A stretch of DNA of 61,939 nucleotides, filler included, from Fonticula-like sp. SCN 57-25 (Eukaryota), in the NCBI GenBank assembly GCA_001724245.1. It is 7 parts of 7 records of this genome, joined end to end, with 100 filler letters (N's around TTAATTAATTAA, not from the genome) between each part and the next. Parts side by side here need not be neighbours in the genome. Positions count along the whole stretch, not along the records: positions 35,524 to 44,286 come from MEDX01000290.1; 6 more parts are not named here. The stretch is one strand, 5' to 3'. The notes under the pieces are model-generated. The model saw only the letters and a list, made by a program, of their open reading frames with translations, searched no databases and had not been told where the DNA came from. The position numbers and the translations under genes were made by a program. Of this stretch, positions 1 to 61,939 are shown piece after piece. Numbering within the stretch: position 1 is the stretch's first letter; each line of letters begins with the position of its first letter.

Positions 1-370
1 TACCATAATGATACCACAATGAAGTACCATGGTATGATGATACCACAATGTTACCACAATGTTACCACAATGTTACCACAATGTTACCACAATGTTACCA
101 TAATGTTACCATAATGTTACCATACTGATACCATATTGATACCGTATTGATACTGAATACACCATAATGATACCACAATGATACCAAATACACGATAATG
201 ATACCAGAAATTTCCATAATGATACCATAATGTAGTATTATGTTACCATAACAATACCATGATGATACCATAATGATACCAAATACATCATAATGTCACC
301 ATAATGTCACCATAATGTCACCATAATGTCACCATCATTACCAAAATATTACCATAATGTTACCATAATC
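1..370. repeat. Degenerate ~11-bp tandem minisatellite (TACCAYAATGW) inside an intron of the BEACH gene
   Basis: Visible tandem units such as gttaccacaat, gataccataat and gtcaccataat. It lies downstream (minus strand) of the GTACGC donor at 390. Confidence 0.9.
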
Positions 371-390
371 AAATATTCTTTAGTGCGTAC

Positions 391-1812
391 TTCAGATATG
401 GTAGGGAATTTCAGTTTGCCAGTATTGGCAAGTTCACCATTGACATAGACTGACACGAGACTGGAACGGAAGCGGTGATATGTGTGTGTGATTGTCAGCA
501 TGTACCAGCGACCGGCAAGGAACTCGACAGGCTAAAGTGGGGGTGAGAAGAGAGTAAAAGTGGCGGGAAAAGGAGATAAAGTATGGAAAAGAGAAAAAAA
601 GTGTCAAAAAGGATGAAAAAGAGAAAAAAAGTGTCAAAAAAGAATGAAAAGTCATAAAATTATGCACAAAAAGTCATAAAATATGCACAAAGAATCATCA
701 AAAAGATACTTTTATGCATAAAAACAACATTCAAAACAACACAAAAATACTTCAAATGTCTCTTCTTTCGTACCACTCTAAAAGTGTCTGGCCTATTTGA
801 TCCCGGTGACAATGTCTCAACCGACACGTACAGCCCTTCCGGCGCCGTCTCCAAATACGCAGAAAACCCCGCCAATGACTGTGTCAAAAAACAATACAAA
901 TAAGGAAAGTTTTGTCCCGCCGATGCCGATGCCCCCATCTGCGCCGATGCCGCCCATGGCCAATCGCGCCCGCGCGCCTTGTCCGATGACATCATGAGCT
1001 GATTCGGCAAACAGATCCACGTCGAAAAGGTGTACTCGTGGTTGGAAGGCCACTCGAGTGGCGGCAGGATGATGCCGGAATCGACGCCGGTAAAGTCGAA
1101 AAAGAAGCGAGGGGAATCGGTAGAGGCCATTTTTTTGAGGGTGGCGAGGAGCTGGAGGGATTCGGGGGATGTGAGGGTGTCGCGATCGTTGCGGAGGAAG
1201 AGGATGAGCTCTTTGACTTCGCGGGTGGAGACGCTGAAGCAGCCGATCGTGTTGATCAGGCCAAGCAGCGTCGCTGGAAAAGAGAGATTAGCCATCGTCA
1301 TCATCGGAATCATCCATCGTACAGCGGACGCCGGGATCGCGAGAGGATTTAAAGGCCGCCAGCAGCCATCCGATGGGCGAGACCGACGCGGCCGCGTTCA
1401 GGTTTTGCGTGCTGCGGTGGATCAGACGATGGATCGCATTGAGGGCATCCAATTGCTGCGCAGCATCAGGTCAACCATCGCCACGCGGCATGAATGAGCA
1501 TGGGATCGTACCAGGGAAACACTCAGTAAAGGTATCAATTGGAATAGGGTAACAAGGCACTGCGCGTTCGTAATTGCCATTCGCGTCGGGCTGTGGATGC
1601 CTTGCACAAGCTAACATTCAACTTAGTCATGACATTGGTGACGCAAGCGTCAGGCACACCTCATTCAGCATGGCATCGACAATGTTTGAAGGAATATCGA
1701 CCGACGCATTCTGTCTCAATGCGTTCACCATGCCGACAAAATCTACAGGAGACACCCACTTCTTCTCTGGCGCGCCAGGCTGGGCCGCGCGAGCACGCGC
1801 GCCCGACGCCAT
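391..1812 (-). CDS. NBEA: Neurobeachin/LRBA-like BEACH-domain protein, 5' part (N-terminal region and ConA-like domain); 3' truncated by contig end
   Basis: Exons about 1812-1660, 1610-~1512, 1455-1323, 1273-774 and 531-391 with GT-AG ends. Motifs FFDFTGVDSGIILPPLEWPSNHEYTFSTWI, PYLYCF and WYMLTITHTYHRFRSSLVSVYVNGEL match the NBEA/LRBA N-terminal region. Confidence 0.85.
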
Positions 1813-2024
1813 CGCCCCTTGCAGCTTTTTTTCCTTTCCTCGTTTGGCGCGCTCGGTGGAAAAAGCCAAGGTTTCACGCCGGACTCTGGGGCAGACTTTG
1901 ATTGTCAGATTGCAAACTGACCTTAGTTTGCAGTGCTCCTCCCGCCTGAACAGCGAGGCAAGGGTATAGCGCGCGGCCACCAGATCCCCGGTCGGCTGCC
2001 TCGCACCTTGCTCTGCGGCGCACA

Positions 2025-5000
2025 ATGTCGCCACGCGGGGACGAGGATGAGTTTGACGCTCATGAGAGCGTAAGCGAAAGCGAGTGGCAGGAGGATCAGG
2101 ATGAAAATGCTGATGACTATCTCGACGTGGAAGTACGTTGGCAACGGCGCATGGCAGCGGCATTACTGACATTTACCGCTAGACCGTGCAGCAAAAGGCG
2201 CTCAGCAAGCTTGACGTAGCGGGTCTGCTGGGCCCATTGTCCACCAACAACTACCCGTTGGTCGCGACTGCAATGTCTGACGGTACGTTTCTTTCCGCAC
2301 GTGTCACCGCGCGACGCTGACATGCGCCGCCGCCAGGATTCGCACTCTCCTCCACCTCTGACATCGAGAGCAGCACGTGGGCGCCCGTGCTCACCAAGAC
2401 AACTTCTCCTCCCACAAAGCTCGCCGTGTTTGATTCCGGGAAGCGCATCGCCGTCATGTCCGGCGCCAACGTCATCGACATCTACTCGATCGACGATGCC
2501 GATGCCGCATCCCCTTTCGCCACCAACCTCTTGCACACCGAGACATTCGAAAAGGACGTCACTGACCTTGTCGCTGTCCCCGGTGCGTCCTTTTTTGCCG
2601 TGCTTGCTGGAGGCATCGCGTACACGCTCTCTGCATCCAAGATGAAGAAGATGGAGCTGCAGGGCGCCAGCGACATCTCTGCCATCGCGTGCGCACTCGA
2701 CGGCAGCATTCTGTGCGGCACTTCAAATGGAAACATTTTGCGTTATTCCCAGCAAGGGTCGCTTCTTCAAAAGAACTCTATTCGAATTGGCCACAGTACG
2801 TGCGATCCTTTTTGGGCGCTTTTTCTTACTTTACCTTTCCAGTTCGCCACATTTCTTCTGGTAGTCCGCTGTCGACGGTGCTTATTATCTCAAACACAAT
2901 GACTGGCGATATCACGTGCAGCATCATTGACTTTACATCTGTACGCATTTACATATATTTTTACTTCTTTTTGCTGACACTTTCCAGTCTGCGCCGACCA
3001 TGCTGCTTTCCTGCCCGTCCCCATGCTTTGTCGACCAAGATCAGGCCGAGTCATGTGACTATTTCAGCACATATATCTCTTCAAGCACATCATGGGAATC
3101 GCTCTTTCTATTGGCTTGCTCAGTCGATTTCCAAGTCTACACTCTTGGCAAGACCAAAGAGGTCCGCTTTTCGCCCTTTTGAGTCCCTTTTTAATATGAA
3201 TTCTAATTTGTTATATATGTTTAGTCTGATCGCATGGCTATTTTTACCCTGCCTGAAGGCGCACGTATCACGTGCCCATATGGAGATGATGGCCCAACAT
3301 TCCCAGCAGGCATCGCAGTGACGTACGAGCAATATGAGCACGCCGTCATCCACGTGACCACATCGGGCGGCGCATACCTCACATTCAGGCTCATTGATAC
3401 CGTTTCCGAGAATGGCGAACTTTCAATTATTGCTCCTGAATTCTCATTGGCTGATGACGCAATCGGAGAAGAAGTGAACATTTCTGCTGAAATCGAAGCG
3501 TCAGAGGCGGCCGACAAAGCCAAGGAAGAGTCGGAAAAGGATGAAAAGAATACTGATGACGTCAAGGATGAAAAGACTGATGACGTCACTGAAGACAAGG
3601 ATGAGAAGACTGATGACGTCACTGAAGACAAGAAGGATGACGTCATTGAAGACAAGGATGTCAAGACTGATGCTGCTTCTGAAAAGCCAAAGGTGACGTC
3701 TGGTTTTGGTGACTTTATGGCCAAACAGAGTCAAGGCAAATGGAGTTGTACAGTGTGTATGTCACCAAATGATGACGCACTTCAAAAGTGTGCGTCATGT
3801 GAAGAAGACCGTCCCGGTGCAATCAAGACTGAAAAGAAGCCTGCATTTGGTGGTGGTCCCACTTTCCCTACTGCCCCTACCACGTCAGCATTTTCCTTTG
3901 GCGCACCTACTTCTACTCCTTCTTTTGGTGCACCTACTTCTACTTCTACTCCTTCTTTTGGATTTGGTGCACCTGCTAGTACTACTTCTACTACTACTAC
4001 TTCGGCCACTTCTGGATTCTCTTTTGGTGCAGTTCAGAATACCACTGCTACTGAAACGAAATCTGCCGAGAAAACTTCCGAAGAAACTCACAAGTCAGAC
4101 AAGTCAGACAAGACTGATAAGGCTGATAAGGCAGATAAGACTGAAGATGTGTCTGATAAGGCCAAGGTGACATCTGGCTTTGGTGACTTTATGGCAAAGC
4201 AGTCTCAGGGCAAGTGGACATGTTCCATGTGCATGTCACCAAATGATGACGCACTTCAAAAGTGCGCTTCATGTGAGGAAGATCGTCCGGGAGCGGTGAA
4301 GACCGAGACAAAGAAACCGACTTTTAGTGGTCCGACATTCCCAACTGCACCGACGACGTCATCATTTTCATTCGGTGCTCCAAGTGGAACTCCTACTTTT
4401 GGTTTTGGTGCACCTCCTTCTACTGGTGCATCTACTACTACTGCCACCTTTGGCTTTGGTGCACCTGCTTCTACTACTACTGCTGCTATCACTGAGACAA
4501 AGTCTGCTGATAAGCCTGTTGATAAGCCTTCTGATAAGCCTGCTCAATCAAGTGAGAAGTCAGACAAGACTGATGCTGCTTCTGATGCGTCTGAAAAGCC
4601 CAAGGCTGTTTCTGGTTTTAGTGACTTTATGGCCAAACAATCACAAGGCAAATGGAGTTGCACCACGTGTATGTCACCAAATGATGACGCACTTCAAAAG
4701 TGTGCATCGTGTGAAGCCGATCGTCCGGGTGCAGTCAAGACTGAAAATAAGCCAGTTTCAAGTGGCCCTACATTCCCTACTGCCCCAACAAAGTCTGCAT
4801 TCTCATTCGGTGCACCTCCAAGTGGCACTCCTTCATTTGGCTTTGGTGCACCTACTTCTACTACTTTTGGTGCACCTGCATCTACTACTGCACCTACAAG
4901 CACTGCATCAGAACCCAAGACTGATATTAAGTCTGATGTTAAGTCTGATACAAAGACTGATATTAAGTCCGATATTAAGACTGATATTAAGACTGATATC

Positions 5001-8000
5001 AAGTCTAATACTTCTTCTGCCACTACGACACCCGTTTTTGGCGCCCCTTCTGCTATTGGCGCCGCCTCTGCCTTTGGCACCGCTTCCTCAATTGGCTCGC
5101 CTTCCGCCTTTGACCGCCCTTCAGGCACATCTGCATTTGGCCAAAATGCCACTTTTGGTTCTGCTTTTGGCGGGAATGCCACTTTTGGCTCTGCTTTTGG
5201 TTCTGCTGCGCAACAATCGACTGGTTTTGGCTTTTTTAAGGGGTCGGAAGGAAAGGAAGGTTGGATGGGAAGTGAGGCGAATGAGGAGCCAAAGGTGTCA
5301 TTTGCGGCGCCAAAGTCGGCGTTTGGTACGCCAGTAAAGTCTGCTACACCGGTGACGTCAGCATTTGGTACTCCTGTAAAGTCTGCTTTCGGCACACCTT
5401 CTTCTTCTTCTTCTACTACTGCGCCTACTACTGCTGCTGAGAACACTGTAAAGTCTGCTTTTGGTGCACCTACTACGTCATCATTTACTGCACCTACTAC
5501 GTCATCATCTACAAGTGGCTTTTTCAAGACTGGCGATAATAAAACTTCATCTGCCTTTTCAGGTGGCTTTGGCGCTGTTTTGTCTGGCGCCAATTCCGGA
5601 ACTGGTTTTGGCTTTTCAAGCAGTTCTGGCTCCTCATTGGCTGCGACACTTGCAGCCGGTTCAGCACCGACATCTGCATTTGGATCTGCTGACGGAAAGC
5701 CAGTGTCAGCATTTGGTGCACCGGTGGCGTCCAAGCCATTTGGTGTTATTCAGCAGTCACGTGCTGATGATGAAAGTGGGGATGAAAGTGGGGATGAACA
5801 TGGTAAAGATGATGAAAATGATGTGCAAAGTGGGTTTGATGATGATGAAGATTTTGATGACGAGTTGGGCGATGAAGATGACTTTGATGACTATGATTCG
5901 CAAGAAGAAGAAGAAGAGGAAAAGTCGTTTGGCCAATCGGAAGAAGAAGAAGAAAAAGTGAAAGAAAAGGAGGCTAAAGATGAGCCTGCAAGGCCCAATT
6001 TGCGCGGTGTTGCGTCACCGAATGCAAAGCCGACGGTCGTTTCGTCGTTTTCAAAGCCGTTTGCGTATGAGCCGAGTGCTCCGCCGCCCACTTTTGAGTC
6101 AAAGTTGCCGTCGGGTGGGACATTTAACTTTAACTTTTCGCTTGACGATGGTGAAGACAAGTCTGAAGTTAAGCCTGAGATTAAGACTGAAGTTAAGCCT
6201 GAAGTCAAGCCTGAAGTCAAGCCTGAAGTCAAGCCAGAAGTTAAGCCTGAAGTTAAGTCTGAAATCAAGACCGAGAATAAGCCTGAAGTCAAGACTGAAG
6301 TTAAGACTGAGGCGCCCAAGGCTGAAGTGCCCAAGACTGAAATTAAGACTGATGCGACCAAGCCCGCTGATGTAAAGGCAGATGCGCCCAAGCCTTCCGC
6401 TCCTTCTACTGGCTTTGGCTTTGGTGCTCCTTCTTCTGGCTTTGGTGCTCCTTCTACTGGTTTCGGTGCACCTGCATCTGGCTTTGGTGCTCCTACCTCT
6501 GGATTTGGTGCACCTTCCACTGCTCCTTCCACCGGATTTGGCGCTCCTTCTACTAGCAGTACTGCTCCTTCCACTGGCACTATTGCCCCTGCTGCCTCTG
6601 GTTTCGGTGCTCCATCAACTGGCTTCGGTACTCCTTCTACTGGATTTGGTGCTCCTTCTACCGGTTTCGGTGCACCTTCTACTGCTGGTAGTGCTCCATC
6701 AACTGGATTTGGTGCACCTTCTATTGCACCTTCTACTGGATTTGGCGCTCCTACTGTTGCCCCTTCTACTGGATTTGGTGCTCCTTCCACTGCCTTTGGT
6801 GCCAAGCCACCTGCCTTTGGATCTCCTTCCCCATTGGCCACTGCCTCACCCGCTGCTCCTATTCCTGCCACGTCATCAGCAAAGCCACCCGCTTCCACTT
6901 TTGCTCCTTCTGGCTCAAGTTCAACTGTTGCTGCTGGCAAACCTCAAGGTGAATTGCCGGCACTCTTTCACGCAGTGGCATCGCCTGTTGAGCCAATCAA
7001 ACAAGAGATTAAGCCTATTCAGCCAATCAAACAAGAGGTCAAGTCTGTTGAGCCAATCAAGCAAGAGCCTGCAGTTGTTCAGCCAATCAAGCAAGAGGCG
7101 CCCAAACCGCCGACTGTTCCTATCAAGCAAGAGACAAAGCCAGTTGCTGTTCAGCCAATCAAACAAGAGATTAAGCCTGTTCAGCCAATCAAGCAAGAGC
7201 CGATCAAGGCAGTTCAGCCAATCAAGCAGGAAAAGTCTGCCCCGGAATCTGCTTCTTCTTCCACGCAATTTTCGCGCCTTTCCCCGTCGCTCAACGAGGT
7301 ACAATTTATTTCTCTTTGTTGTTTTATATGCTGACAAATGTCTATTTTTAGCTTGCGAATCGCGCGTCGTCTATTCGTGCTCGTCTTGATAAGCTTGGCG
7401 AAAACAGTTTCAAGAGCGAAATTGATTCACTTTCGGCGTCGGTCAAGGAAAAGCGCGCTGCATTGACCGATGTAAAGTCAAAGACAAAGTCATCTTCTGA
7501 CGGCCTCATTGACCGTACGACACGTATTGTTTTTAATATCAAAACTAAATATGATTTTTCAGTTGCTGCGATGACTGCCGAGACGTCGTGTTATCTTTCG
7601 GCGCAGCAGAATGCTGACCGTTATCCGAATATGATTTCAAAGGCAAAGTTGGGTCCTGAAGCGCAGCTGTTGAAGGATGAGCTTGAGGCGAGCTTCCAGG
7701 TGTGTTTTGATTGGTGGATGAAAAAAAAGGTCTAACGTGATTGGATGTAGAATGCGTATCAGAGGTTGACAAAGACAGAGCAGGCGATTAATATCGCTGC
7801 CAATCGCCAAGTGACGCCTCCCACATGGGCAAAGTACGTTGCTTATTGTATATGATTGTTGATTTTGTTGTCATTTTTTGTCATTTTGTTACACTTTTAT
7901 TACTTTGTGTTGACATTACGTTACCTTTTTGTTACTTTTTGTCGCATTTTCTTGCAATATCTTTACTAATTTTGCACTTTATAGGGCCCCCCAATTGAAG

Positions 8001-8796
8001 CAGATTGAACAAACAGTCAACAATCTTTACCGCCGCGCCCAACTCGACCAAGAAGAACTCGACCGCGCCGAAGCCAAACTCGCCAAACTTTCACTCACTT
8101 CCACTTCCACTGCATCAACACCCGATGCCCGCACACCTCATCGCATGTCATCCCTTAGTGAGCGCAGCAGTGCAAACGAGTTTGCATTGCTATTGAGTGC
8201 ACGTCGCAGTCATATTGTGACGCCAGTGTCGACACCGCGTATTTCGCATACCAAGTCACAGGCAATGCAGGCGTCGGCAATGGCGCCGCCGTCGCCTTCG
8301 CCAGTGTATGTTGAGCCAAAGAAGAAGGCGGTTCCGCAACTTTCACTTGCAGAGTCAGCGTCACCTCAGGTCAAAACAGAGAATGTTGAAAGTGCGGGTA
8401 AGACAGGTGGGTTTGGAACGCCTTCCAAGCCGGCTGAAGTCAAGTCTGAAGTCAAGTCTGAAGTCAAGCCAGTTGATAAGCCTGTTGATAAGCCTATTGA
8501 TAAGCCAGTTGATAAGCCAGTTGATAAGCCAGTTGAAAAGGCTACTGGATTTGGATTTGGGACGCCGTCTGTGACTGCTGACAAGCCTGCTGCTGGATTT
8601 GGCGCCTTCAAGCCAGTCGAAACGGCTGCTGCCAAGCCAGAAGTCAAGCCAATTGATAAGCCTGCTGATAAGCCTGCTGATAAGCCTGCTGATAAGCCTA
8701 CTGGATTTGGATTTGGAACTGCCAAGCCAGCTGAAACTGCTTCTGGATTTGGTGCTTTCAAGCCTGCCGAGTCAGCTGCCGATAAGCCTGCTACTG
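2025..8796 (+). CDS. NUP214: FG-nucleoporin, Nup214/Nup159-like (N-terminal propeller-like region, 3 RanBP2-type zinc fingers, FG repeats, acidic tract, coiled coil, further FG); 3' truncated
   Basis: Multi-exon: 2025-2132, 2183-~2282, further short exons, a long exon ending 7298, 7352-7698, 7751-~7833, 7985-8796. Abundant FG/FSFG/PSTGFG repeats, three WxCxxCxxxNxxxxxxCxxC fingers, and a coiled-coil region (LGPEAQLLKDELE...APQLKQIEQTVNNLY) resembling Nup214/Nup159. Confidence 0.7.
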
Positions 8797-8896
8797 NNNN
8801 NNNNNNNNNNNNNNNNNNNNNNNNNNNNNNNNNNNNNNNNTTAATTAATTAANNNNNNNNNNNNNNNNNNNNNNNNNNNNNNNNNNNNNNNNNNNN
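8797..8896. other. Artificial contig linker (N44-TTAATTAATTAA-N44)
   Basis: Fixed 100-nt spacer whose core has stops in all six frames. Confidence 0.98.
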
Positions 8897-9241
8897 CACC
8901 CGCAACATACACGAAAACAACAAGAGCAAGCGTAGCAGCCCGCCCGGAAGGCATCATGGTCGTTTGGTAAACAACGCCCTTGGAAGGAAGGCAACATGCG
9001 GGTTTGTTTGGAAAAATTGATTTCGTGGCTCACTGTGATTGGTGCGCTAGATGTACCCCTGTAATCTTTGCAGGACGTATGATACGTGGCAAACTGTTCC
9101 ATGTAGCTTCAAAGGGTTCATTGTTCTTTATTATTTCGTCAGCCGTCATCTTGAAAGATTGACTACATTGGTTTTTAATGAAAGAAATCACGAACCGCCT
9201 TTTGCACGACTTCAGACGAGTCAACCTGTCAACGACAGGGT

Positions 9242-9913
9242 TTAATAAAAGTCGTCGCGTTTGAGCTTTCCGAGCTCGACTGCAAGGCGCTCCAGGAGGG
9301 CGTTCTGCACAAGGGAGATTTCGCCGGTTGTGAAACCGCGAGGGACGTGCTCCTGGGTCGTCCAGCGATGAACTTTTATGTTGCCATTCCATTTCTTCTT
9401 CTTCTGCGTATGTTGTTTTGACACCAACGAGACTGGGTTGTAGTTGGCGGACGCGCTGAAAACCTGAAAGGAAACGTTGACGAGTTGAGGGGGCTCGGCG
9501 GAGTTACCTACAGTAATGACGCTTTCGCGACTCAGTTTCAAACGGACGAGGTCCACGGCTTGATGTCCCGCGTCGAGGTGAAATTGAAACGTTGATGCCG
9601 TCATCGAAGAGGTAAGGAAGTCGTGTAAAAAGTTCTGCACAGCATTCGAGGCTAAAGTGTCCGTGGCAATGTCCACGCCGCGGTCAGAAAGAACTTTTAA
9701 AACCTTGTCCGGATGGACATCGGGCACTACGACGACTGCGTGCCTCTTCACCACAACCCCACTCTTCAGGGCAGGAACGTCGATGGCGACGGGGTTAATA
9801 GCAGCAACGCCCTCCCAGTTCGACTTCTTCGTCTTGAACAGAGCGTCGACGTTTGCAACGGAAGCGAACAGAAGGACGACAACGAGCGCTAAAGCTCGCA
9901 CGGAGGGCATCAT
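9242..9913 (-). CDS. Secreted protein of unknown function (223 aa, signal peptide)
   Basis: Intronless ORF from MMPSVRALALVVVLLFASVANVDA. C-terminal basic hairpin followed by VPRGFTTGEISLVQNAL. Confidence 0.8.
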   Translation of the reverse strand: MMPSVRALALVVVLLFASVANVDALFKTKKSNWEGVAAINPVAIDVPALKSGVVVKRHAVVVVPDVHPDKVLKVLSDRGVDIATDTLASNAVQNFLHDFLTSSMTASTFQFHLDAGHQAVDLVRLKLSRESVITVGNSAEPPQLVNVSFQVFSASANYNPVSLVSKQHTQKKKKWNGNIKVHRWTTQEHVPRGFTTGEISLVQNALLERLAVELGKLKRDDFY

Positions 9914-10043
9914 GGCAGTGATGGCACTGATGGCAGGCGGGCAGAGTGGCAGACAAAAAGGTGCCGTTCGTTCCTCTTGGCCGGCCCATTTATAGAGTTT
10001 TTTTGTACTATAATTGGGCACGTTAACTGGTGGTGCGTTGCCG

Positions 10044-10250
10044 CTTTGTGGTTGGTGCGCTGGACTGACGCGGGGAAAAAAATTTTTTTTTTTCTCAGTG
10101 GAGTAAAAAAAAAATCGTGGAGCAGTCCGATTGGTGCGCTCAAGTGATGTAAAATTTTTTTTATAGTATGTATCGTATCATACCGGTACAACTGGAGCGT
10201 TGGAGCTCTTTGGTTGGTGCGCTGGAGTGGTGTGAAAAAAATTTTTTCTT
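10044..10250. promoter_or_regulatory. Putative bidirectional promoter with three copies of TTGGTGCGCT followed by an A-run/T-run
   Basis: Copies near 10052, 10131 and 10214 between divergent starts at 9913 and 10359. Confidence 0.5.
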
Positions 10251-10358
10251 CCCACGCCCACGGTCGTGGGTTCGGCTCGGTAGATTCATTCGAGCTCATC
10301 GTTACCCTCTCATCAGACGTCCGCCTTCTGCGGCTCTCCTCGCCATCTTGATTGATTT

Positions 10359-11302
10359 ATGGGCGGCACCAGAATTCTTGGGGCGGCCTTGCTCCAACTC
10401 ATGTTGTTCACGGCCGTGTTTGCGAATGAGGTGGCAAGCACTGCTAGCACGCCTAAAAAACAAGTGTTTGCGAATGAGGCGGCAAGCACTGCTAGCACGC
10501 CTAAAAAACAAGGACTTAAAGATGCTGTCATCGCTGCTGTTACGGACTCGATTACTACCACTCCCATCAGCTCGGTGGTGGGGTTGGTGGAGCGCGTAGG
10601 GAGCCGCAAAGTAGTCAGACAAGAAAGGCTAGACAGCATAATTAACAACAAGGGCATGTTCGAAAGCCTGCTAGTGGGTGCGCATGCGGCATACAAAACT
10701 TTTGTCATTATTTATACCTTGTCGGTGTCATACATTTTATTTTTATTTTACTTATTCATCATTTTACTCAATAATTCCACTGATTCCTAGATATACACCA
10801 GATCACGTACCGTCGATGCTCGAGTCGCATTCTAGTAAACACGCTCAAAGACGTGGCACCGGCGCTAGAAACCATGGATTTCTCGACCTTAAAAAACCTT
10901 CGGTCTGAAGAAAACTCGCCGGAGTGTCGTGGAAAAGCTCTGGATTGCGCTTTGGAAGGTCTCGGATCTGTAAAAGAGGAGAGGGCGATCACGGGTTACA
11001 TAACACCTGAGGGCAACCTAAAAATGATTTCCATTAATTGGGATTTGCTGGACGATGGTCGGTACAACCTTGTCTTCTTTTCGGCCACGACGACTTTCAA
11101 GGTCGCTCCTAACACGGGCATTTTCTACCACACATTGAACAGGGATAGATTTTTGTCTTCAAGGAGCACCACAACGGTCGAGCTTCGTTCGATTCCGCGG
11201 CACATCGAAGTCAGCGAGTTGCGCAGTCTGGCAGAGGATGTCATTGCATGGTCGACGTTCTTTGTTAACAAGGCACAAGAAGCGCTGACGCCTGCTGCGT
11301 AG
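10359..11302 (+). CDS. Secreted protein of unknown function (276 aa, 2 exons)
   Basis: Exons 10359-10677 and 10791-11302 (GTGCGC...CCTAG intron) join in frame. Signal peptide MGGTRILGAALLQLMLFTAVFA. C-terminal FKVAPN...IPRHIEVSEL. Confidence 0.8.
10416..10511 (+). repeat. 48-bp direct tandem duplication (VFANE[V/A]ASTASTPKKQ x2)
   Basis: 10416-10463 and 10464-10511 differ at one base. Confidence 0.95.
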
Positions 11303-11477
11303 GATGACAAATTCAATTGTGTCTTCCTTGGCGATGTCGTGCCCTTTATCAGGGAGCTACCAGCTTTGTCTGGATCATTTGTCTCTTTTGTGATGGCTAT
11401 CAGTTAGGCAGTCACACGGTATATCACGATAAATACAGTACTAGTTTGAATATGCTCATTTGCTAAACTTTTTATTA

Positions 11478-12294
11478 TTATTCTGTTGGTACAATGGCAA
11501 TACGCGGATGGCGCGCCACGTGCGCGCGCAGCCGCTCATAGTCTTCATCTCCCTCGACGGGCCCCACAATCACATTATAAAACTCGTGCATAAACTCTAC
11601 AATAATTCTGCCGTCCATAGTTGTGCTCCTTGCCGACTCGAGCCCGCTCTCGTGCACCATCAGCACCAGATCGCGGCACTTTTCCTGCGTCTTTGACAGC
11701 GCCGGCTGCACATACTCGACGTCGAGAACGCGAAAGCCGAGGCGGCCGAGAACACGCCGACGTTCCGCGGGCGGCATGACGTCACGGTCGGCGGCAACGC
11801 GGTCAGAGTTTGCTTCCAGGAAGAGCGCGCGGAGGGGGAGATCGCCCGCTGATAATGGGCTGTTAGTAGTGCACGCTATCAATAAAAGCAGCGCACCTCG
11901 ACAGGCCGACGAGATGGCGCTGGATAAACATTCTCGTACGAGCTTGCCCGCTGTGCGCACCACGCGTTAGATCCCCACCAGAGCAGATCACGCACGTACC
12001 GATGCCGCGACCGCGCGCGTGCTCGCTCACCACAATGTATGTCAAAAGTGCACATCGCGACACAGGATAGAATTCACATGCGGCGCCGCCGAGCAGCGCG
12101 TCGGTCTCTGCGTCGTAGATCAGGATGAGGGAGAGGTCGTACTCGACGGGATGCTGCAGTGCCCAGAGCATCGTTTTGATGTCCTCGAGCTCGTCCGGGT
12201 GCATGCCAAAGTTGGGGATCATGAGCTCTTCATAAAATTGCTCCACAAACGACCTGTCAAACTGCTGGTGCACGCGCACTATCTCTGTCTTCAT
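11478..12294 (-). CDS. GNAT-family N-acetyltransferase
   Basis: Exons 12294-12000, 11950-11897 and 11848-11478. Acetyl-CoA motif A LLTYIVVSEHARGRGIAGKL; LFLEAN and LGFRVLDVEYVQPAL. Confidence 0.8.
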
Positions 12295-12506
12295 TTTCTT
12301 GGAGATCCGCGCGGCGGCCGCGATGGGATGCTCTGACAAAACGCTGACAACAAAACGCTGACACACCATTCTGCCGCGGCGACTTTTGCACAGGGGGGAA
12401 GGGGCCGATGGTGATTCAACCTCCAGGGATGTGCTTCCCCTCCCCACTTTTCGGCTCCTGCTTCCCTTTGGGCAGCAAAGGGTCTTTTATCTAGTGTCTC
12501 GATCCG

Positions 12507-14978
12507 ATGGGCGGGATTGCAGCGTTCGCGGCCGTCGGCTGCCTGTGCGTCTTGCTATGCGTATCGCACGGCATCCTGTCGCAACAGGCGCTCATCGCGG
12601 GCATCGAGAGCGCGTCGACCCAGACAATCTCTCTATTGTTTGTGGCGTTTATCCAGGTTGCAGTCTGCGCGTTGTGCGCGCCGTCAGTTTGGGCGCGCGT
12701 GCGCGGCACTCCCTCCCCGCCGCTCTCTGATCAGCTGCCTGTCGTGAGCGTGTGGATGCAGGGCATCCTCGCGTACCTCTCGACGCTTCTGACATGCGCT
12801 TCCTACATGTTTGTCGGCGTCATTGTCACCCAGTCGGTCAAGTCAGTTTCGCCGCTCTTTGCCGTCATATTCGCCTACGCATCATCCTCGCGATCCCGCG
12901 GGATCGACGCCGCCTCCGCCGCCGAGATCGGCTCGATCCTCCTCATCTGCACCGGCGTCATGCTGCTCGTGCGTCCCTCTGACCCCGACGCCGTTTCATC
13001 CAGCTACTCGACCGGCGTCCTGCTCGGCCTCGGCGCCGCCGCCATCGGCGTCATCCGCTCATCGCTCGCCGACACTGCTGACCCTGCCCACGCAGCCAAC
13101 ACGGGTAGTATCCACATGGCCACTGCTGCTGTCGCGCTCTTTTCGCTGCTCATTGGGTGTGTCAGCGCGCCGTCCGTTATCTTTAATGCCTTTTTTGGCA
13201 GCGCGTCTGCCGCATCTTTCGCCGCCATTGCATTGTTCGCCGCCGCCGCCGGCCTCGCACTCGCCGCCCACTCGACCGCGTCCACGTGGCTTCTGTCACG
13301 CATCCCTATATCCACGTGGCCAAGTGTGCGGTCTGCCGAGTCGCCGGTTGCCGTGCTTGCCTGCCTGCTCTTTCTTTCCGGTGCACCAACCATCCACATG
13401 GCCGGTATCGCCGTCCTCTGCGCGGGCGCCGGTATCCACGTGGTCGCCTCTGCTGCCCAATCACTGCGCGGCCCAAAAACGCCTTTCAGTGCTTCGCGTC
13501 GCGGCCTTGTCACTGTCCTTGTCGCCGTCCTCCTCGTGGCGGCGCTGACACTGCGCAGCGTCCCATTGGCCACTTTCGACGCACCCGACGCCCTCACAAT
13601 CAAAGCATTCCAACTCAACGGCCACGTGGCGCTAGCACCTATCCTCCCACCCGCCCCCGGTCGCCCCTCTGCAGCCGCCCTCTCCAAAAACTATACCCTT
13701 TCCTGCTTTGGCGCCGAAGGCAACCTCGGCGACGACGGCCTCGCCATCATCTGCGGCCACGTGTTCGCCGCAGCCGCCCTTCGCGTTGGAATGTCGCTCA
13801 CGATTGTCCCGCCGAGCGCCGCCTCGCCCGACACTATTCTTGTCTTTGGCGGCGGCTCGATGCTCAATGTCGGCTGGGCGTTTGGCCAATGGAATCGCAC
13901 GCTCGCGCGCATCGGCGTCGATCGGCCGCGCCACGCGGTCTTTCTCTTTGGCGGCGGGTATGACGACAATGGGCTTACATGGACGCACGCGCGCGCCAAT
14001 GTCGACATCGCCGTCGGCAGTGTCGCATTGGCTCTGGCTAAAAATAACTTTATTTTGACGTCCGACGGCGAATTTTCTTCTGACGGCGCATTTTCCTCGG
14101 CATTTTCCCCTTCTAATCTGCCGCGACTTCCAATTGACCGCATTGGCGGGACAGTCACACAAGGCTGGCCGCGCCTCGCGCCACTTTTGTCCTTTGGCGG
14201 TGTCCGCGGACCACTCTCAGCCTATGCCTTTTCGCAAATTTCCCGCGAGGCAAACATTTCCTTTCCCGTCGCGCGGCGCGTCCTCGGCGACGCGGGCGTC
14301 TTTGCCGCCAAATACATTTCACCCGACTTTGAACTCGCGTCACTTTTCGCCGCCACGTCGAACGGCGCCACTCCACAATATGTCGTTTTTGTTATGGGCG
14401 CGTCTTCCGACGGCGGCTTTTTCGGCGCCGGCGACAAAAGCGACAAAAGCGCGGGAATCGCCGCCGAAGTCGACGCCTTTTCCGCCGCCGCGCAGCACCT
14501 TGTCCGAAAAGGGTACCACGTGGTGTTTGTCCCGATGTCGCGGAACGCGCCAGACGCACTTCTCGTCACTGGAATTGCGCAAAACTGCACGCTAAATATG
14601 CCGAGCGAGTATCACGTGCGCGTCTCATTCATAAAAAGTGTCCCGCCAATGCCAAAAATGCTCGGCTTAATGGCCAATGCCGCGGCCGTTGTCGCTCACA
14701 AGCTTCACGGCGGCGTCTTTGCAGGCGCAGTTGGAACGCCTTTTGTTGCAATTGCATACAGATTAAAGCATTATGATTGGGCGCTTTCAATTGACGCGCT
14801 TGAACTTGTTGTGCACCTTGAGGACCTCACGGCGGAAAGGCTTATTGAGAGGCTTGAATATGTGGAGAGGAATAGGGAGAGGATAAGGGCGCACTTGTTG
14901 GGGATGGTGGAAGTGTATGCGGAGAGATATGAAAGGGCGGCGGATGAGTATTTGAGACATATTCTAAGCACGCAATGA
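12507..14978 (+). CDS. Fusion: DMT-superfamily (TPT/EamA-like) multipass transporter + polysaccharide pyruvyltransferase domain
   Basis: 823-aa intronless ORF. About 10 hydrophobic helices with QSVKSVSPLFAVIFAY, then an extra TM. The C-terminal domain has GNLGDD, FGGGSML, GVRGPLS, LGDAG and HKLHGGVFAGAVGTPFVAIAY motifs of the PS_pyruv_trans (CsaB/WcaK/Pvg1) family. Confidence 0.8.
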   Translation: MGGIAAFAAVGCLCVLLCVSHGILSQQALIAGIESASTQTISLLFVAFIQVAVCALCAPSVWARVRGTPSPPLSDQLPVVSVWMQGILAYLSTLLTCASYMFVGVIVTQSVKSVSPLFAVIFAYASSSRSRGIDAASAAEIGSILLICTGVMLLVRPSDPDAVSSSYSTGVLLGLGAAAIGVIRSSLADTADPAHAANTGSIHMATAAVALFSLLIGCVSAPSVIFNAFFGSASAASFAAIALFAAAAGLALAAHSTASTWLLSRIPISTWPSVRSAESPVAVLACLLFLSGAPTIHMAGIAVLCAGAGIHVVASAAQSLRGPKTPFSASRRGLVTVLVAVLLVAALTLRSVPLATFDAPDALTIKAFQLNGHVALAPILPPAPGRPSAAALSKNYTLSCFGAEGNLGDDGLAIICGHVFAAAALRVGMSLTIVPPSAASPDTILVFGGGSMLNVGWAFGQWNRTLARIGVDRPRHAVFLFGGGYDDNGLTWTHARANVDIAVGSVALALAKNNFILTSDGEFSSDGAFSSAFSPSNLPRLPIDRIGGTVTQGWPRLAPLLSFGGVRGPLSAYAFSQISREANISFPVARRVLGDAGVFAAKYISPDFELASLFAATSNGATPQYVVFVMGASSDGGFFGAGDKSDKSAGIAAEVDAFSAAAQHLVRKGYHVVFVPMSRNAPDALLVTGIAQNCTLNMPSEYHVRVSFIKSVPPMPKMLGLMANAAAVVAHKLHGGVFAGAVGTPFVAIAYRLKHYDWALSIDALELVVHLEDLTAERLIERLEYVERNRERIRAHLLGMVEVYAERYERAADEYLRHILSTQ

Positions 14979-15228
14979 ACAAGTTTTGGATTGTATTGTA
15001 GTGTATTGCATGACATTGTTATTTACAATAGGATACATGGTATGATACATAATATAATAAACATTGCATACATTTTCATTCATAACTGCACTTTGTTTAT
15101 TATATTCAATTCATACACATTTGTAGTACTACATTGTACATTTAACACATGTACATACAACAATTTCATTCGTCTTATCGGCCACAAATCAGCCCTGCCA
15201 CTTTGCTGACTCATCATATCGGTCACCG

Positions 15229-16947
15229 ATGTCGCTGTATGGGGATCTCGCCATCGGCGAGCTCGGCCCCGATGGCCAGTGGCGCGCCGCCGCCAAGCCA
15301 CCCGCTGCCGCCGCTCCACCTGAGCCTCCCGCCCCCGTTCCTGCCCCCGTCACAGTTGAAGCCACGGCATCACCAACACCATCGTCATCATCAGCGTCAT
15401 CGACATCGGCACCCACTCCTACTGTATCCACCAAGCCATCGACGATCCCGAGCGATCTTCTTGTGAGCCTCGCTGCACAAAAACGCCGCCATCACCAGCA
15501 GCAGTCCGCGCCGCGTATTCCCTCGCGCCCCGCCCCGCCCTCCACCATCACTGCCGCCGCGCCAATCCCATCCGCCCCCCTCGAGTGGTACCTCGCCGAT
15601 GCCCCCCCCGTGGCCGATGAGTACCATCCCGGCAACCCCAACGACTATGACACTGTCAAAGCACGCCAGGCTCGCGAGCGCGAAGAAAGCGACGCGGCAG
15701 AAGAAGATCGGCGGCGCGATGAGGAGGAAGATGAGCGCGATCGGCGGCGTGTCGAGCAGGCAGCAAAGTACCCGCCGCCGCCGACGCACTATTACGCGCA
15801 GAGCGAAGAAACACTGAGCGAAAAGACAGCAGCGCGTGCACTTGCAGAAGCAGTCATTGCGCGCGCACTCGCTGAAGCAAAGGAGCAAGAAATGGACGCA
15901 CAAGATGCGAATTTAAGAGGCGAAGTACAAGAAAAACACGACAAAAGTGACGAAATTGACTCCAAAAGTGACGAAATTGACACTAAAAACGACAATTTTG
16001 ACACTAAAAATGACGAAATTGACACTAAAAACGACAATTCTCGTCACTTACAAGACACTTCCAACGATCTTTTCGAAGAAGAAGACATTGACGGCGAGCC
16101 AATTGAGGGCCCACTTCCACCGCCGCCACCCTCCTCTGGCCTTGCCGCCGCCGTGCGCATGATGGAACGAATGGGGTGGAAAGCAGGACAAGGATTGGGC
16201 CGTGAAGAGCAGGGGATTACAAGTGCATTAAAGGTGGAAAAGACAAGTAGGTCAAAAGGGATTGTAAAGGCACCAATAAGGCCATCAACTGGTACGAAAA
16301 GAGAGTTTGATATGTGTTACTAATGAGGTAATTTAGTTGTTTTATTACGAGTACGCAAGGAATACGTTTATTTGATGTTACTTTTTTAATGGGAATTGTT
16401 CATGACATACATGTTTGTTGTTCATGTTCATGTTCATGTTCATGTTCATGTTCTCATATACATGTTTGTTGATAATGTTCTCATAGACATATTTGTTGCT
16501 CATGTTCTCATAGACATGATTGTTGTTCATGTTTTCATATACATGTATGTTGTTCATGTTCATGTTCTCATATACATGTTGTTCATTTTCTCATATACAT
16601 GCTTGTCTGTTCATGTTCATATTTTCTTTCCTTTCCCCCCCCTTCTGCTGACACACCATTAGAATATGGCACACCGCGATGACGTCGACGCCGACCTCGA
16701 ATCCGAAACACGTGACGAGTGCGCCCGATTTGGCACCGTCCGACGATGCCTCGTCTATATCATGCCTGACGCGTCACGTGACCCAAGTGAAGCAGTTCGC
16801 ATATTTGTCCAGTTTGCGACATTTGAAGAGGCGAAAAGGGCAGTTGAGGCAATGAATAAGAGGTTTTTTGCGGCGAGGCAGATTTTGGCGTGTTTATATG
16901 ATGAAGAGAGGTTTTTGTCATTCGATCTCGCTGCTGAACTGTCATGA
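15229..16947 (+). CDS. RBM17: Splicing factor 45 (SPF45/RBM17/DRT111): SPF45 motif, G-patch, UHM
   Basis: MSLYGDL start, DEYHPGNPNDY motif, G-patch MMERMGWKAGQGLGREEQGI, UHM ECARFG...VRIFVQF...RFFAAR. Exons 15229-16291, 16337-16350 and 16663-16947. Confidence 0.9.
16396..16620. repeat. Intronic minisatellite built from (GTTCAT)n and CATGTTCTCATATACATG units
   Basis: Visible tandem repeats inside the SPF45 intron 16351-16662. Confidence 0.85.
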
Positions 16948-17349
16948 AAAGTGACAAAAAGTGAAGGAATTGTGGCTAAAATGTGAAGGAAATTGACATT
17001 TTTGGTGTCATTTTCAATGATTGTACCTCTTTTTTGTCACTTTTTAGTGTCATTTTCGTCTCTTTTTCTGTGTCAATTTGGCGCCAATTTTCTTTCCCTG
17101 TACTACCATTATCCCAATAACATTCATTCTCATATTCAATTGCGAAATTCCTATTGTATTCCGTGCATCCGACGGGCTGGCAAATACGACTAAATATGAT
17201 GCACACGTAATCGAAAAAAGACCAAAAAAGGAGCGAAAAAGTTGCCACGTGGCACGTTAGTTCTCTTTCCAACAATAAAAAACACCCTCTTTCCTTCACT
17301 TTCCTTCATTCTCATCACATGACCACATCACGTGACACAATCACGTGAC

Positions 17350-17575
17350 TCAGTTGGCAATGTCCTGGAACCACGGATGTTCGAGTGCGCGCTTGGCAGA
17401 AATGCGCGCGGCGGGATCGAGTGTCAGCATTTGCATCAAGAGATCGACGCCGATCGGGTCGAGTTCAGGGGCGATCGTGTTGGGATCGACGGCCTTCCAT
17501 TGGGGCATTTGTTGGCGCCACGCCTTGAGCTCGGTGACGCCGGGCCAAACATCATCAGTGGGAGTGCCACGAACA
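17350..17575 (-). CDS. Cyclin-dependent kinase (CDK1/2-like), last exon only
   Basis: Not in the ORF track. After a TTTCAG acceptor it reads VRGTPTDDVWPGVTELKAWRQQMPQW...GVDLLMQMLTLDPAARISAKRALEHPWFQDIAN*. Confidence 0.85.
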
Positions 17576-17685
17576 CTGAAAAAGTGTTAGTGGAAAAGTG
17601 AGGAAAAAGTGAGGAAAAGTGGGCAAAAGTGGAAAAAATGGGGCGAAAATGACACAAATTGGCACAAAAAGTCATAAAAAGTCAC

Positions 17686-17785
17686 NNNNNNNNNNNNNNN
17701 NNNNNNNNNNNNNNNNNNNNNNNNNNNNNTTAATTAATTAANNNNNNNNNNNNNNNNNNNNNNNNNNNNNNNNNNNNNNNNNNNN
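17686..17785. other. Artificial contig linker
   Basis: N44-TTAATTAATTAA-N44. Confidence 0.98.
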
Positions 17786-17999
17786 ACCACTCGGCGGGGA
17801 TCTGGCTCACATCCTCCTTCTTGTTGCCGTGGATCACCCAGCGACCAAGAGGGTTCGGGTACTCGGTGCTCTCATAATAACGGTTATTAAACATGTCAGT
17901 TCCAATGAGGCGACCAACACGGGTGTCGCCCATGCGGTACAGCTGCTCATAGACTGTGGGCCAATCGCTCGTGCGAAGCGCCCGAAGGAATCGGCTCAT
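17786..17999 (-). CDS. NDUFA12: NADH:ubiquinone oxidoreductase subunit NDUFA12 (B17.2), first exon; truncated
   Basis: GRLIGTDMFNNRYYE...GRWVI...DVSQIPAEW family signature. Confidence 0.88.
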
Positions 18000-18328
18000 G
18001 ATCGTGGGTGTGGACCGCGCCGACAAAAGACAATGATGTCTGGGGTGGAATCCGGGGTTGATTTGAATTGTTTGGGGTTGGATTTGAAGTATGGGGTGGA
18101 TTCTGGGGTAACAATCCTGAACCGTTTTTGGCGGTGGTGGACTGCAAAAGATCAGCTGTGATCAAGCTCTGCGCGACAGCCGAAAAAAATTACACTGGAC
18201 AAGTACTTACTTAATTTCTGAATGAGCGACGCTATACATTATTAAACAAACAAGAAATTTGCTTCGTTAACATTTTCTCCCTCCAATTCTTCTCCGCTCC
18301 ACGTCTCATTCGTCGTCCCTCCTCTCCC

Positions 18329-20027
18329 TTAGGCGAAGATGGCGGCGAGGCTGCCCTTCTCGGCCTGCTCGCGCGCAAAGTACTCGTAGTACTGGTAGAT
18401 GATGGTGACGGCGAGGAGGATACCGGTGCCCGAGCCGATGGCGCCGGTAAAGTCGGCAAAGACCGAGAGCGCGCCGATGCAGAGGCCACCAAACGCGGCG
18501 GCGATGGGGATGTAGCGGTTGAGGATCTGCTCAATGTTCTGGTCGCGGTGGCCAATGATGGTCATGCGCTGCTCGCGGAGCTGCTTGGCCACGTCCGAGG
18601 CCGACTGGCCCGAAAAGTCGACCCAGATCTTGGAGAAGAAGGCGCAGGTGCCGAGGACAAAGGCAATGTAAAAGAGCGTGTGGAAGGGGTCGGCCGTGAT
18701 GGCGGCGAACGTGCGCGGCGGCGACAGGTAGTACGCGAGACCGCCGGTGGCAGCCATCTGCTGCGAGCCCTGGACCTGCTGCCAGGTGCCAAAGAGCTGC
18801 ACGATAAAGTTGTCCGGGAAGCGCGTGAACAGGATCTGCGAGAAGAAGTAAATGTTGGTCACGAGCGCAGACTCGAGGATGATGGGCATGTTGGACGTGT
18901 AGAACAGCTTGATCGGGTACGTGCCGCGCTGGCCGCGGTTGACGGTCGACTCGACCGGGAGGTCCACGCGGAAGCCCTGGAAGTAGATCACGATCGTGAA
19001 CACGAGCACCGTCGCGAGGAGGTTGGTCATGTTGGGCAGCTGCTCGCGGTAGAACGCCTCGCGGAGAGCGCGCGTCTTGTCCGAACGGGTGGCGAGCAGG
19101 TAGAACAGAGCAATGATCGCGCCCTCGAACTCAGTGCCGCGGCCAAGGTTGAGCGTCGTGGGGCTCACGGCGCGCCAGAGGATGCTCTCGCAAATGTTGG
19201 TGGCAATGAAGAGCGAGATGCCGCTGCCGAGACCGTAGCCCTTGGACAGAAGCTCGTCAATCATGATCACGAGCGCGCCAGCAAAGCAAAGCTGGACAAC
19301 GAGCATGACGCAGATGCCAAAACCGAGATCAGCAGGCTCTCCGTACATGCCAGTCCACACAGACACAATCGCCTGGCCGACAGACCAGACGAGAGCGAGG
19401 ACTAGCGCAAAGCAGTCAGCATACAAAAATTAATGTTAAGCAAGCTACGCACGCTTCTGGGCCGAGTTAAACAGTTCCTTGTCCTCAGGGACAGACTGGT
19501 CCACCTCAATGAGGTTGGCACCAACGAGCACCTGCAGAATCATGCCAGAGGTAACGACGGGGGTGATACCGAGCTCCATCAAGGTGCCGCGGTTCGAGCC
19601 AACAATCATGCGCATCCAGTAGAAGGGATCCGCCTTTTCATTGGAGAGGATGCCAAAGAGGGGGATTTGGCTGCAGACTAGGTACAACAGGAGGGACGCG
19701 GCAGTCCAGAGAACCTTTTCCTTGAAACGGATCTAATCGAGGAAAGGAAAAGAGATCCACGCTGTAAGAACCGGCTCCGCATACGACGAGGTGGGCGCCG
19801 CCATGGCATAGCATTAAACAAGGGATCGGGCCCCAAACAAGGGATCGATTACGAGGAAGGCAAAAAGAAAAGCACAAAACAATGGCGTACCTTCTTGACC
19901 GGCGAGGCCACCTCCGGCACCAACACGAGGATTGGACGAAGGTAGTGCAAAAGCGTCACTAGAAAGAGCAATAGTTAACATACTTTGGCTCCGCATCACC
20001 TCTGCCCTTTTTCCCAAAGGACGCACT
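18329..20027 (-). CDS. SEC61A: Protein transport protein Sec61 subunit alpha
   Basis: Exons 20027 (A of the ATG), 19958-19891, 19732-19453 and 19401-18329. Motifs [55 protein letters not shown]. Confidence 0.97.
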
Positions 20028-20201
20028 CTTGACTACCGTTCGAACAAAGCGAAAGACGCCGTCTTTGTGAGTTTTTTTCCCTCTTCCTTTTCCTTTTTTT
20101 CCTCTAATTTACTTGCGTGCGATTGGTCAGGAGCTTGCCGTTGGCACCATTTCATTGGCTGATAAATCAAAGGAAATCCGGGGGAGTTTGCAGTTTGCCC
20201 A

Positions 20202-21016
20202 ATGTCGGATGAAGAGGTGACGGGAAGCGGCGGCGAGGAGGATGCGACCCTCGAAGCGGACGGCTTTGCTTACAAGAAGCTTGGCCCGGAGGTGCGATAA
20301 GTGAGGTATTGATATAATGTGTGTCTGAACTGTACTAGATGCTGAGCAGCGACGCGTGGGACGACTCGCTTCTAATCAAGGCGTGGGAGAGCGCCACGGC
20401 GCAGTACAAGGTATGCGCCACGCCCGCGCTGATCCCGGTCCCTCACAACTTTTACTGCTATAGAAAGCGCACAATGGCGCTCAGACAGACGCGCCGTCGT
20501 CAAGTAAGCGCCCTGCCGCCGCACAGCCTTCCCCTTCTCCCGCCAAGAAGCGGCGGGATCAGTGGTCAGCAAACGACGCGTGCGAAGCATTCTGGGATGA
20601 GGACGGCAAGTGGTACCCGGCGCGCGTCGTTTCTGTCATCAATGACACTGTCATGGTGTCTTATGACGGCTATGACGTCACAAAGGCCGTCGGATCGGCA
20701 AACATTCGGCCGCTGAAAAAGGCGGCGGCGGCATCATCATCAAAGACTCAGCAGGCGGCTACGAGCAGCGCCGAATCATCGACAAAAAAGACGGCGGAAG
20801 CAAAGGAGCAGCGGCACGCGTCGTTTGCGCCGATTCCGCCGCCGCCCGCAATCCCTTCGAGAGGAGATGCGGCATCCGACGAGGACCTCACCAACCTCCT
20901 CATGGCTTGGTACTACTCGGGCTACTACACGGGACTGTACCAGGTGCGCACAGATCGTGTGGTTTATTTTAAACTGACAGGGTGAATAGGGGAAGCGGCA
21001 ACGCGGCGGCTCATAA
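20202..21016 (+). CDS. SMN: Survival motor neuron protein (Gemin2-binding, Tudor, YG box)
   Basis: Exons 20202-20291, 20339-20410, 20464-20943 and 20990-21016. DAWDDSLLIKAW, Tudor CEAFWDEDGKWYPARV and YG box LLMAWYYSGYYTGLYQG. Confidence 0.92.
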
Positions 21017-21218
21017 TACTGCGCCATTTTCCTTTTTTTGTTTGGATAGCATTATGTAAATAGCAACATTTATTATGAGTGTACACTGAAACCCTCAGGT
21101 CAACCTAGTGTACTGCGCCATGGCGGAGACAAAACGATGATATGAAAGGCGTTGGCCAAGGCAAGAAAACAGCAAACGATGACCGGGAAGGCGCCTTGAA
21201 AGAAGCGCCTTTTTCGGG

Positions 21219-21561
21219 CTACTTTTTCCCGCCTGATGCCGCGGCCGCAGCGGCCGCAGCCACCTTTTCGTCATGGAGGCGCTGCTTCTCGCGCATCTTG
21301 TCCGCATTGCTGCGAGAGCCCTGAGTGTAAGCGCTCCTCTTATCGATGTCTACAAGCCTTGCACAACGTACCTCTCCATGACAGTCGTGTGCCGTCCCTT
21401 ATTCTCATCGGCCTTTTGCGGGCCCGACTTGGCGCGGTTCTGCGCGCGCTCGCGATCACGATCCCTCTGGTTGCCACCTAGCAAGCAAAAAAACAAAAAA
21501 CTGTGAGCTGTGTGTTGCCTTTTGCGCGAAAGCGGTCGCCCGCGGGCCTCGTACGCGTCAT
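21219..21561 (-). CDS. SERF: Small EDRK-rich factor (SERF/4F5 family), ~67 aa
   Basis: Exons 21561-21555, 21477-21372 and 21309-21219 give MTRGNQRDRDRERAQ...ADKMREKQ. Confidence 0.88.
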
Positions 21562-21754
21562 ATTTGATTGTCTGCGACAAGATTATGCCGGCAAGGTTCG
21601 CTTGACGACGGTGTACTTGACCGGTTTCAACCGAGTGTTGGATCTGATGACCATCAACGACTTTCTTGATGACCATGAGGCATCAGTGAATCTTCGCGAA
21701 ACGGCTTCCTCGTGGCACTTGTTGCGCTCCCCTTTGAACACTATCGAGGCAAGC

Positions 21755-23250
21755 ATGTCGCGCATCATTGAGAACGGCGGTGACGACGATATGAGCAACC
21801 TTCAGGGTTTCTGGGGTGCGCCTGCGTTGCTCTGCCTCTCGCGGTGCCTAACCCCGCTCTCCCTCCTTCCCTGTAGGCCTCGTCCTTGAGCCCGGAAAGA
21901 GCTACCTCCAGGTCGTCGAGTCGGCGTTCCGCGTGACCATGGCTGCCCTCGGCCCCAAGATCAGCGGTGACGGCCGCTCGTGCGTGCAGGTTGAGATTGA
22001 AAAGTCCAACTTTGTGCTGTGCTCGCTCCGCCCCAACAAGACTGAGCAGCAGCCGATGGACATCCTCATCCCCGAGGGTGAGACCGTCCGCTTCTCGGTG
22101 TCTGGCGACAAGTGCGCAACAGTGGCGCCACCTACCGCGATACTCACCATGGCGCAGCGTCGTCCACCTTACCGGCTACTACCTCCCGCCCGTTGAGGAG
22201 TTTGGCGAGGACGGCTTTGACGAGGAGATCGACTCGGACGAATTCGACTCTGACGAATTTGACTCGTATCCGGACGATGCAGAGCCTCCCATGCTGGTGA
22301 GGTCTCCATTCATGTATCATGCTCAATTGCAGTGTTTGTGTGTGCGTGCGTGTATGCTTGTGCGTATGTTTTTGCGTGTGTTTGAGTGCATGTTTGCGCG
22401 TGTGATGCGCCCTTTTGAGCGAATTTGCTTTGGTTTCCCCCTGGTTCCGCTTTTTCCTTGACCCTCTTGACCTTTCAGTGACGAGTTTGATGACGAGGAG
22501 GGCGACGATGACGAGGAGGACGAGGAGGACGAGTCGGACGATGATGCTTCGCTCGCCTCGCCCGGCCGCATCGTCGAGATCTCGACCGAGCTCGCCAGCA
22601 ACAAGCGCAAGGCCGACCAGAAGCAGGCCCAGCAGCCCGCCAAGAAGGTGGCCGCCGACGCCAAGGCCGCCAACAAGCCCGAGGCTCAGCCCAAGAAGGA
22701 GCAGGCCAAGCCCGCCGCCCAGACGCCCAAGGCCGCCGACAAGGCCGCCGCGGCCCAGACCCCCAAGACCGCTGAGAAGCCCGCCGCCAAGGCCACCCCC
22801 GCCGCCAAGGCCACGCCCGCTGCCAAGGCCACCCCCGACGCCAAGGCCACCCCCGCCAAGGCTGCCACCCCCGCCAAGGCCGCCGCCGCCACCCCCGCCA
22901 AGGAGGCTGGCGTGAGCAAGACGCTCCCGAACGGTCTGATGATGAACGACAAGACGGTCGGTGCCGGCAAGAAGGCCAAGGCCGGCCGCACTGTCGCCGT
23001 CCGTTACGTCGGCAAGCTCGACAACGGCAAGGTTTTCGACAGCAACACGAGCGGCAAGCCGTTCAAGTTCCGCCTCGGCGCCGGTCAGGTGATCAAGGGC
23101 TGGGACCTCGGCGTTGACGGCATGTCCGTCGGCGGCGAGCGCACCCTCCGCATCCCGGCCAACCTCGCGTACGGCGCCTCGGGCGCCCCGCCGACCATCC
23201 CCAAGAACGCCACCCTCACGTTCGACGTCAAGCTCCTTGACGTCGAATAA
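21755..23250 (+). CDS. Nucleoplasmin-like-domain FKBP peptidyl-prolyl isomerase (Fpr3/Fpr4/FKBP39/FKBP53 type)
   Basis: N-terminal [10 protein letters not shown]...FRVTMAALG...FVLCSL NPL domain, acidic tracts, K/A/P-rich linker, C-terminal FKBP domain ([24 protein letters not shown]); several short introns. Confidence 0.93.
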
Positions 23251-23406
23251 GGGTCGGGGACAGGTATCGATGACGGGCAAACTATTTGCTAAGACTGTTT
23301 GTACATTTTTCATATACATCTGCTCGTTTCCATTTCTTTTCGCGTTGAACTGTTTTGTCGGCAAAAAAGTGCAAACGTTTGCGTCAAATGTTATTGTCAT
23401 TACTTT

Positions 23407-24639
23407 TTACAAGTCGCCGCCCTGCGGCTCGTTCTCTGCGAGAATGTATCTCCGCTTGGACTGTGCCCGTGCGATGAGCTCCTGCTCCGCCTTGACAAGC
23501 GACGCGAGCTGCTTCTTTGTGGTATAGAGGTCGTACACAATGGCCACAAAGACGAGCGCAACGGCGGCTGCGACGAGCGGCAGCTGCTGGAGGCGCGCGG
23601 CCGCGAGCGCCGACGTCTCGTTCTGCCGCTTGAGCTCCTCCGTCTGGTAAACAGTGAGCAGCACAAGCGCCTGCCCGTCCACGTGGGCGCCCTGCTGCAC
23701 GAGTACCCTCGCGGCCGCGAGGTTGCCCTGCTTGAGGACGGCGTGCAGGAGGCCGGACGACGCCGTCGCCTCGGGGCACTTTTGCACGAGCGTCGCGGCC
23801 GACGGGTTGCCCGCGAGCAAGGCAGCCTCGACGTCGGCCGCGTCGACGTAGCGCGCGTGGGTGGCGGCGCGGCGCGCAAGGCGGTCGCAGTGGGCCGCCG
23901 CGGCCGTCATGAGCGCGGCGGTGGTGTCCACACGGCTGCCGGTGGTGAGGAGCGCGTCAAAGACGGCATCGGAAGAGCAGAGGCGCGCGGCGAGCGTCAG
24001 GGGCGTCTCGCCGTCGCGGTTGGTCGCGGCAATGCGTGCGGCGGTGACGCCGACGGCGTTAATTGTCTCGAGGGATCCCGCCAGGACTGCGAGATGCAGA
24101 GCACTGTTGCCGTCGACATCGACAGCAGAGACATCGCTGTTGGCCATGCGGAGGTAGGAGAGCGCCTTGCCGGAGCCGTGCTTTGCGGCCGCGAGGAAGG
24201 GGGTGCGCTCGTAAGCGTCGCGCGAGTCGAGGGGGGCGCCGGCGGACACGAGCTGCTTGAGGAAGGCGACATCGGCGGCGCGGGAAGCGGCGACATGCAG
24301 AACAGTGGATCCGGAAAAGAGGGGATTAAGAAGCGAAAGATCGGCGCCATGGGAGATCAGGAGCGACGCGATCTGCTGGCGGAGAGCGGCGAGATCAGCG
24401 AACGTGCCGGTCACTTCGTCGTCGAGATCGGCAAGCGTCCACGTCCACTCATCGGCCGCGGCAAAGAGGGCCGCCGTCGCATGCTGCGTCATGTTGGGAT
24501 TCGCGGCATTCTCCTGGAACCAGCGATCGACAGCGGGGAGGTTGCCGCTCGCGACAGACTTTTCTAACGTGATCGCGCTCGGCGCAACAAAGGAAAGGAC
24601 GAGCAGGAGCCAGCCCGATACGGCATTCTGCCACCCCAT
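23407..24639 (-). CDS. Ankyrin-repeat protein with N-terminal signal peptide and C-terminal TM helix
   Basis: TVLHVAA, RTPFLAAA, NSALHLAV and ETPLTLAA ankyrin motifs; hydrophobic N-terminus; PLVAAAVALVFVAIVY TM followed by a short coiled tail. Confidence 0.8.
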   Translation of the reverse strand: MGWQNAVSGWLLLVLSFVAPSAITLEKSVASGNLPAVDRWFQENAANPNMTQHATAALFAAADEWTWTLADLDDEVTGTFADLAALRQQIASLLISHGADLSLLNPLFSGSTVLHVAASRAADVAFLKQLVSAGAPLDSRDAYERTPFLAAAKHGSGKALSYLRMANSDVSAVDVDGNSALHLAVLAGSLETINAVGVTAARIAATNRDGETPLTLAARLCSSDAVFDALLTTGSRVDTTAALMTAAAAHCDRLARRAATHARYVDAADVEAALLAGNPSAATLVQKCPEATASSGLLHAVLKQGNLAAARVLVQQGAHVDGQALVLLTVYQTEELKRQNETSALAAARLQQLPLVAAAVALVFVAIVYDLYTTKKQLASLVKAEQELIARAQSKRRYILAENEPQGGDL

Positions 24640-25021
24640 GATGATCGAGGCTGAGGCAGGTGTAATGTACAGTCAGCGTTACGATCTTTACAGAAAAAGA
24701 ATGGTTTCCCGCCAGATTCAGACGAGACGTGATGACGGGCCGTGCGCCGACGCTACCCCCAGCTTCGTAAAACAGCGTTACTTTGTTGCTTTCGTTGCTA
24801 TTGTAAGTGCTTTTATATCATGTTTATGTAGCGACGTGTGCACGCGTGGCAATGCCCCTTGAAAGTGCGATCCTGAATGTTGCCGCTGCTCTCCTACGGG
24901 GGAGACGTACGGCAGTCCAGGGGCTACATGCCTTTGGATGCAACAGTTAAGAAGCGCTCCACTGCGCTGCTAATTCTTTCTGTGCGCGCATACCATTCAT
25001 CGCCCGTTTCCCGCGCCCGCC

Positions 25022-25432
25022 ATGTCGAGCAAGTGCGTCACGTGCGAGAAGAACGTTTACCCTTCGGACCCGCGCGTGTCCATCAACAGCAAGGCGTACC
25101 ATGCGGCATGCTTCTTCTGCGAAAAGTGCCGCATCCGCCTCGACCTGCGCACGTACCGCGCCCAGCAGGGCCGCATGTTTTGCTCAAAGTGCATTCCCGT
25201 TGAGAGCGTAAAGTACGGCATGGACTCGATGGAGAGCCAGCGCGTCAAGGCCGTCGAGACCGTCCGCCGCGACGCAGCGATGCCGTACGGAATGGCAAAG
25301 GCGGGCAACCTGACCGTCAAGGCGTCGCCCGACGGATCGTCCCCGGAGACAACGTCGCCCGCGTTCCGCTCGCACCGAGAAACCGTCCCGTCGCCAATGT
25401 CCGCTGGCAGCGATGCCGAGATGGAGCGCTGA
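25022..25432 (+). CDS. Single LIM-domain protein
   Basis: CVTC...YHAACFFCEKC...MFCSKC LIM zinc-binding pattern. Confidence 0.85.
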   Translation: MSSKCVTCEKNVYPSDPRVSINSKAYHAACFFCEKCRIRLDLRTYRAQQGRMFCSKCIPVESVKYGMDSMESQRVKAVETVRRDAAMPYGMAKAGNLTVKASPDGSSPETTSPAFRSHRETVPSPMSAGSDAEMER

Positions 25433-25627
25433 AACCCGACATCATTTTATACCCCTTTTGCTGAAGTGAATCGCATATTTAATACAGTCCTTTCAAGTGC
25501 AAAAAACAGCTATTTTAGCGCTATTTTTATCATTCCCGATGCCAAATGCAATTATTTATCAGTATATTTAATCCATAGTAATCGTTCCATAATGCTAAAA
25601 GACAAGAAAAAAAGACATCCTCCCCCC

Positions 25628-26554
25628 TCACGCCATCTTGACGCCGTGCTTGGGATTGGCGCGCGTCGTCTCCATGGGCGTTCCGCGGCGCAGCACGCCG
25701 TCCTTTTCGCGCACCGTGACCGTCCTCGCGCCAACCGGCTTGCTCTTGTCAACAAACTTGAACGCGTGGCGCGCGTTGGCGAGCTTCTCGTCCTTGCCCA
25801 GCTTGAGCGCCGGGTCGGCCTTGTTGTCGACGCGCTTGGGGTCGACGGCGTCAAAGAGACCCGGGTACGTCACCTTCTTCTTTGTGGCCGTGCGCGGCAC
25901 GACCTTTGTGTGCTCGTCAACGAGCACTAACCGCGGGAGCGACCCGCGCTTTGGCTCGTCAACACCAGCCGCCACCTTGAGCGCCTCTGACGAGCGCACG
26001 AGCTTGTCGAGCTCCGCCTCCTCCTCGTCCTGCCGCAGGAACGACCAGTCCTCCTCGAGCCCCTGCGGGTCGTCGACAAAGACGAGCTCGCGGCGGTCGC
26101 GCTCGGTCAGGTACGCGTCGCGGCTGCCCGCGAGCGCCTTGAGGCCGTCCGGCAGGTCGTCAAACGACGGCGCGACGACATCGACGCCGTCGGGCCCGCG
26201 CGTCAGCTCGTCGAGCGCCGTCTGGATCTCGTCGGCGACCGGCGGCAGCGACGCGCGGTGAAGGCCAATGTCGCCCAGCGCCTGGCGCAGCGTGTGGCGG
26301 CGCAGCATCGTGTACAGCTTGACGTAGCGCACCATGCGGTGGTCCTGGTCCTCCATCCACATGTCGTGCAGGCCAGACGCGGTCTCCATCTGCTCGCCAA
26401 AGTAGGCGTCGATAGACTCGCCGCGGCGGCGCATCTCATACTCGTCCTCCTTGAGGCGCAGGATGGCGCTCGCGCGCGCCATGCTCACGCCAAAGTACGC
26501 AGAGAGGCGCTGCACCGTGAAAAAGTGCGGGAAGGTGACGTGCAGCGCGTGCAT
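25628..26554 (-). CDS. Probable mitochondrial ribosomal small-subunit protein mS45 (Bot1/Mrps35-like); 5' truncated
   Basis: TVQRLSAYFGVSMARASAILRLKE helix-turn-helix segment and C-terminal AFKFVD...VREKDGVLR resemble mS45. Confidence 0.6.
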   Translation of the reverse strand: MHALHVTFPHFFTVQRLSAYFGVSMARASAILRLKEDEYEMRRRGESIDAYFGEQMETASGLHDMWMEDQDHRMVRYVKLYTMLRRHTLRQALGDIGLHRASLPPVADEIQTALDELTRGPDGVDVVAPSFDDLPDGLKALAGSRDAYLTERDRRELVFVDDPQGLEEDWSFLRQDEEEAELDKLVRSSEALKVAAGVDEPKRGSLPRLVLVDEHTKVVPRTATKKKVTYPGLFDAVDPKRVDNKADPALKLGKDEKLANARHAFKFVDKSKPVGARTVTVREKDGVLRRGTPMETTRANPKHGVKMA

Positions 26555-26654
26555 NNNNNNNNNNNNNNNNNNNNNNNNNNNNNNNNNNNNNNNNNNNNTT
26601 AATTAATTAANNNNNNNNNNNNNNNNNNNNNNNNNNNNNNNNNNNNNNNNNNNN
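26555..26654. other. Artificial contig linker
   Basis: N44-TTAATTAATTAA-N44. Confidence 0.98.
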
Positions 26655-26769
26655 TTTGTCCTGTTTTGTCTATATATTATATTCATCTGATGTATTGTGC
26701 ATAGTGTTTTGGTTGGTACCCAATGAAAAGTCTAGTGCATACATTGCGAGCAGTGTCGCGAGGCGGCGC

Positions 26770-28088
26770 TCACTCTGACCAAATGCGCTCCGCCTCTTCC
26801 CGGTCGACGTGCTTGTACCAGCTCGGCAGCGTCTCGGGCAGGTTGGGGTTGTAGCGATAACTAAAAACGCATGCGATTCAGCACCCTGAACAGAGATCAC
26901 AAATGATGCGGAAAGAACGCCCGGCGCGTACTTTAAAAACACTTCCTCGTCACGCACGTGCCCCGTGCTGACCATGACGACGGCGCGCATGCTGCACCGC
27001 CCCTGAAGGTACATCAGGTTTGGCATCTGGTAGTACCGGTTGGGGACGTGAAGGCCCAATTCGCGCGGGAAATTGTCGGGGAGATCGAGGGCAAAGGAGA
27101 GCGCGAGGGGGGCCGTGCCCTCGGGCGGATGATTGAAGAGATGCGCAATAGAGAGGGACGAGCGGGGGAGCTGCGAAACAGTGCGACCGCACGGCATCGA
27201 TAGCGGAAGTGCGCTAGCATCGACATCAGTAAATTGATAGCGACACAAAAGGGAAAATAAAGTGCCATGAAAGCGGAAAACGAAAGTAAAAAACAATAAA
27301 TTGCGGCCAATAATGCCACAATTACGCATTAAAATAGAGGTAGAAAAAGATAAACATGCACAATGCTACTTTGATGTGAGACATACTCGTAGTTGGGGTC
27401 GATGAAGCGCGGGTCGATCACCGAGTCGCCCGGCTCGTACGCGTCCGGGTCAAGGATAACGTCATCAAACCTCACGAAAAGATAAGGATTCTTGCCAATG
27501 TTTGGGTAATGGGGGATCTGCCTCATGTCGAGCGGCATGTACTGTGCGTGATTAGCAGCATGAAGCGATTGATAATCATCGGTAATCATCGTACCACGAT
27601 GCCCGGGTAGACCGCCAGCAGTGTCCCTGGCGGCGCGTAGCCTCTTACAAAAATTCCCTTTCCGTGCACCTTTGACTCTGCTAGCTCGATCTTGTACCCC
27701 TTGCCACCGTTGACGCTCGTTCCCGTTTTCCGCTGCTGGGCGATCCCCTCGGACAAGACGCTCTTCAGTTGCCCGACAATGCTGTCCCGCACGGCCTCGC
27801 GGCGCTGCAAGTGCTGCAGCGCGTCCGCCTCTTCATTAACGAGCTTGGCCACCTCCTCAGTCTTGGCCTCGTACTCGGCGGACGAGGGATCCAGACCAGA
27901 CTCTAAAAGATGCGAGCGCGCACGCGTGGCAACAAATAAACGCAGCACATCAATCTGATGCTGAATTGTCCGAGGGCTGTCGCTCATCATCTTGCCAACC
28001 CATCTCCGCACCTAGACGCACAGAGCATTAGTGCACAGACAGCGAGAGGCACCATGGCACGCACCAGTCCCTCCAACACCGTGGCCAT
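26770..28088 (-). CDS. SETD9: SET-domain protein, SETD9-like
   Basis: Multi-exon. SKVHGKGIFVRG...AVYPGIV, NPYLFVRFDDVILD, AHLFNHPP, EEVFLNYRY and WYKHVDREEAERIW. Confidence 0.8.
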
Positions 28089-28096
28089 CGTCGGTG

Positions 28097-28116
28097 GTCA
28101 CGTGAATGTCACGTGA
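28097..28116. promoter_or_regulatory. Two GTCACGTGA E-box elements in a 43-bp bidirectional intergenic region
   Basis: 28097-28105 and 28108-28116, between divergent ATGs at 28088 and 28132. Confidence 0.6.
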
Positions 28117-28131
28117 GTTGTAGGTTGTTGC

Positions 28132-28788
28132 ATGCAGCGGTCGTCGGGCGGCAGGGTGGGCCGCCGGGCCCCCTCGTACGCGGCAGGCGCTGCGCGCTCG
28201 CTTGCCAAGGACCTTTCCTCCGGCGAGCTTCTCATTGCCGCGGTTGCGCGCCAGGACCAGGAGTCTGCTGAGCAGATCCTACACAGCGCGGCCGACCCGC
28301 GCGCTGTCGCCCGCTATGCCGATTCGCGCGGTCGGACGCCGCTTCATGTCGCGACGAGCGTTGGATCCCTGCGCCTTGTTGATCTCTTGCTTTCGTTTGG
28401 CGCGGACGTGTCGGCCCAGGACGTAAACGGCAACAGCGCACTGCACCTTGCGTGCACGGCCACGCGCCCAGCTATTGTCTCGCGCCTCTTGCGTGCGGGA
28501 TCCCGGGCGGACGTGCGGGATCGGTTCAGCGCGACACCGCGTGATGTCGCCGTGGCGAGACTGCGGATGCTGTCTGTGGCGACGGCGGAGGCCACACGCG
28601 AGGCAGTACAGAGAGACGTGGATGTCGTCTTGGAGATGCTGCTGGCGTGGAAGGAGGCGCGATCGACGCGCGGGACGGTCGAGGCGCAGACGGACGACCT
28701 GATCGCGCAGCTGCAGGGGATCAGCATGGAGGAGGGGACAATAGACGACCTGAAGAGGAAGCTCGGGACATTGGCATTTGATTTGTAA
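28132..28788 (+). CDS. ANKRD54: Ankyrin repeat protein, ANKRD54-like
   Basis: RTPLHVA, NSALHLAC and ATPRDVAVARL ankyrins; C-terminal DDLIAQLQGISMEEGTIDDL resembles ANKRD54. Confidence 0.65.
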   Translation: MQRSSGGRVGRRAPSYAAGAARSLAKDLSSGELLIAAVARQDQESAEQILHSAADPRAVARYADSRGRTPLHVATSVGSLRLVDLLLSFGADVSAQDVNGNSALHLACTATRPAIVSRLLRAGSRADVRDRFSATPRDVAVARLRMLSVATAEATREAVQRDVDVVLEMLLAWKEARSTRGTVEAQTDDLIAQLQGISMEEGTIDDLKRKLGTLAFDL

Positions 28789-28989
28789 TACTAGGACAGC
28801 AATTTTGAGTGCGTATTAGAGTGTACATGTGCTGTGTGGAAGGGTTGCTGTAAATTGGCATTTTTTTGGTAATTACTGAATTGCTGCAATATTCTCATTT
28901 AAATACAATGCTTGAATAATATCAATCAAAAACAGCACGAAACATTCCTATTTCTCTATGGTACATCAACAGAACAAAATAAAAAACTC

Positions 28990-30190
28990 TCACAACGTCG
29001 CCGCCGCCGCAGATGATCTTGCGAGCTGTTGCATTGCGACACTGGCATTGTGTCAGTATGATGATAAACTTTATATAGCACCTGCGTACTCTGCAAGGAC
29101 GAGTGCCGCCATGGCCTCGACGATCGGCACCGCTCTCGGCACGACGCACGGGTCGTGCCTCCCCTTGGCCTCGAGGACCGTCTGCGTGCCGTCAAATGTG
29201 GCGGTCGTCTGCGGCTGCGCAATGGTCGCCGGCGGCTTAAAGGCAACGCGGAAAAAGACGTCCTCGCCGTTGCTAATCCCCCCCTGTATCCCGCCCGAGT
29301 TGTTGGTGGCCGTCCGGAGCCGGCCGTCGCGCATTTCAAACATGTCGTTGTGCGCGCTGCCGGCCATGGACGCGCCTTCGAACCCGCTGCCGACCTCAAA
29401 GCCCTTTGTCGAGGGAATCGACAGCATCGCGTGCGCAAGCAATGCCTCAAGCTTGTCGAAAACGGGCTCGCCCCAGCCCGCGGGGACGTTGCGGCAGACG
29501 CAGCTCACAACGCCGCCGAGAGAGTCGGAGGCGGCGCGTGATGACGTCACCGCAGACACCATCAGGGAGGAAAGAGAGGAGTCGGGGCAGCGCACGGGGG
29601 AAAAGTCGACGAGAGAGCGCGAGACGGATGCGCAGAGAGGGATCTCGGCGCTGGATGGTAGCCGATGGCCGCCGATGCCACTCACCCAGGCAATAATCTC
29701 GACGCCAAAGGAGCGACGCAGAAAATGCTCCGCGACAGCGCCCGCTGCAACGCGACCTGGAAAAAAAGTCAAAAAAAGGAAAGGAGGAAAAAAGCGCACC
29801 GATCGTCTCGCGCGCAGATGAGCGGCCGCCGCCAGAGGACGCGCGGATGCCGTACTTTGATTGGTATGTGTAGTCGGCATGCGAAGGTCGAGGGATGTTT
29901 GACATGCTGGCATAGTCACCCGGCCGATGATCCTCGTTCATGACAAGCAGCGATATAGGCGTGCCCAGCGTAACTCCGTGCTCGGTGCCCGAGAGGATCC
30001 GCACGCGATCTTTTTCATCGCGCGCGGTTACGAGATCGCTCTGGCCGGGGCGACGGCGACTCAGCTGTGGCTGAATATCAGCTTCGGTGAGAGGCATGCC
30101 GGGAGGGACGCCATCAATGACGCAGCCGACACCCGGACAGTGTGATTCGCCAAACGTGGTCACACGAAATAGAGTGTTAAACGTGCTCAT
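28990..30190 (-). CDS. ARO2: Chorismate synthase
   Basis: Exons 30190-29800, 29756-29090 and a last exon ending 28990. [39 protein letters not shown] and [11 protein letters not shown] signatures. Confidence 0.97.
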
Positions 30191-30406
30191 GGCCGACTAC
30201 CGCAATCTCGGCCGACGTCGTCGTCAGGGCAAATTTGGCGGGAGATGACTGTGCAAACTGCAAACTTACCGGTATCGCACTATCGTCACTTATCGTGGAT
30301 GGTATAAATTATTATGTGTCCACCAACCGACAAGCTTTGCCGAGCAATAATAGATTATATTATACATATCAAAACATGAATAATGGTACATGAACGATGA
30401 TGATGC

Positions 30407-33400
30407 CTAGAGCCTCATGTCCGGAAACGTTGCGCGCAGTGTGATGACCATGACTGACGGCGCCTCGTCCGCCTGCGTGAGGCTGCTCTTGACGTCCGGC
30501 TCGAGCGACTGCATGACGGCCTTGTACGCGTCGGCAATATCCATCTCGCTTTCGTAGGCGCCTGTCTGCGCAATGACGCGCCTCCTCAGCGTGGTACCGC
30601 TCCTGACGCTGCCCGTGTCGTCGGCGGCGTCCGATGCGCTCTCTGCCGTGGACTCGCCAAGGAGTGCCGGCGACCCCGCGCTCTGCTGCAGCGCGGCCGC
30701 CGTGTCGTTGTTCTCCATGACAAAGTCAATGCTGTCTCCGTCGGCATATGGGACCGACATTGCCTGCTGCGGCAGCATGAGCGACGGCTGGATAGCGACC
30801 GGCCGCGGCTTGGGCGGGAGCGGGCTTGGCCGCAGCGCAGCGCGGACAAGGTGCTCGTAGCAGCTCGCCTTGAAAATCGGCTCGTCGCGAAGCAGAAGCC
30901 GCGCCTGGATGAAAAACGTCACCGCCGCCTGCAGCTGACCGCTCGACATCTTTTCATTGATCTGCTCCAGAAAGCGCAGCACCGTCGCGTCGCGCGCATT
31001 GTCCCACCGCAAAGACATGAACGACTGCGCGTTCGAGTAGTCGCGGCGCGGCCAGCCAAGCAGCCGACGCCGGATGCCAGTCACCTTAAGCGACAGGCGC
31101 ATTGGCGGGTGCGAGGGCAACGATGGGATTGCAAACCCGCTACCCGAAACCGTTAACGTTGTCGCCGACGGCGACAGCGGGTTCGCGTTCGCAAGCGCGA
31201 CAAACGCGGGTAGCGTGGGGCCAACCGGGGCTGCGGGCGCAGCCGGCAGCGGCGGCGCGGGGGGCGCAGCGGCGCCGGCGGCGGTGGACGAGAGGGTGCC
31301 AAGCGCTGGCGCAGGCGGTCCGAGGTGCCTCCCGCCTGCCCCGCCGCTGGCAACGCTCGTGCGGCTGTTTGCGTTCAGAGCGGCCGATGTGGCGCTGCCG
31401 CCGTTGCGTGACCAGAAAGACCCAAAAAAGGTGCGTGACGCGGTAGCGGACGGCGAGATAGGGACAACCGCAAATTCGCGCGTCGCTTCGTTGCTTTTGA
31501 GGAGCCGCGCTGCAGCGATCGAGTCGAACGGAACGTCCAGCGCCGAAAAGTAGTAGACGCAGTTCCAAAAGAGGAGCGGATGATCGCGCAAAAAAGCGGC
31601 CTTGCTGCGCGCGATGCCCTTGTTAAAGCTGAGCACAGCGGAGAGCTCGGCAAAGAGGACTGTTGGCTTGAGGAACGCCACCGACGCGGGCACTTGCTCG
31701 CCAAACCACGCCGCAGACGTCGAGGCCGACGCCGAGGACAGCGTTGATGATGCCGACGCCGACGCCTGCGGCTTGAGGGACGCATCGCCTCCGTCGTCGC
31801 CGCGCGCGTCAGCCGCCGACTGCGCAAACGCAGCGGCGGCGCCCTGCTGCTCCCTCGCATACTCAACGATGATGCGCGGGTGGAGGTGCCGCGCGCAGCC
31901 GGGGCACTCGGTGTTGGACCCCTCATCGTCGCCGTTCCACCCACTAACAATGGCCGCCTCGGAAAGCGTGAGACCACACCCGCCGACGATGCCGCTGCTG
32001 CTGGCGCCGACGTTGCCGCTGTCACCGCCGCCGGCGCTGCAAACGCACTCGACACGCATGACGAGGCCCGACATGCCGAGGGGCGACTCGAACAACGTGC
32101 TAAACTTTTGCCCAGCGGAAGAGGCGCCCGCCGAGCCCGCGGAAGAATTGGCGGCGGCAGAGGCGGGCGCGACCATGGTGCCCGCCACCGCCTGCACCTG
32201 CCAGCCGTACGCGACGGCGTCGCCCTGGATGCCCTGCATGGCCATGTCGCGCATAATGTAGCGCGCTTCGTCGGCGAGGCCGCGCCGACCGCACACCTCT
32301 AGCAGGCACTGGTACACGAGGTAGTCTGGCACGAGGCCCTCTACGGACCGCAGCTGCCATAGGACACTCAGACCGTACTTGATCGCCTGCTTTGCGTCGG
32401 CGGCGCGCGCGCCGTAAGCAGAGAACAGGCGGAACCACACGCAGTACGCCGCCGTCTTGATCTCCTCGCACGCGCTCAGCGCCTGCTGGCGGCTCGAGGC
32501 AGGCACGCTCGCGTTGGCGCCAGCGTTCTGCGCCGCCACGGCAGCCATAGCGGCAACTGCCGTCGAGGCGGCCGTCGACGAGCGCCGGAGAGAATACCGC
32601 ACGCGGCGCGGCGACGAATTGTTCACGCGCGACGCGCCGCCAGACGTCAGGCGGCGGGGGATCGCGCTCGGCGTCGTTGGAGGTGGCGCAGACGGCCACG
32701 CGATCAGCTCGGACGATTTTGTCGGCCGCGCGGGGACGAACGCGCTCGCGTCAAAACGAGGGAAGCGCACGTATGTGTACGTTGAGGATTCGGGGATACC
32801 GGCGGCGTTGGGACGCGGCACAGTGTACGTCCGCTCCGCCAGCCGCTGCTTGCGGACCTTGGACTTTGAAGCAGAACGGCTCCGTTTGCCCGCGTCCTTG
32901 GCCGGCGACGACGACGCGTCAGAGGTGCCGCCTTTCACCTTTGAAACGGGCGTCTTGGTGCCCGAGGAGGGCATTGCGGCGGCCGGCGCGGCAACCTGAA
33001 CCTGCTTCTCCATCTGCGTGTCAAAGTACATAAAGAGGCCGTCCTGATCGGGCTCAAATGTCCGGTCCTCAATCAACTTGTTGAACGTGATCGTGTCAAA
33101 CAGCACTGAAAACGCGCCGCGCATTGTTAACTATAATAAAACACCAAAAATGGCGCGTACTGTAGTAAAAGTCACGAGAAGTGCTGCTTTTCGTTGCGCA
33201 AAAGCCCTCGCGGTCAAAGAGGTCGTTCACCGTAATGAGCGCGTCCTTGCCTGTCGGCGGCGCCTGCAAAAAGTCATTGTACCTCGCGAGCAGCCTGCAC
33301 ATAAAGTGGAGGAACGCCTCTCTGATGTCGTTCATGTGCTCGGACACCTGCGGGAGGTGCTTGACGGGCTTGTCAGGCGTGACCGGCGCTAGGACGCCCT

Positions 33401-35401
33401 TGAGCGTGTCGCGCTGAAAGTTGTGGGAGCGAGGGGACGACGCGCGGCCGTCCGGGATAAAGAGCGTGCGGTACTCGTTGTTGAGGTCGGTCAGGACCGT
33501 CATGAGGCGGTCCATGAGCGCCTGGTGCAGCGGGAGCCAGGGCAGCGGCACGGGCGAGTCAATCTGGTTGGCGTCGAGGTCGACGACGGCAATGTCGTCC
33601 GGGACGCTGTCGCTGTTCTGCAGTCGCTGGTACGTCTCGGTGGTCATGCCAAACACAAAGGGGACGATGGCCTGCAGAAAGTCGGCGAGCTGCTCCGTAA
33701 AGACGGGAATGTAGATGTTTGTCCAACGGAGCGGCAGAATGACAGAGATGAGCGACTCGAGAACGGGCGTGAGGAGGCACTCATTGTGGCTGTGCACGAC
33801 GACCTTGACCTCAAGCATAAGGAGGGACAGGAGCTGCACGACGTTGCGGACGCTCAGATAGCGAAAGATAAGGTCCGACGGGAAGCGCAGCAGCGGCATG
33901 TCGTCGCGGTCCGGCCGCCAAAACTTGATGTCGTGGTCGCCCACCGACATGGTCACGACGACGCGCGGCGGCGGCACGGGCACCTCAAAAAGATTGCTCA
34001 TGTGGCGCTCCCACGGGACCGACAGCGAGGCGCTCGTCAGCGTGTGCAGGTGCACCAGCGCCTCCTGAAAGTGGTGGTAAAAGGGCATCATCGAGATCGT
34101 GCAAAAGCTCTTGAGCGTGTAAAAGGGAACCTGGCGGCCGGAAATCGACGACGTCACGGTCGCCTCCTGCCGCTCGTAAAACTGTAGCGCCGTCACAAAG
34201 ACCGGCTCGCCCATCGCGTTCGTCAGCACGAAAGTCAGGAAGCGGCATCCGGATGGCGAGCGCCGGTACTGCGCGCCAAGCGGCTGGCAGAACATGGACA
34301 GCGCCACGGGGAGCGTCTGCTCCTTTGTGTCGGCCAGCGGGTAGCGGTCGAGCACCACTGGCGGCGCAGGGTACACGTACGCGCCGCCCATCGCCTCGCT
34401 ACTCAGGCTATAAGCGCCGTACAGCCGTACACTAGTGCCCTCGGGCGACAGCGACACAATATTGATCGGGTCCTCTTCGTGGTTTTCCTCCAGCAGCAGC
34501 GCGTCCGCCGACGACATGGTGTCCTGCAGCGTCACAATCACAGTTTCGCCCGACGGCTCCATGTCAAGCGACTTGAGGTCCGGCGCGCTCCTCGACGACT
34601 CAATAGGTGCGCTCGCCACCGAGCCAAAGCAGTCGTTCGCGAGCATTTCCGTAATGGTCGGGCCTTCGGGATCGCGCGCCGCACGGGACTCGTACTCTTT
34701 TTGCACGCCGGGCGCCAGCAGTACAAGATGTTGTAGCGCAAACGACTGGATGCTCCCAGAGCTGCTCTGGCTCACAGAGTCAATGTCCCGCCGCGAGCGC
34801 CGGAAGCAAAGCAAAAACGAGCGGCCGGTGCTCCCAAGATTGAACGCGCCATCGTTCCCCGCCACCGTGCGGCGAAGGGGGATGAGACCCTCTGGGCAGA
34901 CAAACTCGCCATTCTCGCCATACTCGACAAGGCGCACTTCCGCAACGGGGCGGCCAATCGACCCGCGCTTGTATGCAATATATGTCGGCGTCCGCACGCC
35001 ATCGTCCTGCGCGAGATTCACATTGGCCGCGAAACCGCGATGGGAGCTCGAAAGCAACTCGTAGTCAGGCGGAAACTACCGAGACGCAAGCAACGAGTTA
35101 GCACTGTGGAAGCGTACGACGCCCTCAACAAGAGGACAACGTGGCGTACGCGCTCTCCCAGTGTCGGCTTCACGATGACGATATCTGTTATGGGTTCGTC
35201 CGATGGGCCGCGGGCCGCCCGCTCAAAGAAGCGGACGTGCGGAGCACCGGAACCGTCGACCTCGCCCAAACGGACATGCGCATCGCTGGGGTCGAGCTCG
35301 CGTGCTTCCTCGCTAGGAGAGGTTGCCTGGTCGGTGAAACCAACGACGGCGACAAAGTCCAGCACGCAGCGGATCTTTTCGCCCTCGTCGTCGTCGGCCA
35401 T
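30407..35401 (-). CDS. DENND4: DENN-domain Rab GEF, DENND4/CRAG-like (MABP, uDENN-DENN-dDENN, PPR, C-terminal domain)
   Basis: EPITDIVIV and FLLCFRR (MABP); VLDRYP...LSMFCQPLG; PLRWTNIYIP, VPFVFG, VDLDAN (DENN); PPR VYQCLLEVCGRRG; CPGC...HPLLFWNCVYYF. Short introns near 35140 and 33150. Confidence 0.88.
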
Positions 35402-35423
35402 CGACGCGGAGGTATGTTTTATG

Positions 35424-35523
35424 NNNNNNNNNNNNNNNNNNNNNNNNNNNNNNNNNNNNNNNNNNNNTTAATTAATTAANNNNNNNNNNNNNNNNNNNNN
35501 NNNNNNNNNNNNNNNNNNNNNNN
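35424..35523. other. Artificial contig linker
   Basis: N44-TTAATTAATTAA-N44. Confidence 0.98.
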
Positions 35524-35569
35524 AGTGTTAGCTCAGAGGGTGCGTTTGCTACAACTCTATTGTCTGCAG

Positions 35570-36785
35570 CTTACATCTTGAAGGTCCGAGCGGGTCGTAT
35601 GCAGAGGCCGTCGCGTACCTCAAGGGTTTGTGCGAGACGCTAGGTCTCGAGACGCAGGTTCATGAGTTTTCCGCTGGTCGACCGGTGCTGGTTGCGCTGT
35701 GGCGCGGCCGCTCTGACAACCTTGGTCGTGTACTACTTCACAGCCATTACGATGTTGTCCCTGCCTTTCCTGCGAGCTGGGCGTCCGATCCGTTTGTCCC
35801 CGTCGTAAAAGATGGTCGAATCTATGCACGCGGAACGCAGGACATGAAGTGTGTTTCCATGCAGTATATCGAGGCGATTGCAGCCATTCAGCGCGCGAAT
35901 GCAACGAACGTGTCCCCCTTTGAGCGCACCATTGCGTTGTCGTTTACACCGGATGAAGAAGTGGGCGGCGTGGAGGGCGCGGGGTTGTTTGTTGCTTCTC
36001 CCGCTTTTCAAGAACTCCGAGCCGCGGTGGGTCTGGACGAGGGGCTTGCAAACCCAGAGGACGCCTTTACTGTGTTTTATGGGGAGAGGGCGCCTTGGTG
36101 GGTCACTGTGCGGGCGAATGGAGCGACCGGCCACGGCAGCAGATTCATTGCCGGCACTGCCGTCGAGAAGCTGCTAAAGTTCATCAATGCCGCCATGGCG
36201 TTCCGTGCCGAGCAAGAGGCGCGTCTACACGCTGACAAAGGTTGTTCTCACGCGGCCCGCTTGGGAGACGTGGTCACGGTGAATCTCACTATGCTTAAGG
36301 CGGGCGTGGCCGGCTCCCCGGCCATGGGCGGATACGCGCTGAACGTGATCCCCGAAGAGGCGTACGCGGGCTTTGATATTCGAATCCCCCCGAGCGTTCC
36401 TATGGACGAAATGCAGTCTATTATTGAGACGTGGCGCGGAGGCGACGATAGCATCGAGGTTTTATTCAACGTACGTGTTCCGGAGCACTGCGTCACAAAC
36501 ATTGAACCTGTGGCCAGTGGCGGCACGCCGTGGTGGCCGCCGCTTCTTGATGCAATTTCCAATGCTGGTGAGATAAAGGTCGTCACGGAGGTGTTCCCTG
36601 CGGCGACCGATGGGCGGTTCTTTAGAAAGGCCAAAGTCCCAGTCTTTGGGTTCAGTCCCATTCGCAACACGCCCATCCTCCTTCACGACCACAACGAGTT
36701 CCTCCCCGTGGACGTCTTCATGCAAGGTATTGAGGTGTACACGCGTGTCCTGAAGTCGCTCGCGAGCAACGTTGAACTGCCATGA
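35570..36785 (+). CDS. ACY1: Aminoacylase-1 (M20 metallopeptidase family); first exon missing
   Basis: LHSHYDVVP, YARGTQDMK, PDEEVGG, LDEGLA, FPAATDGRF and LLHDHNE motifs; begins after a CTGCAG acceptor. Confidence 0.93.
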
Positions 36786-36952
36786 GTCTGTTCGAGGGTG
36801 TTATTTCTTTAGCTTGTATTGCCAAAGGGCTGTGAATCGAATTGCGACCACAGTTACCATACTAAATACTACAGATTCCATACTGAACTGATACTTAAAT
36901 GATCCAATGCACTGTCATTTAATTTCCTTGACTCAAATGGCCTTGCGATTCG

Positions 36953-38251
36953 CTAAACAAACGTATTGAACCAAGTAGGGACACTCTCAACTGCTTCAGC
37001 GATCCACTCGTGTGTGCAGTTGGCGCAGTAAATAATGGTATTCGTAATGTTTTGCTTGGTGAGCGCGGCAGCATAGTCCTCCATCGTGTATGGGGGCACA
37101 ATATAGTCCTTCTCCCCGTGCAAAAACAGAGTCGGAGGGTGGTCGTCAGGCAGCTCGGGGGTTACGCAAATCGGCCCGACGCAGGTCGCGTACGCACCGG
37201 AATGCACGGCCAATGCCTTGAAGCGGCCGCGATAGCTGACCGCCATGCGTGAAGTCATGTACCCACCGGACGAAATGCCCGTTGCGTACAGGCGGTCGCT
37301 GTTGAGCGGACCAAACACGCCGTCCGGCCCATCAATCTGCTCGAGCAACCACTTGACATAGTAGTGGTCCGGTGCAATGTCCCACCAGAGGCTGAACGGA
37401 GGCACATTCGTGTTCCAGAACAGGAACCCAGTCAAGTGACTTTCGGGCGTCAGCACAGCAAACCCTCCATCCAGCAGCGACTTGATAGTTTCCGTCTGGA
37501 AGTAGGCCCCAAAGGGATAGCCACGCCGAGCGCGCCACGAAAACAGATGAGGCGCAAAGAAGGAGCCATGGTAGTGAATCGCTGTAGGCCACCCGCTCTC
37601 AGGAACCGCACCAAGAGGCGTCTGCCACAAATAAGTGCGGTATGAAATTCCAATGAACACACTGCCCTCATTGCGCTCGCAGTCGATAATGTTGCCGTCG
37701 TCTTCATAGGAGCAGCGCGACTCGGTTTCGTTGTTGGTAGACGAGAAGCCCCGCAAACGAGAAACAAAATTGGTGGCTGACGGAAGACGACCTGCGTCAA
37801 CTACCATAAGCACTCCAACAGGAATAGAGACGCCGTCGCTATAATGGGCAGTGGGAAGACAAGCGGCGTCAAAGGGAAGGGCCCTGGGGAAAGCCAAGTG
37901 AAGCGAATACACTGCGCTCAGCCATTGAAACTCGAGTGCCCCAGCAAAGTCCTCATCCTGACCCACGGCCGCCGCCGCATCATCAAAGCGTGTCATTTCG
38001 GCCTCCTCAAGTTCGGCAAGAAATTCGCCCAGGTAGGCCGACAGACCGTCCACCTTGAAGAGATTCGTGGACGCGTCCTCCCAAGCGAGGCATCCTAATG
38101 CCTTTGGGCCCGCTGCACGCACAGCATTAGCGGCTTCGTGCTCGAACGGTCCTTTGCAAAACACGTCAGAGCCTTCACTTTCCACTTTGCAAAGAGCATT
38201 GCTTGCCGCCACCAGAGCGAGAAGCACAGCGAGGAAGGGTAGCTTGGTCAT
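36953..38251 (-). CDS. Secreted alpha/beta-hydrolase homologous to bacterial extracellular mcl-PHA depolymerase (PhaZ), with an extra N-terminal domain
   Basis: Signal peptide; QTPLG...GWP, HGSFF, FWNTN, FGPLN, YATGISSGGYMTSRMAVS (lipase box), SGAYATCVGPICV, HPPTLFLHG..D and HEW. Confidence 0.8.
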   Translation of the reverse strand: MTKLPFLAVLLALVAASNALCKVESEGSDVFCKGPFEHEAANAVRAAGPKALGCLAWEDASTNLFKVDGLSAYLGEFLAELEEAEMTRFDDAAAAVGQDEDFAGALEFQWLSAVYSLHLAFPRALPFDAACLPTAHYSDGVSIPVGVLMVVDAGRLPSATNFVSRLRGFSSTNNETESRCSYEDDGNIIDCERNEGSVFIGISYRTYLWQTPLGAVPESGWPTAIHYHGSFFAPHLFSWRARRGYPFGAYFQTETIKSLLDGGFAVLTPESHLTGFLFWNTNVPPFSLWWDIAPDHYYVKWLLEQIDGPDGVFGPLNSDRLYATGISSGGYMTSRMAVSYRGRFKALAVHSGAYATCVGPICVTPELPDDHPPTLFLHGEKDYIVPPYTMEDYAAALTKQNITNTIIYCANCTHEWIAEAVESVPTWFNTFV

Positions 38252-38689
38252 GGTCGAGGGTGCCTTTCGTCTAGGCAGCGTCTCGGCAGCGTCTCCTTGT
38301 TACCCCCGTACTTTTACTACTGATACCCATCAAACCGGTTTTGATGACCATCAAGGGCCGACCGACCATCATAGCTGCGGGTATGTGTGATGTCTAATAA
38401 TTGTAATACCATTCGCATGCGTGTGACCACCATCATTCAAGCCACTGCGGTGTTGAGTACGGGGCCATAAATAATATCCTCTAATTATTTATTCGCATGC
38501 CATGGATAATGGAATGTGCGCTATAATTCCAGGCTGAACGTACATGTCCAAACAGATATCGGCTATCTAATGTCCCAACACACAATAATATACTCGTCAA
38601 GGCACATAGCCCAAAAACAAGGAAAACAGAGTAACTAAAAAGGAGGCCGAGGATGCAGCAAACAAAGTACATCCAGCCGCGGTTCTAAA

Positions 38690-41600
38690 CTAACGAATGG
38701 ATTGCGAGGACGAGCTGGCACCATTCAATGGGGGAGGAACCGGGATGGGCGACGTCAGTGGTGGCGGAACCCCAGCGCGGTTGGTCATTGACCGGGGATC
38801 CACAGCGCGAGTGTTCAGCGGCGGAGGAGCCCCGCCAAGCGGCGAGGGAATACCGGCCAGCGGCGCAGGAATTCCAGCATAGGTCGGGGGCGGCGGAAGT
38901 CCAGTGGAAGGGGCCCGCGACAAGGGAAGAGGAACTCCTGGCCGCGCGGACGACGTCGTCGGCGATTGCATCGAAGGTTCAACCGAGAGCAGGTTGGAGT
39001 GCACGGTTTGAGCCGTCATACGAATGTCCATACGGGCGATTGTGCAGCCGTTGATGAGATTGACAAACATCGAGCGGATGTCGTCAGGGACTGTCGGAGG
39101 CGGCGTTTCCATAAAGAAGTGCGCGCAGGTGGCAGTCTCAATCTCGTCGTCGCTTGCATCGCCCCACGGAATCATGCGCATGTACAGCTCCCAGAGGACC
39201 ACGCCAAGCGCAAACATATCGGCGGCGCGGTCATCGATGCCGGTTGCAGGAATCCCAGGGTGGCGATAGCGAATAATGAGCTCAGGCGAAGCATAGCGGA
39301 TGTCGAGCTTTGAAACCGTCTTGTTCGGGGTGGGGTCCGAATCACCCCGCGCATCATGGAAGTCCGCGATGACAGGCACAGGGTAAGGCGAGAGGGACGA
39401 TGTTGCGTTCAGCAGGATGTTGGTGGACTTGATGCCGCGGTGGGCAATGTTCATGCTATGAATCGCATGAAGGCCAGCCGCCACGCCGGAACCAAGGAAG
39501 TGCAGCAACGGTGACTCGAGCGGCGGTGCCTTCTCTCCCTTGTGCAGGTAGCGATGGAGATTGATGGGGTACGAGCGCACGATGATGGTGCGCGGCTCCA
39601 GTGTGTAGCCAGCGAGGGCAACAATGTTCTGATGGAACGAAAGAGACCACATCAGATCGAGCTCGCGCAGGAACACCTCGCCGTTCTCCTCATCACTCAG
39701 AGCAGGGTTCGCCTCAAGCTCCTCGACCACGACGTCGGTGTAGCCGACGCGATCCACAATACGCTGGGCCAACAAGCGACCGCGAGAGAGGGAGCCTCGG
39801 CCGTGGCGAGCAGCGATAAGGGAGCCGACCTGGAGATCCGACGAGAAATCGCACTGGAGGTAGGGCGCAAGGCCGGCACCGGCCGACTTGACAGGCTTGC
39901 TTGTCTCCTCGCTGCTGCCGACAGACATCTGCGACATGGTAAACGACGGATTCGAGTCCCCAAGAAGCATGGTGCGGCTACGCTCCTCGCGATAAGCGCG
40001 CATCGCCTGCAGACCAGTCTCGCCTCCGAAGCGCTCAAACTTTTCCTTCGTTTTGCTCTTCTGCCGACGAATCAAAATAATCACAATCACGACGAGGATG
40101 AGAGCAAACACGACGGCGCCAGCACTTGCGCCAGCGATAATGGTGCCGCTAACGCCAAGACCAGGATCTGATACACGAGTAAGTTACCGAACCACACAGT
40201 TCAAGAGCAAAAACATACCGGTGGCCTCATGGCTGGATGCAACTGTAGACATCTGGGTACGAGATCCGGTGCTTTCTGTCGTATTTCCAAGGCCGGCCAA
40301 AACGAGCACCACGTAGCTGACGCCGGGTTCGAGATTCTCGATGGTAGCAATGCCTTCAGAAGCCGGCACATCGCCACTGATAATAAACCCATCCGATGCG
40401 TCGCGGACATCGTTACTCGACACGTAGCAGATTCGATAAAACTCTGCCTCAGCAGACGCTGTCCAGCTAAAGGAAAGGGAGGAATTGGTCGCCCCCTCAA
40501 GACGCAGAGCTCCCGGCGGAGAAATCTCAGTCTTGGCCGAAATAGTCATTGAAGCGAGGTCACTGTACGTATCTTCCAGGCCAGCGGTGACGCGGAACGA
40601 ATACTGCGAGTTGGGCGAGAGGCCAACAACCACATACTCGGGGGAAAGCAAATTAATTCCTCCACCGGTATTGGCCACCTGGAAGGCGGAAACGGCCGTA
40701 CCCACCTCGACCCTGTAGGAGGTTTCGTTGGTGACATTGTGCGACTGCCACATAAGCTTCACCGAGTTGGACGTGCGAGAAGCAACGGCCAAGTCGTAAA
40801 CCAAGCCGCCACTTTCCACGGGGAGGAGAGTGCACGGGTTCTCAAAGGAAGCCTCCCACTCGCCAGTAGCGGTGCACGTGCGCATCGGCGGGCCAGACTC
40901 TGAAACTTCATAGCCTGTTGGACACGTGCCAACGGAAACCATTCCAGGGGCAGTGGAGGGGAAATAGGTCATTCCGAGAGTCTCGCTGGGGCAGTTATCA
41001 TACTTGATCTGGCAAGGGTTCTCGATAGTGCTGTTCCAGGCGCCGTTCAACTGGCAGACTCGAACAGGAGTACCTGCGTAGCCCGAGACGCAGCTGCCGA
41101 CCGCAACAAGACCCGCTCCCGTCGCATTCCAGTTTGCGTTTCCATCCACACTCTGCGGACAGTATAGCACATCGCAGTTGTTTTGGATTTGGCCCCAGTT
41201 GCCAGAGGCGTCACAGGCTCGAGATGGGGTGCCAAAGAAGCCAGCCATACACTCGCCCGCAATGTTTGGCAGATTCGCATCCGCCGCAGGCCAGTCGGCA
41301 TTGCCGTCCTGAACAGCGGGGCACACAAGACGAACGCAGGGATTAATAATCCCCTCCCAATTGCCGTTAATGTCGCAAAGGCGAGAAGGGCTGCCCGCAA
41401 AGCCGACTTCACAGGTGGCAGCGGCAAGGCGCCCGGCTTCGGTGGTGGGCCAGGCGGGATTCCCCACGCCGGAAACCTGTCCGGCGCAGGTACGGGGGAC
41501 GCAAGGGTTCTCGATGGCGCTCCATGTGCCTGAGACCGTACATTGACGCAACGGTTCGCCGGTAAACCCAGGCGGGCATGTTCCAGCAACGAGACTGCTG

Positions 41601-44286
41601 CTCGGGGTTCCGGAAGGCCAATCGCCGTCGGCGTCGCTCAGGGCAGGACACACCGCTTGGACGCAAGGGTTGCGAACTTCAGAGAATGTACCAAACTCGG
41701 AACAGTTGCGTCTCGGCGAACCATGCCAGCCGGATGCGCACACGCCTGCAACATCGTTGGTCATGGACAAAGCAGATGGCCATTCCGCATTCTCAAAAGT
41801 CACCGCAGCACAGACAAGGCGATCGCAAGAACCAGTAACCTCGCTCCAAATTCCCTGCGCGGTGCATGAACGAGTAGGGGCCGTCTCTCCTCCGTATCCC
41901 GTAAGGCAGCGCCCAACAGCGACGGAGCCGGCGTTGATACCCGTCCATTCAATGTTGTTCTCAGTAACAGCGTCGCACACGATCTCCTCGCAGGTACCCT
42001 GAACAGCGCCCCAGAGACCATCCATAGAGCACACGCGGGTAACCGTTCCATAGTAGTTGGCGTGGCACGATCCCGTAACAGCAGCCCCGGCAGTTGTGCG
42101 CGGCCACGAAGACGTCGACTCGGTCACGGCGGAGCATTCCACAATAGTGCACGGATCCTGGATGGTACCCCATTCGCCAGTAATACTGCAGGCGCGCACA
42201 GGATCGCCTCGGTAGCCGGTCATGCACGAGCCGCCAGCAGTGGAGCCGGCCGTCATGCTTGGCCACGAAGCGTGGCCATCTTCGTCAATTGACGGGCACC
42301 AAATTTGTTCACAGGCAGGCTCCGGCACCGACCACACCAATTCGTAGGAGCATGAGCGAGAGGGTGATCCTTGATAACCAGCCACGCAGGTTCCTGAAAC
42401 GGAGGAACCAGACTGGAGGCTACTTGGCCACGTTGAGAAAAAGGAGCCATAGCTGGGAGACGCGTCGGTGCAGTGTGTCGGCAGACAGGGATCCGCAATA
42501 TCCGAGCCCCAGCGACCCGAGTCGTCACAGAGACGGGACGGGGTACTAGCGGATGCGAATCCTGTGACACACGTGCCGAAAACAGTAACATTTGACGTTT
42601 CCGGCATCTCCCAATCCGCATTGTGGTCATCAAAGAGGGCAGCGCAAGGGAGCGAGCTGCACGCGTTGTTCACGGCCGACCACGTGCCGTTCGCCGAGCA
42701 GCTGCGAGTGGGGAAGCCAGAGGTCTCCGGGTCGCACACGCCCGCTACCGCCGCCGTTCCAGCTTTCACCGACACCCACGAGGCCTTTGCAGCCGCGTCG
42801 TACGAAGCAGGGCAGTAGAGCTGGACGCACGAGCCTGAAATGCCCCCCCACGCTCCGTTGAGTCCACAGGAGCGGGTGGGAGTGCCGGACAAGCCTGCGT
42901 TGCAAGAGCCTGCTACGACAGTCGATCCAGCATTAGATGCGGGCCAAGACGCAAGCTGCTCAACAGTGGCAGGGCACTTGATCTGGGTGCACGTATTGAC
43001 GATCGCGCCGAAAACGCCGTCCGCATTGCAAGAGCGGGTGGGAGCACCAGAAAAGCCCGGAATACACTGTCCCGCTACTGATTCGAGCGAGTTCGTCTGC
43101 GCCCAGACAGCATTTCCTTCGGTGGTGCCGCTGCAGATGTTTCGAGTGCACACGGCGGTAAGAGAGCCCCACTCACCGGAAAGCAGGCACGAGCGCTTAG
43201 CGGGACCGGAATAGCCAGCAGTGCAGGTACCGTTAACGTCAGCGGTGCCGGCGGTAGCAACCGGCCAATTGGCCTGGTCAAGAAAACCAGCTGCACAGAC
43301 GACCTGCACACAGGGGCGGGACGTGGTCGACGCCCACGTTCCGCTCTCGCTGCACGCCCGCGTGGGACTTCCGCTGTAGCCGGCGACGCAGGTGCCCGTC
43401 GCGATGGTGTTGGAGGGTGTTAGGGCCGGCCACGAGGCGTTCTCAAATGAATCGGCCGGACAATAATTGCGCGTGCATGGCGAAGAGACCTCGGGCGACC
43501 AAGAACCGTAAATTTCGCAGCTGCGGGTTGGATTCCCCGAGTAGCCGGAGCGGCAAACACCCGTGGCAACCAAGCCAGCAACAGTCAAAGGCCAATCGGC
43601 GTTGGAATATTCGGTTTGCGCAGGACAAGAGAGCTGCATGCATTCGCCAACAATCGACAGCGCCCAAGACCCGGAGGCACTACACGTTCGCTGAGGATTG
43701 CCGGAATATCCCGCAAAGCAGGTGCCCATTGCAGTTGAAAATGCAGGCGTAGACGGCCAATCCACGTTGTTCATGACGTCCTCCATAGGCGCGCAAACAT
43801 TCTGCGTGCAAGGTGACGTCACAGGACCCCACGTGCCGGACAAGGTGCAGTCAGACTTTGGCGAACCAGAGTAGCCAGCGACACATGTGCCAGAGGCAGT
43901 AGTTTGGCTGTTGACTTGGGGGAAGCTAGCCGTGCCAATCGTAGTTGCCGGGCAAGTAATCCGAGTGCAGGGGTTGGTGACCTCTGACCATACGCCCAAA
44001 TCGCTGCAGGTACGCCGAGGTCCGCTCGACTTGTAACCCGACAAACAAACGCCATCGGCCGAGGTCCCAGCATTCGTCAAGGGGAATGATGCAAAGCCCG
44101 CGCTCGCGTCGGCGGGACAAGTTCTCTCTGAAACAAACGTTAGGAAGACGTCGTGCAGGGCCAAGGAAAACGCACTGGTGCATTGATTCTGAACTGCACC
44201 CCACACCCGGTTCGTGCACAACGATTTCGGCGCTCCTTGGAACGTTGGCAAGCAAGTTCCCGTGGCCGTGACGCCGCTGTTCGTAA
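38690..44286 (-). CDS. Single-pass receptor-like pseudokinase: >=20 HormR/sushi-like Cys repeats, 2 FN3, TM, TKL-like kinase fold, Pro-rich tail; 5' truncated
   Basis: ORFs 40184-44251 and 38690-40111 join via intron 40168-40218; in-frame intron at 44128-44175. Repeat consensus C-x-WP-x-T-x-G-x-C-xx-GY-x-G-x-P-x-R-x-C-xxx-G-x-W-x-C. Kinase motifs are HRGIKSTNIL, ADFH and RYASPEL. Confidence 0.85.
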
Positions 44287-44386
44287 NNNNNNNNNNNNNN
44301 NNNNNNNNNNNNNNNNNNNNNNNNNNNNNNTTAATTAATTAANNNNNNNNNNNNNNNNNNNNNNNNNNNNNNNNNNNNNNNNNNNN
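44287..44386. other. Artificial contig linker
   Basis: N44-TTAATTAATTAA-N44. Confidence 0.98.
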
Positions 44387-45645
44387 ATCGCCGCCGGCGG
44401 CGAACCAGATGGAAAAGTCGTCGTGGACGGCGGCAATGTCGACCGCGTCGCCGGCGTTGACGGCCGATGGGGTGGGAAGGCAGCAGGCAACCTGCATCCA
44501 GTGGTCGCGCCACCCACCGCTGCGGCGGTTTCCGACGCCGACGGCGGGCGCCGTGGTCAGCGTAACGCCGGGGGCGAGCGTCAAAGTCCACCAGTAGACG
44601 ACCGCGTGAACCGTGCCAGCGGCCGTCGCGGGGACCGAAAGGCGGCGCACGTACGTCCCGTCAAGCGGCGGGTTACTAAAATCAAATTGGAATGCCTCAA
44701 AGGGCGCGCTCAGTGGGCGGAGATGCGATCCGGCGGCGAGAGCGTCCGCTTGGATGGAGAGCGGCGATGCGGGGCCGCGGCAGGGCGGCGTCGAAAAGAG
44801 CGGGCGGCCAAACGGGCCCGACACGTCGTCCATCCGGAACGTCGACGAAAGCAGAGTGCTCTCGACGAGCATGCCGTGCACGACGGCGCTGCTCGGCAGC
44901 ACGGTCGCGCCGGGGCTAAGTAGCTCCTTCCAAGCGTGGCGGAGACTGGAAGAGTGCGTTAGCGCAGAGTTAACAAGCGGCGGACGCACGTCGGCAGGAT
45001 GCCCTCGCCAAGCAGCTCAGAGTCAAAGATCTCCGTCACGAGGACGTCGGCGCGCCGCGGGAGATCGCTCGGCACAGACAGCGCGTCCGACCGACGAGGG
45101 ATCACCGTGATGATGTCGTCGAGGCCGTTGTGCGCCACGATCCGCTGCGCGGCGCGCGCGACGACGGGAAACACTTCGCACGCAGTGACGCGCTCGACAC
45201 GAGTACCGCCCTGCGCAGATGGTTAGCGGGACCGGACTGGACGGGGGGCGTACCAGGCGCGCTGCCAGCATGGCAAGGAGGCCGCTGCCGGTTCCAATGT
45301 CCAGCACGTGGGAGCGGGCCCCATCGCCGAGCTCGTGAAAGGCGGCGCGGAGACCCTGTAGCGCAGTATAAGTACACTGAATACGACGGCGGCGAGCGTA
45401 CATTGGCGTAGGCATCATTGCGTTCGTGGTCGTTTAGCATGTCCTACATCGTGGCGTGTAAGATGGGGGGATCATGGTGATCTATTGTGTACCAAGTGCA
45501 TCGACGCCGCGACGCCGTCGTTCGTCTCCTCGTCAGAGTCCTCGGCATCGCTCTCGCCCTGTTCCTGCGCGCCGTCCCCCTCGACAGAGTCTCGCGCGAC
45601 CCACTCGACCTCGCCCGTCACGACATTCCGCCGCGCCACAAACAT
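44387..45645 (-). CDS. PRMT7: Protein arginine methyltransferase 7-like; 3' truncated
   Basis: MFVARRNVVTGEVEW start, DMLNDHERN, VLDIGTGSGLLAM, VTACEVF, VTEIFDSELLGEG and WRDHWMQ; several short introns. Confidence 0.9.
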
Positions 45646-46753
45646 GACGTCAGCAGAACACGCGGGAATGAAGCGACCACGCGAGGAGAGCGACGATGAC
45701 GACCACGACGGCGGCGAGGCGGGCGGCGAGCAGCGCCCGGCGTCGGGCGAGGCGCAGCAGCAGCGCAAGGGGCAGGGGAATAAAGAGTTTGCGTTTACCT
45801 TTGGCAACTACGATCGGTACTATGGGTACCGCAATGGCGCGGCGCGCGGCGACGAGCGGATGGGCATGATGAAGCGCGAGTGGTTCGAGGGAAAGAAAGT
45901 GCTCGACATTGGCTGCAATTCCGGCCAAGTCACTATTGCCATTGGTACGGCCGCGCTCTCTGTTGCCGCTGCGTCCCTGACGGTGTTGTCTAGCGCGCGA
46001 TTTCGCCCCGGCTAGCATTGTCGGGATCGACATTGACGCCAAGCTGGTCAAGCAGGCCTTCCGGCATCTGCGACTGCAATTCTCGCTCATGCGGCCCGGC
46101 GGCGGCGACAGGACGCCAGAGGACTATGCATACTTTCCCATCTCGCTGCCGCTCACCGTCGGCTTCCTTCCCTTCATGAGCAGCCCCGGGCCAAACTTTC
46201 CCGACAACGTCCGCTTCTTGGAAGGTGACTTTGTGCACCCGAAAAGCGACGAGGAGCCCCTGGGGACATTTGACGCAATTGTGTGGTACGCATGCAGCTC
46301 GGGCCTTGTTTGCTGCTCACACACTCGGTGGCCGCAGCTTTAGCGTCACCAAGTGGGTACATTTGAACTTTGGGGACGACGGCATTCGCGCCCTTTTCAA
46401 GCGCGTGTTTGAACTTCTTTCGCCCGGCGGCGTTTTTCTCCTTGAGCCGCAGCTTTACCAGTCGTACGGGAGCAAGAGTCGGCGGGACGAGGTACGCACT
46501 CTTCTTGACCTGCGCTCGCCACTAAACGCGAATCGTGTCGATTCCCAGCGCCTCAAGGCCAACCACGCAGCGATCAAGCTCAAACCAGACGACTTTCCCG
46601 AGTATCTAAAGACAACGGTGGGCTTTTCAACGGTAGAGCTGCTCCCATACACGTCCACTTCGACGAATGGTACGGCATTTAGTCGCGCATCGATGCATTT
46701 TGGCTCACGGTCGCGCAGCATTCCGGCGCCCCATTTACTTTTGCCGCAAGTAG
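45644..46753 (+). CDS. MEPCE: Methylphosphate capping enzyme (MePCE/Bin3/Bmc1)
   Basis: FGNYDRYYGYR, VLDIGCNSG, IVGIDID, SVTKWVHLNFGDDG, LLEPQ and FRRPIY. Start is at 45644 or the in-frame ATG at 45668. Confidence 0.92.
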
Positions 46754-47233
46754 CATTCATGTACCATATTGTAGACTATGCTGTCAATATACACAACAAT
46801 TTGCATGCAATTCATAGCTGCAGTCTTGTTGTTGCACTTTACAAGGGATTTTCCCTCTGTCTGCCTGAAACCTAAACCGATCCGGATTCAGCTACCCAGG
46901 GGCAGAGTCAGGGCCAAATCGCGATCAAAACTTGTTTTTTCCAAAAAGAACGTGGTGTCATCCTTCTTGCGACAGGGGGTGCACATCCAATCCCCCCATT
47001 TCCAATCAAACAGAAAGGGGGATACCTATCCGTCTACCTGACCAAAGTGGGGTGATGGTTCTGGTCCACCAGCTCCTGGGACTTTTCCTCTTGCCGAGTC
47101 CGATTATTGTTCGTTTGTTGAGCCCTTCCCTTTCTGCTGCCCAAGGCCTCGGTTAGCGAGCCAGGAGAGGTGCGTTTTTTTTGGGCGCGTGTTTTTTTGT
47201 CGGCTCACCGACTGGCGCTTGGCAGTATTAAGA

Positions 47234-50200
47234 ATGGCGCAGAAGCTTCCCATCAAGCTGCAGGACCACCTGCAGCTTACGAACGTGGGAATCAATGCGG
47301 CCAACATTGGTTTCAACACGCTCACCATGGAGTCTGACCGCTTCATCTGCGTTCGCGAAAAGGTCGGCGAGGAGAACCAGGTCGTCATTATCGACATGGC
47401 CGACCCCACGCACCCGCAGCGCCGCCCCATCAAGGCCGACTCGGCTATGATGAACCCCGTCTCAAAGATCATTGCGCTCCGCGGTGCGTCTTTTTGTTTT
47501 TTTGCCCCCTTGTCGGCCCGAGTCTTACCTCGGTCCCCGTTTCTCTAGCCGAGGGTCGCCAGCTCCAAATTTTCAACCTCGAGCTCAAGAGCAAGATGAA
47601 GGCGTTTACCATGCCCGAGGAGGTTGTGTTCTGGCGCTGGATTAGCCTCAACACCATCGGTCTCGTCACTGAGACTGCCGTCTACCACTGGAAGATGGAG
47701 GGTGACTCGCAGCCGACCAAGGTCTTTGACCGCCTCCCCAACCTCGCTGGCTGCCAGATCATCAACTACCGTGTCAGCAGCGACGAGAAGTGGCTTCTCC
47801 TTACCGGCATCTCGATGCAGAATGCCCGCGTTGTCGGCGCCATGCAGCTGTACTCGATCGAGCGCGGCGTCAGCCAGCCCATCGAGGGTCACGCCGGTGC
47901 CTTCACCGAGCTCACCGTTGAGGGCAGCTCGACGCCCGTCAAGCTCTTCTGCTTTGCCGTCCGCCCCGCCAGCGGCGCCGCGCCCAAGCTCCACGTTATC
48001 GAGATCGGCACCCAGGCCCCGACCTTTGCCAAGAAGGCCGTCGACGTGCCGTTCCCGGCCGAGGCCGCCGCCGACTTCCCGATCTCCATGCAGATCTCGA
48101 AGAAGTACAACATTGCGTACATTGTCACCAAGTACGGCTACGTGTACCTGTACGACGTCGAGACCGCCGAGCTCCTCTATGTGAACCGCATCTCGGCCGA
48201 CACCATCTTCATCACGACCGACTACGAGCCGACCTCGGGCCTCATCGGTATTACCCGCAAGGGCCAGGTCCTCTCGGTCAGCATCGACGAGGCCAACTTT
48301 GTGCCGTACATTATCCAGACGATGCAGAAGCCCGACCTCGGCATTCGCCTCGCCATCCGCTGCGGCCTCTCGGGCGCCGACGACTTTTTCCTCCAAAAGT
48401 TCCAGCAGTTCTTCCAGGCCGGCAACTTTGCCGATGCCGCCAAGATTGCGGCCAGCTCGCCCAAGGGCATCCTGCGTACCCCGCAGACCGTCGAGCGCTT
48501 CAAGCAGGCCCAGCTCCCGGCCGGCACCCCGTCGCCGCTCCTCCAGTACTTTGGCATCCTCCTCGAGAAGGGCCAGCTGAACAAGTACGAGTCGCTCGAG
48601 CTCGCTCGCCCCGTCCTCCAGCAGGGCAAGAAGCAGCTGCTCGAAAAGTGGCTCAAGGAGGAGAAGCTCGAGTGCAGCGAGGAGCTCGGTGACATTGTCC
48701 GCCAGCAGGACCTCCCGCTCGCCCTCTCGGTGTACCTCCGCGCCAACGTCCCGAACAAGGTCATTGCCTGCTTCGCGGACCTCGGCCAGTTCCCCAAGAT
48801 CATCCTCTACGCCAAGAAGGTCAACTTCCAGCCCGACTACCAGTTCCTTCTCTCGACCATCATGCGCATGAACGCCGAGAAGGGTGTCGAGTTTGCCAAC
48901 CTGCTCGTCCAGGACGAGTCCGGCCCGCTGCTCGACCTCGAGGCCATCGTCGACGTCTTTGTGTCGCTCAACCTCATCCAGCAGGCGACCGCTTTCCTCC
49001 TCGACGCGCTCAAGGGCAACCTCGAGTCCCAGGGCCACCTCCAGACCCGCCTCCTCGAGATGAACCTGATGCACTTCCCGCAGGTCGCTGATGCCATCCT
49101 CGGCAACGAGATGTTCACCTACTATGACCGCCCCCATATTGCGCAGCTCTGCGAGAAGGCTGGTCTCTTCCAGCGCGCGCTCGAGCACTACACCGACGTG
49201 TACGACATCAAGCGCACCATCGTGCACACCCACCTCCTCAACCCCGAGTGGATCGTCGGCTACTTTGGCCGCCTCTCGGTCGAGAACGGCATTGAGTGCC
49301 TCCGCGAGATGCTCAAGGTGAACATCCGCCAGAACCTCCAGATTGTCGTCCAGGTCGCGATCAAGTACGCCGAGCAGATGACGCCGGCCGCCCTGATCGA
49401 GCTCTTTGAGTCGGTCAAGAGCTACGAGGGTCTCTACTACTTCCTCGGCGCCATCGTCAACTTTTCGCAGGAGCCCGAGGTGCACTTCAAGTACATCCAG
49501 GCCGCCACCCGCACCGGCCAGCTCAAGGAGGTCGAGCGCATTGTGCGCGAGTCCAACTGCTACGACCCCGAGGCCGTCAAGAACTTCCTCAAGGAGTCCA
49601 AGCTCACTGACCAGCTCCCGCTCATCATCGTCTGCGACCGCTTTGACTTTGTGCACGAGCTCGTCCTCTACCTGTACCGCAACCAGCTGATGAAGTACAT
49701 TGAGATCTACGTCCAGAAGGTCAACCCGAGCCGCACCCCGGTCGTCCTCGGCGCCCTCCTCGACGTTGACTGCGAGGAGTCGGTGGTCAAGAACCTCCTC
49801 CTCTCGGTCAAGGCCAACATCCCCGTCGAGGCCCTCGTCGCCGAGATTGAGAAGCGCAACCGCCTCAAGCTCCTCGCCCCGTGGCTCGAGGCCCGCGCCC
49901 AGGAGGGTTCGCAGGACCCCGCCGTGCACAACGCCCTCGCCAAGGTGTACATTGACTCCAACACCAACCCCGAGGCGTTCCTCCGCGAGAACCCCTACTA
50001 CGACAGCCTCGTGGTCGGCAAGTACTGCGAGAAGCGCGACCCCTACATGGCCGTCATCGCCTACGAGCGCGGCCGCTGCGACTATGAGCTTATTGACGTC
50101 ACCAACGAGAACTCGCTCTTCAAGCAGCAGGCTCGCTACCTCGTCAAGCGTCGCGACCACGACCTCTGGATGCACGTCCTCGACCCCGAGAACAAGTTCC

Positions 50201-52311
50201 GCCGCCAGCTGGTCGACCAGGTGGTGCAGACTGCCCTCCCCGAGACGAACGACCCCGAGGATGTCTCGCTCGCCGTCAAGGCCTTCATCGCCGCCGAGCT
50301 CCCCAACGAGCTCATTGAGCTGCTCGAGAAGCTCGTGCTCGAGAACTCGTCGTTCTCGGACAACCGCAACCTCCAGAACCTGCTCATCCTCACCGCCATC
50401 AAGGCCGACAAGACGCGCGTCATGGACTATGTCACGCGCCTCAACAGCTACGATGCGCCCGACATTGCCAACATTGCCATTGGCGCCGAGCTCTACGAGG
50501 AGGCCTTTGCCATCTTCAAGAAGTACGACGTCAACGTCAAGGCCATCGAGGTGCTCGTCGACTACATCAAGTCGATCGACCGCGCCTACGAGTTTGCCGA
50601 GCGCTGCAACGAGCCCGAGGTGTGGTCCAAGCTCGGCCGCGCCCAGCTCGCCGCCGACCTCATCAAGGAGGCCGTCGACTCGTACATCAAGGCCAACGAC
50701 CCGAACAACTACGTCGAGGTCATTGCCGCCGCCGAGCGCAACGACCGCTACGACGAGATGACCCGCTTCCTCGTCATGGCCCGCCAGACCCTGCGCGAGC
50801 CCTACATCGAGTCGGAGCTCATCTTTGCCTACGCCAAGACGGACCGCCTTGCGGACCTCGAGGAGTTCATCAACACGCCCAACATTGCCCAGATCCAGAA
50901 CGTTGCCGACCGCTGCTTCGACGAGGCTCTGTACGAGGCCGCCAAGATCCTCTTCAACAACATCTCGAACTATGCGCGCCTCGCCCAGACGCTCGTGCGC
51001 TTGAACGAGTTCCAGGCCGCCGTCGATGCCGCGCGCAAGGCCAACGCCACCAAGGTGTGGAAGGAGGTCAACTCTGCCTGCGTCGAGGCCCGCGAGTTCC
51101 GCCTCGCCCAGATTTGCGGTCTGCACATCATCATCCACGCCGATGAGCTCGACGCCATCCTCCGCCTGTACGAGAACAGGGGCCACTTTGAGGAGCTCAT
51201 GCAGCTCCTCGAGGCCGGCCTCGGCCTTGAGCGCGCCCACATGGGCATGTTCACCGAGCTCGCCATCCTCTACTCCAAGTACAAGCCGGAGAAGATGATG
51301 GAGCACCTCAAGCTCTTCTGGTCGCGCGTCAACATCCCCAAGGTCATCCGCGCCTGCGAGACGGCCCACCTGTGGCCCGAGCTTGTGTTCCTGTATGTGC
51401 ACTATGACGAGTTTGACAATGCCGCGCAGACGGTCATCCAGCACCACGCCGATGCCTGGGAGCACGCCCAGTTCAAGGACATCCTCAACAAGGTTGCCAA
51501 CAGCGAATACTACTACAAGGGCATCCAGTTCTACCTCGACTACCACCCGATGCTCCTCGGCGAGCTCCTCGCCAGCATCGCGTCGCGCCTGGACCACCCG
51601 CGCGTCATTGGCATGTTCAAGAAGAACGGCCACCTTGCGCTCATCAAGCCGTACATCCAGTCGGTGCAGCCCCTCAATATCCGCGCCGTCAACGAGGCCC
51701 TCAACCAGCTCCTCATCGACGAGGAGGACCACGTTGCCCTCCGCACGTCCGTCGACACGTACAGCGAGTTTGACAATATCGTGCTCGCCCAGCAGCTCGA
51801 GAAGCACAAGGTGATGGAGATGCGCCGCATCGCCGCGCACCTGTACAAGCGCAACAAGCGCTGGCAGCAGTCGGTCGAGCTCTCCAAGCTCGACAAGCTT
51901 TACAAGGACGCCATCTCGACGGCCGCCGAGTCGCGCGAGAACGCCGTCGCCGAGTCGCTCCTCGACTTTTTCGTCGCCGGCAAGAACAAGGAGTGCTTCG
52001 CGGCCGTGCTCTTCACGTGCTACGACCTCCTCCGGCCCGACGTTGTCCTCGAGCTCGCCTGGAGGAACGGCTACACCGACATGGCCATGCCCTACCTCGT
52101 CCAGGTCATGCGCGAGTACACGAGCAAGGTCGACGCCCTCGACGAGTCGGAGCGCGCCCGCGCCAGCAAGGACGCCGAGGCCGAGGCCGCCGTCAACTCG
52201 ATGCCCATGATGCCCACCGGCCCGCTCATGATCCAGGCCGCGCCCGGCATGGTCGGCGGCATCCCGTACGGCGCCAACCCGGCCTACGGAGGTGGCTATG
52301 GCGGCTATTAA
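47234..52311 (+). CDS. CLTC: Clathrin heavy chain
   Basis: Exons 47234-47483 and 47549-52311. [47 protein letters not shown]. Probable 5'UTR intron at about 47170-47225. Confidence 0.99.
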
Positions 52312-52811
52312 AGGCGCGAGGACACTTAGACAAGTGAGGGGGGGAAGCTGATTGGCGGGCGGCGCGGTTGCGTTGTCGGTCTTTTGGCGTCTTTTCTCTT
52401 TCGGTGTTTTTTACGCTTTTATTCAAAATTACTGTGCCTGCTGTCTGCTCTTTTTTATTTTCATCTATGGGTGCCGCTCTTGGCGGTGTTCCTCTTCTTT
52501 CCCCTTTTCCTTGCTTTCCTTATCTCGACACCGCGTTTGTTGTAGCTGGCGAAAGAGGCCGTGATGGGGGGTGACCCTTTGTTGCAGTGCTTTTGTCATA
52601 CGAAATACAGCGTCGTAAGCAATTCCCATATTTGTCACACTGTATTACAATGACATGTCTTTGCAAAGTACAAGTACAGCTTCGTTATGATCAATTGTCC
52701 AGTTTTCACAGTTCACACAGTTCAAACAATAAAATGGGAGCGCATCATTGTCCAATATTCAGTTATTTATTATCACAGCTCACATATTTGCCTCACGGTC
52801 CTCTGTTACTC

Positions 52812-53123
52812 CTAGTCGTAGTAGTCGCAGTGGGCGCCCGACTCGAACTTGTTGTCTGCGATGAGGGCGATGAGCTTCTCGGCCGACTTTTCCATAGGAA
52901 CGAGCTGCCCCTGTTCGTGGAGCGACGTGTAAATCTCGCGCTGCTTTCCGTCCCCGATGGCGCCTCTGATGTACTGCTGCATGTCGCCCACGAGCGGCCC
53001 CGGCGCGTAGTTGACCGTGCGGATGCCCTTGTCCTTGCCCTCGACGGCGACGGCGGCATGCAGCATGTCGCGCGCGGCCTTGCCAACGGCGTACATGCCC
53101 CAGTGCGAGTGCGCCTGCACGGC
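52812..53123 (-). CDS. SPR: Sepiapterin reductase-like SDR, 3' end
   Basis: WGMYAVGKAARDM (YxxxK), NYAPGPL and FESGAHCDYYD*. Confidence 0.85.
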   Translation of the reverse strand, partial: AVQAHSHWGMYAVGKAARDMLHAAVAVEGKDKGIRTVNYAPGPLVGDMQQYIRGAIGDGKQREIYTSLHEQGQLVPMEKSAEKLIALIADNKFESGAHCDYYD

Positions 53124-53223
53124 NNNNNNNNNNNNNNNNNNNNNNNNNNNNNNNNNNNNNNNNNNNNTTAATTAATTAANNNNNNNNNNNNNNNNNNNNN
53201 NNNNNNNNNNNNNNNNNNNNNNN
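53124..53223. other. Artificial contig linker
   Basis: N44-TTAATTAATTAA-N44. Confidence 0.98.
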
Positions 53224-53788
53224 TCTAGAGTGGTGCGATAGGATGACTGTATAGTGCTGCGGGTTTGGTCACGTGGTGCGCTTATTTGTTTGCATTGGAC
53301 GATCGTCGTCCGCATATCATGTAAAGAGAAAGAGAAATATAGACACTTTTGACAATGGTGTGGCGGGCTTGTGGGTGGACATTGCTGTGGCATGGCTGTA
53401 GTAATGTGGTGGGAAGGGAAAGTGGCGCAGTGATGTGAGGTTGCTTTGATGATGCCGTCGGATCTGAATCGGATGCAGAATCATCTCAGTGCCATCACAC
53501 GATGCGGGAAGGGGCATCGTCGATCAACAAAGAAAAAAAGCAAAAATAGAGAATGGGTACATGGCGTAGGCTGACGCGCAGGTAGACCTGAATACAAACC
53601 GCAAGCGGATGCCATCGCGACCAAATTATGGGAATGTTACATGCCTGCTAATCATCGTCCATTGGCGGATTTCCATAGTCCAGTCACGTGATCACGTCAA
53701 AAAGTCAAAAAGTTGCCAACAACATGCGTACGGCTGGCACTTGAAAAGTGGCTTTGCAGACCCAGTGGTCGTGTCGCGGGTGCTCGCA

Positions 53789-55873
53789 ATGACGCTGGAA
53801 CTTAAGAAGGCGACTATTAAAGTGCACGCGGCGGCGGTACGTCGACGCTCTGTGATGCACTGCTGATCCGATTCTGATTGTGTTTGCAGGTGTTTGGTTG
53901 TGCGATTTCCCCCGACGGCAAATTGGTGGCAACTGGCAGTCATGACAGGTTGCTCTGCATCACCGATAATGTCACGCGGGCAAAGGTGTACTCTGTGCAG
54001 TGTGATGGTGAAGTACGTGCCTGTTGTCCTCTTTAGTTCTGACCTTCATCGTAAGGTGTATGGTGTCGCGTGGTCGCCCGACGCGATGCGTCTTGTCGCC
54101 GTGACTCGGGCTGGCAGTGTCATCCAATTTACAAAGAAAAATGGGCACCTGACTGTGTACAAAAAGAGCACGTTTGTACGCATCTGTGTGCTCCTTTTTT
54201 TTGCTCATTCCTTTATTACAAATAGTTGATGGGTTGCGCGTTCAGCTCTCGCGGGATCGTTGCCGTCGGTGGGCACGACCAAGCAGTGACACTCTTGGAC
54301 CCATCCAACGACTATTCAGTTATTGAAACATTTTCTGGATTGGCTCATTACGTGCGTTTGTGAATGAATAATATTCTATTGTTCACACTGGAATGTTTAG
54401 GTTATTCGTCTCGCCTTTTCCCCCGACGGGAATCTGCTGGCCGCGGGATGTGGTGATGGCCACATGTACATTTATGGACTGAACAATGGCAAATGGGCGC
54501 AAGTATGTTATAACAAGTATCATTCTGATCATGTACGATACTTGCATTCATGATTTTTTTTTCTCTGATGTCAGTTTCTAGATTCGTTCACTCTGCTTCA
54601 GTCCGTCTGGCCGCATGCTATTGGTCACAAGTGCAGGCACTCCTGCTTCCATCTGGAATGTTCCATATGAAACCACATGGCAACCCACTCCTCACGTGAC
54701 ACTTGAGGGGCACACACAACATGTCAATGGCGGCGCCTTTCTCTGCGATGAATCTCACGTGATCACTGGGTCAAATGATGCCACCCTTCGCATTTGGCGC
54801 ACATCGGATGGAATGCAACCTGCAAAATACAAATGTGGATATGTGCGTCACTCATTTATCTATTAATATTATGATTATTATTACTCATCCTTGCTGTGTA
54901 GGTGTGCTCGTTGTCCTATGATGCTGCGTCCGGCAACATTGCACTTGGTCTTCTTGATGGCCACGTTGAATTTATAAAAATGGTCGCATATGATCCATGT
55001 GCTGTTTCTACCCCGCTTCCATTGCACGCACGCATCCGAACTAGATTGGCAATTGCTCAGATGCAAGCAAGTGCAGCCGAGGCAAAGCTCCTCTCGGCAA
55101 ATGATGGATTACGTCAGCGGATATCACGTGAGCAGGAACTGAAGCGCTCCATTGCCGACCTCGAGGCCAAATGTGCGTACATATCTAACATGTAGCTATA
55201 GTATATTAACATGCGTCTAGTGGCGAGCGAGAAGAAAGAACTTGAGGAACTGCAAAATGTTGAATTACGCGAGCATAGTCAGCTGAAGGAGCGCCACAAT
55301 GCCTTGCTTGGCATTATTCACAGCTGCGATCAGACACTTGACAGCTTGACAGACTGCCTAAAGACTTCCGGATTGGAGGACCTTCGTGGGGACGTCTTCC
55401 GTGAGTGGCTGTACGACATTGGCATGGGCAAACTGCAAACCACTCTAAAGGACACCGATGGGCGCACGTTGGCAATGCTCAGTGTGAGTGACGTCATGGA
55501 GAATGGTGTGTCATTCAATGATGCCGCCAACCTTCAGCTGCGCGGCTACATTGCGCAAAACAAGCTGAGTGATGACAGCGCATTTGCCCCGCCAAGTGAC
55601 AGTGTATTGTCGTGGACAGTCGAGCAAACTGCAAACTGGATCAAGTCTCTTGGTGCTTCATATTCTTCTCTTGCTTCTGCTGGCTGGCACGGTGCAGCTT
55701 TATGTTCACTTTCGCCACCACGTGTCATTGAAGCAAGCAAGGGCGCGCTCAAGGCAACCGACGCAGTAAAGTTCATTGGAATAGTTCGGCAAATGCGAAC
55801 CGAAATAGACGGCGAAAAGGACGCGTGGGTGTCAAAGTGGAGTGGAACAATTCCCATTGAGAATCAAGCTTAG
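53789..55873 (+). CDS. WD40 (7 blades)-coiled coil-tandem SAM-like protein, paralog 1
   Basis: Exons 53789-53836, 53890-54012, 54056-54175, 54226-54351, 54401-54532, 54582-54842, 54902-55172 and 55221-55873, all GT-AG and in frame. WD repeats (AISPDGKLVATGSHD, etc.); SAM-like REWLYDIGMGKL...DGRTLAMLS and SWTVEQTANWIKSL...HGAALCSL. Confidence 0.85.
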
Positions 55874-56057
55874 AATCTCTTTTGTTATTTGTCTTTTTTT
55901 GTACCAGGTAGATCTTTTTGTTTCAATTGATGATCATCACCCAGCCGTCACCAATCTTGAAAGTCGTGTGTCACGTGATCAAAATCCAGCGCGCCAAAAA
56001 CGGCGGGCATTCAAACCGTAAACAAGATCCAGTGCAGGTAAAAGATCGAGTGCCGCA

Positions 56058-58101
56058 ATGACGCAGGAACTAGTCAAAAAGGCAAGCTTTAAAGTGCACA
56101 CCTTGGCGGTACGTCGCCGCTCTGTGATGTACTGGTCTGATGCTTTTTGGAAGGTGCAAGCGTGTGCGATTTCCCCCGACAACACATTGCTGGCATCTGG
56201 CAGTACTGACAAGACACTCTGCATCACCAATATTGAAACAAAGGCAACGGTGTACACTGTAAAGTGTGATAGTCTTGTACGCGCATGTTTCTCCTGTTTG
56301 TTCTCACATTATAATTATTCTAGGTTTACAATGTCGCGTGGTCGCCCGACGGGAAGCGTCTTGTCGCCGTGACAGCCGGTGGCGATGTCATCCAAGTAAC
56401 AAACAATAATGCACACGCTACTATGTACAAGGCCAACAAGGGTGTATGCCTTATTCTTGCTGCTCTTTCTTTGCTCATCCCTTGTCTAGTTGTGTGGATG
56501 CGCGTTTCATGTTCACGGCCTTCTTGCCATCGGTGGAGAAGACAACGCTGTGACAATCTTGGACCCATATAGCAACTATGCGGTAATCCAAACGTTATCT
56601 AATTTGGCTCGTATTGTGCGTTTATGGATGCTTCTTTGCTGTTGTTCACACTGAAATGATCAGGTGTATCGCCTTGCCTTTTCCCCCGACGGGAATTTTC
56701 TTGCCGTTGGATGTGGTGGTGGTCACATGTATATATATGGCCGATTCCGTGGCGAGTGGTCACAAGTATTAGCTGTGAAGCATCATTCTGATTGGGTATG
56801 GTATTCTCCTTGGTATTCCATTGCCTAACTCGTTGAAGATAATGTCGCTTTGCTTTAGTAGCTCTGGCGGCATGCTATTGGCGACAAGCAAAGACAGCAC
56901 TGCCTCCATTTGGAAGGTTTCATCTTTTACCGCTCCTCACGTGACACTTACGTGGCATACTCATTCAATCACAAACGAAGCTTTTTTCTTTAACGAGTCG
57001 CACGTCATCACTGCGTCATTTTTTGATTCCACCATCCGCATTTGGCGCACCTCTGATGGAGTGCAAACTGCAAACTACGAATGTGGAAAGGTGCGCAACT
57101 CAATTATCTATTCTTATTACTCACTCTTGTTGTGTAGGTGACGTCATTGTCGTATCATGCTGTGTCTGGCAATATTGCACTTGGTCACAAGACTGGTCAA
57201 GTTGAATTGTGGCAAATTATTACTCAAGCTGCCCCTCAAGTATATCTGGCGCATGCGTGCGTCCGCGAGCGACTGGCGCAAGCGCAGGCGAAAATCAAGA
57301 ATATTGAAGCATCACTTGAAAAGGCAAACAATGGATTACGTCAGCAGGTATCACGTGAGCAGGAACTGAAGCGCTCAATCGCCGACCTCGAAGCCAAATG
57401 TACGAACATTGTATCACTTGCTAATAATGCTTATCATGTGTTTAGTGGCGAGCGAGAAGAAGGAACTTGAGGAACTGCAAACTGACGAGTTTCGTGAGTA
57501 TATTAAGCTGAAGGAGCGTCACAATGCCTTGCTTGGCATTATTCATGTCTGCACGCAGACACTTGACAGCTTGACAGACTGCCTTGCAGTTTCTGGATTG
57601 GAGGACCTTCGTGGCGAGGCCTTCAAGGAATGGCTCTGTGACATTGGCATGAGCAAACTGCAAACTGCATTAAAGGACGTTGATGGCAACACGCTGAGGA
57701 TGCTCACTGTGAGTGACGTCATGGAGTATAATATGCCATTTTCTTATGCCGCCGCCCTTCAACTGCGCGGCTATATGGCTCATTTCAAGCTGGGTGATGA
57801 CAGCGCATTTGCCCCGCCGACTGACAGTGTATTGTCATGGAGAGTCGAGCAAACTGCAAACTGGATCAAGTCACTTGGTGCTACTTTCACTTCTCTTGCT
57901 GAAGCTGGCTGGCACGGTGCAGCTCTGTGTTCTGTATCGCCACCACGTGTCATTGAAGCAAGCAAGGGCGCGCTCAAGGCAAACGACGCAGTAAAGTTCA
58001 TTGGATTGGTGCGTCAAATGCGAAATGAAAAGGACGGAGACAAGGCCACGTGGGTGTCAAAGTGGAGCGGGGCAAACGTCCTTGAGACTCAGGCCCCCTG
58101 A
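56058..58101 (+). CDS. WD40 (7 blades)-coiled coil-tandem SAM-like protein, paralog 2
   Basis: Exons 56058-56108, 56154-56276, 56324-56443, 56490-56615, 56664-56795, 56839-57090, 57138-57399 and 57446-58101; same intron positions as paralog 1. Confidence 0.85.
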
Positions 58102-58205
58102 TTGTGTATTTTCTCATTATATTGTAGACAGACGACATTCGTCGATGTACTTTAGCGGCAGTTTTATGTCCTTTTATTAGTACCGCCAAATATAAAAAAA
58201 CAAAA

Positions 58206-58682
58206 TTAAGACGACGAGATGAGCGGGCGGTAGATGGTGAGCGTCTCGATGCCGTACTTTTTCATGTACGCATTGACCTTTGTGTGCGACCATCCCGCGA
58301 TCGGCTCGCCGTTGATCTTTTGGATGCGATCCTTTGGCAGCAGCCCACATCGCGCCGCGAGCCCGTCCTTGGACACTGAAAGTATCCTCGTTCCCTTCTT
58401 CTTTGTCGTGCGGACCATCATTCCAACGCGGCCCTTGCCGATCTTGCCGACATCGACGAGCAGCTCGCGGAAGGTGATGCCGTCGGCGGACTGGTAAGTG
58501 TCGCCCACCTTGGTCGTGCCGAGCGCGTCCTCTTCGTACATCGGAACGCTGCCAGAGGCGCCAGCTTCGCCGCGGTAGATGTCGCTCACGGGGTCTTCCA
58601 CACGGTTGTAGGTGGGCGGCACGGCCGACTCGGAGTCATCGTCGGGATGATCGTCGTCGTAATAGGCAGGAACGTAGCTCAT
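58206..58682 (-). CDS. Small PDZ-domain protein
   Basis: RVGMMV...TRILSVSKDGLAARCGLLPKDRIQKING...WSHTKV PDZ pattern. Confidence 0.8.
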   Translation of the reverse strand: MSYVPAYYDDDHPDDDSESAVPPTYNRVEDPVSDIYRGEAGASGSVPMYEEDALGTTKVGDTYQSADGITFRELLVDVGKIGKGRVGMMVRTTKKKGTRILSVSKDGLAARCGLLPKDRIQKINGEPIAGWSHTKVNAYMKKYGIETLTIYRPLISSS

Positions 58683-59030
58683 GATGACTGTTGATAGAAG
58701 AGAACGCAGGAACGAAAGGTAGGGATGTTGGTGAGCATATATGTAAAACGGAGCAGCAGAGACGTACCGAAAAAGGCAGGATGTTGTGGGGATCCCCTGC
58801 TGTTTTGGCTGCGATTCACGAAACGAGCGACGTCACAATGACAGCGCAAACCAGTTTGCTTATATATGCAAACTTGTGATCGGTTTGCACTGTTACTGCA
58901 AGCAGGACAGAAGCAGGACGCGTCAGCCGATTCACGGGTCCGCCGCGAGTGGGCTTGTGATCCCTTCCGCTCACCCGCTTTATAGCAGCAGATAACCGCG
59001 CATTTGATTGCGTTTGCTCTGTTTTTCATC

Positions 59031-60077
59031 ATGGCAGCGAGCAGCACTTCAGATTCGGCGACATGGTTCAAGAATGTTCAGATCCCGACGGAGCCGACCC
59101 CGACGGCGCTCCTCGTCACGCACATCTCGCCTGCCGCCACTGAAGAGAAGAGTACGGCGCTCTCCCTGTTCAAAACGACTATCAATATCTAATTTATTCA
59201 TATTATTTTTATTTAGTTCGCGAGTTTTTCTCTTTCTGCGGCTCCGTCACTCAGCTTGAGCTGATCCCCTGGACGGACCCCACGACGTCGGTCAAGTCGC
59301 AACGCGCCTTTGTTCAGTTCCAGTTCCCCGAGGCGGCGCACACGGCCGTCCTTTTGAACAACGCGACCATTGTGGACATGTCGATCAACATTGCGCCGTA
59401 CTTTGACGCGTCCCTCCTGCCCAAGCCCGCGGCCAAGGATGAGGACGAGTCGGTCACCATGGTCAACTCGATGCCGCTCTTTGGCGATCACGAGGATGCC
59501 ATCTCGCAGGAGGACAAGCCCAAGCAGTCAATTGTTGCTGACCTGATCGCAAAGGGATACCGCCTCGGCGACAAGATCATGGCCGACGCCGAAGAGTTTG
59601 ACAGTACGATCGGGAGTTTGGCTTATTGCAGTTTGCATCAGTACAATTGAACGCATGTCTAACATCTTGCCTTTAGATAAGCATGGCTTTTCGGTCCGCT
59701 TCAGCCAGTTCTTTGACCGCGTCAAGGCGCGCGGCGGCACCTTCTCCGAGCGCTACCAGCTCGTATCTGGCCGCGCGCGCGACACCGCCAACGCGTTCTT
59801 CGACGACGTGCGCACAGTCAACGAAAAGTATCACGTGACTGGCTCTTTGAATGAGTTTGTGACTGCGACGGGCAACGCGGCGGCCGACATGGCCAAGCGA
59901 ATGGACGAGACGTGGAAGATCAGGGAGAACGTTGGCGGCGCGGCGGCCGCGGCGGTGAGCTTTTTCGAGGGCGTTGTTGGTGGCGGAGCGGCCGCGCAGG
60001 AGCAGCAGGAGGATCAGCAGCAGGAAGAGAAGCAGGAGGAGAAGCAGGAGGAGGTCAAGGACGAGGTCAAGCAGTGA
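59031..60077 (+). CDS. RRM protein of the Vip1 (fission yeast)/BPA1 type
   Basis: Spliced LLVTHISPAATEEKIREFFSFCG...AFVQF...TAVLLNNATI and QEDKPKQSIVADLIAKGYRLGD...DNKHG. Confidence 0.8.
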
Positions 60078-60497
60078 TGACGCAAACTGCAAACTGTGTA
60101 GTGGTGGTCAGCGTGTAGTTGCTCTTACAGTACTTGTATCGCAAATATAAGCTCTTTATTGCAAACGTGCTAGCTAGGCCTGTGAATGGAGCTGTAAAGG
60201 AAGAGCTTGTGCTCGTTTTATGGCGGGCATCGCCTGGACGCGCTATTGATGCACATTCGGTGACAGGATCGTCTCAAGTCGTGATTGGATTGCTATGACA
60301 ATCATTGAAAACATCGATTACGTAATCCGGCTCTTGAGACGATTTCTGTAATCTCCGTCGTTTGCCGGTTTCCTTTCGAGCAGTTAGAAGGGATCAGCCT
60401 CCGCGGCGATTGGATTGCAAGCTCACTTTTGCTAGCGGATCTACATTGCCGTTCTCCGATAGACACCTTTGCTTTTGTTCTTTTTTGTTGTTTTGCC

Positions 60498-61939
60498 ATG
60501 GGCGATCGCATCCTGGAGGAAGCCGTCCTCGCCGAGGAATCGTCCATCTTCCGCACGGAAGAGGAGCTCGCTGCTGATGCCGATGACGACGTCGAGTACA
60601 AGAACGAAGACACATTCGGCGACTTTGACGACGTCGGTGCGTATTCTCTTTTGCATGATGTCTCGGTTCAGCATTCTTACTCCTATTCCAGGCGGCGACT
60701 TTGACTTTGACGGCAATGCCGCGCGCCTTGCTAGCCAGCTTCAAGCCGAGCAGCCCTGGACGGTTCGTTACCACAGCACTTTGCGCGTGTTTTAATTCTC
60801 TTTCTTTCCTCTTTCCTTTTCTTGTCACTTTGATAGGATACGCCGAGTGTTCCCCTCAAGGAGGAAAAGATTGTCGTGCCGATCAAGCATGCCTCTGATG
60901 TACGTGATCACTGTCGCTGATCGCCGTTTGCTGATGCCGATGCGCCGATAGGAGGCGCGCGATCGCCAGATGAACGCGCACGTCCGCATGGAGTCGTCGC
61001 AGCCGCCGGTTCACCCGCCGTACCCGGCTCACCGCCAGCACGCGATCCCGTCTCTCTTGCCTTCGCAGCAGCAGCAGCAGATGCCTCAGCAGCACATGCA
61101 GCAGCAGTATCAGCAGCAGCAGATGCCCCAGCAGATGCCTCAGCAGCACATGCAGCAGCAACACATGCAGCAGCAGATGCCCCAGCAGCACATGCTGCAG
61201 CAGCATGGTGCGCTATCGTCCTTTTCCTCTTCCTTTGCTGATGTCCCCGCGCAGATCCTGCTACCGCGCAGCTTCAGTCTCTCTACCGCACGCACATTCA
61301 GCAGCTTGAAGAGCTCCAGCGCCACCATATTGCGCAGCAGCACGAGGCCATCGCCTCTGTCGGCCCCGCCCCCCCCGCCACAAACCTTGACGAGCAGCTC
61401 GCCAGCGGCCTGAAGCTGACCGACGACGCCGCCAAGCAGCAGCAGTACCAGCAGAGCGTGATGCGCGTGCTGGGCGAGCTGAGGCAGCAGCAGGCACTGC
61501 AGCTGCAGCAGGTGCAGATGTTTCAAAAGGGAGAGATGGAGAAGCTGCAGGCGGCCATTGCCCAGCAGCAGCACCACCAGCAGGGACAGCAGCAGCAGGG
61601 ACAGCAGGGACAGTATCCTCAGCAGCAGCAGGGACAGTACCAGCAGCATCCACAGCAGCAACAATACCCTCAGCAGCAGCAATATCCTCAGCAGCACCCT
61701 CAGCAGTTCCAGCAGCAACAGTTTCAGCAGCAGCAGCAGCAGCAGATGCTCCAGCGTCCAGGTGCGATTACGCATGCGATTTTGTCTTTCTTTGTGATGC
61801 TTGTGCTTGTTTCTGCTCCATTTCCACTCCATTTCTGCCTCACTTTCCCTTTTGCTCACGTTCAATTTCAGTTGGCCCCAAGGCCGTTGAAGCGTACCGC
61901 CGCGAGCTAAAGAACCGCCTTCCCTTCCTCCGCTTCAGC
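60498..61939 (+). CDS. PAT1: Pat1-like mRNA decapping activator, N-terminal part (Q/P-rich); 3' truncated
   Basis: Acidic N-terminus with NEDTFGD and DFDF motifs, followed by multi-exon Gln-rich low-complexity sequence. Confidence 0.7.

Follow-up and report, generated by a model that had tools for sequence, protein, structure and literature searches.

Does one gene in the window (the whole 61,939-nucleotide stretch of DNA analysed) encode both a PEP importer and the pyruvyltransferase that uses the PEP, as the earlier note had proposed? The answer that we favour, as a predicted function with about an even chance of being right, is that the 823-residue product, P0001 (Table 1), is an active Golgi-type ketal-pyruvyltransferase carried on a degenerate or repurposed transporter. 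P0001 would be a membrane protein of the secretory pathway, probably of the Golgi, in which the ten transporter helices would finish on the cytosolic side, the eleventh would recross the membrane and a flexible stem would present the enzyme in the lumen, where it would pyruvylate a sugar on a surface glycan with PEP as donor, freeing phosphate. The family probably originated when a TPT-type phosphate antiporter was fused to a type II pyruvyltransferase, so that the ancestral form could exchange cytosolic PEP for the phosphate released by the enzyme, and the fused relative P0003 may still resemble that PEP/phosphate-exchanging form. In P0001 the transporter would most likely be a folded domain that anchors the protein in the membrane or acts as a partner subunit, with PEP coming from a putative separate or paralogous TPT; no other TPT was detected within the window when all six frames were searched (best other match, E 0.08).

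Table 1. Features of P0001 and its gene, in window coordinates.
Feature	Coordinates	Strand	Composition or basis
Single ORF, 823 aa (P0001)	12507..14978	+	TPT-type transporter, 11th TM helix, stem and pyruvyltransferase domain
10-TM DMT-fold transporter, TPT type, residues 1-321	12507..13469	+	Model and profile matches
K112 = GsTPT2 K204, sole phosphate-binding residue kept	12840..12842	+	Alignment
H255 at GsTPT2 Y339 position, changed	13269..13271	+	Alignment
R275-S-A-E278-S279; E278/S279 in place of GsTPT2 K362/R363	13329..13343	+	Alignment with P0003 and P0007, free of gaps
Basic cytosolic linker, residues 321-333 (R321, K324, R331, R332)	13467..13505	+	Sequence, topology analysis
11th TM helix, about residues 334-352, predicted type II signal-anchor of the enzyme domain	13506..13562	+	Hydropathy 2.46; model helix 330-350, low pLDDT
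Pro/Ala-rich stem, residues 353-394, probably flexible	13563..13688	+	pLDDT <50 for 343-382
GT-B pyruvyltransferase-family domain (PF04230), residues 395-823, predicted lumenal	13689..14975	+	Pfam, profile, structure
D409 of N-L-G-D = Pvg1p D106	13731..13733	+	Profile alignment
R567 = Pvg1p R217 / CsaB R148	14205..14207	+	Profile alignment
K732-L-H734 = Pvg1p R337/H339, CsaB R306/H308	14700..14708	+	Profile alignment
K754 = CsaB K328 / Pvg1p K361	14766..14768	+	Distance of 20 from the His, matching CsaB; the 5AX7 alignment does not reach it

The transporter half and its phosphate site

The structure was modelled with AlphaFold2 from a 99-row alignment (mean pLDDT 80, pTM 0.61), superseding an earlier model from a 4-row alignment (pLDDT 47) that returned generic GT-B matches only. 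The model places ten helical segments within residues 3-321 and another helix at 330-350, with pLDDT mostly 70-90 in the transporter half. Residues 1-321 superpose on residues 103-404 of 5Y78, a 10-TM TPT structure, with 287 residues aligned (Z 24.7, rmsd 3.6), and 5Y78 ranked first in both Foldseek (E 4.4e-7) and VIA-align, which bears out the ten-helix TPT/DMT transporter first proposed for this locus. SLC35B1 followed at Z 23.5, 1.2 Z units under TPT, nucleotide-sugar transporters came next (Z 15.6-19.9), and YddG 5I20, at Z 17.3, was likewise under TPT. A profile built from seven relatives gave 5Y78 as its sole PDB sequence match (E 4.3e-5), an HMM built on P0003 and P0007 scored P0001 at 84 bits and reversed P0001 at -14, and Pfam TPT (PF03151) scored P0001 at 16.5 bits (E 0.006), under the cut-off of 30 that the relatives pass (P0003, 51.1 bits; P0007, 79.5 bits). 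EamA (PF00892) was absent from the four Pfam families listed up to E 1 for P0001. The earlier note had called the second half of the transporter EamA-like; such an origin is rejected by the Pfam and profile searches, which identify the second repeat as the C-terminal repeat of a TPT, while its remark that the TPT Lys-Arg pair is missing there was correct.

In GsTPT2 phosphate is bound by K204, Y339, K362 and R363, and, in the available part of the source, every tested mutant lost most exchange activity and strict antiport was tied to repulsion among three cations (bioRxiv 10.1101/169169). P0001 retains one residue of this quartet (K112, with H255, E278 and S279 at the other positions), P0003 and P0007 keep all four, and P0002, P0004 and P0005 have at most one exact residue. 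R275 of P0001 lies one helical turn ahead of the lost K362/R363 pair, at a position where P0003 and P0007 carry an extra Lys. Because three of the four phosphate-binding residues are lost, PEP import by P0001 itself is doubtful; the coupling of PEP import to pyruvylation advanced in the earlier note fits the family, given the full quartet of P0003, but is questionable for P0001. The transporter half of P0001 is best read, from its alignment, as degenerate or repurposed, and transport may have been lost. Comparison of fused members whose enzyme is intact puts the divergence of the transporter half at about 1.7 to 2.6 times that of the enzyme half, the ML distances, from five fused sequences plus P0007 and near saturation, being 2.40 versus 1.42 for P0001-P0003, 3.66 versus 1.40 for P0003-P0004, and 6.0 versus 2.28 for P0004-P0005; the transporter halves of P0003 and P0007, both with an intact quartet, are separated by just 0.93. 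Membrane domains may evolve at other rates for unrelated reasons.

The degenerate-transporter reading is weakened because the ten-helix fold is complete and confidently modelled and K112 and R275 are kept. It is conceivable, albeit rather unlikely, that P0001 feeds its own enzyme with PEP taken up through a remodelled site made of K112, R275 and H255, the transporter perhaps working as a uniporter in place of a strict antiporter. Retention of the fusion across many eukaryotes would suit such self-supply, and fewer cations could loosen antiport coupling, an extension of our own from the available part of bioRxiv 10.1101/169169. However, E278 flips the charge at the K362 position and probably neutralises R275, transport by GsTPT2 was much reduced when the four residues were mutated (available part of bioRxiv 10.1101/169169), and the linker and stem are unstructured, so that the model, with its pTM of 0.61, has no fixed channel between the domains. 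Since the fusion persists in P0001 where the phosphate site is lost, the architecture alone is no proof of self-supply.

It is improbable that the transporter was retargeted to a nucleotide or nucleotide sugar for the acceptor glycan, or to a small monoanion, which would link two pathway steps without PEP import. The almost equal structural match of SLC35B1 and the matches of the nucleotide-sugar transporters agree with this proposal, and the R-x-x-E pattern is common to P0001 and P0002, so a remodelled site is possible in place of decay; on the other hand, the HMM score and the sole PDB profile match mark the sequence clearly as a TPT relative, and the replacement residues vary among the four deviant members (P0001, P0002, P0004, P0005), which makes relaxed constraint likelier than one new site.

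The enzyme half and its topology

In the preferred reading, the C-terminal domain is probably a pyruvyltransferase with an intact active-site set, which would add pyruvate to sugar chains. Pfam PS_pyruv_trans (PF04230) scored 33.4 bits against a cut-off of 25.3 and was the sole Pfam family above cut-off, with no glycosyltransferase family among the matches of P0001 up to E 1, and the 99-row profile placed Pvg1p (5AX7) at the top of 18 matches up to E 1 with E 1.2e-12, followed by heptosyltransferase 1PSW (3e-4) and WbbZ 6X1L (4e-4). A single-sequence phmmer search of P0001 returned no Pvg1p match up to E 10, the link running via the family profile only, and the NCBIfam models CsaB (TIGR03609) and WcaK (NF007452) scored 27 bits against a cut-off of 213 and 11 against 399, respectively. 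Among 96 related domains, D409 is conserved in 91, R567 in all, H734 in 95 and K754 in 92, whereas 39 domains have K and 56 have R at position 732; the active-site equivalences follow our own numbering offsets, which are consistent over four positions. The available part of PMC4872226 describes Pvg1p D106A as almost inactive, and that of PMC10435577 shows that R148, H308 and K328 of CsaB matter. With PF04230 above cut-off and the PEP-binding positions kept, the original assignment to the pyruvyltransferases is supported.

Residues 394-823 match GT-B enzymes at Z 14-19, in line with a two-Rossmann GT-B fold, and 5AX7 (Z 14.8, rmsd 3.6, 245 residues, 14% identity) ranked 36 among the best 50, outranked by UDP-GlcNAc 2-epimerases (Z 19.4) and further enzymes of GT-B fold. 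Pfam and the profile speak for a pyruvyltransferase; the fold, taken alone, does not single out Pvg1p. It is very improbable that this PF04230 enzyme performs another reaction, such as sugar transfer or epimerisation: several epimerases and glycosyltransferases stand structurally above Pvg1p, and just three PF04230 members had biochemistry as of a 2019 review (available part of PMC6801904), none of them close to the P0001 subfamily, but the only Pfam family above cut-off is PS_pyruv_trans, the PEP-binding positions are retained, and the domain is joined to a relative of phosphate/PEP translocators.

We strongly infer that the catalytic domain of P0001 is lumenal, from the charge bias and the sequons over five fusions. 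With TM limits set by hand from the model and hydropathy, the loops of P0001 predicted to be cytosolic hold nine K+R residues and the lumenal ones two, the ratio over the five fusions being 52:8, and the C-terminus of an ER-located diatom TPT is cytosolic (available part of PMC5635587). The sequons of the enzyme domain (N395, N463, N583, N693), offered in the earlier note as a lumenal sign, are not above chance in P0001 alone (1.8 expected, P 0.09), but the sign is sound over the five fused proteins, which hold 26 against 8.8 expected; three positions are common to P0001 and P0003. Both the eleventh helix and the lumenal enzyme domain are borne out computationally. A Golgi location is probable by analogy with Pvg1p.

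The gene and the distribution of the fusion

The frame of P0001 runs from ATG to TGA through 823 codons with no internal stop, and QSVKSVSPLFAVIF, SAESPVAVL and RGPKTPFSASRRG, all the motifs quoted in the earlier note, are present together with the four sequons, which confirms the single ORF. An in-frame stop lies four codons upstream of the ATG. The gene is read as intronless from its open frame and complete modelled fold rather than from transcripts; an intron or a longer N-terminus is ruled out by the upstream stop and the complete TM1. The 13 runs listed include no RNA run, which says nothing about expression. It is adjoined by genes for a GNAT acetyltransferase and a G-patch protein, and a glycosylation gene cluster was not seen around it. 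The host is probably an uncultured amoeba-like relative of fungi, nucleariid-like in a one-gene tree. The TM10-linker-TM11 junction is spanned by contigs X5 (13436-13586, 0 other letters) and X4 (13299-13590, 22 other letters), both from studies other than the possible source, and X2 alone, which shares its study with the possible source run, continues from the transporter into the enzyme domain; X3 repeats the figures of X2 and was not taken as independent. That the frame is an artefact of assembly or prediction, or comprises two separately transcribed genes, is barely credible, for although that span is found in one contig only, four independent full-length homologues have the same layout, P0003, too, is encoded by a single open frame, on a separate contig (L001), TM10 and TM11 are bridged in two other studies, and the enzyme domains of the fusions form one clade (SH-aLRT 96, in a tree that did not include Pvg1p).

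The fusion is real, and it is neither rare nor unique, being present across eukaryotes in public data. Four other fused proteins, 610-900 aa being the range for the fusions, were found among the 150 matches listed: P0003, with both halves intact, P0004 and P0005, which like P0001 have an intact enzyme and an altered transporter, and P0002, an enzyme-dead copy. The top feature match of both P0001 and P0003 (0.93, 198/256 features) is an ESM Atlas cluster named 'hypothetical protein' (613 aa, 60 members, all Eukaryota, commonest Mollusca), annotated with PS_pyruv_trans in 97% and TPT in 93%; known here from this domain annotation rather than from sequences, it has both domains as in P0001 and is about 200 residues shorter. 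One frame, both folds and homologues of the same layout substantiate the fusion in P0001. No description of a TPT-pyruvyltransferase fusion was found in the literature searched, judged in part from search results; the fusion is not mentioned in the available parts of PMC8724618 and PMC5635587, nor does the term 'pyruvyl' appear in that of PMC11976392. DNA-pattern scans (alignment A3) returned one of 272 stretches in metagenomes, the P0003 contig, none of 33 in viral contigs and none of 52 in prokaryote genomes, the patterns being narrow and their blanks showing little. Word-index protein searches, an insensitive method, gave 2 matches per 8000 candidates and missed the mollusc proteins.

Meaning and comparison with known systems

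Pyruvate ketals make glycans negatively charged, like sialic acid, and among eukaryotes they are known in fission yeast, in algae, on an adhesion proteoglycan of a sponge and on glycolipids of Aplysia nerve. In the available parts of two reviews yeast Pvg1p is the only eukaryotic pyruvylating enzyme named (PMC6801904, PMC6994554), and the 2019 sequence survey, in the available part of PMC6801904, retained proteins of 250-600 aa only, so the longer fusions would be left out. The mollusc-rich cluster offers candidate genes for animal pyruvylation, P0003 lends itself to testing whether a single chain can both import the donor and carry out the transfer, and P0001 provides a caution and natural control for the self-supply idea. 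Tentatively, and with somewhat less than an even chance, the fusions may constitute a eukaryote-wide, undescribed pyruvylation route, in which a tethered PEP/phosphate antiporter serves an enzyme that returns phosphate, the mollusc-rich members being the missing enzymes that pyruvylate Aplysia glycolipids and perhaps also sponge adhesion glycans, and the nucleariid-like copies (P0001/P0004/P0005, P0003 and the enzyme-dead P0002) having split jobs, so that they might complement one another.

The plastidic phosphate translocators (TPT/PPT/GPT; GsTPT2, 5Y78; PF03151) have the 10-TM DMT fold and K204 in common with P0001, which differs in scoring under the Pfam cut-off, in lacking Y339, K362, R363 and a transit peptide, in having T at the H185 position, and in being an opisthokont protein with a C-terminal enzyme. 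Uncharacterised stand-alone PF04230 proteins of protists (Endostelium, Ceratiomyxa, Diphylleia, Pharyngomonas) share the enzyme clade of the fusions (SH-aLRT 96), and lack a transporter domain; several have one N-terminal hydrophobic segment. Bacterial CsaB, WcaK and WcfO belong to PF04230 and carry the Arg, His and Lys that bind PEP at positions matching P0001, which scores far under the CsaB and WcaK equivalog cut-offs. These bacterial ketal-pyruvyltransferases are cytoplasmic, unlike P0001 in its lumenal reading. CsaB and WcfO, as described in the available parts of the sources, work on lipid-linked intermediates. Pvg1p of S. pombe (5AX7) resembles P0001 in its GT-B fold, type II anchor and D/R/(R,K)-x-H/K set, whereas the enzyme of P0001 belongs to a distant subfamily with K in place of R337. 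The Pet proteins of S. pombe belong to the TPT family. The donor for pyruvylation in S. pombe comes via the Golgi PEP transporters Pet1p/Pet2p (available parts of PMC4872226 and PMC6801904), which are separate from Pvg1p, whereas P0001 unites transporter and enzyme in one polypeptide.

The fusion gene, its surroundings and its host

The transporter and the pyruvyltransferase are fused in one polypeptide of the window, as the earlier note had proposed: the 823-aa protein (P0001) is encoded by a single open frame, which contains every motif and sequon quoted before, both folds were found, and contigs cross the junction. Among the four of 13 listed sequencing runs compared with the gene region, the TM10-linker-TM11 junction was crossed by contigs X5 (0 other letters) and X4 (22 other letters), from two studies other than that of the possible source run; contig X2, from the study of the possible source, agrees without any change over its part, and X3 duplicates X2. 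In the C-terminal domain PS_pyruv_trans exceeds its Pfam cut-off (33.4 vs 25.3 bits), the TPT match falls under its own (16.5 vs 30 bits), and up to E 1 no glycosyltransferase family matches the protein, nor does EamA, so that the description of the second transporter half as EamA-like was not borne out. Third-position codon usage shifts near the stop. The GNAT gene and the fusion gene are arranged head to head, ~200 bases or less apart, and a common promoter is possible; the assembly gap does not touch the fusion finding.

Features of the window and their positions
Feature	Position	Strand	Remark
Fusion ORF, 823 codons	12507-14978	+	uninterrupted; in-frame stop four codons upstream of ATG
Contig X2	13091-13753
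Codon shift	14667-14978		third-position C ~0.4-0.57 (first 720 codons), then 0.20, 0.04 near stop; G up to 0.43
GNAT acetyltransferase gene	11478-12447	-	Acetyltransf_1 (Pfam), E 5e-5; apparently intron-split
Assembly gap	about 9064-9108		run of N (X in translation), ~3.4 kb upstream of fusion gene
HRM-repeat ORF	38690-44251	-	13 hormone-receptor (HRM) stretches, Sushi, ephrin-CRD, FN3; just upstream of TM + protein kinase ORF

Window genes are of eukaryotic type (Pfam: clathrin, SecY/Sec61, DENN). In a quick, opisthokont-only tree (n=28, picked among 120 listed matches) the clathrin heavy chain groups with the long Fonticula alba branch (SH-aLRT 97) and apart from both the fungi (100) and the animals plus Capsaspora (100), and this one-gene tree suggests a nucleariid-like amoeba (Rotosphaerida; PMC6492006) as host. 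The HRM-repeat and TM/kinase ORFs probably form one receptor kinase gene.

Enzyme half and predicted topology

The family profile matches Pvg1p (5AX7), the S. pombe pyruvyltransferase, at E 1.2e-12, well ahead of the following structures, and active-site positions are kept: D409, R567 and H734 correspond to Pvg1p D106, R217 and H339, K732 stands at the R337 position, where K is a common variant (39/96), and K754 is assigned by spacing to K328 of bacterial CsaB. Pvg1p D106A is almost inactive (PMC4872226), and R148, H308 and K328 are key residues of CsaB (PMC10435577). On the other side, fold alone ranks Pvg1p only 36th of 50 for this domain, and the CsaB and WcaK equivalog cut-offs are far from reached by P0001; with the Pfam and profile matches and the conserved active site, the pyruvyltransferase assignment is supported, and the enzyme half looks active. 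The fused homologue P0002 (722 aa) has lost the catalytic Asp, His and Lys, so its enzyme half is probably inactive, a pseudo-enzyme; it carries five sequons and shares the 11-helix layout of the other fusions.

A model of P0001 (mean pLDDT 80) was built from an alignment of 97 of 150 listed matches plus two cluster mates of the transporter-only P0007, leaving out fragments < ~300 aa and long multi-domain proteins. Residues 1-321 best match the 10-TM translocator 5Y78 (GsTPT2; Z 24.7, rmsd 3.6, 287 residues), then SLC35B1 (Z 23.5), and residues 394-823 form a GT-B fold; confidence is low in the linker, 11th helix and stem, so the model does not support a fixed contact between the domains. As both TPT termini lie on one side of the membrane (bioRxiv 10.1101/169169) and the C-terminus of an ER-located diatom TPT is cytosolic (PMC5635587), the 11th helix would put the enzyme in the lumen. 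The proposed lumenal location fits this topology, the K+R bias (inside vs outside, 9 vs 2 in P0001 and 52 vs 8 over five fusions) and the sequon excess over the five fusions (26 vs 8.8 expected); sequons as a lumenal sign hold for the five fusions together, whereas the four of P0001 are not significant alone (1.8 expected, P 0.09). Three sequon positions are common to P0001 and the fused homologue P0003.

Relatives and the transporter half

Phmmer against 1.84 billion representatives gave 191 matches (E <=0.001), and 5 of the best 150 examined, P0001 itself and P0002-P0005, join a multi-helix N-terminus to the enzyme domain. P0003 is one open frame on its own contig and passes both Pfam cut-offs (28 matches scanned). 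P0001 and P0003 share a top ESM Atlas cluster (60 members, score 0.93, 198/256 features), annotated in its record as PS_pyruv_trans 97%, TPT 93%, all eukaryotic, Mollusca commonest. This genome is not alone in having the architecture, which public data already contain across eukaryotes. Five nearly identical transporter-only proteins of 348 aa, P0007 and P0153-P0156, have 55% identity to the P0003 transporter half and stop where the linker would be; they represent a split form or else a gene call truncated at an intron. P0117 (700 aa) joins PS_pyruv_trans to a sulfotransferase. A quick tree of 98 enzyme domains unites the five fusions in a single clade (support 96), nested in a 21-row clade (96) with all five EukProt proteins, four from named protists; this clade, whose origin is assigned for its EukProt proteins and which may include non-eukaryotic rows, adjoins a group that includes two proteins from named Bacillota. 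The fusions group with stand-alone family proteins of Endostelium, Ceratiomyxa, Diphylleia and Pharyngomonas (P0008, P0025, P0040, P0044), a hint that amoebozoans, CRuMs and heteroloboseans may carry pyruvylated glycans.

In GsTPT2 the phosphate ligands are K204, Y339, K362 and R363, and exchange was much reduced in every tested mutant (bioRxiv 10.1101/169169). By profile alignment the quartet is intact (K/Y/K/R) in P0003 and P0007, K112/H255/E278/S279 in P0001, W/L/G/R in P0005 and, in less sure columns, R/H/H/Y in P0004 and R/S/E/R in P0002. Judged from these residues, most of the phosphate-binding site is lost in P0001. Between P0001 and P0003 identity is 27% in the transporter vs 43% in the enzyme, and ML distances give the transporter ~1.7 to 2.6 times the enzyme divergence among the four fused members with intact enzyme.

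Readings and known systems

For P0001 the likeliest reading, at about even odds, is that it carries out the transfer step alone. That it supplies itself, importing PEP through the altered site, as the earlier note had the fusion do, is rather unlikely: the intact quartet of P0003 favours such coupling in the family, but P0001, keeping one of four ligands (K112), is a poor example of it, though R275 and an R-x-x-E pattern common to P0001 and P0002 would be compatible with a remodelled site. A transporter retargeted to another solute is less probable still.

Outside most subscription journals and paper supplements, no published description of the fusion was found; a domain table in supplements could list it. 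The survey of PMC6801904 was restricted to 250-600 aa, and its main text has neither 'fused' nor 'fusion'. Pyruvylated glycans of eukaryotes are described there from Aplysia, a sponge, algae and S. pombe (the same organisms in PMC6994554), and the TPT-pyruvyltransferase family offers candidates that can be tested for glycan pyruvylation in eukaryotes, animals included. In the proposed ancestral cycle an antiporter would swap lumenal phosphate for PEP, and the enzyme tethered to it would attach pyruvate to a terminal sugar as a ketal; the phosphate freed in that step would exit through the same antiporter. The whole cycle could be within reach of P0003. In S. pombe the cycle is run by separate proteins, Pvg1p and the Golgi PEP transporters Pet1p/Pet2p, whereas the fusion family would hold it in one chain.

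Follow-up and report, generated by a model that had tools for sequence, protein, structure and literature searches.

The window analysed here is a 61,939-nucleotide stretch of DNA (filler included), joined end to end from seven records of the Fonticula-like sp. SCN 57-25 genome. On its minus strand lies a single uninterrupted open reading frame of 432 codons that starts at the first ATG past an upstream stop (Table 1). The product is laid out as a signal-peptide-like start, a 158-amino-acid Cys-bearing N-terminal domain and a 255-amino-acid C-terminal domain, with ten cysteines in all. An identical 432-amino-acid protein is recorded from three contigs (25.5 kb for the longest), and P0122, a near-identical member, comes from a 15-kb contig; none of the 22 listed sequencing runs that contain this stretch is an RNA run. 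A preliminary description of the window had called the gene intronless in the company of intron-bearing genes, and this holds on both counts, since the frame is open throughout and the clathrin heavy-chain gene of the same window carries an intron.

Table 1. Features of the depolymerase-like gene and its surroundings (positions along the window)
Feature	Position	Strand	Basis or remark
Whole gene	36953..38251	-	Reading of the ORF: 432 codons plus stop; intron not required
Signal-peptide-like start, residues 1-19 (MTKLPFLAVLLALVAASNA)	38195..38251	-	Hydrophobicity peak; putative cleavage after A19, judged by eye
Orphan N-terminal domain, residues 20-177	37721..38194	-	Acidic (pI 4.4), Ala-rich, predicted mostly helical; invariant C21, C32, C54 and C131
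Sequon N174-E-T at the domain junction	37724..37732	-	Shared by all six distinct members of the 7-row clade
Predicted catalytic alpha/beta-hydrolase domain, residues 178-432, e_dPHAmcl family	36956..37720	-	NF050057 match and pLDDT
Lipase box G325-I-S-S-G329, putative nucleophile Ser327	37265..37279	-	Conservation in 120 sequences; box quoted in PMC11893044
Asp382 codon, putative triad acid	37106..37108	-	Invariant in 120 sequences
His414 codon, putative triad base, within HEW	37010..37012	-	Invariant in 120 sequences
Upstream neighbour, protein kinase with Pro-rich tail, eukaryotic	38690..40111	-	Context; 438 nt away
Convergent neighbour, M20 peptidase	35628..36785	+	Aminoacylase-like by reading of the translation; ends 168 nt from the stop codon of the gene
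65-nt GT..AG intron of the clathrin heavy-chain gene (exon 1 from 47234)	47484..47548	+	Read by eye; spliced gene in the window

The catalytic domain

The C-terminal domain matches NF050057 (e_dPHAmcl), a curated NCBIfam equivalog model of the extracellular medium-chain-length (mcl) PHA depolymerases (EC 3.1.1.76), with 276.6 bits against a cut-off of 270 (E 1.6e-82), and residues 187-430 align with model positions 12-250 of 252, that is, nearly end to end. Equivalog models are made to single out one function, and membership of the domain in this family is supported by the curated model. The margin over the cut-off is only 6.6 bits. Five further members of the clade to which the protein belongs (see below) score 276.6-303.9, and all six clade members scanned exceed the cut-off; four bacterial proteins reach 329-361, and in a Myxococcota-phylum sample, where 19 genomes supply 20 matches over the cut-off, every one of these scores higher than the window protein.

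Every one of the PhaZ-type motifs named in the preliminary description is found in the translation, and the E-value of the model match is far beyond chance; they are WQTPLG (residues 209-214), GWP (220-222), GSFF (229-232), FGPLN (313-317), ATGISSGGY (323-331), SRMAVS (334-339), SGAYATCVGPIC (351-362), HPPTLFLHG (371-379) and HEW (414-416). The G-I-S-S-G within ATGISSGGY is the lipase box of extracellular mcl-PHA depolymerases (PMC11893044). An intact Ser-Asp-His triad had likewise been claimed, and in an alignment of 120 homologues the putative triad residues Ser327, Asp382 and His414 are in register and, like S328, G329, C357 and C362, invariant. Both Cys pairs of the family are retained. 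Near the active site the clade is set apart by HYHGSF, in place of the FQGS of nearly all others, and by two small insertions.

In the predicted structure the mean pLDDT of 10-residue blocks is 85-98 from residue 181 on, and the closest solved folds found by Foldseek include a PETase, lipases and feruloyl esterases; a sequence search of the PDB gave a best match of E 0.0047, and no solved structure for this family was found there. Other models fit less well. The fungal and eukaryotic short-chain (scl) type Esterase_PHB (PF10503) gave 13.6 bits against a cut-off of 23, and the scl-type PHA depolymerase models NF050058 and NF050059 (scl type-2) gave 50.8 against 150 and 19.3 against 280, respectively. 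Prolyl oligopeptidase S9 (PF00326) passes its cut-off with 38.7 bits, its best stretch being residues 371-420 only (model positions 144-192 of 213); this partial match is attributed to the C-terminal structure of alpha/beta-hydrolases that is common to both.

Of nine variant sites that other runs show within the catalytic half, eight are synonymous (chance expectation 0.235), and purifying selection acts on this half of the protein. With the 432-codon frame open, the triad and Cys pairs intact, and intact orthologues in three other lineages, it is highly improbable that the gene is a decaying, non-functional relic of a transfer, a reading in whose favour we can cite the frameshift in the gene copy on a related contig, L080.

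The N-terminal region

By the Kyte-Doolittle scale the sole strongly hydrophobic stretch of the protein is residues 2-24 (peak 1.9); its putative signal end has the small residues S-N-A (judged by eye), and all four orthologues begin in the same way. The signal peptide, the N-glycosylation sequons (N174, N401 and N411) and the extra Cys-containing N-terminal domain of about 155 amino acids, all listed in the preliminary description, are thus borne out as far as such reading goes, the domain spanning residues 20-177 with four Cys that are invariant in four orthologues. It is conserved in four lineages, and the sequon at the domain junction is present in all six distinct clade members as against 0 of 53 bacterial loci.

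By its sequence this domain is an orphan whose matches were limited to its own clade in the searches made. A word-based search with residues 20-177 matched only the protein itself, and a search of 1.84 billion representatives found nothing beyond the clade. A profile search returned five proteins, four from the clade and one 817-amino-acid repeat protein, which was matched in nine stretches and was set aside as spurious. Pfam has no family for the window domain at E up to 10, and the N-terminal domains of the other three orthologues gave two weak matches, each in a single member (E 0.031 and 0.062). A PDB profile search gave one match (E 1.2), the Atlas search no usable match, and Foldseek a best E of 0.74. 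In VIA-align the top rows are mostly Ntn-hydrolase alpha chains with Z of at most 5.2, which is within chance for helical models; sequence searches gave no support for this alpha-subunit fold (acid ceramidase, PvdQ, penicillin acylase), for which the best Z was 5.2, and we retain it as a lead. An hhalign comparison with P0005 gave nothing (probability 0.1), which sets the extensions of P0005 and P0006 apart from this domain. Structure prediction, proposed in the preliminary description as a check on the domain, gave a mostly helical model whose fold is uncertain, since pLDDT is 35-67 in the full-length model and lies between 46 and 79 across five models of the domain folded alone.

Residence in a eukaryotic genome

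Eukaryotic genes lie on both sides of the depolymerase-like gene, among them genes for clathrin, DENN, G-patch, Sec61/SecY, ankyrin, PRMT and Bin3 proteins, an HRM/Sushi/fn3 receptor and receptor kinases. Its GC3 of 0.63 is like that of the three nearest genes (0.645, 0.63 and 0.70) and lies below the values for six bacterial homologues (0.84-0.99). A single contig of run X1, 5114 nt long, covers the M20 gene, the depolymerase-like gene and the kinase, X1 being the only run with a single contig across all three and possibly the window's own source. A further 35 contigs, from three runs of other studies, take in the gene together with part of each neighbour, at a similarly low depth, and no joints, loose ends or run-on into unlike sequence are present in them. 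Runs X1 and X4 are labelled as bioreactor and wastewater metagenomes, respectively. That the gene resides in a eukaryotic genome is supported by its neighbours, its GC3, the contigs and the clathrin intron.

The competing explanation, that the assembler fused a myxobacterial gene from the same sample to eukaryotic DNA, is largely refuted, and we give it very little probability. The window is a metagenome-type assembly, the sole three-gene contig may come from its source run, and the closest named relatives among the matches listed are bacterial. The GC3, however, is that of the neighbours and not of the bacterial genes, eukaryotic genes lie as close as 168 nt and 438 nt on either side, and the contigs of three other studies bridge intergenic spacers and gene without running on into unlike sequence. 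The junction sequon, kept throughout the clade, is absent from the 53 bacterial loci, and four bacterial proteins have short Ala/Asp/Glu-rich N-terminal stretches in place of the Cys domain. An orthologue is moreover found on a separate contig, L081, with a GC content of about 70%, which appears eukaryotic and intron-bearing: its MnmE gene has an Arg-rich N-terminal extension, read as a mitochondrial presequence, and two frames joined across an 85-nt GT..AG span, and its TruD gene is divided over three frames.

The clathrin is 65-70% identical to those of the matches listed that cover most of the query, which places the host near the opisthokonts. Going by clathrin only, the host would be an uncultured opisthokont-like protist.

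Relatives and origin

Among the 120 best of 974 matches, an organism is named for 13: twelve are Myxococcota and the other is a Phalansterium transcript. In species genomes, 213 relatives were found and 79 loci kept (58 Myxococcota, 11 Pseudomonadota, 3 Actinomycetota and 7 without a phylum label). Of 301 genomes sampled in the Minicystis phylum, 21 have the family; in the Microthrixaceae phylum, searched for an outgroup, 301 genomes yielded a single member, the centre itself. Eighteen pattern matches in viral contigs included no relative. Among the relatives found here the family is almost only bacterial, and from its sequence and setting the window gene is a eukaryotic member of it, as the preliminary description had proposed.

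In the careful tree the window protein and four two-domain rows (three further lineages, one of them sampled twice) form a clade with 100/98 support, and a wider 7-row clade (100/96) lies within a polytomy of Myxococcota lineages. The stem of the clade is long (0.21-0.25). The position of the two-domain clade inside a Myxococcota-dominated radiation gives good support to horizontal acquisition, and the gene was probably acquired from bacteria, in agreement with the earlier suggestion. The polytomy falls at the sister-group position and the tree is unrooted, so that the donor can at best be guessed to have been Myxococcota-like. Overall identity among the four two-domain lineages is only 44-47%, which suggests that the gene is old within its group.

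This age, together with a constrained tree that joins the 7-row clade to Phalansterium (Amoebozoa) and exceeds the free tree in log-likelihood by 5.1 units (p-AU 0.62, which leaves room for one older eukaryotic origin), could be taken to mean that the gene is an old, vertically inherited eukaryotic esterase, present for example in an ancestor of opisthokonts and Amoebozoa and lost almost everywhere. We regard this as very unlikely. The clade lies within, not beside, the bacterial radiation; the constrained group was chosen after the tree had been seen, and long branches attract; and the Phalansterium sequence is a transcriptome ORF that may be bacterial carry-over. Nor were the relatives the widespread vertically inherited eukaryotic esterases that would have spoken for such descent; just one eukaryote stands among the 13 rows that name an organism in the 120 best of 974 matches.

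Proposed substrate and role

A more serious alternative, though still an unlikely one, keeps the bacterial origin and the fold and has the substrate moved to cutin, suberin, triacylglycerol, bacterial lipids or man-made or other aliphatic polyesters, the protein being a general secreted esterase. A score barely over the cut-off and below the bacterial proteins makes such a shift possible, and the long clade stem, the HYHGSF change and insertions near the active site, an added N-terminal domain of unassigned role, and a PETase, lipases and feruloyl esterases among the Foldseek neighbours are in keeping with it; a 2026 paper stresses promiscuity between lipases and PHA depolymerases (PMC13101487). 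On the other hand, all six clade members scanned pass a model that separates functions, the G-I-S-S-G box and both Cys pairs are retained, and the catalytic half is under strong constraint. Our literature search found no assay of any clade member or close Myxococcota relative.

We prefer, with moderate confidence, to see here an intact eukaryotic gene of bacterial mcl-PHA depolymerase descent whose product would be secreted and act on bacterial mcl-PHA; what we infer is the substrate, where the enzyme acts, how the host feeds and what the N-terminal domain does. The catalytic domain would have descended from a bacterial extracellular mcl-PHA depolymerase. After transfer the gene would have acquired host composition, a eukaryotic signal peptide and a conserved N-glycosylation site, gained a lineage-specific disulfide-bonded helical N-terminal domain, and then been passed down to several related lineages. 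The product would enter the secretory pathway and be released or sent to a food vacuole, where Ser327, activated by His414 and Asp382, would cut the ester bonds of aliphatic polyesters, most likely those of mcl-PHA granules in ingested or nearby bacteria, and the resulting hydroxyalkanoate monomers or dimers would go to beta-oxidation. By analogy with bacterial predators, the enzyme may let the protist digest the storage polyester of the bacteria it eats. Characterised bacterial mcl-PHA depolymerases have pH optima of 8-10 (PMC11893044), a poor fit to an acid food vacuole or phagolysosome without adaptation.

More tentatively, and as a possibility that we rate below even, the window gene could be the founding member of an mcl-type PHA depolymerase lineage in eukaryotes. 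This lineage would have been acquired in the distant past from predatory bacteria akin to myxobacteria and handed down through a group of uncultured opisthokont protists, perhaps with a relative in Amoebozoa, and its new disulfide-bonded helical module would serve as a granule anchor or keep the enzyme latent until it reaches the food vacuole. If so, protists would have, counting the scl-type enzymes of the 2026 report, the means to mobilise bacterial storage polyester of both classes, and a naturally glycosylated eukaryotic enzyme would be at hand for mcl-bioplastic breakdown.

Few mcl-PHA degraders are known. Any eukaryotic mcl-type enzyme would broaden the range of organisms through which this stored carbon can re-enter the food web, would be a clean case of a predator's tool that moved from bacteria into a protist and was fitted there with a signal peptide, a glycan site and a new domain, and would provide a new scaffold for bioplastic recycling. 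In a 2026 paper, candidate extracellular mcl-PHA depolymerases are reported in four bacterial groups only (PMC13101487).

Comparison with known PHA depolymerases

The first extracellular mcl-PHA depolymerase studied was the poly(3-hydroxyoctanoate) depolymerase of Pseudomonas fluorescens GK13. We judged likeness to this enzyme through NF050057 and the lipase box quoted in a review (PMC11893044). The window protein shares with the bacterial enzymes the nearly full-length model match, the G-I-S-S-G box, the putative Ser-Asp-His triad, two Cys pairs and a secretion signal, and differs from them in its eukaryotic host, its N-glycosylation sequons, HYHGSF and the small insertions, and in a score near the bottom of the family range. 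Bacterial mcl-PHA depolymerases are described as having no separate substrate-binding domain (PMC2666664), whereas the window protein has a structured N-terminal domain of 158 amino acids; this is an architectural difference and leaves the membership of the catalytic domain unaffected.

The nearest named relatives among the matches listed are from Chondromyces crocatus and C. apiculatus (P0049 and P0074, both named extracellular mcl-PHA depolymerase by NCBI), Nannocystis and Polyangium. Such Myxococcota homologues are 47-53% identical over the catalytic domain, with 67 invariant columns in an 11-sequence alignment, but are only 286-344 amino acids long with a hydrophobic start, none covers the N-terminal domain, and bacterial loci have the higher GC3 given above (six measured). 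In P0049 the hydrophobic start ends in a Cys, read as a lipoprotein signal, and is followed by an Ala/Asp/Glu-rich stretch.

In 2026 Zeidler et al. (PMC13642032) reported eukaryotic PHA depolymerases from fungi, protists and animals, which are short-chain type enzymes of the Penicillium funiculosum kind (PDB 2D81). There, as proposed here, microbe-feeding eukaryotes would reach bacterial storage polyester with a secreted depolymerase. The Zeidler et al. enzymes belong to an unrelated family, however, the window protein falling below the PF10503 and scl type-2 cut-offs, and in the view of those authors they came down to animals from protist ancestors; the window gene, by contrast, looks recently bacterial. 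The main text of PMC13642032 contains neither "mcl" nor "medium-chain", and two of its supplement files contain no Fonticula, Nuclearia, Phalansterium, Parvularia, medium-chain or octanoate.

The precedent that the preliminary description had drawn from Bdellovibrio is sound: PhaZBd (Bd3709) of B. bacteriovorus, a predator's extracellular-like mcl-PHA depolymerase, breaks down the prey's mcl-PHA during predation (PMC4834554). The proposed role rests on this likeness as an analogy of function; PhaZBd is, unlike the window protein, a bacterial enzyme that works inside an invaded prey cell. DTT is among the inhibitors of PhaZBd in a review table (PMC11893044), which we take to fit essential disulfides like those that the Cys pairs here may form.

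The depolymerase-family gene and its product

The gene under study consists of one open frame, 432 codons long, whose start is the first ATG past a stop. A profile scan of its product gave 276.6 bits with NF050057, the NCBIfam model of extracellular mcl-PHA depolymerases (e_dPHAmcl), slightly above the curated cut-off of 270. Every PhaZ-type motif listed in the preliminary description is present in the translation, and the resemblance to mcl-PHA depolymerases is, judged from sequence, beyond chance. Pfam gave general alpha/beta-hydrolase signals only, the best of which (Peptidase_S9) is confined to the last 50 residues; the PHB-type esterase family of Pfam scored under its cut-off, and no solved structure is sequence-related to the 432-aa protein (best E 0.0047).

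Features of the depolymerase gene, its product and its surroundings
Feature	Position	Description
Depolymerase gene	window 36953-38251 (-)	432 codons
Kinase gene	438 nt upstream of depolymerase gene	same strand
M20 peptidase gene	end 168 nt downstream of depolymerase gene	opposite strand
Clathrin intron	window 47484-47548	65 nt, GT..AG; joins exon from 47234 to long open frame
Signal-peptide-like start	residues 1-19	sole strongly hydrophobic stretch; ends S-N-A
N-terminal domain	residues 20-177	acidic, Ala-rich, four Cys
Catalytic domain	residues 178-432	lipase box, Asp382, His414, two Cys pairs
Lipase box	G325-I-S-S-G329	in catalytic domain
Cys pairs	C180/C191 and C357/C362	catalytic domain

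The protein is of the secretory type, belongs to the e_dPHAmcl family and has an intact triad. By eye we read its hydrophobic start as a putative signal peptide, in keeping with the preliminary description, and the N-glycosylation sequons also noted there lie at N174, N401 and N411. A review (PMC11893044) names G-I-S-S-G as the lipase box of this enzyme class. In the alignment of 120 homologues S327, S328, G329, D382, H414, C357 and C362 are invariant, and with them the Ser-Asp-His triad (S327, D382, H414) that had been described as intact, while C180 and C191 are almost invariant. AlphaFold2 modelled residues 181-432 at pLDDT 85-98 (block means), with each Cys pair of the catalytic domain on a beta-hairpin; Foldseek with this model returned generic alpha/beta hydrolases, nothing more specific. 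In the window protein only, a C-A-N-C pair (residues 409-412; window 37016-37027, -) stands two residues ahead of the catalytic His414 and overlaps the sequon N411-C-T, where orthologues carry D-P-x-A-G; next to the active site, it might form a further disulfide or bind a metal.

An ATTAAA hexamer (window 36918-36923, -) lies about 30 nt past the stop codon within an AT-richer spacer. This hexamer is among the animal polyadenylation signals and may act as one here.

Residence in a eukaryotic genome

The window encodes a clathrin heavy chain, DENN, G-patch and Sec61 alpha (SecY) proteins, ankyrin proteins, a PRMT fragment, Bin3 and an HRM/Sushi/fn3 receptor, besides the kinase and the M20 peptidase, all eukaryotic; the clathrin gene is interrupted by an intron. 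GC3 of the depolymerase gene (0.63) agrees with the values for the M20 gene (0.645), the receptor (0.63) and the kinase (0.70); in six bacterial homologues it is 0.84-0.99.

A chimeric contig was an alternative raised in the preliminary description. A 5114-nt contig from sequencing run X1, which is possibly the window's own source, spans the entire 4.8-kb stretch from the M20 gene through the kinase. In three runs of other studies, 35 short contigs cover the depolymerase gene together with stretches of the two flanking genes, and the depth is low and much alike over all of them. None of these 35 bridges the M20, depolymerase and kinase genes by itself. Some pass from the spacers into the depolymerase gene, and none continues into unlike sequence, with no joints and no loose ends, which argues against a chimera. 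Eukaryotic residence of the gene is well supported.

Relatives and phylogenetic position

The protein search gave 974 hits among 8000 candidates scored. Of the best 120, three also cover the N-terminal domain: P0002 (437 aa), P0004 (458 aa) and P0003, which is represented at full length by P0124 (439 aa) of its cluster. Two others, P0005 and P0006, have the clade-specific catalytic features and N-terminal extensions of other kinds, and the remaining rows are catalytic-domain matches only, 43-56% identical. Thirteen of the best 120 carry an organism name, 12 from Myxococcota; the other belongs to an amoebozoan, Phalansterium solitarium, and is an ORF from its transcriptome. This EukProt transcript (P0021; 288 aa, signal-peptide-like start, two sequons) scores 318.6 bits with NF050057; it may point to a second eukaryote with such a gene or else come from bacterial carry-over.

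One genome per prokaryotic species yielded 213 relatives; by record title the best 79 loci, which were kept, comprise 58 Myxococcota, 11 Pseudomonadota (mainly loosely labelled bins), 3 Actinomycetota and 7 without a phylum. None of these 79 reaches the N-terminal domain. Three bacterial loci (L024, L061, L075) align from query residues 129-149 on, that is, from the linker before the catalytic domain, which we took for low-complexity Ala-rich similarity. NF050057 matches 21 of 301 sampled genomes in the phylum of Minicystis rosea (19 exceed the cut-off) and one of 301 in that of a Microthrixaceae bin, the centre genome itself. According to a 2026 paper (PMC13101487), candidate extracellular mcl-PHA depolymerases had been found in four groups only: Myxococcota, Proteobacteria, Actinobacteriota and Bdellovibrionota.

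In an unrooted tree of 88 rows (careful IQ-TREE run; ultrafast bootstrap/SH-aLRT), which leaves out the frameshifted locus L080, a 26-residue spurious match (L082) and L083 (same place as L050), the window protein, P0002, P0004, P0124 and the DNA locus L081, which represents one lineage with P0124, group at 100/98, and these five with P0005 and P0006 at 100/96. The seven-row clade falls in an open polytomy of Myxococcota lineages and so has no defined sister group; this position bears on the earlier claim of horizontal acquisition, and a horizontal origin of the gene is well supported. Constraining the Phalansterium sequence to group with the clade gave a slightly better likelihood, and the AU test did not reject it (p-AU 0.62); this grouping was named post hoc, after inspection of a tree with long branches.

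L081 (GC about 70%) terminates in an orthologue practically identical to P0124. Its MnmE gene has an Arg-rich N-terminal extension, which we read from sequence as a putative mitochondrial presequence, and an N-terminal domain divided over two frames that can be joined via an 85-nt GT..AG span; its TruD gene is dispersed across three frames. We take L081 to come from another eukaryote, distinct from that of the window. An N-x-S/T sequon stands immediately ahead of the S-R-C with which the catalytic domain begins in all six distinct members of the seven-row clade and in none of the 53 bacterial loci in which the S-R-C motif could be located (25 of 78 were unscorable). This junction sequon fits a product that travels the eukaryotic secretory pathway, and it suggests eukaryotic sources for P0005 and P0006 too. 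On L080, a related metagenome contig, a two-domain gene of the P0124 lineage (L080:1146-2603) is frameshifted near 1931-1950, either by an assembly error or as a decayed copy.

The N-terminal domain and selection

The extra Cys-containing N-terminal domain of the preliminary description is real: C21, C32, C54 and C131 do not vary across four lineages, nor do about twenty further positions. Its profile, run against 1.84 billion representatives, found its own clade only, apart from one repeat protein, which was set aside; Pfam, PDB sequences, Atlas and Foldseek gave nothing. When the domain is folded alone, the best model consists of helices and two small hairpins (pLDDT 78.6; the five models disagree), and the top VIA-align rows, Ntn hydrolase alpha chains at Z <=5.2, lie within the tool's own chance range for helical models. 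We regard residues 20-177 as an orphan domain, which may serve as a pro-domain, a granule anchor or a sorting signal. PMC2666664 describes bacterial mcl enzymes as having no separate binding domain, whereas the window protein has an added N-terminal domain, so the two-domain architecture is new for the family.

Twenty sites of the gene differ between the window and the contigs of other runs. Of the 9 that fall in the catalytic half, 8 are synonymous, where random change would give a fraction of 0.235, and in codons 1-177 4 of 11 are, indicating that the enzyme part is strongly constrained and the N-terminal part much less. Orthologue identities (31-35% in the N-terminal domain, as high as 59% in the catalytic one) match this unequal constraint. 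The gene, a eukaryote's but of bacterial ancestry, encodes an e_dPHAmcl-family protein whose catalytic domain is under constraint.

Function, host and novelty

The enzyme would hydrolyse mcl-PHA of bacterial prey, as PhaZBd of the predator Bdellovibrio bacteriovorus does (PMC4834554), and by this analogy a digestive role on prey polyester is plausible. The alkaline optima of characterised enzymes weigh against a simple phagolysosomal role, and two things lower certainty about the substrate: the score clears the cut-off narrowly, and the clade carries changes of its own close to the active site.

Among the clathrin matches listed, those that span the greater part of the query have 64-70% identity, and where they carry a name it is that of chytrids, Capsaspora, Mortierella-like fungi or animals; this indicates that the host is probably an opisthokont distant from every named species. 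Among the runs whose contigs were placed on the stretch, X1 is labelled bioreactor metagenome and X4 wastewater metagenome.

Zeidler et al. 2026 (PMC13642032) showed that animals and protists own PHA depolymerases, used on microbial storage polyester. Their enzymes are Penicillium funiculosum-type relatives, whereas the window protein has no match to that family, and 'mcl' and 'medium-chain' are absent from the main text of that paper. In the literature searched, whose coverage left out most subscription journals, no eukaryotic mcl-family enzyme was found described. The biology is thus anticipated by earlier work; the family, the domain architecture and the host are new.

Other features of the window

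GC is 0.47-0.52 in segments lying inside 1-12 kb and 52-58 kb, and 0.54-0.64 over most of the sequence between. A 1366-aa open frame in the first ~12 kb (window 3234-7334, +; GC3 0.36) has an RSCU correlation of 0.06 with the other genes, versus 0.5-0.87 among those, and a weak RanBP-type zinc ribbon is its sole Pfam signal. A long ectodomain frame (window 40184-44251, -) that matches HRM, Sushi, Ephrin-CRD and fn3 is located immediately upstream of the frame at 38690-40111 (-), which encodes a kinase domain and a Pro-rich tail.
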